A stretch of 62,330 nt of DNA, filler included, from Sphacelaria rigidula (lineage: Eukaryota), in assembly GCA_964200075.2 (NCBI GenBank). It is 8 parts of 8 records of this genome, joined end to end, with 100 filler letters (N's around TTAATTAATTAA, not from the genome) between each part and the next. Parts side by side here need not be neighbours in the genome. Positions count along the whole stretch, not along the records: positions 39,021 to 46,724 come from CAXNAA020013740.1; 7 more parts are not named here. One strand, given 5' to 3'. The position numbers were made by a program, and so were the translations under genes. This document shows, in pieces, positions 1 through 62,330 of the stretch. Below the pieces are notes generated by a model that was given only the letters and a program-made list of their open reading frames with translations, was not told where the DNA came from and ran no database searches. The first letter of the stretch is position 1; each line of letters starts with the position of its first letter.

Positions 1-973
1 CAATCAGGCCGAAGAAATCGTTAATTTGGTGATTTTGAGTCGTGATGATTTGTCCTAACCGTGAATTCTTGCGTTTCTGCCCCTCAGAGGCACTCTCAGC
101 AGCGGATATGTCCCACCAGCAGAGGGGAAAGCGTTTGATCGGAGCTTCAAAGTTGGGGTGGTGAAATCGGGCGCCGTCTGCTGGGGTGGAACACACTTTT
201 TTTATGTGGTTCGAAAAAAGCAGCAGTTCTGCGCGCTGCGCGCCAGCGCGGCGGAACCAAAAAAAAACTGTTCGGAAAAAGACTTCTGCACACCCGAGTT
301 AGACCGCTTTTTGTCCAAATTTTGCTTATATTCTCGGTCAGAGGGAGTATTTATTTTTGCCCAACTCGTGCGTCAGTGCAGCATGACACAGGGAGACGAG
401 TCCTTGGTCTAATCTGATGACGTACATTTGATAATCGGGGCGCAAATTTTGACACATCGAGTGTACAATTGGTTGTCTTCTTCAGCCAACGAAAATTGAA
501 GGGAAAATACGAAACTTGGATTCGGTCTTTTTCAACTGAAGTCCAGTCGGAACATATTCTGTTTCCAGTTGGGGAAAAAAAAACCGTCAGTGCGACACGG
601 TTCTACCTTAGATGTGCCGTTATCAACTCTTCCCATCAATTTTCGGTGTTTCAGGCAACAAGTTGCCTTCATCGTGCAATGACTGCACTCCAAGACTGAA
701 TTGAAGATTTTCTATATGGGACACGCTCTGTTATTTGCTAACATTGGTGGCCAAAATGCGGTTACTCTCAACCCAACCACGCGCGGAAAGAGCTGCTAAG
801 GCAACCATAGTCGATATCTTCCAAGCATTTATTACACGCAGAACGGTGCACTACTATACCGTATTGTACAGGCGGCGTTTTATCCAGTTCAGGGAGTGCA
901 TATTTATCTTTACTCTTCAAGCCCATAGGCAGAAAGAAGTACAAAAAATATCGAGAAAAGTTGTTCATTCGGC

Positions 974-1045
974 GGACCCGTGGCGCAATGGTAACGCGTC
1001 AGATTCCAGTCCTGAAGATTAGGAGTTCGATTCTCCTCGGGTTCA
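974..1045 (+). tRNA. tRNA-Trp (anticodon CCA), intronless
   Basis: Cloverleaf: acceptor GGACCCG/CGGGTTC plus discriminator A; D-arm GCGC-AATGGTA-ACGC; anticodon arm TCAGA-TTCCAGT-CCTGA; T-arm AGGAG-TTCGATT-CTCCT. A T6 Pol III terminator follows. Two non-canonical pairs (C13-A22, A31-C39). Confidence 0.8.
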
Positions 1046-1211
1046 CTTTTTTGCGAGGAATCTAGGATGGAAATGGTTGAGAGGGGGGTCTCGCCTTGTA
1101 CCTGACAAGGAATGAAGTGGGGAATCGCGGTTGACACAGTGTTATCTGGTTGTGATTGTATACATGCCCTCGTACGAGCTGGGCCAGCCTAGAGGCGAAT
1201 TTAAAGTTTGC

Positions 1212-1482
1212 AGGCCCATGCTGTCGCCTGTACTTGGAGTTGGACCCTGAAATTTGGTATGGACAATGAATAGGGCATGAAAAAAAATATTACATCTGCA
1301 CCAGAAGTTTTTTTTTCATGAGTTGAAGGCATTTTACTGAAACCTGAAAACTGATTATTGCCCATAACTCATGAAGAAAAAAAAAGCTTGTGGTGCCAAT
1401 GTAATTTTTTTCTTCACGCCCTATTCATTGTCCATTCCAAATTTCAGGGTCCAACTCTAAATGTTGGCGGGAGCATGGGCCT
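1212..1482. mobile_element. Fold-back inverted repeat (MITE-like), arms of about 120 bp
   Basis: aggcccatgct...gttggaccctgaaatttgg...caatgaatagggc is mirrored by gccctattcattg...ccaaatttcagggtccaac...agcatgggcct around a spacer of about 27 nt. Confidence 0.75.
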
Positions 1483-3560
1483 TTACAAAATCGGGTCGGT
1501 AGAAATTCGGAACAGTATTTCGCAGGCCACTCACCGGCCCGTGTTTGGTTTTCGTGTATTGAAATTTTGTGTGGACGCTCTCCAAGGCATAATTGATAAA
1601 AATGAGGTGAGGCAGGTTGATTTTTTTCAATCTTTTTCACTGGTTTAGGCCGTTCTACTATGGTAAAGACCATTTCTTCACGAGAACGCCCTAACCTCCA
1701 TGAGAAAAAAAAATGAGGGCCCACTTTTTTCTTATTCGGCACTCTTTTATGGTTCTCCACACGATAATTCGTCGCCATCCGCTAAATGCATCGATCGGGA
1801 GTTTCATAGAGATTTTAGCACTGGCGCTATCTCCGCTAGGTATAGGAAATACTAGACATGGGGTTTAACCAACGAGAAAAAAATGGCCCAGGTTGTTGAG
1901 CAGATGGGCATCTTCCCCTTGATCAGACGATTAATACGATATGCGGATCACGGCCTGACTCGTCTGTGTCGATGAGATATTGCTTTTAGAGCTTAAATCC
2001 GTTTTTAGGCTGGCCCAGCTCGTAATGTCCTTGGGTTTCATTGCTTCGTTCGTTTCCTTTTTTCTGTTCTCTGTCTCTTTCTGTCCCCAGTTTTTCCTCT
2101 CTCTATTCATCTCCGCCTATTTCTCTATTCTCAGTGTTTTACAGTGGCAGTTTGGGGCCGATACCCGTAGGGATCATGGGTGAGAGCGCATATGCCCAAA
2201 TACTCGTAGTACAGTCCGAAAAAGCTGAGCCACAATTTGCTTCCATGGTCTTCGTGTTTTTGCTTTGCGTAGGAGTGCCTGTGCTTTTTGCGCACGACCT
2301 TTTCTCACCTGAGGCGCTGTATTTTACACTGTAAAAGTGGCCATGTCTCGTGTAATGACGTAGCACTCTGCTGTTGTGAGATGGGCCTATTGAAAATGCC
2401 GCCTGGACTAGAGTATTATGCGCTTTGAATATAAATAAAAGGGGCCTCACTTTATCATCGACAACTTCTCCATCTTTGCACGTACGATGCCACAGACCGT
2501 ATAGTCTACAGCATGTGCATGCACTAACTACTGCGCGGAGTGCACGAGGCCCAGTACTCGTTGTCGAGACCCGAGATGAGTTCTGACAGTCCAAATAGTC
2601 ATGTGCGAAGCTCCACATGGCGCAAAGCATTGTTGGTCAAACAAAGGATGCTCAGACCAGAAAGCCAAGAATGGCCGACTCTTGAATTCACCCATCGTAA
2701 TGTCCGAATACAAGTAGAGGGAACCGCACTTGCTTTCACGGGCGATTCATTTGACGTGACAGGAGACTGCGGAGTATAAAATATACAACAGAAAGTGTTG
2801 GTGGCGCGCTGCAAGCTCGGAGATGAGGGGTTTTGCCGATCCGTATGATTTTGAGATTCAATAGGCATGCAAAGCAGGCGCCCACGTGATTTTGAGATTC
2901 CCCATCCCTCTCAATTCCTATTTGGCCTCCTCACTCGACCAAGGGCTGCACAGTGGAGTCAGGCGTTGCACCACGGGACTTGAGCTCTGGAGAACGAAGA
3001 TTTTTAATATCGGTTTCGGATTGCCAACTGACGATTATTACAGGACCGCGACCATTGGACGATCGAGTCGACTGACGACTGTTTTTGTATGCTCTTGTCT
3101 TCGTCATCTTCCACTAGCCTTCATTCCCTTGTTCCGAACCTATATACCGTGAAGGGTCTTCCCCGGGGATGAGAAGGGATAGTCTCCGAAGGTTCAACCC
3201 GGTGTTGCCATCACGTGGGTCGCACAAGGACAACATGGTGGGTGGGGTGCACCCAGATCACACCTGCTACGCTAGCTTCGAAACTCGGACATCTTCTCGA
3301 ATAGATCGAAACAATGATTCCCACGTCAGTCGCAGAGACAACACAAATTACATTGCGGTGTCACGGAAAGTTCAGCGATAGTGCCTAACGATACATTCCC
3401 ACCATGTACAGTTCAGTAGCCCTCACGTAATCGTAGACCTGTCTGGACTAAACATAGCGTTTTGGTCAAACCTCGTGAAGCTGTGGATGAACCACTGCAG
3501 TCACGAGAGTCGTGCCTGCGGATCAACACAGGAGTGGAGTAAACAACGGCCTGTACATAC

Positions 3561-3869
3561 CTTCAGCACGAGGTTCATGCTATCTTCCGCTTCATCGAGG
3601 ACACCCCTGCAAACTTCTCCGTTCTTGAGCTCTACCGTGATGACGCCTCCTTCTGCGTCGTGCAAAAGGATGATGGGCATCCCAATCCCGGCATTGCCCG
3701 TCACCGACACTGTGAGGGATGGTGCCAACGGAGAAGATCGGGGGCAAGGGGAGAGTGACAAGGTACAGCTGAGACGCAGTCTTTAATATGAAAGCGTTGT
3801 TTCGCGGTGGCGTTTAAATATTCGGAAAGTGGAGGACGCACATGGAAGTACGCGCTCTCCCGCTGTCAT
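3561..3869 (-). CDS. SNRPD3: Small nuclear ribonucleoprotein SmD3, first two exons (3869-3842 and 3709-3561); later exons not found
   Basis: Spliced frame reads [59 protein letters not shown], the Sm1 motif typical of SmD3. Donors GTGCGT (3841) and GTATGT (3560), acceptor CAG (3710-3712); phases are compatible. The short first exon is less certain. Confidence 0.85.
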
Positions 3870-6024
3870 CCTGAACGTACGCTTCACCACTACAGTAATA
3901 ACGACTGCAGTTGCTAGAAGCACTGGAGTAAGCTGTGTCTACGGCACGAGAACGTGGCCTCCTCGCTCACCACCTGCAACAAGTACAACTATAACAGATC
4001 TGTCGTGAAAGTGACTAACGTACATCATAAGTCTACAACGTAGAGTACATAATTCTACGTACGTCCTCCATACTCCAAACTCGTCCAACCTACAGGCCTT
4101 TGTCCTCTATGCGTTCTCTTTTTTTTAACGTGTCTTGTTCAAATGGGGGTCATCTCGAAGCGGAAGCCCCCCGAGGCGTTACAAATACTTGATTTTAGTG
4201 CGCAAGACAGAAAAACAAGAACGCATAGTTCATGCGAATTATGCGAAAGCATGAAGGGCAAAGGTTCACCAATCTATTATAAAACATGTAAAGAGTTTTC
4301 CCGTCCGCAACCCTGGCGCTCACAAGGGGGGTGTCAGGGTACAAAAAGTGGGTAAGTGTCTATGCGGAGTGGGAGTTGGATAGCCAATTGCTGGAGTGGT
4401 CAGTCGGGTTACCCTCCAGGGAGTCAACAGTAAGGGCGGTTTTGATGGAAAGTGCACGATGTGCGTATCGTACGTACTTGAGCTTTGCGCCTATTTCACT
4501 GTCTTGTCTCGGGCATTCTACTGTTTCCACGAATAACATAATCCAAAACCCTTGAGTCAAAACAAACGGGGCCTACTTGCAGGTGTACAACAGCATAATC
4601 ATTGTAATGGTGATAATGGTAATGGTTGTATGAACATTTTGGATAATGATTTCAAACCATTATTTACCGTTACCGGCTTCATAAGCTGTTACCAGCTACG
4701 TATGCTACATGCAGCACACAGCTACAACAGACAGTACACAACATGCAGCAACAGTCCTGAGTTCGTACTTCAATTATATTTTTTTTCGACAAAAATTTAA
4801 ATGGGCAACTTTTTTCAAAATCGAAATTCCAAGCCAACTGCAGTTTTGCCCTTGAAAATTGGCCCAAATCAACGTATTTATTTAGCTCTGGTGAAGCCAA
4901 ATCGCGTAACAACGTGTGATTGCGCTACGCGTAACCATTAACCAGCTCAATGCTTAGCTAAACCATTTCAGAGCTCTAATTTGTACACTTTCATGCCGGT
5001 TGCATGCGCAGCTCCCGCATGCCTCGGGGACACGTTCCAATTCCCGCGTTACTTGGGAGTTGAGAAATTCCTACCGCACGGTGTTTGCTACCCCACTACT
5101 TCACAAACCGTGGAGTCTGAAACAAGTGTCACGTACGAAATCGCGGTGTGCTCTCACAGGATCAACACCTTTCACGGTTGCCAAATAACAAGCCCATACT
5201 GCAACGGTTGTACTACTGTGCAGTACAGACAGTGCTCGTCTGTCGACTACGCTGTTACATGGTCTTCAGTATTGTTGGTGCTGGACTAATGTACAGTACC
5301 TGTGACCTGCCTGTGGAGATACAAGGGGGGTGGAATACAAAGAGAAAGTGAAACATGGCCGCAAAAATCTTGGTTGAGTCGCTAAATTGAAATCATCGGC
5401 CTTCTGTCCCGACAACCACGCAATTGGAGCCTGCAAAAGCTAGAGACAGCAGTAGAATCTGCTTTAGCAACGAGAGCGGTGGTGAGTGCAGGACAACGCT
5501 CTGTCGCCGTGCTCGAGGCCCAGGATCACCAACAAAGCATCAATAGCAGGTGATATATTGCCCCGCCTTTCCAATATATCACACCGACACCTCACACTCC
5601 CCGTTTGTATAAACCGATTATATAGTCTTCACTCACTTGTAGCACAGGATCAGTACCCAGACGAACAATGCAGTTTCAAGCCCAAGCACAGCGTCCAAGC
5701 AAAGCCCGCCTTCTTCTGTGGCCTCTGGCCTGCCAACACGGTCATCATACATTAAGATAATAACTATATTTGTGCGGTACTTTATCCCCACCACAGATCT
5801 AGGGAAGTCGTTGAACACAAGACGTTGCAAACCTCACGTGCGGAAGACTCTCAATTGCAGTCAGTTCTTGATCGTGACGGGATCGAAGACACTATCCCTG
5901 ATAAAATCCTCCCTTGAAAGCGCTCGTCTGGATTCATTGCGGTTAGGAGAGCGTCTCGGTTCACAAGAACAAGCCCCTTAGTCACAGAGCAGCACGAACA
6001 ACAGCCGAGGTCGTGCACCGAAAG

Positions 6025-6293
6025 ATGTGGCAACCTAAGGACCAAGCGGAGATGGAGGTCGACGCCGATGGCGAGCCTTTAGAGGAGTACGACGAGGGCA
6101 AGGATTTAAGGAAGAAGCTCGATGCAGTCACGGAGGCGCTGGAACAAACGGGAGACAAGGAAGCAGCTATCGTGGGTTACCGCGCCGTCCTTGACTACGA
6201 GGTGACTGATGCTGCGGGTCCGACGGATTCTGTGGGAAAAGTCAAGGAGGAAGCTATATACGGGCTTGCCAAGACCTATGCGGACTCTAAGAG
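6025..6293 (+). CDS. RPN6: 26S proteasome lid subunit RPN6/PSMD11-like, first exon
   Basis: KEAAIVGYRAVLDYEV...VGKVKEEAIYGLAKTYADSK resembles the RPN6 N-terminal helices (KE-x-xI-x-x-L). Ends at AG|GTGAAC donor. Start may be 6025 or 6052. Confidence 0.7.
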
Positions 6294-7704
6294 GTGAACC
6301 GTTTGCTGATGCCGGGATTTTGTGATTGTAGGCATGGTCTCTCACGTGAGGCATTGCTGCGCATGGCATGTTCTCTAGTAGGACATTTCCTCGCGACGTT
6401 GGGACTAGGAGAGGGGTACGATAGGTGACGGAGTATAGCACCCCCTTACCCCACAATGACAATTTTTGAGTTGTCATGGCGAAAATCTCCACTATCCATC
6501 CCCAAAAGGTCCCATTTGCGGGAAAGCCTCAAAGTTTCTCTTCAATAACAACGGTAACGACCAGAAAAATTTCGGCTTTTTGGTCAAGATGAAAGATGGC
6601 AAACAGTCAGGGTGCATTCCTGTTTCAGCCAGGTATGTGTTTTTCACGGGGAACAATCGAGAGATACATTTTTGTTGTTGTTGTTGTCGTCGTCGTCGTC
6701 GTCGTGACAATAAACACCGTTCCGATATCTGCGCGGTACATTCGTACTGGGCATATGATGCGGACGCCTTCCGTGGTCACAGGCTAGCTACATATTGTAA
6801 GGTATGAGGAAATTAAACAAAACCATAAAAACAAAGTAGACGTTGATTGAAACTCACAAAACGCGATACATTCCGGATGGAAACAGGGGGTCGAATCTTG
6901 TACTACATCCTGCAAAATTCGACTTGATGGTCGACGAGGGAAAGGGACTGTTGAATCCCTCTTGCCATAAAAAAGAAAGGCACAGGTCCCACAGAAAGGG
7001 GCAAGAATTTGGACTGGCAATATTTTTTCACCGCTCAGAGCCTCCCAATATACCAAAATGCGGCGACCTTTCTTCAATCAAATGAGAGAATCGAGTGGGA
7101 ATTGAGTGGTCAAATAGCTGTGATTGGCCCACACATTGCGCCGCTGGCAGTCCGACAGCTGCTACCATCAATCGCTTGGGATACAGCAGCTCCGTGCTGA
7201 CTCAATTTGTTTGCCCCAACCTGCACGCGTTCGCCTTGCCTGTCTTCTCCGGTCGCAGTACCCGACTACGACTGAAGTACCAAAGAAGACGCATCAGAAA
7301 GCTGCACAGTCGTCACGTAATCGTTTCAACTTTGTGTACAGCACTTTGATCCCACCCCAATTATGTGCAGACCGAAACATGGCATGCAGCAGTACAACTG
7401 TTCAGGCACTCTCCAGCGCACATCACACCATGCTCGTCGTAGAGTGTTTGGATGCACAACAGCACAGCGACAACTACAGCATAGAAATGATGGGTATGAG
7501 AATCGCCTCATTCGTTTGACGGAGGACGAAACAGCCAACACACAACAGTGTGTAGACAGCACTGCGTGCCGACAAGCGTAATTTTCCTCATTTTCTGTAC
7601 AGACGAAGGCAGTGGCTGTAAGGCAACTGACGCAATCCCAGCGGAGACCAAACCGTCTTCGCGAAGGTCCGAACACACCACAGCGCAGTGACAGCTACAG
7701 CACA

Positions 7705-7804
7705 NNNNNNNNNNNNNNNNNNNNNNNNNNNNNNNNNNNNNNNNNNNNTTAATTAATTAANNNNNNNNNNNNNNNNNNNNNNNNNNNNNNNNNNNNNNNN
7801 NNNN
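7705..7804. other. Artificial contig linker (44 N + TTAATTAATTAA + 44 N)
   Basis: The same 100-bp structure recurs at 15509-15608, 23313-23412, 31117-31216, 38921-39020, 46725-46824 and 54528-54627. TTAATTAATTAA gives stops in all six frames. Confidence 0.98.
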
Positions 7805-8990
7805 GCGGGCCCCGTGCCGGAGGGGGCGCGGCGTCCACGGAAAAACCCCAAAACCAACAAAAAAAAAAGCCCCCCCCCCCCCCCCCCCCCCCGAAACAAT
7901 CAGGGAAAATGATGGTTTTGGTCAGCGCTGTAAGCTCACAGAGTCGGTAACATGCGCTGAAGAAGTATCTACGCGATCGAGGGGCATTAGGCCGACAAAA
8001 AAGTCATCGGGCATGATCGCTGAAAGTATGGGGAAAGCACTGCTTTGGACTTGAACCTCATTTCGTCGTACAACCTCATTTTATAGCAGTCTGTTCTTTG
8101 ACCGCGAGCATAGTTCATCTATTGAATCAGCATCAACCTCAATTGAAGAATAAATGCATGACCAGATGACCTACCCTCGCCGTCAAAGGGTTAAACATAG
8201 TTTGAATATGAAAAAGAAGAAACCATCCAGCAGAAAAATCAAGAGCAGCAAGGAGCATTGAATGAGGCACTGGGGTGTTGAGGCAAGAGTCAATCGGCAC
8301 GGCATAAATACAGTAAATCAGGGACTCTTTTATACGCCGTTGCCTCGGCAACGATGAAAGACTAACGCGCAACGTGGACAGCAGTGGACGGCTGTAGCAG
8401 GCAACGGTATAGAGCTATGGACAACGACGGGAGAACCAACCACAGCAACGATACACGCAATGTGTCTGGTGTACACTCAACAACGTTTTCGTGAGGTTGA
8501 GAGTAGAGAGCTGATTGAGAGTGTCTTTGATTATTAGCCAAAATCTACGATTTCTGGAAATCTGCGATCTCTGAGACCTGATCGTACGAAGGAGAGAAAA
8601 ACGTTGACCGTGGTCTAGAAAAGTCGGAAAGATTCGCCAATTTGAAGCTATTCTTCAGACGCCTGGGCTACGCGTACCAGGGGTGCAACGCTGAAAACAA
8701 AGCCCAATATTTGCTTCATGCGGTACGAATCAATTTCACTAAAGGCAACTTATTTTTCAAAGAAATCATTGTTCGTGCAACCTTTGCTATTTTTCCACGA
8801 CGCCGAAAAAGGGGGGTTCGAATCCTACTTTTTCAAAAACTTGGGACTGGACTATCATAGCCGCAACTACACCTATATGCTAAAAACAAGGGGGGGAGGG
8901 GCGCTGAGACATGTGTCACCCCTTGGAGACTTGAAAACAAAACTCTGTAAAGACCGCGCCGCAGACAAGGCGTGCGTAAATCGCTGAAAT

Positions 8991-10112
8991 TCACAAGCCA
9001 GCAAACGGATCTTCCTGGGGCCATTGCTGCTGCCCCCCCGGACCCCGACTATTTTGATCACCCCCCCCATGAGAACCTACCCGAACATTATCTACACCAA
9101 CACCACCGCCATCTCCAGCATAATTCCAGTTACCACCAAAGTTCGATGGGCCATTTCGCCCTCCACCCTGAGGTTGCTGCCACTGGGCAGTCGGGGGGGC
9201 GGGGGTATACCCTTGCTGGTCGGCCGTAGGCTGGGAAGGTGAATAGTTGTAAAGCCCTTGTTGTGGTTGCTGCTGCTGCTGCTGCTGCTGCTGCGGCTGT
9301 TGTTGTTGCCAATGTTGCGATTGCTGTGTGCCGTAGCCTTGTTGATACAGTGGTTGTTGCTGAACATTCCCCTGACGATGAAACACCTGCACTTGTCGGC
9401 GGGCGATCGTCCAGTCAAAAGCCAGGGAAAAAAAAGTACGCAAATTTCAATAAGACAGCCAAGTCCTGGGCTCTCGGTAGTATATCGTGTATTGCAGACT
9501 GAGCTCAAAAATGGTGTTGGTACAAAACGTCCAAGGGTGGGACGAATTCGTCTGAAACTTAGTTGTGTTCAGTGGAATTGATTCGTACCGTACGAATCAG
9601 TCCTTGATTTTTTGTGTCAGCGTTGCACTTCAGATACGCGCACCCCAGGCACGTGCGATAGCGCAAAATATTGCCTACAGACATTCTTAACCCGCGGCCA
9701 ACGTTTTCCCCCTCTTTCGAGCAATCAAGCTTCAGAAATCGTAGATTTGGCGATTCGAGACAACGACGAGTTGTCTCACCCTTCAAAACGTGAAACTCAT
9801 GCTGAATCAAGTCCCAGAACAACGGTGACAAGCCGGAGCATGCCCGCCGAGACTTTCTGTAACAACAGACCTTGCAGTAAATAACGGAAGTGAATGTACG
9901 AGGCCTGAAGGGTGACTCACTACCGCATTTTCACGATGCCTCTTGCTTCACCCAAATGCCGCGTGTCGTGCGTGCAAGACAACGCAGGACAGTGCACGAC
10001 TGCCACGTACAAAATACAGGGATAAATCAGGGGATCATTTCGTTACGGATGCGAACCTGTGGTTGCGTTTGCTGTTGCTGAGGGAAAATTGTTCCTGGGG
10101 CAACTTGATGCC

Positions 10113-10148
<36 letters not shown>

Positions 10149-13100
10149 GTGGCGGTGGTTGCGCAAAAAATTGCTGTGGCTGGGTCGGAGGGAAAGCCGG
10201 CGATGACGATGATGACGGCAATGAGTTGATCGCTTGCAGCGGCACCTGCGAGGGCGCCGGTTCAAAACTCTGTTGACCGTAGCTTTGGGCTGTCGGTGCT
10301 GCTGCTGCTGTTGCTGCTGCATCGCCGTTCGCAGACGTAGTGGGCCAACAGTCAGGTACGGTTGAAGGAGACTGGTCCACCCCATTGCGTGTTCCAATAC
10401 CCTACAAGCAATGCAAAGCACACAACACGAAGTAGCACTGTGAAACGAATATCACCGACCGGGGGGGGCTGCCCATCTCAAACTATCGCAACAGAAAAGG
10501 AGCGGTGAATGTGATACTATAGAAGCAATAAGAAAAGCGGATATAAAGCTAGTGCCTGATCCTGCACTTCTGTGGCACGAACAAAGTGCAGAAGCCGTGC
10601 AACACCGCCGATGAAACTACGGTGTCGCGTGCGAAACAGTCAAGAGGTTGAGCTGCAGCAACAGGTCGGGCACTCCCTTCCGATAGTGTCACGAAAACAC
10701 TACCGAACGACAACAGCTGGGCGCCGTCGCCGCCCCAGAGCTGGAAGGAGACCTGACTGAGGAACAGCATGCAGAATCACAGATTACTGTTCATCTACAC
10801 TCACACATCACTGCTGATTACAACGATTCTGTTCAAACCATCTTCAGTCCTTGTTTACAGAGCCGACTGGTCACTTCAAAAGTGAAGTTACATCTTCTGG
10901 TGTCGGTTGCTTAGCGGAGCATTCTCGCGCCGTGTGGGCTGCCAAGGCGGGAGAGGAGGTGCAAAACCCATGCGGTGCTAAACGTGAGCACCTGCACAGT
11001 GCTGCGCTGACCATATCGGTCAGCGGGTACTGGTGGCACAGGAGAGGTCGACAGTGAAGACGGTGCCGATGGCAACGTTCTCGGAGACGGGGGTGCTTTC
11101 CGCGCGTCCTGCCGTCGCCGCCGAGAGCAACAGCAAATATATCCACTTTCAGAAAATATGATTCCTGCGTTGCTACGTGCCCCGATAGATTAGAGACCTC
11201 CATCACTATTTGGGGCAGCAAATATCTCAACATCATTGAAGTACAAATATAGGATGGCTGCGTATGCATTCCAGTCAGTGCTGCCTGGCGCGGCCAAGGG
11301 TTCATGACAGGCTTTACCAGTTCTCAGTAGATTTTTGGGACGTGAATTTCGTCCCGAGAATATTTCGGTTAATATCCTGACGTCTCGCCATCATGTTCAC
11401 GCTCACCTCCGTCGGTGGAGACAGCTTATTGAACCTTCCCACAAGGCTGGCCACAGATCCCACCCCACTCTCTGCCCCCCGTTCCCCTGCGCGCGGGGTA
11501 GACCCATCCCCACCCCCCGCTGCAGCGCCCTCCTCCTTAGTCCTGGAAACCTCATTTGTGACGTCCGAAACGGGGGGGGTCGAGGCGGTGTTCGTAGGTG
11601 TCGCAAGCGGGGGAGCGCCAGCAGCGTTGGATGCTTTGCCAAACAATTGGCTGGGTTTTACTGGTATAGAGGGAGGCGAAACAACTGCTGCTGCCGGTGC
11701 GGGGTAATTGCCCGATGCCGATGCGGAGTAATTTGTGGTCCGAGCATTTTTGCCAAACAGCTGGCTGGGTTTCACCGCGTCCAGCGCAGTTGATGACGAT
11801 GACGATGATGATGAAGCAGCGACAGGTTTCGTCGGGCCATTGTTGTTGCTGCGCATCTGGCTAGGTTTCAAGAGCGAAGGCGTTTCTATCGAGTCGGACG
11901 TACGTGACGCTGATGAGATCGGCGCGGTAGCCGCCGGCGAAGATGATGGCTTTGGCGCGGGTGCATGCGTTGTAAGCGACTCATGCTGCTGCTGCTGCTG
12001 ATGCTGCTGCGGCGGCGGCGGTGCTGCGGGAGAATAGCCCCATCCTCCTGCGCTGGGCTGTATCGCTGGTACAGACCATTCTTGCTGTTGCTGCTGCTGT
12101 GATAATGACAGTGACGACGGTGGGTATTGTAACTGTTGTTGCTGCTGTGCCGGTGCTGGTGGCGGTTGTTGTTGTTGCTGTTGCTGCTGCTGTTGCTGCT
12201 GTTCAAACGTTCCTTGCTGCTGTTGCTGCTGCCGTTCTTCCTGAAGCGGCACCTGGACCTGACCAACCGATGCCCCAGATTTTATCCACGACCCGTCTTT
12301 CTTCCACGCCGTTCCACCACCTCCTACCCCTCCAACTTGCCGAGGTTGCTGCTGCTGCTGCTGCTGCTGCTGTACGCTAGGGTAAGGGGGGTTTGTGTTC
12401 GCATGCGGGGTCGGATGCGGGTCTGATGTCGCCCGCTGCATGGGAAATCCATCAGCGTTTGGTGAAGGGTCAGGGCGGCGGGGTGGCAGGGGCGGTGCAA
12501 GCACTGCCTGCTTCATTGGAAACCCGTCCGCGTCTAGAGCACTGTTACCTGCTCACACAAAGCCACGACGAACAATGTGTTTCGGCGTAATGTGGATGAG
12601 GATGGTTGATTCAGTTGTCATGTACTGCTGCATTCCGTGAGCAAAACCGAAAGAAAGTGTCGCATTAGCTCACCGGTGAAAACACGGAACACATGGTCGA
12701 CACGAAAAAACTCTCCTTGGGCTGCATACTGTAGGTCATGGAGATATCACGGCGATATACCACCCGCGGCGGAGCGTTACAACACCCAACTTCGATTTTC
12801 TCTCGCAGCCAGATACCGCACTGCCTTAGTAATTCGCTCACCGGATGATCTTCCTATCATACTTTCTTCTCAACGATGCGACTGTCAGCGGTGCCGCTGC
12901 TGTAACTTTTGAGAAATCTGAGATCGGGTTTCTTTCTCATTGCCCTGCATGATGAAATCCGAAAGATACGGTGTGCATTACTTGCAGCGCGGAGGTATGC
13001 AGGCGCATGGGGGCAACCACCTTGACCATGATGCTGCACAAAAATACCCAACTATTCAGACTACCCCTGCTTTATATAACGGCAATTCAAGCTTTCCAGG

Positions 13101-14598
13101 CCTCGTTCTCCGTTGACACGATGTACAGACGGGCGAGATAACGAAGGGAAGGAGGGGCTGAAGACAAAAAGACGCGCCCACAGACAGCAATAGGGCTGAA
13201 CCATGATACAGAGAAAAGCACGCATTACAACCCTCCCTCTGGATCATGGCCGCTACATTTTTGCGCCCAGAGAAATAACACCTGCTGAACAAGAACGGCA
13301 ACTTTCAGATGTCAACGAGGAAAAAATAAATTATTGCCACAAAAAAGTGGGGACAGTCCTCACCAGCACTTATGTAGAAAGCGGTACCATGTTAAATACG
13401 CATGACCCCCTCAAGTAATAAAAATGTTTCCAACGCCAGACCTCTTTTCGGAACATTATCGACGGCTGACCTCTACCCCCGATAATCTCAATACTGCAGC
13501 CGAGCAGTTCCTATCTGTTTGTGAACACCGGTCCCGATATCTGCTAGTCCGTGGGGCTGAACCCTGACGCAGGTATCGTGCCTAACCTCGGCACCCAAGC
13601 AGTTATTCGTTAGATATTTCCAGCGGTTGATGAAGCATCTGACGTCAAAGGGGTCCAAGAGTCAGAACGACCTCTCACTAGACAGTACCTGAGATGTTGG
13701 TCAAAACGGCGTGCCCACCACCTGTCGCGAGACAGCTGCAACAAACAAACTCGAACGAGAAGAACAGTCGCTCGCTTTCCGACGTGGTGACATTGAACTT
13801 TCACATTCGGGTGGGGTAAATAATACCTGGATTACTAGAGTTCTTTGACAACAGCAAGCCATACTGACAGCTACACACAGCCTCAGATCAAGTAGTCAAA
13901 ACATCCGCTAGCATCCCTCCCAGAGCATCGATGGGCTGCTGAGCGATGCCGCGATAACCCCCACACACATACAAAAGGAGCTGGTTTGCGGAGGCGAAAT
14001 TTATCTCTATATGCGAATCATAACTGAAAGAGCCGAGCACACCGAGCAGCTGGGAACTCCCACGCCTTGGATTGTTTCCACCAACGTCGCTAAAATGAGG
14101 CGCTCCATGTAGTTCGAAACCAACCAAATGGGCTGTGTGGCCATTTCTCCGCGTCACATATGGGGCTGCTTTGGGAGAGGGAGGGGGAGGGGGGGGGTAT
14201 CGCGGAATTACGCTGCTCTAACGGCTCTATCCTTGGATGGGGGTCACCAAATTGGGAACCCTTTAAAAAAGCGCTTTGACCGGCGGGAAATCGAGCACTT
14301 GAAACGTCTACGCCAACAGAACAGGATGCTCATTGGGTGCAAATGACCAAATGTTCTTTATCCGGCTCTTTTCACCTGCTTGCTGCTGCATGCCTTGTAC
14401 AGCGACATCATCACTCAGGAAATCCTGCGGGATGGTCGGCGGAGAGCTCTCCCGAGGCCCCCAAGAACCGAAAGCACGTTCCTGGGGACCGCACCCAAGC
14501 TCCACGGACGTGGGTTGCCGTGCATTGTCTTCGTATCCTTGGCCATATTCAGCGGAATTATCTCGGGGTGGGGGAGGCGGGACCATCCCGGCGAGGTC
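8991..14598 (-). CDS. 3' part of a multi-exon gene for a Gln/Pro/Ser-rich low-complexity protein ending ...QEDPFAGL*
   Basis: Exons with AG/GT borders: 14598-14376, about 12503-11407, 11108-10992 (tentative), 10401-10057, and 9371-8991 (stop TGA). Poly-Q from CAG/CAA runs, three KPSQ(L/M) repeats. No folded domain recognised. Confidence 0.7.
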
Positions 14599-14681
14599 CT
14601 GTATTCATGAAACGTATACGAAGAATTAGCCATTACATATTAGAGGGATTATATCACTTGCAATTGTTCTGAGATTCGTCG

Positions 14682-15450
14682 CCTGCAGACAGGTGTTCTT
14701 TCGCGGCATTTCTTCACTTGAGTTCAGAGTACATGTCATTCGGGGCCACTTTGTTCTCTGAAGCTCTGAGAAGCCAGCATTTCTTCTTTACTTGATTTTA
14801 GAGTACAATTTTTTACTGATTATACATATCAGCTTATTTTCTTGTATTTTGCTGGACATTAGGCTGTGTTCCGGTTCTGCTTGCGTTTCGAGTGCGTACG
14901 CTTCCCACGCTGTGTTCTGCATGGCGTTTTGACGTTGCGATGCGCCCCTTTGATGCATTTCCTTGCTGGACGTCTCCGTGGACCCTTTGACCGTCGGATA
15001 TGCTACCTCTCGAACGCACACAGGCCACATTCATTCGTGGAACCGGCATCGTTTTCCCTTGAAAATTGAATCGGCATCATGCTTAGCTGAATCGGAACTG
15101 TCTCAACGGCAGTGTGCCATCTCTCCCCGTGAGCATTTTATGATCTTGCCCGCATGTCGCGTGGTCTCGACTGTACTTCCCTTCCATTGTCACTGGACCG
15201 CTGTTGCAGCTGCTGCTACTCTACCGTACATGCGATTTTTTCATCATGAGGCGCTGAAAACAACGATTCTATTTTTCCAGATTTGAGTCGGCAGCCGGTC
15301 GCCCCAGTGGTGCAGTTGGTAACCTGGAAACTTCCTGACGGATGGGTCGTAGGTTCGAATCTCAGTGTAGTCACACAATCTGGGATTTTATCTCACACCA
15401 TGCCCAACAGTAGAGAGCGACCATGTCATGGGTAGACGAAATTCGACAAC
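14682..15450 (+). mobile_element. Composite repeat: about 600-bp non-coding segment followed by a tRNA-derived SINE head (family A)
   Basis: Colinear with the reverse complement of 21950-22894, starting at CCTGCAGACAGGTG. A-box TGGTGCAGTTGG (about 15308) and B-box GGTTCGAATC (about 15352). Confidence 0.75.
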
Positions 15451-15789
15451 TTGTGTGTGTTTTGGTTGGATGGGGGGGGGGGGGGGGGGGGGTTTTTTTT
15501 TTTTTTTTNNNNNNNNNNNNNNNNNNNNNNNNNNNNNNNNNNNNNNNNNNNNTTAATTAATTAANNNNNNNNNNNNNNNNNNNNNNNNNNNNNNNNNNNN
15601 NNNNNNNNGACGCCAACCCCATCAGGATCCGCCCCTACAAAGCCGGGACGGAGCACGCCGGGTTCTCGCCGGAAGGGGAGGAGACATAGCAGCCCGAAGC
15701 AAATAGACAAAGACCAACGCAGAAACGGGAAGAACAACCAAGCAAGGGAAAGTAGAAGTAAAAGCGACGGAGAGAGAACAGTAAACAAC

Positions 15790-18785
15790 ACGAGAGCAGG
15801 TAATGATTCAGAAAGGAAGTTAAGAATAGGATCGTGGAACGTGTGTGGGTTCGTCACAGACAAGCGCAAAAGAGAAGAGATAGCGCAACAAGTAAAAAAA
15901 CACGACCTAGACAATGTAGGAATCCAAGAGTCATGGGAGAAAGAGGGGGCGGAAATAGGATGCAAAGTTGAAGAGTACGCATGGATAGGGAAAAAGAGGA
16001 AGGGACAGGGGAGTAGGATTCTTAGTCCAGGAATACCTGTGTGATAGTATAGAAGTGATTAACGACACGAAATTCGACAGGCGCATATGGATGAGGGTAC
16101 CAGGAAAGCGGGGAACGGAGGACTTCTTCGTAGGGAACACCTACATGCCCCTGGAATCGAAGAGTAGGGCGAACGATATACAGCGGAGGTTTGGGGAGAT
16201 AGCAGCAGATGTACGTAAGTATGGAAGGCAAGAAGAAGTAATGTTAGTGGGAGATTTTATTGCATGAGTAGGAAGAGCAGGTCAACCGGATGATATCATT
16301 GGATAATACGGGGAAGATATGAAGAACACGAATGAGGTAGAAATGCTGAAGTTCCTCGAGCATAACGAGATGGAGACGCTGAACGACAGGTCACAATAGC
16401 CACAGGCACAATGGACATGGGCTAGAAAATGCAAAGGAAAAAAGAGAGAACGCTCCGTTCTTGACTATAGAGTGGTAGAGCATGGAAATAGTAAAGAAAT
16501 GGAAGTATATGTGCGCCCGGAGGACGTGGGAACCACAGAGCATTGCCTAATATGGACAGAGAGCCAAGAGACGAGAGCTACAAGAAATAGGCGGGGGAGG
16601 AAGTTGTATAGATGGAGAATCGTTAAAATAGATATCGAAGAAAAACGGCAGGAGTTCCAAGAAGCGATGGGCAAGAATGCAGTGGAGTTTTCCGAGCTGT
16701 TGGAACGCGTAGGTGTAGTTGAGACCGAAATGGAAAGAAACCGGGCAGGAGCGAAGATCATAGAAGGGTGGGAGCAGTTGGTCAAGCACACAGCGAGTAA
16801 AATCATGAAGGAGAAACTCATCGTATGCAACAGAGCAATGAAATGGTGGGATGGGGAAATGAAAGAGGCTATAAGCGTGAGGAGAGAAGCCCACGCGAGA
16901 TACATCTCGAGTGAAACTACGGCAGGATGGCAGGAGTATACTAAAGCTCGAAATGAAGTAAAGGAGATGGTACAGCAGAAAAATAGGGGAGTATGGGGAG
17001 ATGTAGTTTAGAAAACAAATTAATATTTCGATGGCGGGATGAAACAAATGTGGGGAGGAATAAAAGGGATAACGAGAAACCAGGCAGGAAATATGGACAA
17101 CGGGCAGAGAACGGTAAACTGATCAGTAGTTCGAAGGGAAAGAGTGAAGTGCTAGTCAAGCACTACCGTAAACCAGGAAGACCAACATTAAACACAGAGT
17201 TCGACATGGAATTCGGAAAAAAAATCAACGCGTGGGCAGAGGCAAATGAAGAGACGTCAAAACGGGAGGGTAGTGGCTCGAAAGATTGAAGAGGGAATAT
17301 TTTACAACGAGTTGCACAAGGATGTACGTTATCACCCACTTCGTTCAAAGTATTTTTTCATGCCTTGATATCAGCAGTAGAAGTAGCAAAGCAAGGGGTG
17401 AAGGTGGGTAAGAATATGTTATCAGGGTTCATGTTCGCAAATGATTCCGTGGGGATTTCAGGAACAGCAGAAGGATTACAGAAACAGATAGACAAGGCAC
17501 TAAAGTACACGAGGAAATGGAGAGTGACAGCGAACGTTAACAAATGCGTGGTACTCGTCTGTTACGAAGATGAGAAAAATCCGGTAGAGTTCAAATGGAA
17601 ATTGGGAGAATAGGAATTACCGATCGTAGACCAGTATACATACCTTAGCGTAGAGATCTCACAAGACTTTCTTGGGATGCACACAGAGACAAGGTAATAG
17701 AAAAGGGTAAGGCACAGATAGGCAAGTTGGACGTGATCCTCAGAGACACGCGCCTAGACACTAGGATAAAGAGATGCATCCTGATGAACGTGATCGTACC
17801 AAAGCTGGAATATGCAGGATAAGTATGGGAGAAAAACGTGACGTTGATGGAGAAATTGGAAACAGTGCAGATGGCAGCAGCTGAGAAAATACTTGAATGC
17901 TCGAAAACGACGAGTAGTATAGCATTGAGAGCAGAGTTGGGGATGTACTCACTTGAAAGAATACTCACTTGAAAGAAACAGAGACGTGAGGAAATTGCGA
18001 TGACAATGCAATTTAGAGAACATGCAGAGAGAAAGACTGCTAGCTATAGTTGATAAGGCTGCATGGAAGAAAATAACGAAAGGGCGGGCTGGAATATGGT
18101 GGGATCAATAAGTCGAGAAAGTGTGGTGGGGGACAGGAGGGAACCAAGACGAAATACTGTCCATAGATGAAGGCGCAAGGTACAAGACAAAGGTAAGAGA
18201 CATGATAGAAATAAGGGGAAAATGAGCGCTCAGACGCAATGTAGACCAGAAAGAACACCTGGAGATATACGGGGGGTTGAAAGAGGGAAAACATAATCGC
18301 ATGGTCTAATGGACGCGACGAAAAATCTGGAATTGCCATTTCGGGTGGGGGACCTGGACCTGCCAGAAAGAAGAAAGAGATTCACCAGTCGTCGAAAGGA
18401 GGAGGAAGCGGATGCACAGAATTGTCCCCGTGACAAAGCAATAGAGAGCAGAAGTCACGTAGTGGCAGAATGCGAACTATACAAGGAGGAATGGGACGTG
18501 CTAAAGAGAGAAATGCGAGACGTAAACGAAGGTGGCATGAAATCGTTTCATGCATTAGAGAGTAGGGAGAAAGCGATGACTATACTAGGAGATAGATGGT
18601 GGCCACAGACGGCGAAGCAGGACGGGGAAAAGATATGTAAAAGCTTTTTGTATAATGTATGGAAGAAACGTGATGAGTCCCGGAATGTTGGAGGTGTCTC
18701 TTTTAGGAGTAGGAACACTGCTCCGTCTCGGAAGAGGTGCGTGGTCAATGGTCAAACGACGAAGGCAAGCAGCAAGCGAGTACGC
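15790..18785 (+). mobile_element. Decayed non-LTR retrotransposon (LINE) ORF2: APE endonuclease, partial RT, C-terminal Cys/His motif
   Basis: APE motifs LRIGSWNVCG, GIQESW, MLVGDF, SVLDY. RT motifs VAQGCTLSP and MFANDSVG (FADD mutated). C-terminal CPRDKAIESRSHVVAECELY. Many stops and frameshifts; the N-terminal RT subdomains are missing near 17290. Confidence 0.92.
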
Positions 18786-19854
18786 CCCCCCCCCCCGCCG
18801 CCTCTCCACCGTAGGATGACTCCGCCATGACATGCGGCCGAAAATGTGTAAATCTGATTTTCATTTTCGTGGTCAAGTTTCCCCTCATAACGCTGCACTG
18901 ACGACACGTCGAAAAGAAGCCTTTCTGCCCCGAAATTCCGGGCGGATCACGAGCTTTCAGGGGGGTGACGGCCGTTTCAGACGAATTGACTGCCTTGGTG
19001 TATATCACAAAATGCGTCCCGTTCCGAACACATAATTGATGCCTACTTTCACGAATAAGTTGATCGCTGTCACGACGATCTCGATCGATTCGGTCGAGCG
19101 AAAGTATCCAAGAAAATGAACCGTAGGCTGTACACTTGCGGAATCCTCGAGAACCGGTGAGCCCGCAGCTCCTTCTAAATTGGTCCACCATGTTCTCGTG
19201 AAATTGAGAGTAGAGAGTTGATTGAGAGTGGGTTTGATCATTCGCTTCAACGGAACCAATTTCTTATTCTCCATGTGCTTTTTTCTGCCTGTGACACTGG
19301 TGTGTGCATACAGCTACCCGTCGATATCCCACTCAGAATGTCGAGGGCTTTAGTGGCAAGAACTTGCGGAAGAAAGCGCATCGGGTCTCGTGGAGGGTCA
19401 TTTAGGGACTGAGACTTTCTTTCAGGAATTGATCCCTCTTCACTTTTAATCGTATCTTCTGAGTCATGAAAACATTGTTGCGATCGTGGATTATTTACTT
19501 CTCGAAACTTGTGTCCTGTTCTCATTTTCTCGGTCGAAAGTATGCGATTACACAGATACCGCAATGAGATGTGATACCCGAAACGCCCGAAAAAAATTGC
19601 TGTGAAAAAATATTCTGTTCAAAAAGCTACATTGTTACATCACCGCTAGATCAAAGACAAAAACGCCTCAGCTCAGCGCAGCGAGCCGGTGACAGGTGCA
19701 AAAAACAGTTGTTTGCGCGATCGAGGGGCAATGGACCGGTATAGAAGTTATCGGGCGGTGGTCGTCCCACTCAAGTAAAGAAGTGCAGGGGTCAACACTG
19801 CTTCCACGATCACACCTGCGTTTCTGGCTTCTTCGTTTTATGCTGTGGTTATTG

Positions 19855-20460
19855 GTCGCCACGGTGGCTCAGCCGGTACTTCGACACCTTTGGACGGTTT
19901 AGGCTTGGCACGTGGGTACAAATCTCGGTGAAGTCATACGATCCGCGATTATTTCTCTCCGTCATACTCAACACTTGAGAGCGACCATGTCGCTGGTGTA
20001 GATTTCGACGAGGGAACAGGGTCGCTGAACCCTTCCAGCGATGAAAAGGAAGGCAAGCACCGCATGAGATGATGTGACGAAACAAAACAAATATGAATTA
20101 CTTCTTATGTGTGTGTTGACCTCCATCCTTTGTCACCCCGGTTGATGCGCCAACATAGACTAAGGTGCAGTGCAGATTAGACGGGATGGCAGCGCACCAA
20201 ACACACTAATGACGCCGTGGGATGTCAATTGAAATTTCGGTGCAGTCACACGATCTGCTATCTGTACAACAATGGAGGGCGACCGGTGAACACACACGAT
20301 TTGCCTACACGGTCGACGAGTTAAAGCGACGCTGGACACTGTTCGCGAAAAAAGTTGAATGTCAAGCAGAGCGTGGGGGATAAGACGAAAACCCCGCCCG
20401 TATATGTGGCCTCCCTCCTGTGTGCCCCGCCTGATGTGCCCACACGTAAGTGAAGGATGT
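19855..20460 (+). mobile_element. Two tandem, degenerate copies of SINE family A (about 19855-20165 and 20180-20460)
   Basis: Shared blocks: GGTGGCTCAG head, gtca(c/t)acgatc, gcgacc, cgctgaaccc..gcgatgaaaa..ggcaagcaccgca, and ccggYtgatgcg. The body blocks also occur at 59745-59905 and 61925-62095. Confidence 0.65.
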
Positions 20461-21697
20461 GGACTGATGTCTGTGGCGCCCCCCTCGCATAAATGTCATT
20501 TTTCGGCGACGATTTTCGATGCAAGTATTCTCGTTCTCTCTTGGAGTTGAAAAACAATCATGATCTGCCGGCATCAATTTGCTCGTAATTTACGGGGAGA
20601 ATGGAAGGGCAGCCGCAAATTCTTACTTTATTGATCACAACGCACGTACGCGATAGAAGGAGGACTGGTCACTGTGAGTGAACCAGACGTTTTTTCTGAT
20701 AAGTTTTTGGTTGTCTCGTCACGCCACGGGTTTGCGGCAAAAGATCGAGAACCCCGGCAGATGATCCCTCTTATTATAAGGCACCGTTGCTGACAAGCTG
20801 CGTACGCATATCATAACGAAGTTCATTTGATTAGATTCCACGTTGTGCGGAACCGCTGATTCAACCGCGATACCTATATATATATATATAAGATGTGCAC
20901 CGGGGCGAAGTATGTGTTGATCATTTGAGGCCTTGGATTCGGTCCCGTGGAACCTGAGGAGTAAATGTGATGGAACAGCAAAATGTGGACCACATGATTT
21001 CTGCTTGAGCGCAGACCTGCGGTCTCATACTATAGAGGACGAACTAAGGAGCATGAGATCTGGCAGCCCCCTTGCAGTCCCATCCATTATATATATATAT
21101 ACACACAAGAGGTTCTGCGGCTTCGCCGCCACGATCAGTAGATCGACAGCCAAGGTACATGAGCACCGGTGATAGCTGTGTGCGTTGTGTAATGACAAAG
21201 GTCATGCGTAGGTTGGAGAAGAAGCTGCAGCGGCTCATGGGCTGAACACGGTAGCAAATCTGGATCATGAATACTTTTATTGAGTGAAATTGATGCCACT
21301 TCAACAGATTACCTAATTTTCTCGCCGTCAAATAGTTGATGGAAAGCGGCGGGAAAATTTCGTCGTGTCTTCTGATTGTTTCATAAGCATGATGCCGGTT
21401 CGATTTTCATGTGAAATCGATGCCGATTCCATAAAAAAACTTATTTTGTTTCGTTTTCAGCCCGAAGAGCAACATGGATGATGAGTACGTACGAAGGCTG
21501 AACACAACGCATCACAATCAAAAGTGAACCTAAGGAACTGACCGCCCCCGCAAACCAAGAACCCATATAGTGGCAACGAATTTGATCATTTGACCGCCAT
21601 GATAGGTCATCTGTTGTTGAATCAGCATCAGTTACTTGGACTTCACAAAATAACGGCGTGGTCCAGATGATTTACCCTACGGGTCACAGTATTATAA

Positions 21698-21857
21698 CCC
21701 TTTTAGGACCGGATTCCCAGAAACACGTGATTTGCACGCAGGGGCCCTTGTATGAATCGACATCATTTTTAATCGTTTCCAACTAAAAACATTTCCGATT
21801 CATGGAAACGCCCCTGCGTGCGAACCACATTTTCCTGGGGTTCCGGTCCCAAAAGGG
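21698..21857. mobile_element. 160-bp MITE with TIRs of about 50 bp, piggyBac-like ends
   Basis: CCCTTTTAGGACCGGA...GCACGCAGGGGC and GCCCCTGCGTGC...TCCGGTCCCAAAAGGG. Flanks ATAA and TTCA are each one mismatch from TTAA. Confidence 0.75.
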
Positions 21858-21949
21858 TTCAAACGGTACAAATGAATTAAAGTCGAGACCATGCGATATT
21901 CATGCGTGATAGTTGTGTGCGTTACGTGTAACACAGGAGGCGGTCACCA

Positions 21950-22894
21950 CAGGAAATTCTGTGGTAGTTGCCTTACTTTTTCATCGCGAGAGGGGTTCGG
22001 CGGTCTCTTCCGCTCGTCGACCGTGAAACCGAATTCCGTCTACTCACGACATACTATAGTCGCCGTCCACTGTTGAACATGGTCTGAGATAAAATCCCAG
22101 ATCGTGTGACTGCACTAAGACTCGAACCGACGACCCAACCGCCATAAGGAATGGGGTTACCAACTGAGCCACCAGAGCAACCGTCTGCCGAACAAAATAT
22201 GAAAAAGAGAAACCGGCACCTCATGACGAAAAAAACGCATGTATGGCGGAGTAGAAGCAGCAGCAACAACAACAGTCCAGAGATAGGAAAAGGAAAGTAC
22301 AGTCGAGGCGATGCGACATGCGGGCAAGATCACAACATGCTCCCCGTGTGCGCCGAGATTGGACGGAGAGTCGCTCCGCACAGCCCATCCAACTGAGCAT
22401 AATTGATTCAATTTTCAAGTGAAAACGATACCGATTCCACGAAGGAATGCGGGACCTGTATACGGTAAGAGGTGGCATCTCCGACAAAGGGTCACAAAGA
22501 GACCCCGTTTCGCCGTAGTCTAAAAGCAAATGAAAAAAGTGCTGTCTCAGAGCTTCTGGGAACGATTCTGACAGAAAAAGTGAAAAACGGCGGAGCGATT
22601 GAAAGGCCTGTGTGCGGTGTGAGATGGACGCACGAAGGGCCTACCGCCACGGCGAGCGAAAAAAGGCGGAAAACACCATGCAGAACACTGCCCGGGAAGC
22701 GATGCTCCCGAAACCTCCTGAAGGGGAATCATGTAATGCTGCTTCGTCAGAGCTTGAGAGAACGAAGGGACCCCGTTTCGTTGTACTCTTAAATCAAGAG
22801 CAAATGTTCGCCTCTCTGAGCTTCTGGGAACGACCGAATGACCCCGTTTCGCCGTAGTCTAAAAGCAAGTGAAAAAAGTTCACCTGTCTGCAGG
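21950..22894 (-). mobile_element. Second copy of the composite repeat with SINE family A
   Basis: Reverse-complement match to 14682-15450. A-box at about 22159-22173, B-box at about 22118-22128. Three internal subrepeats of up to about 70 bp begin GACCCCGTTTCG (22501, 22770, 22840). Confidence 0.75.
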
Positions 22895-23512
22895 ACTCGC
22901 CAACGAAAATAAGATAAATACATGGGGCTGTGAACTGGCTGCTGTGGCCAGTCAAGTTTAAACTGGCCGCGCCAGCGGGCAGTACATCGATTTTACGATT
23001 AACTGCGAAACAATCGGCGGGTCGCGGCGAAGCCCGCGAGCCGTCAACGCCCCCCCCCCCGGCTGGTGAGGGGGCCCGGCCGGAGCGCTGCCGGAGGCGA
23101 GGAAAATTGCGTCATTTGGCTTGTTTTTCCTTCAAAAATGTGGAAAATTGTAGAAAATGTGACCCCCCACATTGAGGAGCTAAAAGTTTTAGATGACACA
23201 GGAGTGCCCAAAACAATACTCCGAGACCTTGTGTACCCCCCCCCCCCCCCCCGAAACCCCCGACACGAAAAAGAGGCGTAACAAAAGAAAAAAAAAAAAA
23301 AGAAAAAAAAAANNNNNNNNNNNNNNNNNNNNNNNNNNNNNNNNNNNNNNNNNNNNTTAATTAATTAANNNNNNNNNNNNNNNNNNNNNNNNNNNNNNNN
23401 NNNNNNNNNNNNCCCCCCCCTTTAGCACACTCCCTGGCTCACATCTGCTGCTCCCCCCCCCCCCCCACCCCCCCCCCCCCCCCCCCCCGTCTGTCCTGTG
23501 CCGTTACACCAG

Positions 23513-24228
23513 CCCCCGAAACCTGTGGCGGAGAAACCGCCCAAGTCCTCCGGAATGGCTGCGATGAAAATCGTCAAACTGGTGGCCAACCTGCGCTATC
23601 ATGCACCGGAACAAACAGAGACGCCGCCATTCACCCGTTGGAAGGTACGCCCACCCCTCGGCTCTGTCGCGATCCCCACAAAAATTCTATGGTCGGGGGT
23701 ACCAGCTATATCCACATTATACACTCCGTTCGGTGCTCCACCGTCTTCTGGTGATTTTTCGACTTATATGTCAGCTCCGCCACCGCCCGCCTTCCCCTGC
23801 GTGTCCCACACCACGAATCTGACCGAAACCGAAGCTCGATCTGTGGGAGAGCACATCGATGTGCGACGTCTGCTTCCGGCTCGTATCTCCGGGAGTGTCT
23901 TCTTTGTCCTGCTTGGTGTGCAACGTCGTCGTTCACGTGTCTTGCATGCAAAGGAGGCCAACATCTTCCGCCGGTCTCAGGATACAGCACGTGCACGATG
24001 TTTCCGGAAAGACCGTGAGTAGTCGCCGAGAAAAGTTGGGAAAGTGGGCAGGGGTGTTGAGTCGCGAGAACGGGCTGGGGCTACTCACACCGAAAGAGCA
24101 AGGAACCGATATGAATAAGGGGATTGCGGAGTGCGGCAATGACAGGGGCGAGGAGAGATGGGCAGATGAGCATCGGTGGCTGTGCTGGCACTGTGTTGAA
24201 GAGAGAGTGGCGCAAGAGTCGTACGGAG
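23513..24228 (+). CDS. Two exons (23513-23644, 23835-24228) of a PHD-finger-like protein
   Basis: In-frame splice ...FTRWK|LDLWESTSMCDVC-x11-CLVC-x4-HVSC...RWLCWHC gives a C4HC3 pattern with Trp two residues before the last Cys pair. Donors GTACGC and GTGCGT; CTGAC branch-like site before the 23834 acceptor. Confidence 0.7.
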
Positions 24229-24689
24229 GTGCGTCGTGTGTACATGATGGAAGTGCGGACGCGCGGGCTCGTGTGTGTGTGGTGTCCATGTCAATGCACG
24301 TGGAATCACCACATTAGTCCACGGGGCGACTTCATCGGCCGTTTTCCGGGGGCCCTTCACCTAGCGTGTTTTAATGGATAGGGTACAGAGGTGCTGGGAA
24401 AGTCATGGTCTGACCTACCCTGAGTAAGACCAACCGAGCAGTGTAGCGATGAGTGGCAGAAAGATTTGTACGTCGTCTCAAGCGTTTGACACGCGCTGTG
24501 CCCATCAAGCTCTCAGCGGGGGTTTACAATTTCGAAGGGGTGTGCAGGGAGGGGACACCGTTTGCGGCCGGCTGCTCCGTTACTACGCAGGATGACGTGA
24601 CTTGGGATATCGAGAAACCTATGTGCGTTAGGGGAAGGATTGTGAAGGTGTTGGAGACACATGAGCTTACTTCATCGCACCGCATTGTT

Positions 24690-25090
24690 CGACTGATTGG
24701 TTGATTGGTTGATTGTCGCACATTTATGGATCCACGAGGGAACCAGCCGTGGTCACATGACAGACGTACCAAAGGTGACCAGAACGGAAACCGTCGCAAA
24801 AGAAAAAAAAAATCGAGAAGAAAAAAAAAAGATGAACTAAACAATCGGAGTAAAACAAGAAACAAAAAAACAGGAGTGAAAGCTGACCGACGAAAAACAG
24901 AAGCAAATGAAACAAGAACAAAAACAAGCGGGAGAAGGGAAGGAAAGGAAAGGAAAGGAAAGGAAAGGAAAAAAACTAGAAAAATAATATAAACATGAAA
25001 CAAAGTAAAACAAACAACGAAATAAAGCAAACATTGGCTGGCCTCTGCAGCATGGCTCCAGGTAAAAAAGATCATGCGCCAAAATGTCAC
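24690..25090 (-). mobile_element. 3' end of a non-LTR element (T-rich UTR plus CAATCAAC tandem tail)
   Basis: Minus strand ends ...gaccacggctgg...gtgcgacaatcaaccaatcaaccaatc, preceded by pyrimidine-rich low-complexity sequence. Confidence 0.5.
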
Positions 25091-26435
25091 ATGCACCCGT
25101 ACACAAAACAAAACAGAACAAAAAGATCGTGGGAGCCGAGATAGCCTCTACACTATCCGACACGCTGTATGTGGCTAGAGACTCACTTTCAAAACAGCAT
25201 GTTTCTCGCGGATATCGCTGACCCCAATCAACCCCCATTACACTGTGTTCTATGTGTTCCGAGGCAGAAAATACAATGTGACGGTATTTTTGTTCCTCCC
25301 ACAAGCGCAGTGAACCAGGACTTCCCGACGAACGCATTCGCTTGCGTATCTTTTTTCCCTCCTTCGTCCGTGCACCCGCCCTTGTCGAGCGCGACTTTAG
25401 ATGAGGGGGCCACGAAGGGCACCCAATTTCAGGACGGGAAAGAGGTGAACAAGTTAAGGCAAGCCCCTGAACGACATGATTCACGATCATAGCGGTGACT
25501 CAATTTGCGCCGGACACGGAGCAGGCAAAGCTCGAAGCACAAACCGAGAACCTTCAGAGAAATGAACTGCTTCAAAATGTAAGGAACATCATATAATATC
25601 GCCCGTGACTCGAGCCTCCGTCCCGCCTCATTCCCCTCCGGCTTTCATCCCGAACGCCATGACAAGGCGCACCGAGCAATACTGCACGCGGCCAGGCGGT
25701 TACAGGCTAGTTGGAGGGGGGCTAGGGCGAGACGGAAACTTCAAAGTCAACAGCACGTGCGTCACTGAGCGCCTTCACAGTCGCCTTGAAGTTGTATTAT
25801 ATCACACCAGAAAATGTATCGCAATTACAGAAAATCTCGAGCTCGGGTTCCGCCTCCCAAGAGCTTAGAAACTTCATAGTGTGTTCGCGAAGTATCATCA
25901 TCAATCTGTGGCCTTCCTTGGGGCGTGTGGTGTCTTGTTCTCGTGAGGCGTATCACTGTGTTCTTCCTATTGATGGTGTATAAGTTTGGAGACGTCGTAC
26001 GTCTATAGGCACCAGAGTTGTCTTTATTGGCCACTGTGCAGATGGTGCTGAAACCACAAAGCTACGCTTGGTTCTAGCTCTCGTAGAAAATGGAGTTCTT
26101 GCATGCAACCCTCCCGCTCCTCCCGAATTAACAACGCACAACACGATCACAGCAACAGGCTTCTGTTTGCCAGTAGTCAAGGAACTCGCTAGTTGTTGGA
26201 TGCTCACACGATCAAGATACACATCATGGCGGTATAACTTTGAGCTCGTACCGAACAGCTAAAAGGCGTACGGAAGCCTTCCCTCGTCTCCAAAACAAAC
26301 ACCCCCTGTATTTTCAACGGCGTATCGTGTCGGGATCAATCTTTGGAATGTCCTACCGGAGAAAACGTATACAGTAATCGATCGTTTCGGCTAGTGAGAA
26401 TGCAGTGATGATACCGTACTCGCCGTTGTGTTCAG

Positions 26436-26995
26436 GATCGTTTCAGAGCTTGGAACCTACACATTGGGGACCTGGACGGCCTTCCGAACTCCTGGAGCCA
26501 GCATGAGGTAGGTGCGCGTGCCATCACACCTCCAATATCCACGGAGGTCCATTCTGCCCTTGTGATAGACCTGCTCTCCCTGCGGTGTGTTAATGGCTTC
26601 TGACATCTCGTGAAACAAGTGCCCCGTGCGCTCTTTCGGAACTTCTGTTGCGGGTGAATGACTTGGCGACGTGCGGGTTGCTCAGCTTGCGGTAACACTG
26701 TTTCTTCGATCCCCCTCTCCCCTCATCGTTTCGACGCAGGCTCATAGGCCGGATGCGTCATCAGAGGATCAATACCGCGTATTGGTCACCGTACTCGAAG
26801 ACATGACACGGGCGGGGCTACAGTCGGCTTCTATCCAACCGCTGCAGCTGTTCCGCTTCGAAACACCAGCGGTCGGCGGCGTCGGCAGCAGCAACGTCAC
26901 CGCGTCGTCGTCCTCGCCTTCGGTGTCGCCTCACCCTGTACCCACGCTCGGTGTCCGCGCGGCCACAGTGTCGGGAATAGCGGACCAGCCTTGCG
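26436..26995 (+). CDS. Two putative exons (26436-26507, 26740-26995), product unknown
   Basis: CAG acceptors (the second has a clear pyrimidine tract), donors GTAGGT and GTAAGA. Phase-0 join reads DRFRAWNLHIGDLDGLPNSWSQHE|AHRPDASSEDQYRVLVTVLEDM. No family recognised. Confidence 0.4.
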
Positions 26996-27394
26996 GTAAG
27001 AGTGGAACGTAGAGATGCATATCCATTCCGGAAGCTAGCCAGGGTAGACAACGGCAGATACTCGAAGCATGTCCATTGTGGTGTGGTCATCGTTGCGGCC
27101 TCATAGTATTCGCTGTCAATGTGCAGTCCAATACATCGGCCTTCTGATATCTGACACACATGCCTCAGCGGGGGACCCTTGAACAACGAGCATTTGGGGG
27201 AGTACAGGGAGGGCACTCTACGTCTTCTTGTACGGCTTTGCGTGCGGCACGTCTCATGAACGGAGAGGCCTTGTTGCACGCGTTTCAGTAGCATACTCTT
27301 AGCACCGATAGCAATGCTTACCGCCGATAGCTGACACCGTACCACCAAAAAGAGACATGCCCCTTTGTGTCGTTACGACGTCGACAGCAACGCA

Positions 27395-27834
27395 CAGTCG
27401 ATCATCGAAATTGAGGATCGAGCTTTTCATTGAGGATGAGAACCCGGAGGATTAAAATCCTAGTATCCACGCCAAATCTTCGAAATATGGTTCCATCCCT
27501 TCACCTACTGGTAGCTATTAACAAGTACTACACACCATACACATTTGGATTTCGATAACCGAAATGATGGGGTCCTAGGTGAAGGACCAATTTCGGGGAA
27601 TTTCAGCGATCCGATCGGATCACCTGCATTCCCCAAAACTGTTTCTTCATCTAGGACCCCAGCGTTTCGGTTATCGGAATCCCAACTTGTAGGGCGTGTA
27701 GCAGTTGTCAATAGCTACCATTAGGTAAAGGAATGGAACCATGTTTCGAAGATTTGGTGTGGATACGAAGATTTTAATCCTCCGCGTTCTCATCTTCAAC
27801 GAAAAGCTTCATCCTCAATTTTGATGATCGGCTG
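27395..27834. mobile_element. 440-bp loopless palindromic (fold-back) MITE, copy 1
   Basis: Dyad centre at 27614/27615 in GATCCGATCGGATC. Ends are CAGTCGATCATC and GATGATCGGCTG; the arms are complementary, with mismatches, along the whole length. Confidence 0.92.
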
Positions 27835-30800
27835 TTAAGGGTAGATCCTATTGATACTGTAGTCGTGAAGAGTCAGAACTACGAATTGCCCGTGCTCGTC
27901 GAACACACACACATACACATACGCACACACGATGAAGATCCAAGGCAACGCCCATCAACCCCCGCTCCCTTCCACCCGTTTCCAGTCACTTTTATTGTTA
28001 TTATTTATTTATTTTGCTTGTCGCGTTTTGAACCCCTCTCCTTCCTCGGGACGAGTCCGTGGTCTCAAGGTATCAACCCATCTCTCCCGTCCATGCTGGT
28101 GCATTACACTTCACCTCAGAAATGGCTGATTCAGCGTCGGAAAAAGTCCAGCGATCCCGCCGTCGGAAAACTGCAATGGGGCACGAAGGCGATAGCGGGG
28201 GTAACGGGCGACGGGCGGGGCGTACAGGGGTATCCAAAGAAGCAGGGAGTTTTAACAGCAGTGCAGCACAGGGGGTAGTGAGCGGCGCGAGGGCAGAATT
28301 TAGCAGCAGGGTAAGACTCCTCGGTCAACTTGATTGCAAGAGAACTTTAAAGGCCGCGATGAAAGCGAACGGTGGGAAAATCGGGAAACGAAGAATACTT
28401 GAGTGTGTGGAGTGAGCGACGTGCGCATGCCACTCTGGATCATTGCCATTCACGCATGGATGAATGGCCCTCGAATATGCCGCAGTTTTCTCATCGCAAC
28501 GTCTCCCAGGCGGCTTTCGGCACCAACCCGCACTACACGGGAGGGCACCGCCAGAACCGTGGCTATAGCGCGAACGCGATAGACGCGACAGGCGCTGGTG
28601 TGTGAATGGGGTACTGTACGTTCTCGTGCTCGTGACCACGCGTCATTGCGACCTCGTCTCTCTCGTTATACCCTGCCGCCCACTCCATCTGTATAAACTT
28701 GACACCTCAGATCTTCGTGCCCGGAACAAAGATGTGGGTGACGGTTGTCTTGACCGTGGTTCGCCAGGTGAGAAAATCAACCCTTGAGATGCTGTGCACG
28801 AGAGATGATGTTTGGGGGGTCCACAGTATTTGCGCGTCTTGACGAACACGATATATATATGGACAAAAGAAGCGTACGGTACTGTACCGCTACACACATC
28901 GCAGACGCAAGATTCCCTCTCCCGTACCCTGGTCAACACTCCGCCTCTCTCGACGACTGTGCCGGGCAGTCCTCGCCGGTTCAATCTCATTAAAAGGGTG
29001 TAGTTATCGTCAGAGGGAATGGCAACGAAAACTCGACGCACGTCTATGGCCTAGTACCTCCCCCCTAATTGTCACTTCGACTTCAACTACCTTGCCGTCG
29101 ATAGATAGGACGTTCGGCTGTACTCCCGTGATGCAGGCAACGAGCACACCTGCGACACCGTGGTGATCGAAATCAATCAGTGCGGATCTTAGTATCACCA
29201 ACTTTATCCCTGATCTCATCTGCCTTCTGCCTTCTGTTCATTTTCCAAAAGCCGCCGATCAGATGCTCCCTCGCGTTTAGTCACACCTGAGTTTCTTTCA
29301 AGCATATTTATTTGACAAACCCGTCATATCCACTTCCCAACGTGGTATCGTGATCTTGGCAATGCAAAAGCGATCCACAGATAAGCCAGGCACAGCTCCA
29401 ACTTTCGTTGGCCAGGCATTCTCGCACCTGAAGAATGACCTATACAAAGGGGTTGGTCGTCCGCTGGTTCTACAGCTCCGCCCAGTCCTGCACTTCCCGG
29501 TTTATAAGAAAATGTCGCGCAAGGGAGGGCAGCACGAAGTGTTTCAGGTGCGGAAGGTCAACAAAGAGACAGACCCATGAAAACGACTCATGCAGTCGAA
29601 GGAGGTAGGCACGGGCGAAGCCTCGCAGATGGAGTTGTCATTAGATTGGACCGACGCGTGCGAACGAAGGGGATGTCTGCATCCGACTAATGTATCTTTC
29701 GTCAAAGTGCCTGCAAAGATGGCGTAGGAGGGCGTTTTGTTCGCTAGTCCTGGGGTTCGCACTTCTACCGTAGAGTCGAATCACCCGGGACCCTGCATGC
29801 TGTGTCGCCCATGAGAAAGAAAAGCTATACGCAGCATGCAGATAGAACAGGTCAGCTTGTGATAGTCTCACTTGTATCTTCACGCGTGGACTGACTGAAT
29901 GGCGTCGATAGTATTTTCTCTCAAGTATCTCGAAACGTCCTGTCCAGGGAATATACGTCACCGGTGATATTCCCGCCAAAGGTAATGAATGCACAGAAGG
30001 CGTCATACTCCAGTACCCGCGCTTGAAAGACGATTCCCTCGGTAACCCTGCATTATTGTGCCACCCCCGCCTGGGATGTGGAGATTCGCCCATGATGTCC
30101 ACCTGGAATCGGAACCCCCGGTGGGATGCTCACTTGGACCTGAGATATTGATGTCCCTCTAGAAGATGGGCATAAATCTGAACACTCTCTACCTGGTACA
30201 AACGTTTGAATCAGGCGTATCGACGACGGGTTGCTAATATTGTCGTCCTGTACCTTGTCTCTATCCCCCCACTGTCAATATCCACGGATTTGACAAAGAG
30301 GATACGAATTGAATCCCCGCATTCGAGAAATTTGAATTACATCCGCTGCTTCCGGTTGACTTCAAATCATCCCATCATTCTCTGTAGCGAGAATCGCGAG
30401 CAGCTTTGTTATTTCTAAGAGCCTCCCGAAACCACATTCGCCTGGGATGTACATCTGGGATAATCCGCCGGGGATAGTCGTCTCGGATATGATAATGAGG
30501 TATCTATCTGGCATATCGACACGGAATGTCCATCTATGAATTCCGCCTAGGACGTCCACCCGAGGCATGGCTATCTATCTGGAATGTTCATCCGCGGCAT
30601 CCATCTGGAAAGTGGGTATCCATCTAGGACTTGATAGTCTATTTGAGACCTCAATATAAAGCTGGGGTGTTCCAGATTGGTGTTCGTCTGTGAACATTCA
30701 CCTGGAACGCCTCACCGGGCAAGACCGTTTTGCAGACTGCGTCTGCGGGTGTTGTCCGGATGCATGTACATGCTGGAAAACCGAGCAACTCAACCTTAAT

Positions 30801-31216
30801 CGTGACGCTGGCCCTGACCTAAACGCGTGGACAGCTCTTGCGCTGGTGAACGTAGATCTGGATTGGCCTGCACTTTTTCTTTTTCTTTGTCACATTTTGG
30901 GCCTCCCACCTTCCTCGGGGACGGGCCCGTGGTCTCAAGGGCTCAAGGGATCACCCCATTCATCCCTGGTCATTCAGCCCATGGTGAGACACCCATGAGG
31001 CAGCGTAAAAGCCGTGGTTGTCTCTGGAAGTGGTAATATCAGACAATAAAGCAACTCATTAGAGGCTGTCATCCAAATGCAAGATAGTCAGTACGCTTCG
31101 GGCCGAACAGTCTTAGNNNNNNNNNNNNNNNNNNNNNNNNNNNNNNNNNNNNNNNNNNNNTTAATTAATTAANNNNNNNNNNNNNNNNNNNNNNNNNNNN
31201 NNNNNNNNNNNNNNNN

Positions 31217-31512
31217 TTCATGTCTATGTCCGGACTGTGTTATAGTAGGTGAAATAAAAAGGAGGGTTAGCTTCTCTGTTTCATGTTCATGTCCGGGCTG
31301 TGTTAGAGTAGGTTAAATAAAAGGGAGGGTTAGCTTCTCTATTTCATGTCCATGTCTGGGCTGTGTTTTAGTAGGTCAAAGAAAAAGGAAGATTAGCTCC
31401 TCTATTTCATGTATATGTCCGGGCTGTGTTATAGTAGGTTAGAAAAAAAGGAAGATTAGCTTCTCTATTTCATGTCCATGTCCGGGCTGTGTTATGGTGG
31501 GATAAATAAAAT
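31217..31512 (+). repeat. 63-bp minisatellite, about 4.7 copies, cut by the contig start
   Basis: Unit TTCATGTCCATGTCCGGGCTGTGTTATAGTAGGTTAAATAAAAAGGRRGRTTAGCTTCTCTAT starts at about 31217, 31280, 31343, 31406 and 31469. Confidence 0.93.
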
Positions 31513-32339
31513 GTGTTCCCGGGGGGGAAACCATTGGATTGTTTAATTTTCCTCCTGTCGTGTATGTCGGTCCGGAACTTTTCCTCGTGGCGGTCCCCGG
31601 TATATGTACAGTGGCAGTCTGAACATTTGTCTAGGTTGCGATGGCTTGTTTTACAACGCCGTTCCCACTCGACGCCAACCCAAGAGTCTAGAGGTGAGGG
31701 GAGGCAAGGGGGACGACGGTTAGGTATTCCTGATCCACCGTAGGAGCATCCAGATGAGCAAAACGCCGGACACGCTCCATCACCCATGCAGTCGAAATTT
31801 CTACCCTTCTCTCTTCACATCCAACGCACTCCCTCACCCAGTTCGTTCAAGACTTTGTCAATTGTGCAGCGTCATTTTTTCGCCCTGTCTGGGTTATGGT
31901 CATGGTTCTTCCTTGAGCTCAACAGCCCGCCCGCCCCGTATTCAGCACTTAAGTGTGACTTAGAGTAGGTGTCCAGCACCAAGTGTACCGCACTGGGGTA
32001 AAGTCTCTCAGGCGCAGGATGTCCTCCCCTACCCAGGTCAGTCCAACCTCCATCGGGGCCTTGCCTTTGAGCAACATTTCTCCAACTCAACCCGACAAGA
32101 CGCATCACACATACGACCCGTGGTTCCTTACGGGGCCCGGGCGCCGGTAGTCGTGTATGACGTGGAAGCGCATCCGCTCTCAGCGGGTCATCTGCAGGTT
32201 CATATTTGAAGTGAACTGTACACGGATTCATCGCGCGAGGTACTACCTTTTCCAGCGAGCACAGATTGCGGTCGCTAGTTTCAGCGACACTACTTATTGG
32301 ATATCCAAGGATTCAAGACAGGGGGGTGGGTGGGGGGTG

Positions 32340-32495
32340 TACTCATGATCTTGCGTGCCATAGTCATATGACAATTGACCTCGCATCCCTACAAAGCAGG
32401 GACGGAGCACGCCGGGTTTTCCCCGTACCAGGCCCGCAGTCAATCACCAAACGCGAAGCGCCGTCATCTGTTCAGCGAGTCGCATGAAGAGTGAG
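32340..32495 (+). repeat. Dispersed repeat family C
   Basis: Core CCTCGCATCCCTACAAAGCCGGGACGGAGCACGCCGGGTTTTCGCCGGACCAGGCTCGC. Overlapping pieces of the family also lie at 15633-15673, 31050-31116 (-), 53865-54052, 54628-54732, 61675-61897 and 62205-62330. Confidence 0.88.
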
Positions 32496-34382
32496 ACAGG
32501 GGAGAGGCAAAGAAGCTACAGCTCACGGAAATCACGGAGAGACGCTGCATGCTTTGTCGAGCCTAGATTCTATTTGTGCTGTATATAGGTGGGATACTTA
32601 GGGCAACATAACTTTCTGTGCAGGAGTTGCGCTGCGCCGAAAGGGTGCGGAAAACCTGGGTCCCGTGGACGCCAGAACTCTACTCCGTATATTTGTACCT
32701 ATCGGGACGGCGGCACACCAAAATTTTCATTTCGCCACTAGACATTTCAGCTTCAACTGAGAGGTGAAAAGGCTCTGAGGACCGGATTCGATGGCTCGGG
32801 ACGGGCACAAATCGTTTGTACGGAAAATAACATACCCTGTTGATGTTTGTAGAGGCAGCGGGACGACTTCATGTCCCCAGGGGGTCGAAGGTCGGGCCTT
32901 AGGTCAACAGCATAGGTACTATACCTTCCAGTCATGTCTCAGGTTTTGACAAATATTGCCGTAAGTTTGCAACAGGCAATGAGGGACATAACATCCCCAG
33001 AGCATATTTTGGGAGGGGACGTCATGATTTCATCTCCCGGACGAGGGTTGGGAATGTGATAGACATGTAATCTAAGATGCAGACCCTTCTGTTGTATCAA
33101 CGTTTGTCAGATGTTCAGTGGCATCGTCATTCGCGCGTAACGGGGGGAAATGGTCGATAACACCCCCTGTAGCCGTGGTTTGATTGTGTGTGTATGCGGG
33201 GGGGGGGGGGGTATGCAGTGGGTTGTCCTGCGGAGGAGTTAGTATGTGTGATTTGCCGTTTATCGTATTTTGAATTTGTCAAAAATATCTGTCATAGTCA
33301 GGGGCATCAGGATTAAAGTAGTCTACAATAGGCGAGAGGTTAAATGTAAGTCCCACAAACGGTAGATACCACCCCCTGGCGGACGTCTTCTCCCTGCCCC
33401 GCCCGACCATCCGCATTCCCCGATGAAATCCGATGATTCAAACATACGTCCGAGTGCCATGCAGTGCCATTTAGGACTAGAATAAGCGTGCGTTGTGTTG
33501 TGTTGAAGGGGAGAACGAACGAAAGAGGTCTGACTAACCATGTGAGAACCCCCAAGGTGCGAAGTCGAGGGTGGAATGAGATCAGGCGTGCTATCAGAAG
33601 AGGTCGGCTGGTACGGTGGCGTGTGCGCCTACGCGATTTGATTGTCGCCTACTGTTGTGAGCGAACAACATGTCTCATGTTTGTCTTCTGTGAGCAGGTT
33701 CGCGATGCAGTACAGGTCTACCGACCGTCAGGCAGTCAGCGCAACCGTTTCAAATGAGGATTTACTGTCTGCATTGTATCCTCTGTCACACAACAGCGCC
33801 TGTTATGTGTAATGTACGAAGCAGTTCACAGCCCGTATTGCAGATACGAAAACGTTCCCCAGAAGCTGACACTGAGACTATCGTAGGGAGAAAGCGAATG
33901 TGCGGAGCAAATGAAGTGATGAGATTTCAATTTCGTAGCAGATGTCCTTCCAACAGATGAAAAGGCTTGGCGAAGTATCTGTGAACACTGGAGCAACAAT
34001 CAGCAACTGCTACTGCTCGCACTGTGATGTGGCGATCACTCAGGACATAGCCGTCATCCATGGGCAGCCAACCCTCGTGTGCCGCAACTTTGAGAGTCGA
34101 CACCGCGCGAACTGCGGGTAGTCGTGTATTCGTCTGGTGTGTCCGTCACAGCAGCCCAGAACAGACGAACAGGAAACATCCCCAAAACACTGTAGGTCTC
34201 TCCTCTCGAGAAGATGCAATTAATGCTCCACGCTATCGCACCTCTCCGAGTATGCGTAGACAGTCAACCTGTCTTTACGTGCTGAGCTAGTTGCTGCGTT
34301 CTGCGGTACCGTCTGGGCTATCAGTTCTGCACGGCTCTACGGTACATGGTACAGTACTCTACTTGGGATGCGCTGATTTCAC

Positions 34383-34535
34383 CTGCTTGAGTTCGTTTAT
34401 CTCGCCCTTCTTTTGATCCACAAAGAAAGTTGGAGCTGATGCGCCATTGTTGTTTCCCGGACCCACCATACTTCCGGGTGGCTGGGACGGCGGCATATGT
34501 GGCATAGGTTGGCCAGCGCGTGCGTACTGTTCCAT
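34383..34535 (-). CDS. Adaptor protein complex beta subunit (beta-adaptin, probably AP-4 beta), first exon
   Basis: MEQYARAG...APTFFVDQKKGEINELKQ carries the beta-adaptin N-terminal F-x-x-x-KKGEI-x-ELK motif. Donor CAG|GTGAAA. Confidence 0.8.
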
Positions 34536-37162
34536 TTCTCTTTCTGCCTCGGCGTTGCAACACGGTGTAGGACTACACAACTACTGTCTGCTGTCCTTGG
34601 ATGCGAAACGACCCGAGGCAAATGCTTTGTGTCATTTTCCATTTTCAAGTCAGCCCAGCTTCAGCTTTGTCTGTGTACTGGCGGGGCTGTTTGGGGGTTG
34701 GTGTGCGGAGAGCTGTGCCAAAACTAGGCGTTATGACCTTGGTGGAGAGGGTGAGAAGATATTCCCTCGTAGTTCGTAGGCACTAGGATTAGTTGCAGCG
34801 GGTATCGACCGTCAGTTGTGCTTCTGTAGTCAGCCGCCCAGGAGAGTATCTCGGCTCTCGACCTTTTCTGTCTCGATCTCTGATGGCCGGCTATTATAGT
34901 GCTGCGGTTAACCGTCGTCTGCGTGTGTTGCTGGTCGCCATGTGGTCGTCGTGTCTCGGGGTCAGAAGAGGGCGCTGGCGAGCCTGAGTTATGATTTACA
35001 TTCGCTCAGTCGAAATACGATATTTGAGCGTTAGTTTTATTGCACTGCTCTTCAATTTACTCTTGTAGCGCCGCACACTTTTCTGGAAAGGCCTTCCCGT
35101 CTCGATCAACCTTAGCATAACTGACACGTGATTGCTGTACGAGTTCACTAAACTCCAGTGTATATAGTGGTGCAATTCAAGGACCACTTACAACGGTGTG
35201 CTCTGCGCTGTTGTACTATACTGCGCCCTGGTTTGCAACGCGCCGCCTGTTGGCTGTACACACCATCCATTGAGCGATGGACGTCACTCACTATGGAGCA
35301 TGTTGTCAGCCGCTGAGCCCCAGCAAAAAAATGCAGAGCAAACGCACCGACCAGCTTTCTCTGGCTGCGATTACTTCCGTCTCTCCTATAATAGTCGTCT
35401 ATACAGATCGTATGAGGTGTGCAATTTGAAAGCACGTGTACCAATGCAGTTGCTGTGCCGTCAGCACAACAGCAACGACAGTGGCAGCCGCACTGTGCGG
35501 TGCAGTACGTTTACGGTAGAGTAGTGCAAACAATATAGGCAATATAGCAGTGTCATACAGCAATACAGATAATTGGCACCGCAAGAGCACACACAATCCG
35601 GGGAAATTCTCCATCTTTCCCACGATGCTGTTGTGAAAGACATGAGTCCCGCCAGTACCGTACCCTGTTCAGAGGGCGGTACTATTCAGTCCAGCGCCAC
35701 GAACGCGCTGGCGAAGGGCAAACAGCGCTTTGCATGCCATATTTCTACACGGTGCACTATACTGTACGTACCGTTGAGGCAAACGTTGCCCGCAAAAGAT
35801 CAACTTTCATGCGCGACGATCTAGTCCAAAAAAGTAATCTCGTCTGTCTCATCACCTTCGGTGAAATCAATCACCTGACCAAATCTTCACGAGGGGTAAC
35901 GTGGTCAGATCGCCGGGACTGATACCACCCGATATTATTGTTCCGATATTTTCCAGATTTTGGGCTCAAGGTCACGGGTACTTTCAGACCCTTTATATCT
36001 GAAGCATGGTTGTGAACTATTTTAACGCCCGCAACCTGCAGCGAGTCCTAAGAATCCTGTGGAGTACGGCGGTATTGTAGGAGAGAAAGGCCTGGATAAC
36101 GTCCGAGCGCTAAAGCGATCCCGCTCAACTGATTTTTCGACCAAAAGCATCCCCGCAGCCTAGCATGGTTGAGCAGTTGACGAGGGTTTTGTTGCAGTCT
36201 AGCTCGTGTTCTGCAACTCGCATAGCGAGTATGATGGCTGTGCCCTGCACGCCTTCGAATCCTGCTAGCGTTGCCGTTGATACTTTGAAACAGCGGAGAT
36301 GCATGCACTCTTGTAGGGGAGGTACTGGTGGTGTACAAACATCACCGAGAGAGGGTGCGAGCTATGTGCGTAGCAATGACCTGTCGGTCCCAGACCCCCT
36401 TGTTTACATGGATGCGTCGTCTATTCCGCCTAAACAACGATTCCGAACCCCCTGCGGGAATTTTAGGAAAAGCGGCCTTTCGGCTTGTGGTGCATTGACG
36501 CTACGAAGCATAAAGGGGCGTTTGAAGCTGTATTGACGGGTTTCAGCCTGAACTCCTCTGCCGGCATCACGGCGTCATTTGGGTGCAGAGTGCAAGTTCA
36601 TGGGCAGGAGGGCCATTCGGACGAGCCTACTTTAGCTCAAAATGGCATTGCGATTGTTGAGTTATACGGAAAGACGTGAGATTTATCATCTGTACGACCA
36701 TGACTGTCAGCAGCATGCGACATTGTTTTATTACAGTTACCATCGTTCTCGGACATTGCTCATGCTACACAGGGATTTGAACATAATTTCTGACGTCGAC
36801 GTTGGTAGGAAGATGGCGGTTCTAGCCACCTTGACCTTGGCCGGAGTGTCGTTGTGCTTGCCGTGATTTTAAACATCGCCTAGTCACAGACTAAAAAATT
36901 GCCACCATGGTATATTCCTGGTGTAACTGTCTGGGTGCACGCGTGATTCGGCCATATATTTCACCGCCATATCAACAAAATCCCTTGAATTGGATTCAGG
37001 CAAATCTGGAATAAATGCACCGTCATCCCAATCACCTGAACTCAGATCCCCGGAAAAACGCATGCAAGTCAGTCCTGTAAGAGCACATGGCAACACTGGA
37101 CCACAAGATGGAATCGAGCATTAACAATCGTCATCCTCTCCTGCCGCGGCCTCCCGTGCTCG

Positions 37163-38400
37163 ATGTCCTGTGTGATTCTGTCCCTCGAATCTTCCTCACC
37201 ACAGCGGCAGCAGCAGCCGCAAAGAAGCAGCAGCCGCGAAGCAGCCGAGCAGATAAATTTGCTATCCCCGAGATTACGGCCGCCAAGTATGTCGGAAAGA
37301 GGAACCGCCGAATCGGCGGCGGCGGTGACGGCTGGGGTAGACGGCTCTCAGAGGCGTGGGGGCCACGGCAAAGAAACACCGCCGACGGCATCGACAAGCA
37401 ACTGTGGGAAACGGACAAGCAACAGTAGTGCTCCCGTCAGCGGTAACAGTAGCACCAGCAGTAGGTACCAGAAAAGCGGGGCAGTAGCTACGCCGCCGTC
37501 GCTGCCACCACTTACGCGGCGCAGAGGCCAGTTGGACCCGCGCTTCGAAATTCGAACGGACCCTTCCAAACCTCACCGCGGCAGGGGTATCTTTGCAACA
37601 CAGGCCGTGAAGGCCGGGACGAAGGTTATCGTGGCGCGGCAGTCGGCTGCCATACCGAAGGACAAGTACCGAGCGGCGTTCTGCCGGCGGTGCCTGACAC
37701 TGGTGGATAAGAACACGCTCATCAAATGCCGGCGCTGCGAGGATCGCTTCTGTGGCAAAGACTGCGTGATCTCGGCGGCGGGGGAGGGGACCCACGAAGC
37801 CACTTGCGCGTTTTTAGAGAACTTAGACGGTGAAGACGACAGTAGTAGTGGGTACGGTAGTACCGCAGCAGCAGCAGCCGCAGCCGCCGCTGCTGCGGCG
37901 GCTGCGGCGGCTGCGGCGGCAGCGACGCGGGGAGATAAACTACGTGCGAGCTACAACTACAATGGCAATAGCAACGGCAATGCCAATGCCAATGGCGGTA
38001 GCGGGATAAGTAAAGAGGAGAAGAGTCGTCGCGAAGCGCTCAAGGTGTCATTGCTCGTGCAGGCGGAGAACACTTACGCGCCCGCCGCAACAGAAACAGA
38101 GCTGCTGCGGCTCGCGATGGAGTGCCTCGCGAGGAGAAGGGCGGGTCTGTGCAACGAGCAAGAATGGGACGAAATCTTAGACCTCCAAGATGGGGAGGAG
38201 CTTGTTGGTATCGACGCCGCCGCGGTTTCTGCCGGAGAGGGGTCGACGGGGGACGAGCGGGAGGCTAGTCCGCCCGGGGATGTCGTTGGTTGCGGGAGTG
38301 CTGCAAAGTTAGACCCGGTGTTGCTTCGAGCTGCTCAGGCGAAGCTGAAGGGTGGAAAGGTGCAGGTTTCGACCGAGGAAATTCAGATGGTTTACGCAAG
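37163..38400 (+). CDS. SET and MYND domain (SMYD-type) lysine methyltransferase, large exon
   Basis: SET-N motif HRGRGIFATQAVKAGT, then MYND ligands CRRC...CRRC...FCGKDC...HEATC. Ends at AAG|GTAAGC. The SET-C half lies beyond the contig; the start codon is uncertain. Confidence 0.88.
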
Positions 38401-41400
38401 GTAAGCTCTTGTTGTAACCGTACCCTCCTCAGGTTGGAGGGCGCGTACTACGTGTTGCACGGTGTTAAGGATATCGTGTTTTGTTGGATGTTCGACGATT
38501 TGTATGGGACGATATCTTGACGCGCACGCTGATGACGTGGAGGGTACCGAACAGTGTTTGACGGAGAAGCCATAAAGGCTGCGTGGGCAGTGCTGGCGGG
38601 TCTGGGTCATGTTTGTGACACGCGATGAGGCTGAGCGACCACAGCCTACCTATGCCTACCGCGTACCAGAGTACATCCTTATGTCAGTCCATCGTATTTG
38701 AACGGTTGAGCAAAGAACACGGAAGCTGCAACAAAGCTGCACGGGCTTTATCGAAAACATGGCCACCACGCCCCCGTGGTATAACTGGTACATCTGACTT
38801 CAGTTCGGTCCGGAGAGAGCGGGTTCGATTCCCGGTAGATGTATTTTTTTTTTTCTTGACAAGAAGTTGACTTCTGTCGTTGAAGCGTGAAGATATGAGT
38901 AGCAAGAGAAGGTCATATGANNNNNNNNNNNNNNNNNNNNNNNNNNNNNNNNNNNNNNNNNNNNTTAATTAATTAANNNNNNNNNNNNNNNNNNNNNNNN
39001 NNNNNNNNNNNNNNNNNNNNAAGTGTGGGGAAAGCACTGTTTTAGGCTTGAGCCTCATCTCGAAGTTAAACCTCAATTCTCACAATTTGTTGTTGTATCA
39101 TAATCAGATTGCTGAGTAAATACCGCGGACCGGCACCGGTATACACTTGACGAAGCAAGCAGTGGTAGCTAGAGTCGTATGTGTGCGCCTGACATGGTGG
39201 TGCAGGTAGAGGACACATATATATGCAAGTGGTGGGCATATGGCGGACCGGCGTATACGGTCAAACGGTGATCGTATTTGCTGCGTTCGTGTGGTCGAAG
39301 GTATGCTGGACCTGGTTTTCTGCAGAGGACTGCGGTCGGTATGAGCGACCAAACAGTACCCACATGCATGCATATGGCGTCCTAACTTTACATGCAAGGA
39401 AGAAACTCGGTGATTTTATGTATACCCTTTAGGCGTGTTCAACACGCTGGGTGGGTATATGGAACACGTGTAGAAGTAGTGACAAGGTTAATTCAGAGTA
39501 TGTGCCATTCATTTTAGATTAACAGGCAGGGGAAGATCGAACGCGGTTGTCGGTTTGACTTCACGTGGTTGTCGAGTTTGCTGAACATCGGCGAGACCGC
39601 GCTCGTGGCATGCAGGGTATGGGCAGCGGCAGGCTCCGTGTACGGGGTTAGTGGAAGCTTGCCAAATTCGGTGACGTGCGTCCCTGTGTGCATCGTTTTC
39701 CGCTTTTAGTCTGCCTTCACGGAGATACTGCGGATATTCGGCCCCTTACATTCTACGACACATACATGTCGTTTCGCCCAGCCGATACTATTAACATATT
39801 CGTGAGATTCAGAGCGTAATATCAGATTCCGAGTGGATGCTCTAGCGTTCCTAACATGCAACGTTTTTTTTACTATTTTTGCTTGAGCACACGTCCTGTG
39901 CATGCAGCTACCGTACAGTACCCCACCCGAGGAATACGGCGGTCTGGTTGGTGAAATACCGCACTAAGAATATTTACCCCTGGGGGGGGGGGGGATTTTC
40001 GGCCTGAAACTGTTATGGGGGTGAATGAAGCCCTTACCGACCAAAATTCCGGGGTCCACGAAAAATAATGAATGCGGACGGATATTGAAGACGTATTGAA
40101 GACGTCATAGACTGGTCGGGCCTGTGCCGAACCTCTCCCAAATCTCTGCCGAACCTCTGCCGAAAATGACACACGCTCCATCCCAAGTTACCCAGGTTTA
40201 GTATGCGACAGATGCAATTTTTTTCATCGCAATCATCTCGAGACAGGAAGCACAGCGGCCTCTGGAATTCCACAGCCCCCCAGCACAGACGCTAGACCTA
40301 TACAGCAACGCAAGCAGATTTGCTCCGTTCGCCACAGGGGATCCAAAAAGTCCCAGAAGGTTGCAGGAAACGCGTTTTTCAGAACATTTTGTGCTTGGTG
40401 CAGCGATTTCTGAAGTGCTGGGCACGCGCACGGAAATCTGTCGCCACACTGAACAGTTCCGGTGTATGGCAAGCGCACGCATCAAATCGCAATCCAATCC
40501 TGCCTCGTTGCCTCATGTTTTATCTACAAGCAGCTCTCTCACTCAGTACAGCCGCAGGGCAGCCATAGGAGCAGAGCGTAGTGATGGCCCAGGGTAGACC
40601 ACGGCAAGGACAGTAACTTATTAGATAGGGCGACGCGGCCTACCGCCGCGGCTGAACAGTTCTAACTAATGACAACAGCAGACGCGATAACAACGCGTCA
40701 CGGAATCCAGGGTCTACGAGCAGACCCGCACAGTGTATATCTTGCAACGCCTCTGAGCTTCCATCACACTAGCCCATCCTAGACGAGTCCTCATGCAGGT
40801 AAATTACATCTTGGCACAATGTAATTACGCCGAGGAATTTCGTAATTCAACGAGAAAGAGCTCTTCTACTCTACACTGGTACAAAAGCATGAAGCGAAGA
40901 AAAAATAATCTTTCCCACACCTCTAGGAGGCGAGCATCGCTGCGATCCGACACAACATCAAACGTTCAATCCACGAAAAGGAAAACGTTGAATCCACGTG
41001 ACACTCACGCACTTATGTTGAACAAGACAACACACAAGCAAGTCCATCTACAAAGTAAAGCACTAAATGGTACGCACGCGTAGGTTTCATCTACTGTACA
41101 AACGGAACAAGGATGGAATGCCAGACAATCCGGGAAGAGGGGAGGGAAAACGCAGTTGCGGCATAGCATCGCGGCAACTGCTCTGGTCGGACGCAGATCC
41201 AAGTGAGCTACACGTTTTTGTTCGACTCCGTCCCAACACATCCGTCACGTATAGCGAGAGTGGTACCCCGCTCGTTTCCGTGGCAGGGCTTTTGAAGTAT
41301 CAAACCTGCCTTGCAAAAGGCGTGCAGCGTGAAGTACAATGCGATTGGGGGGGGGGGGAACTACGGAGCAACAGGGAAATAACATTGGGGATGCAGCCGA

Positions 41401-42284
41401 AGTTCACGGTTGGTGTGCCCGAAGTGCGGAGTCGAAATCCTGCGGGGGTGAGCACTAGCCCATCCAAGACGACACTCAGGGTAAAAAGTCGCAGGTCGTT
41501 GGTCAGAACTTTTCGTTCAGTGCGGCGGATCAGCTATCGCGTGTACGAAGTACACGAGTCGCTAGCAATACTCAATGAGTAGACAAGACAAGAGCCCAAC
41601 AACGGACTCGAGCAATCAGTGACTGTAACCCTTGATGTGTCCAAGGTATGTTTTATGATCTCACGTGTAGGTTTAGTATATCTCTTCGTTAAATGCTTGG
41701 TCTCAACCTTCTGCTTATCCAATCTCTCACGTTCAATCTCTCACGTTCACTCAATAATCTCACCGATGCTTAGCTCCCTTGCAGAGAGCTTGGTGGCAAG
41801 TAGTAGTGTGTAACGAGGGGAGATGCTTGGGGGTCGACAGACACGCACCCCCTCGCTTTTATACCCGTTTATACTCGTATCGACTAACTCTGAACAGACC
41901 TGCATTCAAGATATCCTGAACCAATAACTGTCTAGACTCATTGACGGGTCTGAGCGTGATAACAGGCTAATATGCTAGACTAATATGCTCCTTCATGACA
42001 CTAACCCACCCAGTCGAACCTTTATTGCAGCTGCGAGAATAGATCCTCAAAAGCAGCGAAAGCTGAGGGGTTTCTTTGTTCGTAAAGTCATCAGCGGCTA
42101 ATGCTAATAAAAAACGCCTAAGGGAATACTCCCGACCCACTCCCACACCTCAGAGTAAAGAAAGCAGAAACTAAGCTGCTTAAAGCGCGGAAGCACAAAA
42201 CGGCTGCCGCGTGCTAGAAACCAACGAAGAAGCACACAATGCTTCGGCGTCCTAGCAAAACGAGGAAAAAGTCAGGGGGGGTAC

Positions 42285-42428
42285 AACAGGGAGCAAGCTG
42301 CGCCAGCTTCGACGTGGGGGATTCCAAAGAGACAGCAGGGAGCAAGCAACGCCAGCTTCGACCTGGGGGATTCCAAAGGGACCACAGGGAGCAAGCTACG
42401 CCAGCTTCGACCTGGGGGATTCCAAAGG
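42285..42428 (+). repeat. Tandem repeat of about 50 bp, three copies, in the Gypsy 3' non-coding region
   Basis: CAGGGAGCAAGC..CGCCAGCTTCGAC(C/G)TGGGGGATTCCAAAG occurs three times. Confidence 0.85.
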
Positions 42429-42769
42429 AAATGATGGCTACAGCAGTAACAGGCGACCAACGTAAGTTGGTCGGAAGTAAGAAAAGCGAATCTGAAGAGT
42501 TGGTAATCCAACAAGATCTGGCCCCTTCGAAAAAGAGGGGATAGCAGAGCTCCAGTAGTCGTAGGTGGCGAGCGGCTCCTGTCCGATCATGGTCCGGGGG
42601 AAGGTGATCCTGTCGTGGATGTCGTAGAGCAGGGTCCTAGTGGAAAAAAGGGAGGGCATGAGACAAAATAATAGAAGAAAGATGACGGTGGGGGGCGTAG
42701 TTCACAGCGGTGCGTGCGCGTCGTGGGTGTGGTCGATGTTGCGCTGGAGACCGTGGCGAAGTCCTGAGG

Positions 42770-44600
42770 CGCTGAAGACACCAAGATCCGCGTGGTGCAG
42801 ATGGATTGGTGGTGTATAGCGCAGGCCGGAGCTTACGCTGTATGGGTCCCGGGTCATCGATGAAGCGCACGATGCATGTGTTGGGAGACTAGATCAGCGG
42901 AGTGAGTCTGACCCAACCACCAGAGCTTGTCGCTGCCTTTGAACCACAGGTAGGAGCCCTCGGGTAGTGTTTTCTGGTTCGCGAAGAACTTTGCTTTACA
43001 AATCTTGGTGGGAACCAGTTCGTAGTCATCGGCGACAAAGCATAGGCCTTGGTCGCGGTGCAGTTTGCGGGCTGCTGTGCCACGACGCATGTTGCGGTAT
43101 CTCTTGTTGTGAGCAAGATGCTGATGTTGGGGTTGCGTCTTGTATATGAGGATTGCACGGCGGTGCAGTTGAAGGTCGGATTCGCCTTCCCAAGAAGCTC
43201 TCCGAAGACCTGGCCAGTGGGTCTTATACATGACAGCAATTTTTTCACCTCGACCACGAGTGAATTGATGGCCGGATATGGCGGAAATCGTGAGGCGGAG
43301 GGGCTGTTCCATTATGTCATCAGTGGTGACGTGGTAGGGCGGAGACTTAGTCGAATAAGTGTTGAGAACGTACTGTGTAAGTCCTGCAGGTAGGTGTTTG
43401 GGCAGGTCACTTGTATCATGCGGGTTCGTGCATGGTTTGAACCTGTGCACGGAGACGCGGGGTTTGGTGTCTTTGCCCTGAGGGTCGCGAGGCAGATCGA
43501 AATAGAAGAGTTTGTCGCCAACGGGTTTATTATCCGGTGAGGATGGCGAGGGACCGACTTTCAGAATCTTGAAAAATCCTGTCCAATTGAGGGACAATTT
43601 TGCCTTTAAAATGTTTTCGTCGGCTGCCTTGCTGGTACCTTGGCGGATGGTCGATAGACTGTTGTAGACCCGAACCCAATCACTAACTTTCCAGTTGGGG
43701 CGTTTGTGCATTAGGTTGTAGAGAGCAGTGTTAGATCGCTCCAGGCGCGAGGCGTTGATAGTGTGTTGTTCGCGCACGAGAGTAAACGCTTTTCGTTGTC
43801 GTGAATGTGCTAGCTCATGATAGGATATCTGATCCTGATCCAAGCCTTGGTGACCATTGGACGTGTGTCTTTCAAACACGGTGATGGGTAGCCGGGGGTA
43901 ACGTCCAAGATGAAGTTAATTCGGAGAAAGGCCTGTGGCGGCACTAAACGAGTTATTGTAGGACAACATAATGTGCGAGAGATGTAGGTCCCAGAGCATT
44001 TGGGCCATGGTGTGATTAACTCGTTCGGTACCACTGTTGCCGTTAGGGTGGTAGGCGCTCGTGGCAATGTTTTGGATGCCCAGAAGCTTGTAAAGCCCCG
44101 CAGAAAGATCTGAGCAAGATTGCTGACCATTGTCTGAAAAAAGCCGTTTCGGGCAACCGTAGTGCTTGATGTAGTCGTGGACCAATATGTCGGCCGTTCC
44201 TGCTGCAGTGAAATCTGCAGCGGTTACCGCGTACATGGACGCGTGGCGGCTGAAGCGGTCCGTGAGGAGTAAGACGTAGCTGTTGCCGCGACCTGTGGGC
44301 GGTAGAGGGCCGAAATAGTCAAAGGACACAAGGTGGCCGGGCGCGTTGGGGAGTCCCATAGAGAGGACTGGCCAGCGGACTGTCTACCGTGAAGTCTTTC
44401 GAGCTTGGCATTTGAAGCATCGCCGAATCCAACAGCGGGTGGAAATTGCCATGCCAACCCACCAGTAAAAGCGTTCCAAGAACGCTAGGGTGCGGGTGAC
44501 GCCAAGATGACATGGCAAGTCTGTGTAACAGCCTTTCAGGACCCAGGGGCGCATTAATAACGGAACGTATATGCGCGTGGGTTCGTCATCGAGTGTTCAT
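42770..44600 (-). pseudogene. Frameshifted integrase, then chromodomain (about 43295-43140), then PWWP/Tudor-like module (about 42967-42770)
   Basis: Chromo-like ISAISGHQFTRGRGEKIAVMYKTHWPGLRRASWEGESDL. Then GSYLWFKGSDKLWWLGQ..., and after a frameshift near 42885, TCIVRFIDDPGPI...GSWCLQ. Confidence 0.8.
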
Positions 44601-46935
44601 GCGTGGCGTCCCGTGGTGGAGGTAGTGATTGCGCCTGCTAAAGGCGTGGGTCCACGCACGAGTGATTGCACACCTTTGTCCGTGGTAAAAATCGTGCCTT
44701 TACGCACGAGTTCATATATCTCGGAGATATCTGGTGGTGGCAGTGTGCCAACAGGAGCCAAACGTTCGGGCGGGGAAGGAACTCGGCAGTCGAGCTGTAA
44801 GTAACGGGTGGCTGCGCGACAAAGGGGTTCTACGTTTTGGTCGCGAGCCCAGTCACGGTGAGAGTAGCTGGCGAGAAACTCGTGCAGTTGGCCTTCCGCT
44901 GGGGAGCCGACCAAACATGGTGAGGTAGGTAACGGGGGAACAGGTGACGGGGCAGAAATGCCTACGTTAATCTCTGCCTCGGGGGCAGGGGTTGTCGGTG
45001 TTGCCGTCATATGCGGCGGAGTTGAAGTTGTGCGCGGCGAAGAAGGTCCGCGGCGCGTGTTGTTTGTTGCAGTAGTGACTGCGGAGCGTTCCGTGTCAGT
45101 CCGTAGGGCCGGCGCTGCGTGGCTCGCAGAACTTGCAACTGTCATCGGTTGCGGCGGGGCACTTGGGGGGTTGGTGCGGGCGGCAGACCGAGAGCGCGTG
45201 TTGTCTGAAATCAGGTGGATAACCGAGGGTGTCTCCGTGAGAAGCTTGGCGCAAGTACCAAAGGTCCGGGAATCAAGGGGAGGGAAAACGCAGTTGCGGC
45301 ATAGCATCGCGGCAACTGCTCTGGTCGGACGCAGATCCAAGTGAGCTCCACGTCTTTGTTCGACTCCGTCCCGACACATCTGTCGCGTATAGCGAGAGTG
45401 GCACCCCGCTCGTTTCCGTGGCAGGGCTTTTGAAGTATCAAACCTACCTTGCAAAAGGCGTGCAGCGTGAAGTACAATGCGATGGGGGGGGGGGGGGGAA
45501 CTAAGGAGCAACAGGGNNNNNNNNNGGTGGTGGGGAGGGTGTATTGGACGAAACAAGTGGCACGAGGGAGGAGCGGGCAGGAGGGAAAATGAGTGGGGGG
45601 GGGGGGGGGGGGGGAACTACGGAGCAACAGGCAGATAAAATTGGGGATGCAGCCGAAGTTCACGGTTGGTGTGCCCGAAGTGCGCAGTCGAAATCCTGCG
45701 GGGGTGAGCACTAGCGCATCCAAGACGACACCCAGGGTAAAAAGTCGCAGGTCGTTGGTCAGAACTTTTCGTTCAGTGCGGCGGATCAGCTATCGCGTGT
45801 GATGAGCAAAACTCGATGTCAATTTGAAAAAAAAATCAATTCGTCAGGACGCAATACCCAACTCAAAGCAATCGTCCGGCGGAGATACGGCCTACAACAA
45901 GGGCGGTATGATTGGTCATTCCCTGGGGATACTGGACCACGAGCTACGGAACGACACAGGAGAACACACCCGTGTCGCCAGCTGACCAGGCTGCGCCACG
46001 GGATATGGACAGAACAAACAAACGAGCACATCCAGATGAAGTGTCGAAATGCAGTAACTCACTTCAATCTGAAACAGTCGTCGGGCAGAAATACGGCCTA
46101 CAAGAAGGGCGGCATCGTTAGCAGTACACGGTGTAACCAAGGACCCGTGCAACGAGACGATGTAAGGGAATACTCCCGTGCGGCGAGCTCTCTTGGCTGG
46201 CGGCAGGGGGTTCAGCAGTGACAACAAACACGCGCAGAAAACTAATCATCAAAATTACAAACATGCGGGGAAGCTGGACTAAATAAATCAACAGTCCTCT
46301 CATCGCGTAAAGAAACCTCGAAGACAAGAAGAAAAAAAAACACTGGATGCTCAGGGGACACGGACAAAGATGCGACAGCGACAAGAAAGATGACTACGGG
46401 TACTAGAAACAGTCACCAAGAGGGCGAATTCAGCACAAAGAAATACGGCACCACAACCTGTGGGGGGCTACAATGCAGGGCGGCGGGCCCATGGGTACGG
46501 GCCAAATTATATAACGCGTGCACTAATTTCAAGTAATTTAATTCAAATTATTACCAGTCCCTCTACATTATATAACGCATGATATAACGCAAACTTGATT
46601 TTAGTATTGACTCCGTCACACTCGTGATCACGGGCCTTCTGGTCCCCGCAGCCACTGCAGCCACAGCAGCCACAGTACAGGACTGTACTGTGCTGCGGAA
46701 AGATGGTATCCAGGACACCAACGGNNNNNNNNNNNNNNNNNNNNNNNNNNNNNNNNNNNNNNNNNNNNTTAATTAATTAANNNNNNNNNNNNNNNNNNNN
46801 NNNNNNNNNNNNNNNNNNNNNNNNGTCGTCTGCACGTTATCTCTCTACCGAGCCCAACTGTAGCATGATCGTGAGCATTGAAATACCCACACGATTAAAC
46901 GTCCATAACGATACAGACTTATGGGACAGAGGAAG

Positions 46936-46964
<29 letters not shown>

Positions 46965-46974
<10 letters not shown>

Positions 46975-47900
46975 TTCGGTTCGGCCCATCTTTCGGTTCG
47001 GCCTATCTTCTGGCTCATCCTATTTTGTGGCCCATTCCATATTTCGGGTCGGATTATATTTTCGGTTGGTCTATTTCTTGGTTCGGCCCATGTTTCGGTT
47101 CGGCCTATCTTCTGGCTCATCCTATTTTGTGGTCCATTCCATATTTCGGGCCGGATTATATTTTCGGTTCGGTCTACGCATTGATTGAGCCTATACCTTG
47201 GTTCCAGCTATGTTTTCGGTGAGGTTTATATTTCCGGTCAGGCTATAATTCGGTTCGGCCCATGTTTCGGTTTGGTCTATGTTTCGGCTCGGCCCATGTT
47301 TCGGCTCCGTTCATGTTCCGGTTCGGTTTATATTCCGGTTCGGTCTACGCTCTCGTTCGGCCTATGTTTAGGTTCGGTCTACGTATTGGTTGGGCTTGTG
47401 TTTCGGTTTTACCTAGGTTATCGGTTCGGTCCATGTTTAGGTTCAGACTACATTTCGGTTCGGCGTATGTTTCGGCTTTGTCTATGTTCCGGTTCGGTCT
47501 AAGGTTCGGTTCCGTCCATGTTTCGGTTCCGTCTTTATTTCTGTTGGTTCATGTTTCGGTTTGGTCTACCTTTCCGGTTCGGCCATTTTTTTAAATGAGT
47601 GTGTTCCGGTTAGATCTATAATTCGATTCAGTTCATGTTTCGGTTCGGCATATATTTCGATTCGGTCCATATTCCGGTTCGGTCTATGTCTCGGTTCGGT
47701 GTACATTCCGGTTCGGCCTATGTTTTGATTCATCTATTTCAGTTCGGTTCATGCTTGTGTTCTGTCTATATTTCGGTTCGGCATGTTTTTGGTTCGGCCT
47801 ATGATTCGGTTCGGTCCGTGTTTCGGCTCGATCCATGTGTTTTGTTCGGCCTATTTGTCGATTCGATCCACGTTTCCGTCCGGCCCATGTTTTGATTCGG

Positions 47901-47939
<39 letters not shown>

Positions 47940-49372
47940 TCGGTTCGGTTTAGATCCCGGCTCGGTCCATGTTTCGATACTGTCCATGTCTCGTTTTGGC
48001 TCATATTTCGGTTCGGTCGGCGTATTAGTTCGGTCCATGTTTTCGTCCAGCCTATGTTTCGGTTCGGTCTATATTTCCCATGGGCCAAGTTTCCGGTTCA
48101 GTCCATGTTCCGGGTCGGTCTACGTTTCGCTTCTGCTCAAGTTTCGATTTGGCCTTTGTTTTGGTTTGGCGCTCGTTTAGGTTCGGTCCAAGGTTTCGTC
48201 CGGCATGTGCTTAGGTTTGACCTTCACGTCCGGTTCGGCATAAGTTTCGGTTCGGCATATATTCAGATTGTATGCTTCGGTTCAGCCTATTTTCGGCTCA
48301 GCCCATGTCTTAGTTTGGTCTACCTGCCGGCTCAGTCGATTTGATGGGCGTTCCATCTTGTCGGTTCGGCCCATGTTTCGGTTCGGCCTATTTTTTCGAT
48401 TCGCTCCGTGTTTCGGTTTTGCCTGTTCAAGTTTCGGTTTGGCATTTGTTTCGGTTCGGTCCGAGGTTCCATCCGGTCCATGTTTCGGTTCGGGCTTCAT
48501 TTCCGGCTCGGTTTATGTCTCGGTTCGGCATATATTTGGCTTGGACTATTTTCTCGGTTCGAATCATGTGCTCTTCTGGCCTGTTTCGGTTTGGTCTACA
48601 TTTCAGTTCAACCTATGATTTGGTTTGGTCTATTTTCCGGCTCTCTCGATCTTATGCTTTGCTGCATCTGTCGGTTTCGGTTCGGCCTATTTTTCGCTTC
48701 TGTTCAAGTTTCGGTTCGTTGTATGTTTAATTCGGTCAAAGATTCCGTCCGGTCTATGTTTCGGTTCGGTCTTCACTCCCGATTGGCCCATGTCTCTTTG
48801 TACATGTTTCGGTTCGGACTGTGATTCGATTCCGCCAATATTTCGGTTCGATCCATGTTTCTGTTCGGTCTATGTTTCGGTTCGGCACATCTCCCCGCCC
48901 TGCCGATTTTTTGGTTCGCTTCATTGTCAGGTCTATATTTCGGTTCGTCCCATTTATCTCTCTATATATGCCTCGTTTCGGACAATGTCTCGATTCGTTC
49001 CATCTTTGGTCTCGTCCTGTTGTTCCCATGCATATGTTTCGGTTTGGTCTATGTTTTCGTCCGGCTTATTTTTTTATGTGTATTTGTTTCGGTTCGGTCT
49101 GTCGTTTGTTATGATATTTTTCTATATGTATGTGTTTCGGTTCGGTTCATATTTGGGTCCGGTCCGTGTTTCACTCCGGCTCACGTTTCTGTTCGGCCTA
49201 TTATATCACATGTATATATATGTATATATATATATGTTTCCGTCCGGTCTATATTCCGGCTCGGTCGATGTTTCGTCTGGTCTATTTTTCGGTTCGGTCT
49301 GTATTTCGGCTCGGTCTGTCTTCCTGTTCGACCTGTATTTCGAGTCTCAATTTCGGTGAGCACTTCGATACA

Positions 49373-49425
<53 letters not shown>

Positions 49426-51365
49426 CATTCCATATCTTCCATCACTTTTGCCGAGTTTTCTCTGTCGGCAAGGCATTTTTTCGCGCGCTTTCTTTTGCAG
49501 CGCACTGAGGAGGCTCAGCGGTACATTACCGTTCAGGTTCGGGCGTCATCTGATACCTGTGGCGCGTGGTCTGACCACCGAAAGTCGCCAAAACTGACCC
49601 TTTTTCGCGGGGTGTCGATCCCGAACCACAAAAGCCCGTTGAAGATCATGCAAAACTTGAAACAGGATTAATTCTAGCGGGGTATTTTTTCTCCTTGTTT
49701 CTCTTTGTCGCGTTCTCGTTCATCTGGGAGCACGAACACACCGGTTATGCCGCCAATGTCATGAGAACATGAGAGCAAAGCAGTTGAAAACGATTGAACA
49801 TTGCCTTGGCCTTAGTCACCAGCGAACACAAGACCGTGCGATGGACCGGTGGCGAGTTGAACAGGGCACAGCAGCACGGCAGCACGGCAGCACAGGAATG
49901 CTTTGCCGCAAAAAACGATCACCCTGTTTTTAAAAAAGGCCCGGTGATGTGGGTGAAGCCACAGTGATGTAAAATGAACATGCCAAGAATGTTCCACGCA
50001 TTCCAATTTTTCGGCAAGTGCCTCCTGCTGCCATGTCTTTGTGGCACGAGAGCTGCTTCGCCCTCTGGCACCTCGGGTATACCACACATGTCCTACGCCG
50101 GCGATGCCGCCGTCGGCCTCCGTCCGAATTACCATATTCCCGAACGACATCCGATAACTCATGCGATGTGTTGTACAGCCTCGATCACTACTGTACATTG
50201 AGATACAACAGTAGTTTCTCTCAACCATATATTTTCGACTTGCGTCACCCCCGGGAGGCTCGTACAAACCTCCCGAAGGGAACCTTGTAGATATATATAT
50301 ATACATATGTTTCGGTTCGTTTTATACATAAATTTCGGCTCGGCTTATGTTTTGGTTTGGCCTATTTTTGTATTGATACATACATTTGATTCAATTTGAC
50401 TAATGTTTCGGGTCGCCCTATCTCTCCCTTTATATATGTCCCGGGTTGGCTTTTATTTCGGTTCGGTCTGTGTTTTTTTCATCGGCCAATTTTCTAAATT
50501 TATGAATGCTTTGCTTCAATCTGTATTTTGGTTTGGCCTACATTTTGGTTCGGTCCATGTTTCGGTTCGGCTTATTTTCCAGTGCGTGAATGTTCGGTTC
50601 GGCTATGTTCCGGTTCAGTCCATCTTTCGTTTCGGCATATTTCTCTGCATCTCGGTTCGGTCTATGCTTTGGTTCGACCTTTATTTTCAAACATATATTT
50701 ATGTATATTATATAAACGTATATGTCGGTTCGGCCTTCATTTGGGTTTAGTCTATATATTTCGTTCCGACTATCTTTTATATCGGCCTGATTTTGTACAT
50801 GTACATATTTCGGTTTTGTATATGTTTCGGTTCGGCTCCTTTTCAAAACATGCACATGTTCCGGTTTGGTCTCTACTTCACTTCAGTCGACTTTTTTATA
50901 TGTATTTTTATGTTTCGGTTCGGCTTATGTTCTGGTTTGGTCTATATATCGATTCGGCCTATTGTTTTACAACACATTCATGTCTCGGTTCGATTTAGAT
51001 TACAATTCGGCCTTTATTTCGGCTCGGCCTAGGTATCGGTTCGATTTATTTTCCAACACACACATATTTTGGCTCGGCCTATTTTTATATACATGAATGT
51101 TTCAGTTGTATCTATACGTCGGTTGGGTCGATATTTTGGTGAATGTTCAGGGTATATTTTGGTTCGGTCCATGTTTCAGTCCGGCCTATGTTTCGGTTCG
51201 TTCGATTTTTCGGTTTGGCCTATATTTTTATTCGACCGTTGTTTCGGTTCGGTCTGTATTTGGTTTATCCTATTTGATCTATTATCATATTTCGTTCGAC
51301 GTATGCTATCGTGTCGGTTCGATCCAGGTTTTCGTTAAATGCGTGTTATGTTTCGGTTCGACGCT
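46965..51365 (+). repeat. Degenerate TTCGG-rich satellite (unit of about 17 bp, TATGTTTCGGTTCGGYC), interrupted at about 49365-50300
   Basis: Many dozens of TTCGGTTCGG-type motifs, all on one strand. One near-exact higher-order duplication of about 100 bp lies at 46990-47175. (TA)n tracts sit at block borders. Confidence 0.93.
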
Positions 51366-51404
51366 GCGCTTTCGATATGTGACGTTTCGCACGTGCCCCT
51401 TCAC

Positions 51405-53679
51405 CTGGTGATGTCATCCCATCCCGGCAAAAACACCAGCACCGCCCCATCCTCGTAGGCCGACCTGCAAACATACCGCAGCAGGGCCTCCACCAGACCA
51501 TAGTCCACCGCTTCGTCGTCGAACGCGAACTGGTACCTGACATCAACAGATGTGTAATGGTGTAAATAGTTGCAGAGTATGGGGGAAAAAAAAAAACAGA
51601 ATAACGTCGTGAAAAAAAATATTTACTGATGTTTAGTGTTCGTGTACCATAGCGTTCGCTGAAAAGGGGCAACTGTTTTCTCAATTAGGAAAAAATGTAC
51701 GACAAGAATGCATATATATATGGAGAGAAACTGGTGAAGACGGCGGCTACACATATGCGCTGGGTCATGGACTAGTGGTAGCACCAACACACAGTATTTT
51801 GTGTCTCAACAGCCAGAAGAATATGAAAATACACGGAATACCACAGCACACGAAACTCTCAACTGTTGCCACCACAGTGTTATTCCTTTTCGACAATCTG
51901 GAGGCGATTTCATGAAGAAACATATTCTACGACGCGGGGGTTACATTTGAAACGGTCATGCTCCGCAGAGTGAAATGCGCTGAGGTTAGAGGGAGACACG
52001 TCCTTCGCAGAGAGGTGTCCACATCAGCACGGGAAGCTGGCGATAGAGACGACGTCGAGGGCTGATGCCCCTAGGTGATAAAGGATGTCACCACGAAGTG
52101 AGGAAGCGCTCAATACACAAAGTGTATCTGTTTACATGAATGCAGGACAACATCGGCACTGCGTGCTGTGCTTGGGGCTGGCGGTACCGTACTGAATGTA
52201 CGACGCGAACCACGCCTCGAAGAGGGGATTCTACAAATTGGGGATGGAATTTTTATTGAGGATGAGAACCTGGAGAATCAAAATCTTTGTATCCACACCA
52301 AATCTTCGAAATTTGGTTCCATTGTTTCACTTGCTGGTAGCTATTGCTATTGTCAACCACTACACGCCATGTAAATTTGGATTTCGATAACCGAAATGTT
52401 GGGGTCCTAGGCGAAAGCCCAATTTTGGGGAATTATGGTGATCCGATCGGACTCCAAAATTGGTTTTTCACCTACTAATAGGACCCCAACATTTCGGTTA
52501 TCGAAATCCAAATTTGTATGACGTGTATTAGTTGTCAATAGCTACCAGCACGTGAAAAAATGGAACCACATGTCGAAGATTTGGTGTGGATACGAAGGTT
52601 TTAATTCTTCCGCTTCTCATCCTCAATAAAAAATCCATCCCCAATTTGTAAAACCCCGTGTTCTCGGCAGCGCTGGAATACCCGCGATCCGTCCGTGAAA
52701 ATTACAAACTGCTCTCTGCCGTACACCGAGAGCAAGTAAACCGGCTCAAAAGTCCGTCAAGGGTCGATGAAGTCGATGTTGAAGAAAGCTCGAGATATTC
52801 ACGTGCGAGCCGTATCCACCAAAACTGTTCTGTAGGTTGATTCTAATTGAAGAGAAGAGCAATCGCCCCCATCGTGGTCAGTCTGTCTTGATGTCGTTTA
52901 CGGAGTTTATGGTACTTGTCTGTAAGGGGACGTCGCTCCCTGCTCGAACAGCTTCACAGCGGCCCTTGGCAGAAGACACTGTTGTCTTTGACTCGGCTGT
53001 ACGGCCACGTCTTGCGCGAAACGGCGTATAAACCCCAACGGCAACAAACACGAATATATGACGAAGCCTGAATGATGCGTGTCACACTGTGTTACAGCGA
53101 GCACCAAACCATAAGCAGGTCCAGTTAAACGACTATGCTGGCAAGATCTGCCGCTGCTGCCTCCGCGCCGGTGTTGTATTGTAGAAAAAAACGCCCTTTC
53201 CGTCACTTGAACTCCATGCCATTAATAGCAGGTCCTACGAGAACCAAATTCTCCAAGACAATCTACAAATGATTATCGAAAACAAAACAAAAGCCGAGAG
53301 TAGGTACAGGATGGACTCATTTCTTGTGCAGAAAAGTAAGTCTTTTTTTTTTTGCATTTGCATCGTCTGCGTTGTATCTTTCTAAAAACCCGAATATATA
53401 GCATCACGACAGGAACCCTCAACCCTCGTATCCAAACGATCAAATACCAACAACCACACAGACTCATGGTACAGAGAAGTACACGAATATATACTACACA
53501 CAACGTGCAACAATCTCGTCCCTCTAACCTGGTGAGAAGTTCCTCCGCTCTTCCCGAGGTAGCCGACGCTCGTTCCGCGCGGAACGTTCCGCGACCATCC
53601 CACTTCTGACCCATGGCCAGCGCGTCGTGCAGTCCACCGTCCATGTCATCCTCAGCCGCCAGGACAGCATCGTCGTCAT
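51405..53679 (-). CDS. DEAH/RHA RNA helicase (YTHDC2/DHX36-like), two exons (53679-53529, 51536-51405)
   Basis: Phase-2 join reads ...RAEELLTR|YQFAFDDEAVDYGLVEALLRYVCRSAYEDGAVLVFLPGWDDITR. GAVLVFLPGWDDI is helicase motif IV of this subfamily. Splice sites are canonical. The motif exon is in a frame the ORF track does not list. Confidence 0.9.
52222..52660. mobile_element. Palindromic fold-back MITE, copy 2 (inside the helicase intron)
   Basis: Same arms as 27395-27834, centre GATCCGATCGGA at about 52445. Ends GGGGATTCTACAAATTGGGG and CCCCAATTTGTAAAACCCCGTG. Confidence 0.9.
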
Positions 53680-55016
53680 CTTCAGGTTCGGAGAATATGG
53701 GGTGGTTGGAAGAGTGGACAGGGGGTAAAGACTTCACCGTACAAGACTCAATCACAAGTAAAGAGGCATATCCATACACAAAAAATCACAACTAGGTTTG
53801 CGCGAGTTGAGGAACCAACCATTCAGTGCATGCGCAGGGAGGAGGAAGGAGGGGGGGGGGGGGGAACCTATGATCTCGCATACCGTAGTCATACGACCAA
53901 TGACCTCGCATCCCTACAAAGTCGGGACGGAGCACGCTGGGTTTTCGCCGGACCAGGCTCGCAATAACCAAGCGCGAAACGCCGTGATGTGTTCCGCGAG
54001 TTGCAGGGAGGGTGAGCTATATCGTGCTAAGATTGTTCGGCCCGAAGCGTATTAATGGGAGGGGGGGCAGGGGCTACAAAAGTACAGATCTCTCTCTCTA
54101 TATATATATAGATATATATAGATATAGATATATTCGTCGAACGTTTAACCAATCTCCTTTCTCGGGGCTGGTCCGTTGCCTCGAATAGTCCATATTTTTC
54201 TCCGGTATGTACGTGCCTGACATTCCGGCATCGCGAATTCATTGGATCCGAACATCTCACACGTCGGACAGCTCACGAGCTACCAAATATAACTGATGGA
54301 AGATGACTCTACTAATAATATCCCTTGTCCAAGAATGCCAAATACGTAACAGCGGGATCCGGAAAGCCAAAGCTCTACCTCCGCGTCACTTCGCGAGCTC
54401 GGCATCCAGCGTTGTAGGAAGCAAATATGGGGGGGGGGGGGGGGGGGGGGGGGAAAAGTGCCCTGGTCGAGGAGCGGAAAAAGTGCATTATAAGGGGAAT
54501 TTAAAACTCGGTTTGGGTGATTTTGGTNNNNNNNNNNNNNNNNNNNNNNNNNNNNNNNNNNNNNNNNNNNNTTAATTAATTAANNNNNNNNNNNNNNNNN
54601 NNNNNNNNNNNNNNNNNNNNNNNNNNNTGCTCGGCGAGTCGCTTGAAGGGTGAGCTGCATCCTGCCAAGACTGTTCGACCCGAAGCCTACTGACTATCTT
54701 GCATTTGAATGACAGCCTCCAATGAGTTGCTTTATTTTCTGGTACCGCAACTTCCAGAGACAGCCACGTCTTTTACACTGCCTCATGGGTGTCTCGGGGG
54801 GGTCGGGGATGTGGGGCTCGTAAACTGCACAGTGATTGAAAACTTGGAGGACGAAAATTTCGGTACAGAATCAACTGCTTTTGAGCTCAAAAATGCACTC
54901 TTGTTTGTGCTGTAACAGAGCAGGATATCCTCGGCCAGATCAAACCACGGCGCCTTGTGTTCGTCCTCTTCTTTGCCGTCAAGCGGATTTCCTCGAACGT
55001 ATCGCTCAGCGTTTCA

Positions 55017-55291
55017 CATAGACACTTTCTACGATACCCCCTCCCCCCCAAAAAAACAAAAGAAAAACAGCTCAAAACTGCCACCTAGAAAATTATCATA
55101 CAGCACTTGATGTTTGGTTTCAGGCTGCGTGACGCGCCTCATATGGGCGATATAGGCGAAAACGAACCCAAGCGTTGGAATTCCCAGGTGCTCATTGTGC
55201 CTAGCTTTTTTCATCTCGATTTCCGTGTGGCTTTTGCCTCCCCAAACCATACACTCTTCTTAGGGGGGGGCTTTCGTAGAAAGTGTCCATG
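55017..55291. mobile_element. MITE of about 275 bp with 18-bp TIRs
   Basis: CATAGACACTTTCTACGA ... TCGTAGAAAGTGTCCATG. The internal segment gcgcctcatatg..ggcgaaaacga.cccaagcg recurs at about 56740-56880. Confidence 0.75.
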
Positions 55292-55630
55292 TTGAACAAA
55301 AGGTTATATCAAATGGCTCTTGCGTCTCGTTTCGGTATTACGGGTCGGATCAGCACTCCCGCACAACCTCGACTCTGAAAAAATAAACTTCCTGCGCACA
55401 CGTCCTCACTTCTTCAACGACGTACATCAGACACGTGACGCAAAAAAAAAGAAGGTGATCTGCCGGGAATGGACCCCGACTCTTTCCGATATAATGATTT
55501 CAGGCGAATCAATTCAACCATCGGGGCGAGGCGGCGTGTGCACTCACCAAAACCTTTCAGCGTGTATGCCATGGGGGGAAGGGGGCTTGTCTCCACGAGG
55601 CCACCCAGTCGTCCGGATGAAGGGTGGTAG

Positions 55631-56056
55631 CATGGGGTTTTACAAATTGGGGATGGAATTTTTATTGGGGATGAAAACCCGGAGACTTCAAATCCTCGTA
55701 TCCACACCAAATCTTCGAACTAGGCTTCCATTTCTTCGCTTGCTGGTAGCTGTTGACAACTACTACACGCCACACAAATTTGGATTCCGATAATCGAATG
55801 TCGGGGTCATTGATGAAAAACTAATTTTGGCGTCCGATCGGATCACCTGAATCCCCCAAAATTGGTTTTTGACCTAGGAACCCGACATTTCGATGATCGA
55901 AATCCAAATTTGAATGGCGTGCAATAGTTGTCAATAGCTACTAGCAGGTAAAGGAACGGAACCATGTTTCGAAGATTTGGTGTGGATACGAAGATTTTAC
56001 TTCTCCGGGTTCTCATCCACGATAAATAATCCATCCTCAACTTGTAAAATCCCGTG
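55631..56056. mobile_element. Palindromic fold-back MITE, copy 3
   Basis: CATGGGGTTTTACAAATTGGGG ... CAACTTGTAAAATCCCGTG, centre TCCGATCGGA at about 55838. Confidence 0.9.
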
Positions 56057-56298
56057 TTTGGTGAGGGGAGAGGGGGAGAGCTAACAGTCAAGAGTACCAC
56101 GGAAATACACACGAAAAACAGCCTCCATTGTGTTTTTACTTGTGTGTGCTAGCGTCAAACTCCGACCGTGTTTGTTAGAGTGGAGATGGGTTATCCCTCA
56201 ATACTATGGACTCATCCCGGCCGGTGACCCCCACCCCCACCCCCATCCCCGCCCCCCGGAAAAAAGTAATGATAACAACTCCAACTGCTTTTGCTCAC

Positions 56299-59200
56299 TT
56301 GGGCGCTACCGCATCCTCTCCCGCCGTCTTCCCATCTCCTGCTCCAGAGGTAACACCACCACCAGAGGAATTCCCGGCATCCGGAGACGCATCGCTTGAG
56401 GAAGCAGCCGGCTTACCGGGGCCTGCGGAGTAGCGTACCATGTAGCCGCCAGGTCTTCGTCCGTCTCCGCCCCCTGTGCTCTTGTTCCGCACAAAGTACG
56501 CCGTGCCTGGAAAGCGGGGGAGGAAGGGAAGGGGGGGAGGGGGGGGCTTGGCTGTGATTCGTGGAGGCATGTCCATGTCTATTGGTACTGACTGAGTTGA
56601 TCACGCTGTTCGCTGTACTCTCGGCGAAAATCCAGGAGAGTACGTACGAGTTATGCCGCGATAACAGCCTCAACCTCCCCAAACCAGCCCAAAGTGTCAC
56701 GAAGAAAATTGCCATACTGTGATACTGGGCATGATAGCTGGCGTCAGACACCATGAAGCGCCTCATATGAGGGACATTGGCGAAAACGACCCCAAGCGTG
56801 GGAGTTGTTCCCTGCTGCTCGGTGTCCTCAACTTTCGTCATCTTAATTCTCATGTAGCCCTTGCCTTCTCAAAATCTGCCACTTTTCTCGGAGGAACTAT
56901 CGCGGTATCACTCATATGATCATGCAGGTTAGTCACGAGTGGTGCGGTAGTATGGTAGGTTCCCACCATGCCAAGTCAATTGAGGCTGAGGAGAGGAGAA
57001 ACACGCCGCATTGACCGTCAACCATGTCTCATATCGATTCAGGCCACGGGAGAAGGACGACTCGCTGCCCGGTGCTTGTTGTAGACCACACAGCCAAGCT
57101 TTTGCCGTATGGACCAAGAGACTTTGCAACACAGCGCATAAGAGTACACTACGTAGACCTATAAGTGAACAATAATATGAATGTGTCCAGAAATATGGTA
57201 TCCGTCATGTACTTGATCTACGGCACTGTGCCCCTGAGCTTCATTACTTCTGTAGTTTCCTCCTTCTCTGCTCTCTTTCTCTCTCTACCTCATTCTCTAT
57301 GAGTGTGTGCGCTTTCCTCCCCGAGTATGTTGTTGTCTCAACTCGACACAATAAAAAAGTGTACGCAAGTCGCAGTATAGCGCCTCGCTTCCCTAGGATT
57401 CATGGGTGAGCGCCCGTCCCTAAATAATGTGGCTGAAACACATGACCCGCAATCTGTCTCCCAGGCCTCTTGTTTTTTTCTTGATCAGGGTCGCGTGTGA
57501 GTGCGCGTGCTAAGACCTGTTCCACTGGGAGTCATGTTGCAAAGATCGGTCTTCACTATACTGTATATATATACAAGCCGCACGGGACCCGGGGCTTCGC
57601 CCCGGTCCCGTCCGTCTTTTTCGAGAGTCTCGGTACTCTTGCCTTGCCAAGCCCTCGTGAGAATAAATCCTCTCTCGAAATGTTCATGCCCGCCGAAAAC
57701 ATTGCAGGACCACCGCGATCGCGCGTCCGTTTGAACGGTCGCGAACGCATGTGTACCGCCGCACAAAGTAAAGCACGAATTCGCTAACTGGGCCCCTACC
57801 ATTGGCATTGGCCCGAACAGTCATCTCCCGGGGCGGGTGCGGAGGAACTGGGACACTAAAATCAGCATTGAATCTCGTGGACGCCTCGTTACAAAGTATG
57901 CTTCACGCTCGTGATTTCGAAATATTCTACATATATGTTATTGTCTTGCTTGCTCGTTTTGTCAGTTGGTTTCTTGACTTTCTATTTTACACCCTTTGTG
58001 TCTGTTCTACGAGCTGCTGGGCCAGCTGACAGTGATTCTTGGACGAAGAGTGGAGATGGCATTGGTAATTCAAAGAGTTAGGCGCTGAAATTTTGACACG
58101 GCATTTTTATCATCAAACCGCGCAACCCTATTGGGGGTGCAGAGAAAAAAAAGAGAGGAAGCTCTAGAGTTGAAGTTTCAGCAAGACCAAGAAAAATGCT
58201 ATTACTTCCTTAAAAAAAAGGCAAAAACGACGACAACGCTCCAACACATACGGGCACTCGCGTCAGCGACATTCTGGTAGTGTTTCGGCCCAACATACCT
58301 CAAATTGGGCGCGGCATCGCACTGTTCGTGTGATACGGTCACGCCCCTTAAATCCAAGTGATATTGAAGACTCCAATTATGGAGGTCATGAGTTCGAATC
58401 CCGGCATATTATCTTTTTTTCGTCCGTCGTTGAGGTCATATATTATGCAGTTTTTTTCTTTCATTCAGCGGTGGTGCCGTGTGTTACCAGGTTGGTCTGC
58501 GCTACGATATGCTTAAGTCGCGCTGATTTGAAAAACTTGAGAAGTACTACTGGCCCAGCTCGTACCTTTATGTTTTCTTCATCTTCCTTCAGCGACTGTG
58601 TGCGTCTTGTTTTATCCCATGTATGTCTGTCTAGTGGATAATGAGCACGACTAGCTCATGACACCTGGGGGATTAGCTAATGTGCGACAAATAATCAGTC
58701 ATGTGTTATGTGCCATGTGTTGAAAAAAAAGTGATAATCTGGTTATTGATTGCCGATATTATAATGATTGACATTCAATCTTGTAGGTCCTTTGCCGTAC
58801 TTCATTCAAAGGGATCCGATACATTGGATTTACAATACGAGCTTGGCCATCCAATAATTCCCATCGGCGGATGAACAGTTCTGTCTTGATTAATTGTGGG
58901 AATTTTGACACGAGATCTTCATCACCAATAGGCGGAAAGACGCGAAAGTTCCCCAGAAATATATACAACAGCAGAGAGTTGAAGCTTTTTTTAATACAAA
59001 AAAGGTGTCACAGTCTGACAAAAAACAAAAAAATCTATGAACTTTCGTCGAGGAGTTTTAAGCTGCTAATAGTACCTTGTACATGCTGATCGCTGCCGTA
59101 CCTCGGCAGTCTGAATTAAATGTTACAGCTGTACACCCTCAGGGTGAAAACAACGCGGGTTCGATTCCCGACAGATTTTACTACAAAGTATCTGATTTTC

Positions 59201-59370
59201 CACCGTTGAAAGAGTGATGGTGTGAGTAAGGAAAAAAAGTGAGGGTGTACTATATACTTGCAGAGTCGACGCGGTGCGGGAGTGTCGACCCAATCAACCA
59301 GCGATACTATATACTACTATACTAACATGCAAGGCATGTACTGTAACGGGGCAGAGAACAACCACTACTG

Positions 59371-59402
<32 letters not shown>

Positions 59403-59511
59403 GGGCCTCGCTCCTCCGCTTCTCTCACCGGTGAATATGTCGCCGGGCTTGGTTGCCTTGGGAAGCTTTTCCAGCGCCGGCTCCGCGAAAAAAAAGGATG
59501 TCGATTGCCCA
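56299..59511 (-). CDS. TPP2: Tripeptidyl peptidase II-like, two internal exons (59511-59429, 56506-56299)
   Basis: Phase-1 join reads GQSTSFFFAEPALEKLPKATKPGDIFTG|TAYFVRNK...GRRPGGYMVRYSAGP, resembling the TPPII segment KLPK-x-x-x-PGD-x-x-x-G ...Y-x-x-x-P. CAG acceptors and GTGAG donors. Confidence 0.7.
57574..57611 (-). mobile_element. Helitron-like 3' terminus
   Basis: Minus strand has hairpin ACGGGACCGGGGC-GAA-GCCCCGGGTCCCGT, then 4 nt and CTTG|T into a TA tract. Confidence 0.55.
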
Positions 59512-60289
59512 CTGCAACACTCAAAAAGTCGCGACAAAAGCAAAGTGAGCATGGCCAGAGTGCGGTTGGGGACGGTGGGGCGGGCGGGCTGATGTGCACG
59601 CCAGTAACTCAAACATGAAGTATTAAAGAAGCGTCAACGCCAACCCATCATACCCTGCACACGAACTGGGCTATATATCACAATATGCCCAACAACAGAA
59701 AACGATTTCTTCCTGATTGAAAAACAAAAAAAGTGTCATCTGTCAACGACGAGCAAAAGGGACAGCTCAGCTCTACTCGCGATGAAATTTTAGGGCAAGC
59801 ACCGCAGAAGGGGGGTGAAGGGAAAAGAAAAAGAAAAAAAATCCGGTGTGGTCTTCCATCTGAGAGTGACTCCGGCTGATGCAGCTACATACACCGAAGG
59901 TTTACGTGTCAAAACTAAATGGTAAATGGTAAAGCGGCCCCAAGTTCACGTCGAGCAGTTGTAATCTTTTCACATGGCCGACAACAAGAGATAGCCCTGT
60001 CGGTCTGGAGACGGGTAAACCTCGGGTTCGAATCTCGGCTCAATCATAGCGACGATATATGAGAAGATCAAAGGTTGCGTCTGGTGGGGTATACCCGAAA
60101 GTGCGGAATACTTGGTTGGCATACCATACCATACCGGAATATGTACCTGACTTTCCAGCAGGGCTCGGCAGGGCATCGAGCCCTAATCCGAAGATCCAGG
60201 TTTGGTTCGGAAGCGCCTTCATCGAAAAAATATCCTCATTTGTTTTCCCCGCGAATACCCCCCGTAATTTTCTTGTCTTCATTTTGTTT

Positions 60290-60580
60290 TATTCCCTTGT
60301 CGCACTCTGAACCCCTTCCCTTCCTCGGAACGAGGCCATGGTCTCAAGGCATCACCCCATCTCCCCCTGGAACACGCCTTGCATTTCGGTCTTGCGGGTT
60401 GGCTCAGCACTCCCGCACCGCGTCAACTCACGTCAAACAAACTCAGTCGACTACTTTGTTTACACAAGTTCTCACGCTTTCCACGGTGGATACTGCGGAA
60501 AAAAAAAAAAATACATCAGGGATCGAACCCTCGTTCTCTCCACCCTCATGGCGACAGTCGGACCATTTCACCACCGGGGG
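60290..60580 (-). mobile_element. tRNA-derived SINE family B
   Basis: Minus-strand head GGTGGTGAAATGGT...GGGTTCGATCCC, a T-run, body GTGCGGGAGTGCTGA and tail ...GTGCGACAAG. Related pieces lie at 55318-55490 (-), 59110-59300 (+) and 38770-38855 (+). Confidence 0.7.
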
Positions 60581-62330
60581 GTATGTGAATATCCTACATT
60601 AAGCCAGTATACCCTACAGAACACAACCTTGAAAAGATCAGACGAAAGGTAATCAAGCAGGTCCAAGCAAGAGACACAAAAGATGTCGCAAAAAACAAAA
60701 CTGGAGATCAGGAAGCAGAATGGGCGAAAGCACGAACGTGTGATATCTTGTGCGTAAACTGCTCACCAGGCCCCCCGACATACGCAAGACACGCGGGAAA
60801 CCAACTTTCTTGAAAGCATGTTGACCGCGAGTCGGCGAGAAAAGTTACCTCAACACGTCCGTGATAAGAAACGCACCTAGAGGTTAATTGGGGGCACGGG
60901 GAGGGGGGGGGCGTACCTATTCGTTTCTTGCATTAGTCGTTTGACCATTGCCCACGCATCCCTTGCGAGACGGGGCACCATTCCTACTCCAGATAGATCG
61001 GGAGGGGGTCTGGATGATATGTCAATGAAGGGATGAGTAATACCCCAAGCGTCCTTGGATGATTCATCACCTCTGAACATCAAGTTGCAGTTTGATATAC
61101 TTACATGCGGTCGTCGATTGCTGGATGATGACCATTGGTGACAAAAAGGACTGATATCAATGCAGAGAAGCAAGCCCACCATAGCATAGAATTTCGGAAA
61201 ATATTCCTCTGGAAGTACAATCTGGAAGTACAAAATGTCGCCATGCTCTTGAGATTAAATATCAAAAGACGATTTCTGGGTGGCCGACATGATAGGCACA
61301 ATGTCAACTTAAAAAAACAGGGCAACGGAAAATTGATGTCTTCACACAATACCGAAAAACCTCAAGTGCTGACATGGGCTTTATTTTCGACCGCGGATCT
61401 ACAGTCAAAAGGGCTAATGCGATTGGAATAAATGTACGTGGGTAGTTCGAGCGTGGTACCCCCGTGTTATTCCTAGCATCATATCAAACGAGATAGAGAA
61501 CATGGAACAACATCTTCCACTCCTCGACTTCAACCCCGTAGCCAAGGCATACCTCATGGAAATAGCACTTCCGACATCTGAAAAAAGTACTGACGTCACA
61601 AAAAAATGTGGGAGGTTTGGCCAGGGTGCACACATATTGTCCGGGTCGACGAGGGGGGGGGTCTCCTCCTAACTTGGCATTCCGTAGTCATATGACCATT
61701 AATCTCGCATCCCTACAAAGCCGGGACGGAGCACGCCGAGTTTTCGCCTGATCACGCTCGTAATCAATCACCAGGCGCGAAGCGCCGTGACTAATTCGGC
61801 GAATTGCATGAAGAATGAGCTGTATCCAGCTTAAATTATTCGGCCCAAAGCGTGCTGATAATCTTGCATTTGGATGGCAGCGTCCAAAGAGTAGCTTCAT
61901 CTCCTGGTATCGCCACTTCCACAGACTAGGGGGGAACCGTTGAACCCTTGTCGCGATAAAAAAAGTAAGGCAAGCACCGCAGGAGGAAGGTATAGTACTA
62001 AAACAAGTTCCAAGATGAAAAACTCCTGTGTTGGTCTTCCTTCGGTGTGATTCCGGCTGATGCGTCCACTAACACCGAAAAGTGTACACAATAAATACAG
62101 CAGGTCCATCACAGGCCATATTGGGCGCTCTCGCCCTACTATCCCGCGGTAGGAAAGGATGTGAGTGTGCGTGTGTGAGCGACGGGGGGTGGGGCGGGGA
62201 GGGGTACTCATGGTTTTACATGCCGTAGTCATACGACCATTAACCTCGCATCCCTACAAAGCCGGGACGGGGCACGCCGGGTTTTCGCCGGACCAGGCTC
62301 GCAGTCAATCACCAAGCGCGAAGCGCCGTG

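Follow-up and report, generated by a model that had tools for sequence, protein, structure and literature searches.

The minus strand of the window, by which we mean the whole analysed stretch of 62,330 nucleotides from Sphacelaria rigidula, carries at 45.2–42.7 kb the pol gene of a Ty3/Gypsy LTR retrotransposon in the form of a dead, 5′-truncated copy. The copy is an ordinary dead fragment and the interest sits with its family, in which the integrase is extended by four parts: a chromodomain fold, an arginine-rich helix, a five-stranded SH3 barrel resembling those of Tudor and Spindlin, and a short conserved end. The tail has a defined anatomy, it is conserved, and folds are predicted for it in intact relatives. 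Its most likely role is probably that of a chromatin tether for integration, helping to choose insertion sites, and the reading that we favour, with some reserve, is that of a dead Gypsy copy whose family uses this composite C-terminal module to tether integration to chromatin.

The pol remnant opens with a translated region at positions 45,205–44,600 of the minus strand (DNTRSRSAARTNPP...EGQLHEFLASYSHRDWARDQ...RYLQL), which has no match in Pfam and which we assign to the low-complexity linker between RNase H and integrase together with an N-terminal extension of the integrase; the same region is matched in the full-length Pol proteins P0166 and P0176. It is followed on the same strand by the H2C2 zinc finger of the integrase (44,387–44,596; PF17921 Integrase_H2C2, E 6.4e-12, 45.9 bits against a cut-off of 25.5), flanked by in-frame stops at 44,597–44,599 and 44,384–44,386, and by the DDE catalytic core (43,919–44,383; PF00665 rve, E 3e-9, 37.5 bits against a cut-off of 32.6), after which a third in-frame stop lies at 43,916–43,918. 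Translation and comparison with relatives place the C-terminal region of the integrase at 43,320–43,915, minus strand, with a GPY/F-type motif that was read by eye rather than called by a tool (LSLNWTGFFKIL in the window copy, LSLNWTGPFKIL in relatives). Neither Pfam nor translation revealed reverse transcriptase, RNase H or protease upstream of the integrase remnant. The original prediction that the copy is dead holds: it cannot be functional, because it carries three in-frame stops and two frame changes and lacks reverse transcriptase. No further copy of the element was found within the window by tblastn, and the interval of 40.5–46.5 kb contains no tRNA genes.

The tail begins within a minus-strand frame of 353 codons running from 43,915 to 42,857. 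This frame holds the chromo-like segment ISGHQFTRGRGEKIAVMYKTHWPGLRRASWEGESDLQLHRRAILIYK (43,303–43,135; LRLTISAISGHQ...YKTHWPGL...ASWEGESDLQLHRRAILIYK), which aligns to residues 73–130 of the relative P0003. An arginine-rich basic linker follows at 42,965–43,134 (NKRYRNMRRGTAARKLHRDQGLCFVADDYELVP..., NKRYRNMRRGTAARKLHRDQG...), modelled in relatives as a long helix and a short strand joining the barrel, and then GSYLWFKGSDKLWWLGQTHSADLVS at 42,958–42,884. The barrel region as a whole, delimited by translation and by the models of P0150 and P0003, spans 42,772–42,964 of the minus strand in two frames (GSYLWFKGSDKLWWLGQ... and then ...CIVRFIDDPGPIQRKLRPALYTTNPSAPRGSWCLQ); three-frame translation shows the second frame continuing the tail as SPNTCIVRFIDDPGPIQRKLRPALYTTNPSAPRGSWCLQ. 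The first change of frame falls in the interval from about 42,889 to 42,897, in accordance with the frameshift originally predicted near 42,885, and a second one that the prediction had missed lies near 42,765–42,775. The third frame then gives ...SASGLRHGLQRNIDHTHDAHAPL up to the true stop at 42,702–42,704. This conserved C-terminal end (GLQRNIDHT..., minus strand, 42,702–42,771) agrees with the end G-[VL]-[LQ]-R-N-x-D-x-S-R-G conserved in the family, seen in relatives as G-V-L-R-N-x-D-x-S-R-G, and the coding tail therefore extends about 65 bases past 42,770, the position at which it had been thought to end. The proposal that a Gypsy integrase runs on past the chromo-like segment through a basic linker into GSYLWFKGSDKLWWLGQ...CIVRFIDD is confirmed by translation and by the database matches described below.

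Two direct repeats surround the coding region on the minus strand, an upstream copy of 536 bp (45,265–45,800) and a downstream copy of 416 bp (41,129–41,544). They are 94–97% identical in a blastn self-comparison, and the upstream copy has an extra stretch of 118 bp that includes 9 N. Inspection by eye revealed neither TG..CA ends nor matching 4-bp flanks in these repeats, and no purine tract ahead of the downstream copy. The upstream repeat is either the LTR of a deletion derivative or else an unrelated repeat. A few bases past it there is a TGGTA... stretch that could be a primer-binding site. Past the coding end there is also a tandem repeat of 49 bp in three copies (42,283–42,428; Tandem Repeats Finder, 91% matches, score 250).

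The family was recovered with a 154-aa in-frame piece as phmmer query against 1.84 billion representative proteins, which returned 232 proteins at E<=1e-3, 66 of them reaching E<=1e-10. In the relatives P0005 and P0035, the two pieces that are split between frames in the window form a single continuous sequence, e.g. ...WWLGQTHSADLVATDTHIVRFID. Longer proteins were not recovered from the window's own tail in a word-indexed search, whereas a profile of the relatives did find them in the same search. A profile of the tail only (A4) matched 97 proteins at E<=1e-3; a precomputed rve domain is present in 18 of these, and four (P0166, P0175, P0176 and P0179) combine RVT_1, RNase H and integrase, with P0176 standing for a cluster of 197 members. 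The tail is thus carried in frame by Pol proteins of 1,618–1,660 aa with reverse transcriptase, RNase H and integrase. A repeated Pfam run on P0166 and P0176 gave the order RVT_1, RT_RNaseH, Integrase_H2C2 and rve, and then the tail; the family therefore has the RT–RNase H–integrase order of Gypsy elements, of which the window copy lacks the first two parts. Three matches carry a name, of which two are assigned to brown algae, Pylaiella littoralis and Sphacelaria rigidula, and one is a ‘hypothetical protein’; in genomes of the brown-alga type the family is widespread.

Conservation of the tail is of the same order as that of the enzymatic domains. Between P0166 and the divergent full-length Pols P0176, P0179, P0164 and P0157, identity amounts to 58–63% in the chromo part and 47–55% in the barrel, as compared with 69% in the reverse transcriptase, 61–65% in the integrase core and 36–38% in the linker between RNase H and integrase. 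The motif MR.GAA.REL.R is conserved in the tail linker of the relatives. In the barrel, conservation extends over the aromatics of W-[YF]-K, W-W and [YF]-x-V-R-F and an acidic D-D-P-G-P turn, and the columns kept include W47 (64 of 100 rows), W55 (64 of 79), W56 (55 of 76), G58 (70 of 82), R73 (58 of 72), F74 (50 of 73) and P80 (56 of 62).

The first part of the module is best recognized by its predicted structure. In the AlphaFold model of P0003, which covers the chromo part and the tail (residues 70–260 at pLDDT >87, pTM 0.70), strands 78–88, 94–102 and 109–112 form a three-stranded sheet capped by a C-terminal helix (113–128). Residues 73–130 superpose on the chromodomain of Chp1 with Z 7.2 and rmsd 1.4 Å over 53 aligned positions of the 55-residue chain, and on the chromodomains of HP1 and Polycomb with Z 6.9 and 6.2, structural Z values of 6–7 being, here and for the barrel, in the range that the tool calls common for small folds. 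Pfam Chromo (PF00385) has no match on the window ORF at E<=1, reaches 17.1–21.6 bits in no more than 4 of 17 relatives and so stays short of its cut-off of 25.1, and is present as a precomputed domain in none of the 97 tail-bearing proteins. The MPP8 chromodomain is a weak sequence lead at E 0.8 in a profile comparison with PDB sequences. The chromodomain originally predicted here thus stands as a fold modelled in a relative and finds no counterpart in the Pfam annotation of the window copy. The aromatic cage was mapped from the MPP8 alignment together with the chromo-box motif given in PMC3350952. Of the three aromatics of the cage (Y24, W45 and Y48 of HP1), the module retains just the central tryptophan: the W45 equivalent is W in 108 of 126 rows, and the equivalents of Y24 and Y48 are leucine in 52 of 85 and 90 of 127 rows, respectively. 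We take this part to be a degenerate chromodomain, a name that rests on the relatives and on the predicted fold.

The linker is modelled in P0003 as a helix (139–156) and a strand (166–168), both at pLDDT >87, and leads into a barrel whose best model is that of the tail-only P0150 (pLDDT 87.6, pTM 0.79), with five strands at 45–49, 55–63, 70–74, 80–83 and 101–106. The best Foldseek rows for this model are the Tudor domains of PHF1, PHF19, TDRD3 and RDM15 (E 0.012–0.03, probability 1.00, rmsd ~2 Å), and nine of the first ten rows are methyl-lysine or methyl-arginine readers. VIA aligns it to the RDM15 Tudor domain at Z 6.1 (57 positions of a 58-residue chain, rmsd 2.0) and to Spindlin at Z 6.1–6.6, and by our own count Royal-family readers make up 31 of its best 50 rows. 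For residues 175–258 of P0003, Tudor, PWWP and Agenet chains align at Z 5.0–5.5. Taken over PHF1/PHF19, RDM15, TDRD3 and Spindlin1, the likeness amounts to Z 5.0–6.6 and rmsd 2.0–2.7 Å over 57–69 residues; these are cellular proteins with which the element barrel shares no significant sequence similarity, and it differs from them also by a helix at its N-terminus and an additional strand at its C-terminus. The marks read by these proteins are H3K36me3 for PHF1/PHF19, H3K4me1 for RDM15, and H3K4me3 and H4K20me3 for Spindlin1. The BFVD library of viral structures gave no meaningful match. RSV integrase chains occur in the Foldseek list for the two-domain model, with rmsd ~20 Å and no real superposition. 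On the strength of the models, the second module is an SH3-type barrel closest to Tudor and Spindlin readers, closer than to PWWP.

Sequence comparisons lean weakly the same way for the chromo part and the barrel. No Pfam or PDB sequence model exceeds the threshold for either, and the best PDB profile matches have E ~0.1. The sub-threshold Pfam leads among 17 relatives are Agenet (0.02), SH3_VIII-1_N (0.005–0.1) and PWWP (0.12); the best sequence match of the barrel is the PHF19 Tudor domain at a non-significant E of 0.098; and the ESM Atlas returned clusters of Spin/Ssty, Tudor and Agenet at 0.81–0.85, all leads being below 0.9. In the alignment with PHF19, two of its four cage positions fall on conserved aromatics, namely the latter tryptophan of W-W and the phenylalanine of V-R-F, whereas Ala/Ser and Pro stand at the other two. 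A pocket might be completed by W47, Y/F48 and Y/F70, which are likewise conserved aromatics. The original proposal of two successive reader-type modules is borne out to the extent that Royal-family-type folds are modelled for both in intact relatives, in which the tail is conserved and in frame; the outcomes named beforehand as refuting it were thus not encountered.

What could such a tail do? We infer that in active copies the module would tether the integration complex to nucleosomes with a particular mark, and that such tethering would bias the landing sites of new copies; the same logic applies to chromodomain-bearing integrases. The module might also be adapted to non-canonical chromatin, as originally suggested, and might read H3K79me2 or H3K36me3. 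The Tudor-like barrel would be the likelier reader of a methyl mark, with the degenerate chromodomain and the basic helix contributing contacts with peptide, DNA or nucleosome. Another possibility, to which we give appreciably less credence, is that the barrel is a general SH3-type domain for binding DNA or nucleosomes or for multimerization, comparable to the SH3-like domain at the C-terminus of retroviral integrases, with the basic helix binding DNA and neither domain reading a histone mark. SH3-type barrels are indeed generic, being found also in KOW, Sm and the TraI translocation domain, none of which are histone readers, and such non-readers can score like readers (Z 6.0 for the TraI translocation domain, 4.9 for Spt5 KOW). 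The aromatics at just two of the four PHF19 cage positions, the degenerate chromo cage and the conserved arginine-rich linker are likewise compatible with this explanation. It is opposed by the dominance of readers in both structural searches, by the usual integrase C-terminal region with its GPY/F-type motif that is already present upstream in the family, and by the six conserved aromatics of the barrel, a number that would seem to exceed the usual requirement of a mere hydrophobic core.

Of the two names given to the second module in the original prediction, PWWP/Tudor-like, the latter fits better: a true PWWP domain that reads H3K36me together with DNA now appears quite improbable. The stretch F-W-Y-K-x-x-D-x-L-W-W-L-G-K-I does resemble the β1–β2 signature of PWWP, Pfam PWWP reaches E 0.12 on P0127, the tail profile finds its best PDB sequence match in the PWWP domain 2m1h (E 0.12), and the PWWP chain 6kco aligns at Z 4.5–5.4. 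The Tudor and Spindlin chains, however, align better (Z 6.1–6.6), the Pfam match is below the cut-off and confined to 1 of 17 relatives, the W-W pair is flanked by leucines (L-W-W-L) instead of the prolines of P-W-W-P, and strand 4 is followed in the models by a three-residue helical turn, a loop and a single strand S-W-C-L-Q, with no C-terminal helical bundle. Finally, the notion that the extension is a meaningless read-through of a decayed copy and forms no domain, which the stops and frame changes of the window copy might invite, is refuted by the 232 database matches (66 of them at the stricter threshold) and the 97 of the tail-only profile, by the intact Pols with the tail in frame, by conservation comparable to that of the catalytic domains, and by the confident models.

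Is the family then a novelty? Readers fused to integrases have been described previously, and the idea of an undescribed mechanism is weakened accordingly: in PMC12477816 (Genome Biol 2025), reader domains are attributed to all four Ectocarpus Gypsy lineages, among them a C-terminal Tudor domain (CDD cd20401) in Gypsy-10_Ec32, which the authors call the first transposable element reported with a Tudor domain and for which they found a homolog in Tribonema minus. Gypsy-10_Ec32 and the window family are both Ty3/Gypsy elements of brown algae whose Pol carries a C-terminal reader of Tudor type, and the former is listed there with ‘many deletion derivatives’, which the window copy resembles. In the text available, Gypsy-10_Ec32 is credited with just the Tudor domain and each of the three other lineages with just a chromodomain, and no tandem is mentioned; the LTRs of Gypsy-10_Ec32 measure 636 bp, as against 416 and 536 bp for the window repeats. 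The two may belong to one family or to two. The tandem arrangement of chromodomain and Tudor may be new.

Chromodomains are known to target Gypsy integration, e.g. in MAGGY (PMC3350952), and the Ectocarpus chromodomain lineages are placed outside chromoviruses and Chronos (PMC12477816). As in MAGGY, Chronos of oomycetes and ECR-1 of Ectocarpus (PMC3350952, PMC5348765, PMC11541908), the integrase C-terminus of the window family is fused to a chromodomain fold whose presumed use is to tether integration to marked chromatin. These elements stop at the chromodomain, whereas the window family adds ~150 conserved residues; the chromodomains of MAGGY type (group I) and of ECR-1 have all three cage aromatics, and that of the window family has one. 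The pattern found here, Leu, Trp, Leu, is that of the group II chromodomains of plant chromoviruses and of ‘shadow’ chromodomains, group II being known only from plant Gypsy elements according to PMC3350952; in contrast to group II, the lineage that bears it here is of stramenopile type, and a second reader-like domain comes after it.

In the window family the reader is part of the integrase polypeptide, whereas in the case of LEDGF/p75 it belongs to a host protein that the integrase binds. The logic is nevertheless the same as in the tethering of lentiviral integrase by the PWWP domain of LEDGF/p75, where a Royal-family barrel links integrase to marked chromatin (cf. PMC3185499).

A bolder version of the tether, which we put forward as a doubtful but possible idea, is that in this widespread brown-algal Gypsy lineage the fused chromodomain, helix and Tudor barrel act as a single bivalent reader. 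In chromatin devoid of H3K9me and H3K27me, the chromodomain would have lost its methyl-lysine cage and now serve as a scaffold or second contact, and the barrel would read a mark which brown algae place on repeats (e.g. H4K20me3 or H3K79me2), thereby steering integration into DNA already silenced. If so, no earlier retroelement integrase would have combined two different reader folds in tandem, and the module would offer a natural probe of the histone code of brown algae. The tandem of two reader folds would widen the known range of integrase–reader fusions, which comprises chromodomains, PHD fingers and, since 2025, one Tudor domain. Integrase-fused readers reveal the chromatin states that a mobile element seeks. 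Ectocarpus is described in PMC12477816 as being without H3K9me and H3K27me, and since brown algae lack the classical repressive marks, the ligand of the module would indicate which marks denote ‘safe’ chromatin.

On the minus strand, a single frame running from about 45,616 to 42,857 carries the integrase of this dead pol copy, with three in-frame stops found by translation (44,597-44,599, 44,384-44,386 and 43,916-43,918). Within it, two Pfam families exceed their curated cut-offs: the H2C2 zinc finger of the integrase (E 6.4e-12) and its catalytic core, rve (E 3e-9). No further family relevant to the tail appears at E<=1. The translation 5' of the zinc finger, DNTRSRSAARTNPP...EGQLHEFLASYSHRDWARDQ..., corresponds to the low-complexity stretch by which full-length relatives join RNase H to integrase; since neither Pfam nor translation of the feature reveals a reverse transcriptase (RT), an RNase H or a protease, this is a 5'-truncated copy. 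In the integrase C-terminal region, LSLNWTGFFKIL can be read as a putative GPY/F-type motif. A chromo-like stretch (43,303-43,135, minus strand) follows 3' of this region in the same frame, and after it, still in frame, come an Arg-rich linker and GSYLWFKGSDKLWWLGQTHSADLVS. The translation shows the tail carried onward in a second frame (...CIVRFIDDPGPIQRKLRPALYTTNPSAPRGSWCLQ) after a frame change at about 42,889-42,897, and in a third (...GLQRNIDHTHDAHAPL) after another at about 42,765-42,775, up to a stop at 42,702-42,704. Because the third-frame end agrees with the conserved end of the family, the tail reaches about 65 bases below its earlier lower bound.

The two pieces of the window tail form one uninterrupted sequence in intact relatives. 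Translation and these relatives, in which the tail is continuous and in frame, thus bear out the original prediction of an integrase frame continuing through a chromo-like stretch and a basic linker into a reader-like tail; the frameshift it placed near 42885 is real, but it is not the only one. The barrel of the window copy retains nearly all conserved residues; among the exceptions, it has Cys in place of Y/F70 (P0150 numbering), and Leu replaces the conserved His that follows C-L-Q. Known contiguous sequence around the feature spans 39,021-46,724 only. N blocks with a central TTAATTAATTAA spacer recur about every 7.8 kb (7705-7804, 15509-15608, 23313-23412, 31117-31216, 38921-39020, 46725-46824 and 54528-54627), and because they possibly represent interval masking or joined pieces, sequence beyond these limits may not adjoin the feature.

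The tail is beyond chance. In a phmmer search of 1.84 billion representatives, its 154 in-frame residues match 232 proteins (E<=1e-3), of which 66 reach E<=1e-10 and one E<=1e-30. Of 7,999 candidate proteins scored with a barrel-only profile, built from 18 natural sub-stretches, 97 match at E<=1e-3. Precomputed annotation places an rve domain in 18 of the 97 and a Chromo, Tudor or PWWP family in none. Four of the 97 combine RVT_1, RNase H, H2C2 and rve in a Pol protein of 1,372-1,660 residues, and one of these four represents 197 members clustered at 90% identity; for two of the four, P0166 and P0176, a fresh Pfam run reproduced these domains. Where a match bears an organism name, it is that of a brown alga, Pylaiella littoralis or Sphacelaria rigidula. 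In the alignment of relatives, 20 of 149 rows extend over 80% or more of each domain, the others being fragments (84 with the chromo part only, 23 with the barrel only, 22 with neither) that are uninformative on architecture.

Some database proteins stand apart. P0102 (626 aa) carries the chromo-Tudor module behind unrelated N-terminal sequence, and in P0112 (373 aa), likewise with an unrelated N-terminus, the match begins in the linker (residues 237-299) with no evident chromo part; both are without integrase, and could be chimeric gene models across transposable element (TE) fragments or domesticated copies. P0059 and P0143 both terminate in ...LYTSPSPRD...SRMPSSA, presumably translated sequencing adaptor, in which case their source would be untrimmed short contigs.

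Identity per domain serves here as a proxy for purifying selection and is not a dN/dS value. Between P0166 and four divergent Pol proteins (P0176, P0179, P0164 and P0157) it amounts to 69% in RT, 61-65% in the integrase core, 58-63% in the chromo part, 52-57% in the integrase C-terminal region and 47-55% in the barrel, with 36-38% in both the RNase H-to-integrase linker and the helix linker.

What folds could the two parts of the tail adopt? Structures were predicted for two natural relatives, not for the broken window copy. The model of P0150 (123 aa, linker helix and barrel; mean pLDDT 87.6, pTM 0.79) has five main strands and a short additional strand from the linker. Foldseek finds no match to it in the PDB at E<=1e-3; single Tudor domains fill nine of the ten leading rows—PHF1 and PHF19 (both H3K36me3-bound), TDRD3 and RDM15—with E 0.012-0.02, prob 1.00 and rmsd of about 2 Å. 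Against 48,161 representatives, VIA-align gives Z 6.1 for the RDM15 Tudor (rmsd 2.0, 57 residues aligned of a 58-residue chain), 6.1 for Spindlin-4, 6.0 for the TraI translocation domain, about 5 for extended Tudors and 4.5 for a PWWP. By manual count, Royal-family readers make up 31 of 50 of these rows and KOW domains 8 of 50. Spindlin1 repeats lead among Foldseek's top 1,000 chains (Z 6.1-6.6, 63-71 residues aligned). In the model of P0003 (273 aa; pTM 0.70, pLDDT >87 over residues 70-260), residues 73-130 match the chromodomains of Chp1 (Z 7.2, rmsd 1.4 Å over 53 of the 55 residues in that chain), HP1 (Z 6.9) and Polycomb (Z 6.2), and for residues 175-258 the matching chains are Tudor, PWWP and Agenet domains, with Z 5.0-5.5. 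As the tool cautions, a Z below 8 may reflect a common arrangement.

Sequence leads are weak: Pfam Chromo in 4 of 17 relatives (E 2e-4 to 5e-3), Agenet (E 0.02) and PWWP (E 0.12) among the same 17, the PHF19 Tudor (E 0.098) and the MPP8 chromodomain (E 0.8) in profile comparison with PDB sequences, and Spin/Ssty, Tudor and Agenet clusters in the Atlas. None of these sources gives a significant family assignment for either domain. Because the small reader domains are covered almost in full and the independent weak leads concur, the best reading of the models is a chromo fold followed by a Tudor-type barrel. The expectation of two reader-type folds thus holds in the predicted structures, with a five-stranded barrel of the SH3-like/Royal type matching Tudor and Spindlin domains, but the second module appears Tudor-like rather than PWWP (Z 6.1-6.6 versus 4.5-5.4).

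When the barrel is aligned with PHF19, two of the four cage positions are occupied by the second W-W Trp and the V-R-F Phe, the other two by Ala/Ser and Pro. The conserved W47, Y/F48 and Y/F70, together with the likewise conserved D-D-P-G-P turn, might complete a putative pocket. In the chromo part (Y-E-T-H-W-x-G-L), Leu occupies the Y48 position in 90 of 127 rows and the Y24 position in 52 of 85, and the equivalent of W45 is kept in 108 of 126, as placed by the MPP8 alignment and the chromo-box motif of PMC3350952. This cage pattern is the one that PMC3350952 describes for group II and 'shadow' chromodomains.

The integrase fragment is bracketed by direct repeat copies at 45,265-45,800 and 41,129-41,544, 94-97% identical by self-comparison; the upstream copy has a 118-bp additional stretch, with TGGTA... 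a few bases beyond. On inspection, these copies have no TG..CA ends, matching 4-bp flanks or purine tract, and they may either derive from an abundant short repeat or be the LTRs of a deletion derivative. A 49-bp unit is repeated three times with 91% matches at 42283-42428, some 270 bp 3' of the pol stop. Elsewhere, a degenerate satellite (17-bp unit with consensus CTATGTTTCGGTTCGGT, about 99 copies, 58% matches) with interspersed (TA)n runs occupies 46,960-49,340 and continues more weakly to about 51,200. At 52214-52668 and 55631-55999, about 3.4 kb apart, a set of 120-170 nt repeats, both direct and inverted and 83-91% alike, looks like another repeated element. A 454-codon open frame (37040-38404, plus strand), in another N-delimited block than the feature, encodes a poly-Ala run and a Cys-rich stretch (CRRCLTLVDKNTLIKCRRCEDRFCGKDC) and has no Pfam family at E<=0.01.

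The prospect of an undescribed mechanism has been largely overtaken by published work. As given in the text and family table of PMC12477816 (Genome Biol 2025), Ectocarpus has four Gypsy lineages, every one with chromatin-reader domains: C-terminal chromodomains in three, and a C-terminal Tudor domain in Gypsy-10_Ec32 (11,528 bp, 636-bp LTRs, 'many deletion derivatives'), which has a homolog in Tribonema minus and which the authors present as the first report of a Tudor domain in a TE. The same source describes Ectocarpus as being without H3K9me1/2/3 and H3K27me3, with H3K79me2 and H4K20me3 accompanying repeats and low expression. Its text and family table, as far as compared here, make no mention of an element with a tandem reader pair. 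Besides that paper, the literature searched yields no other case of a retrotransposon integrase carrying a fused Tudor or PWWP domain, and a chromatin-evolution survey (10.1101/2021.11.30.470311) lists PHD and Chromo as the principal fusions in TEs. The remaining novelty may lie in the tandem arrangement and its wide conservation. By analogy, the tail would act as a chromatin tether for integration.
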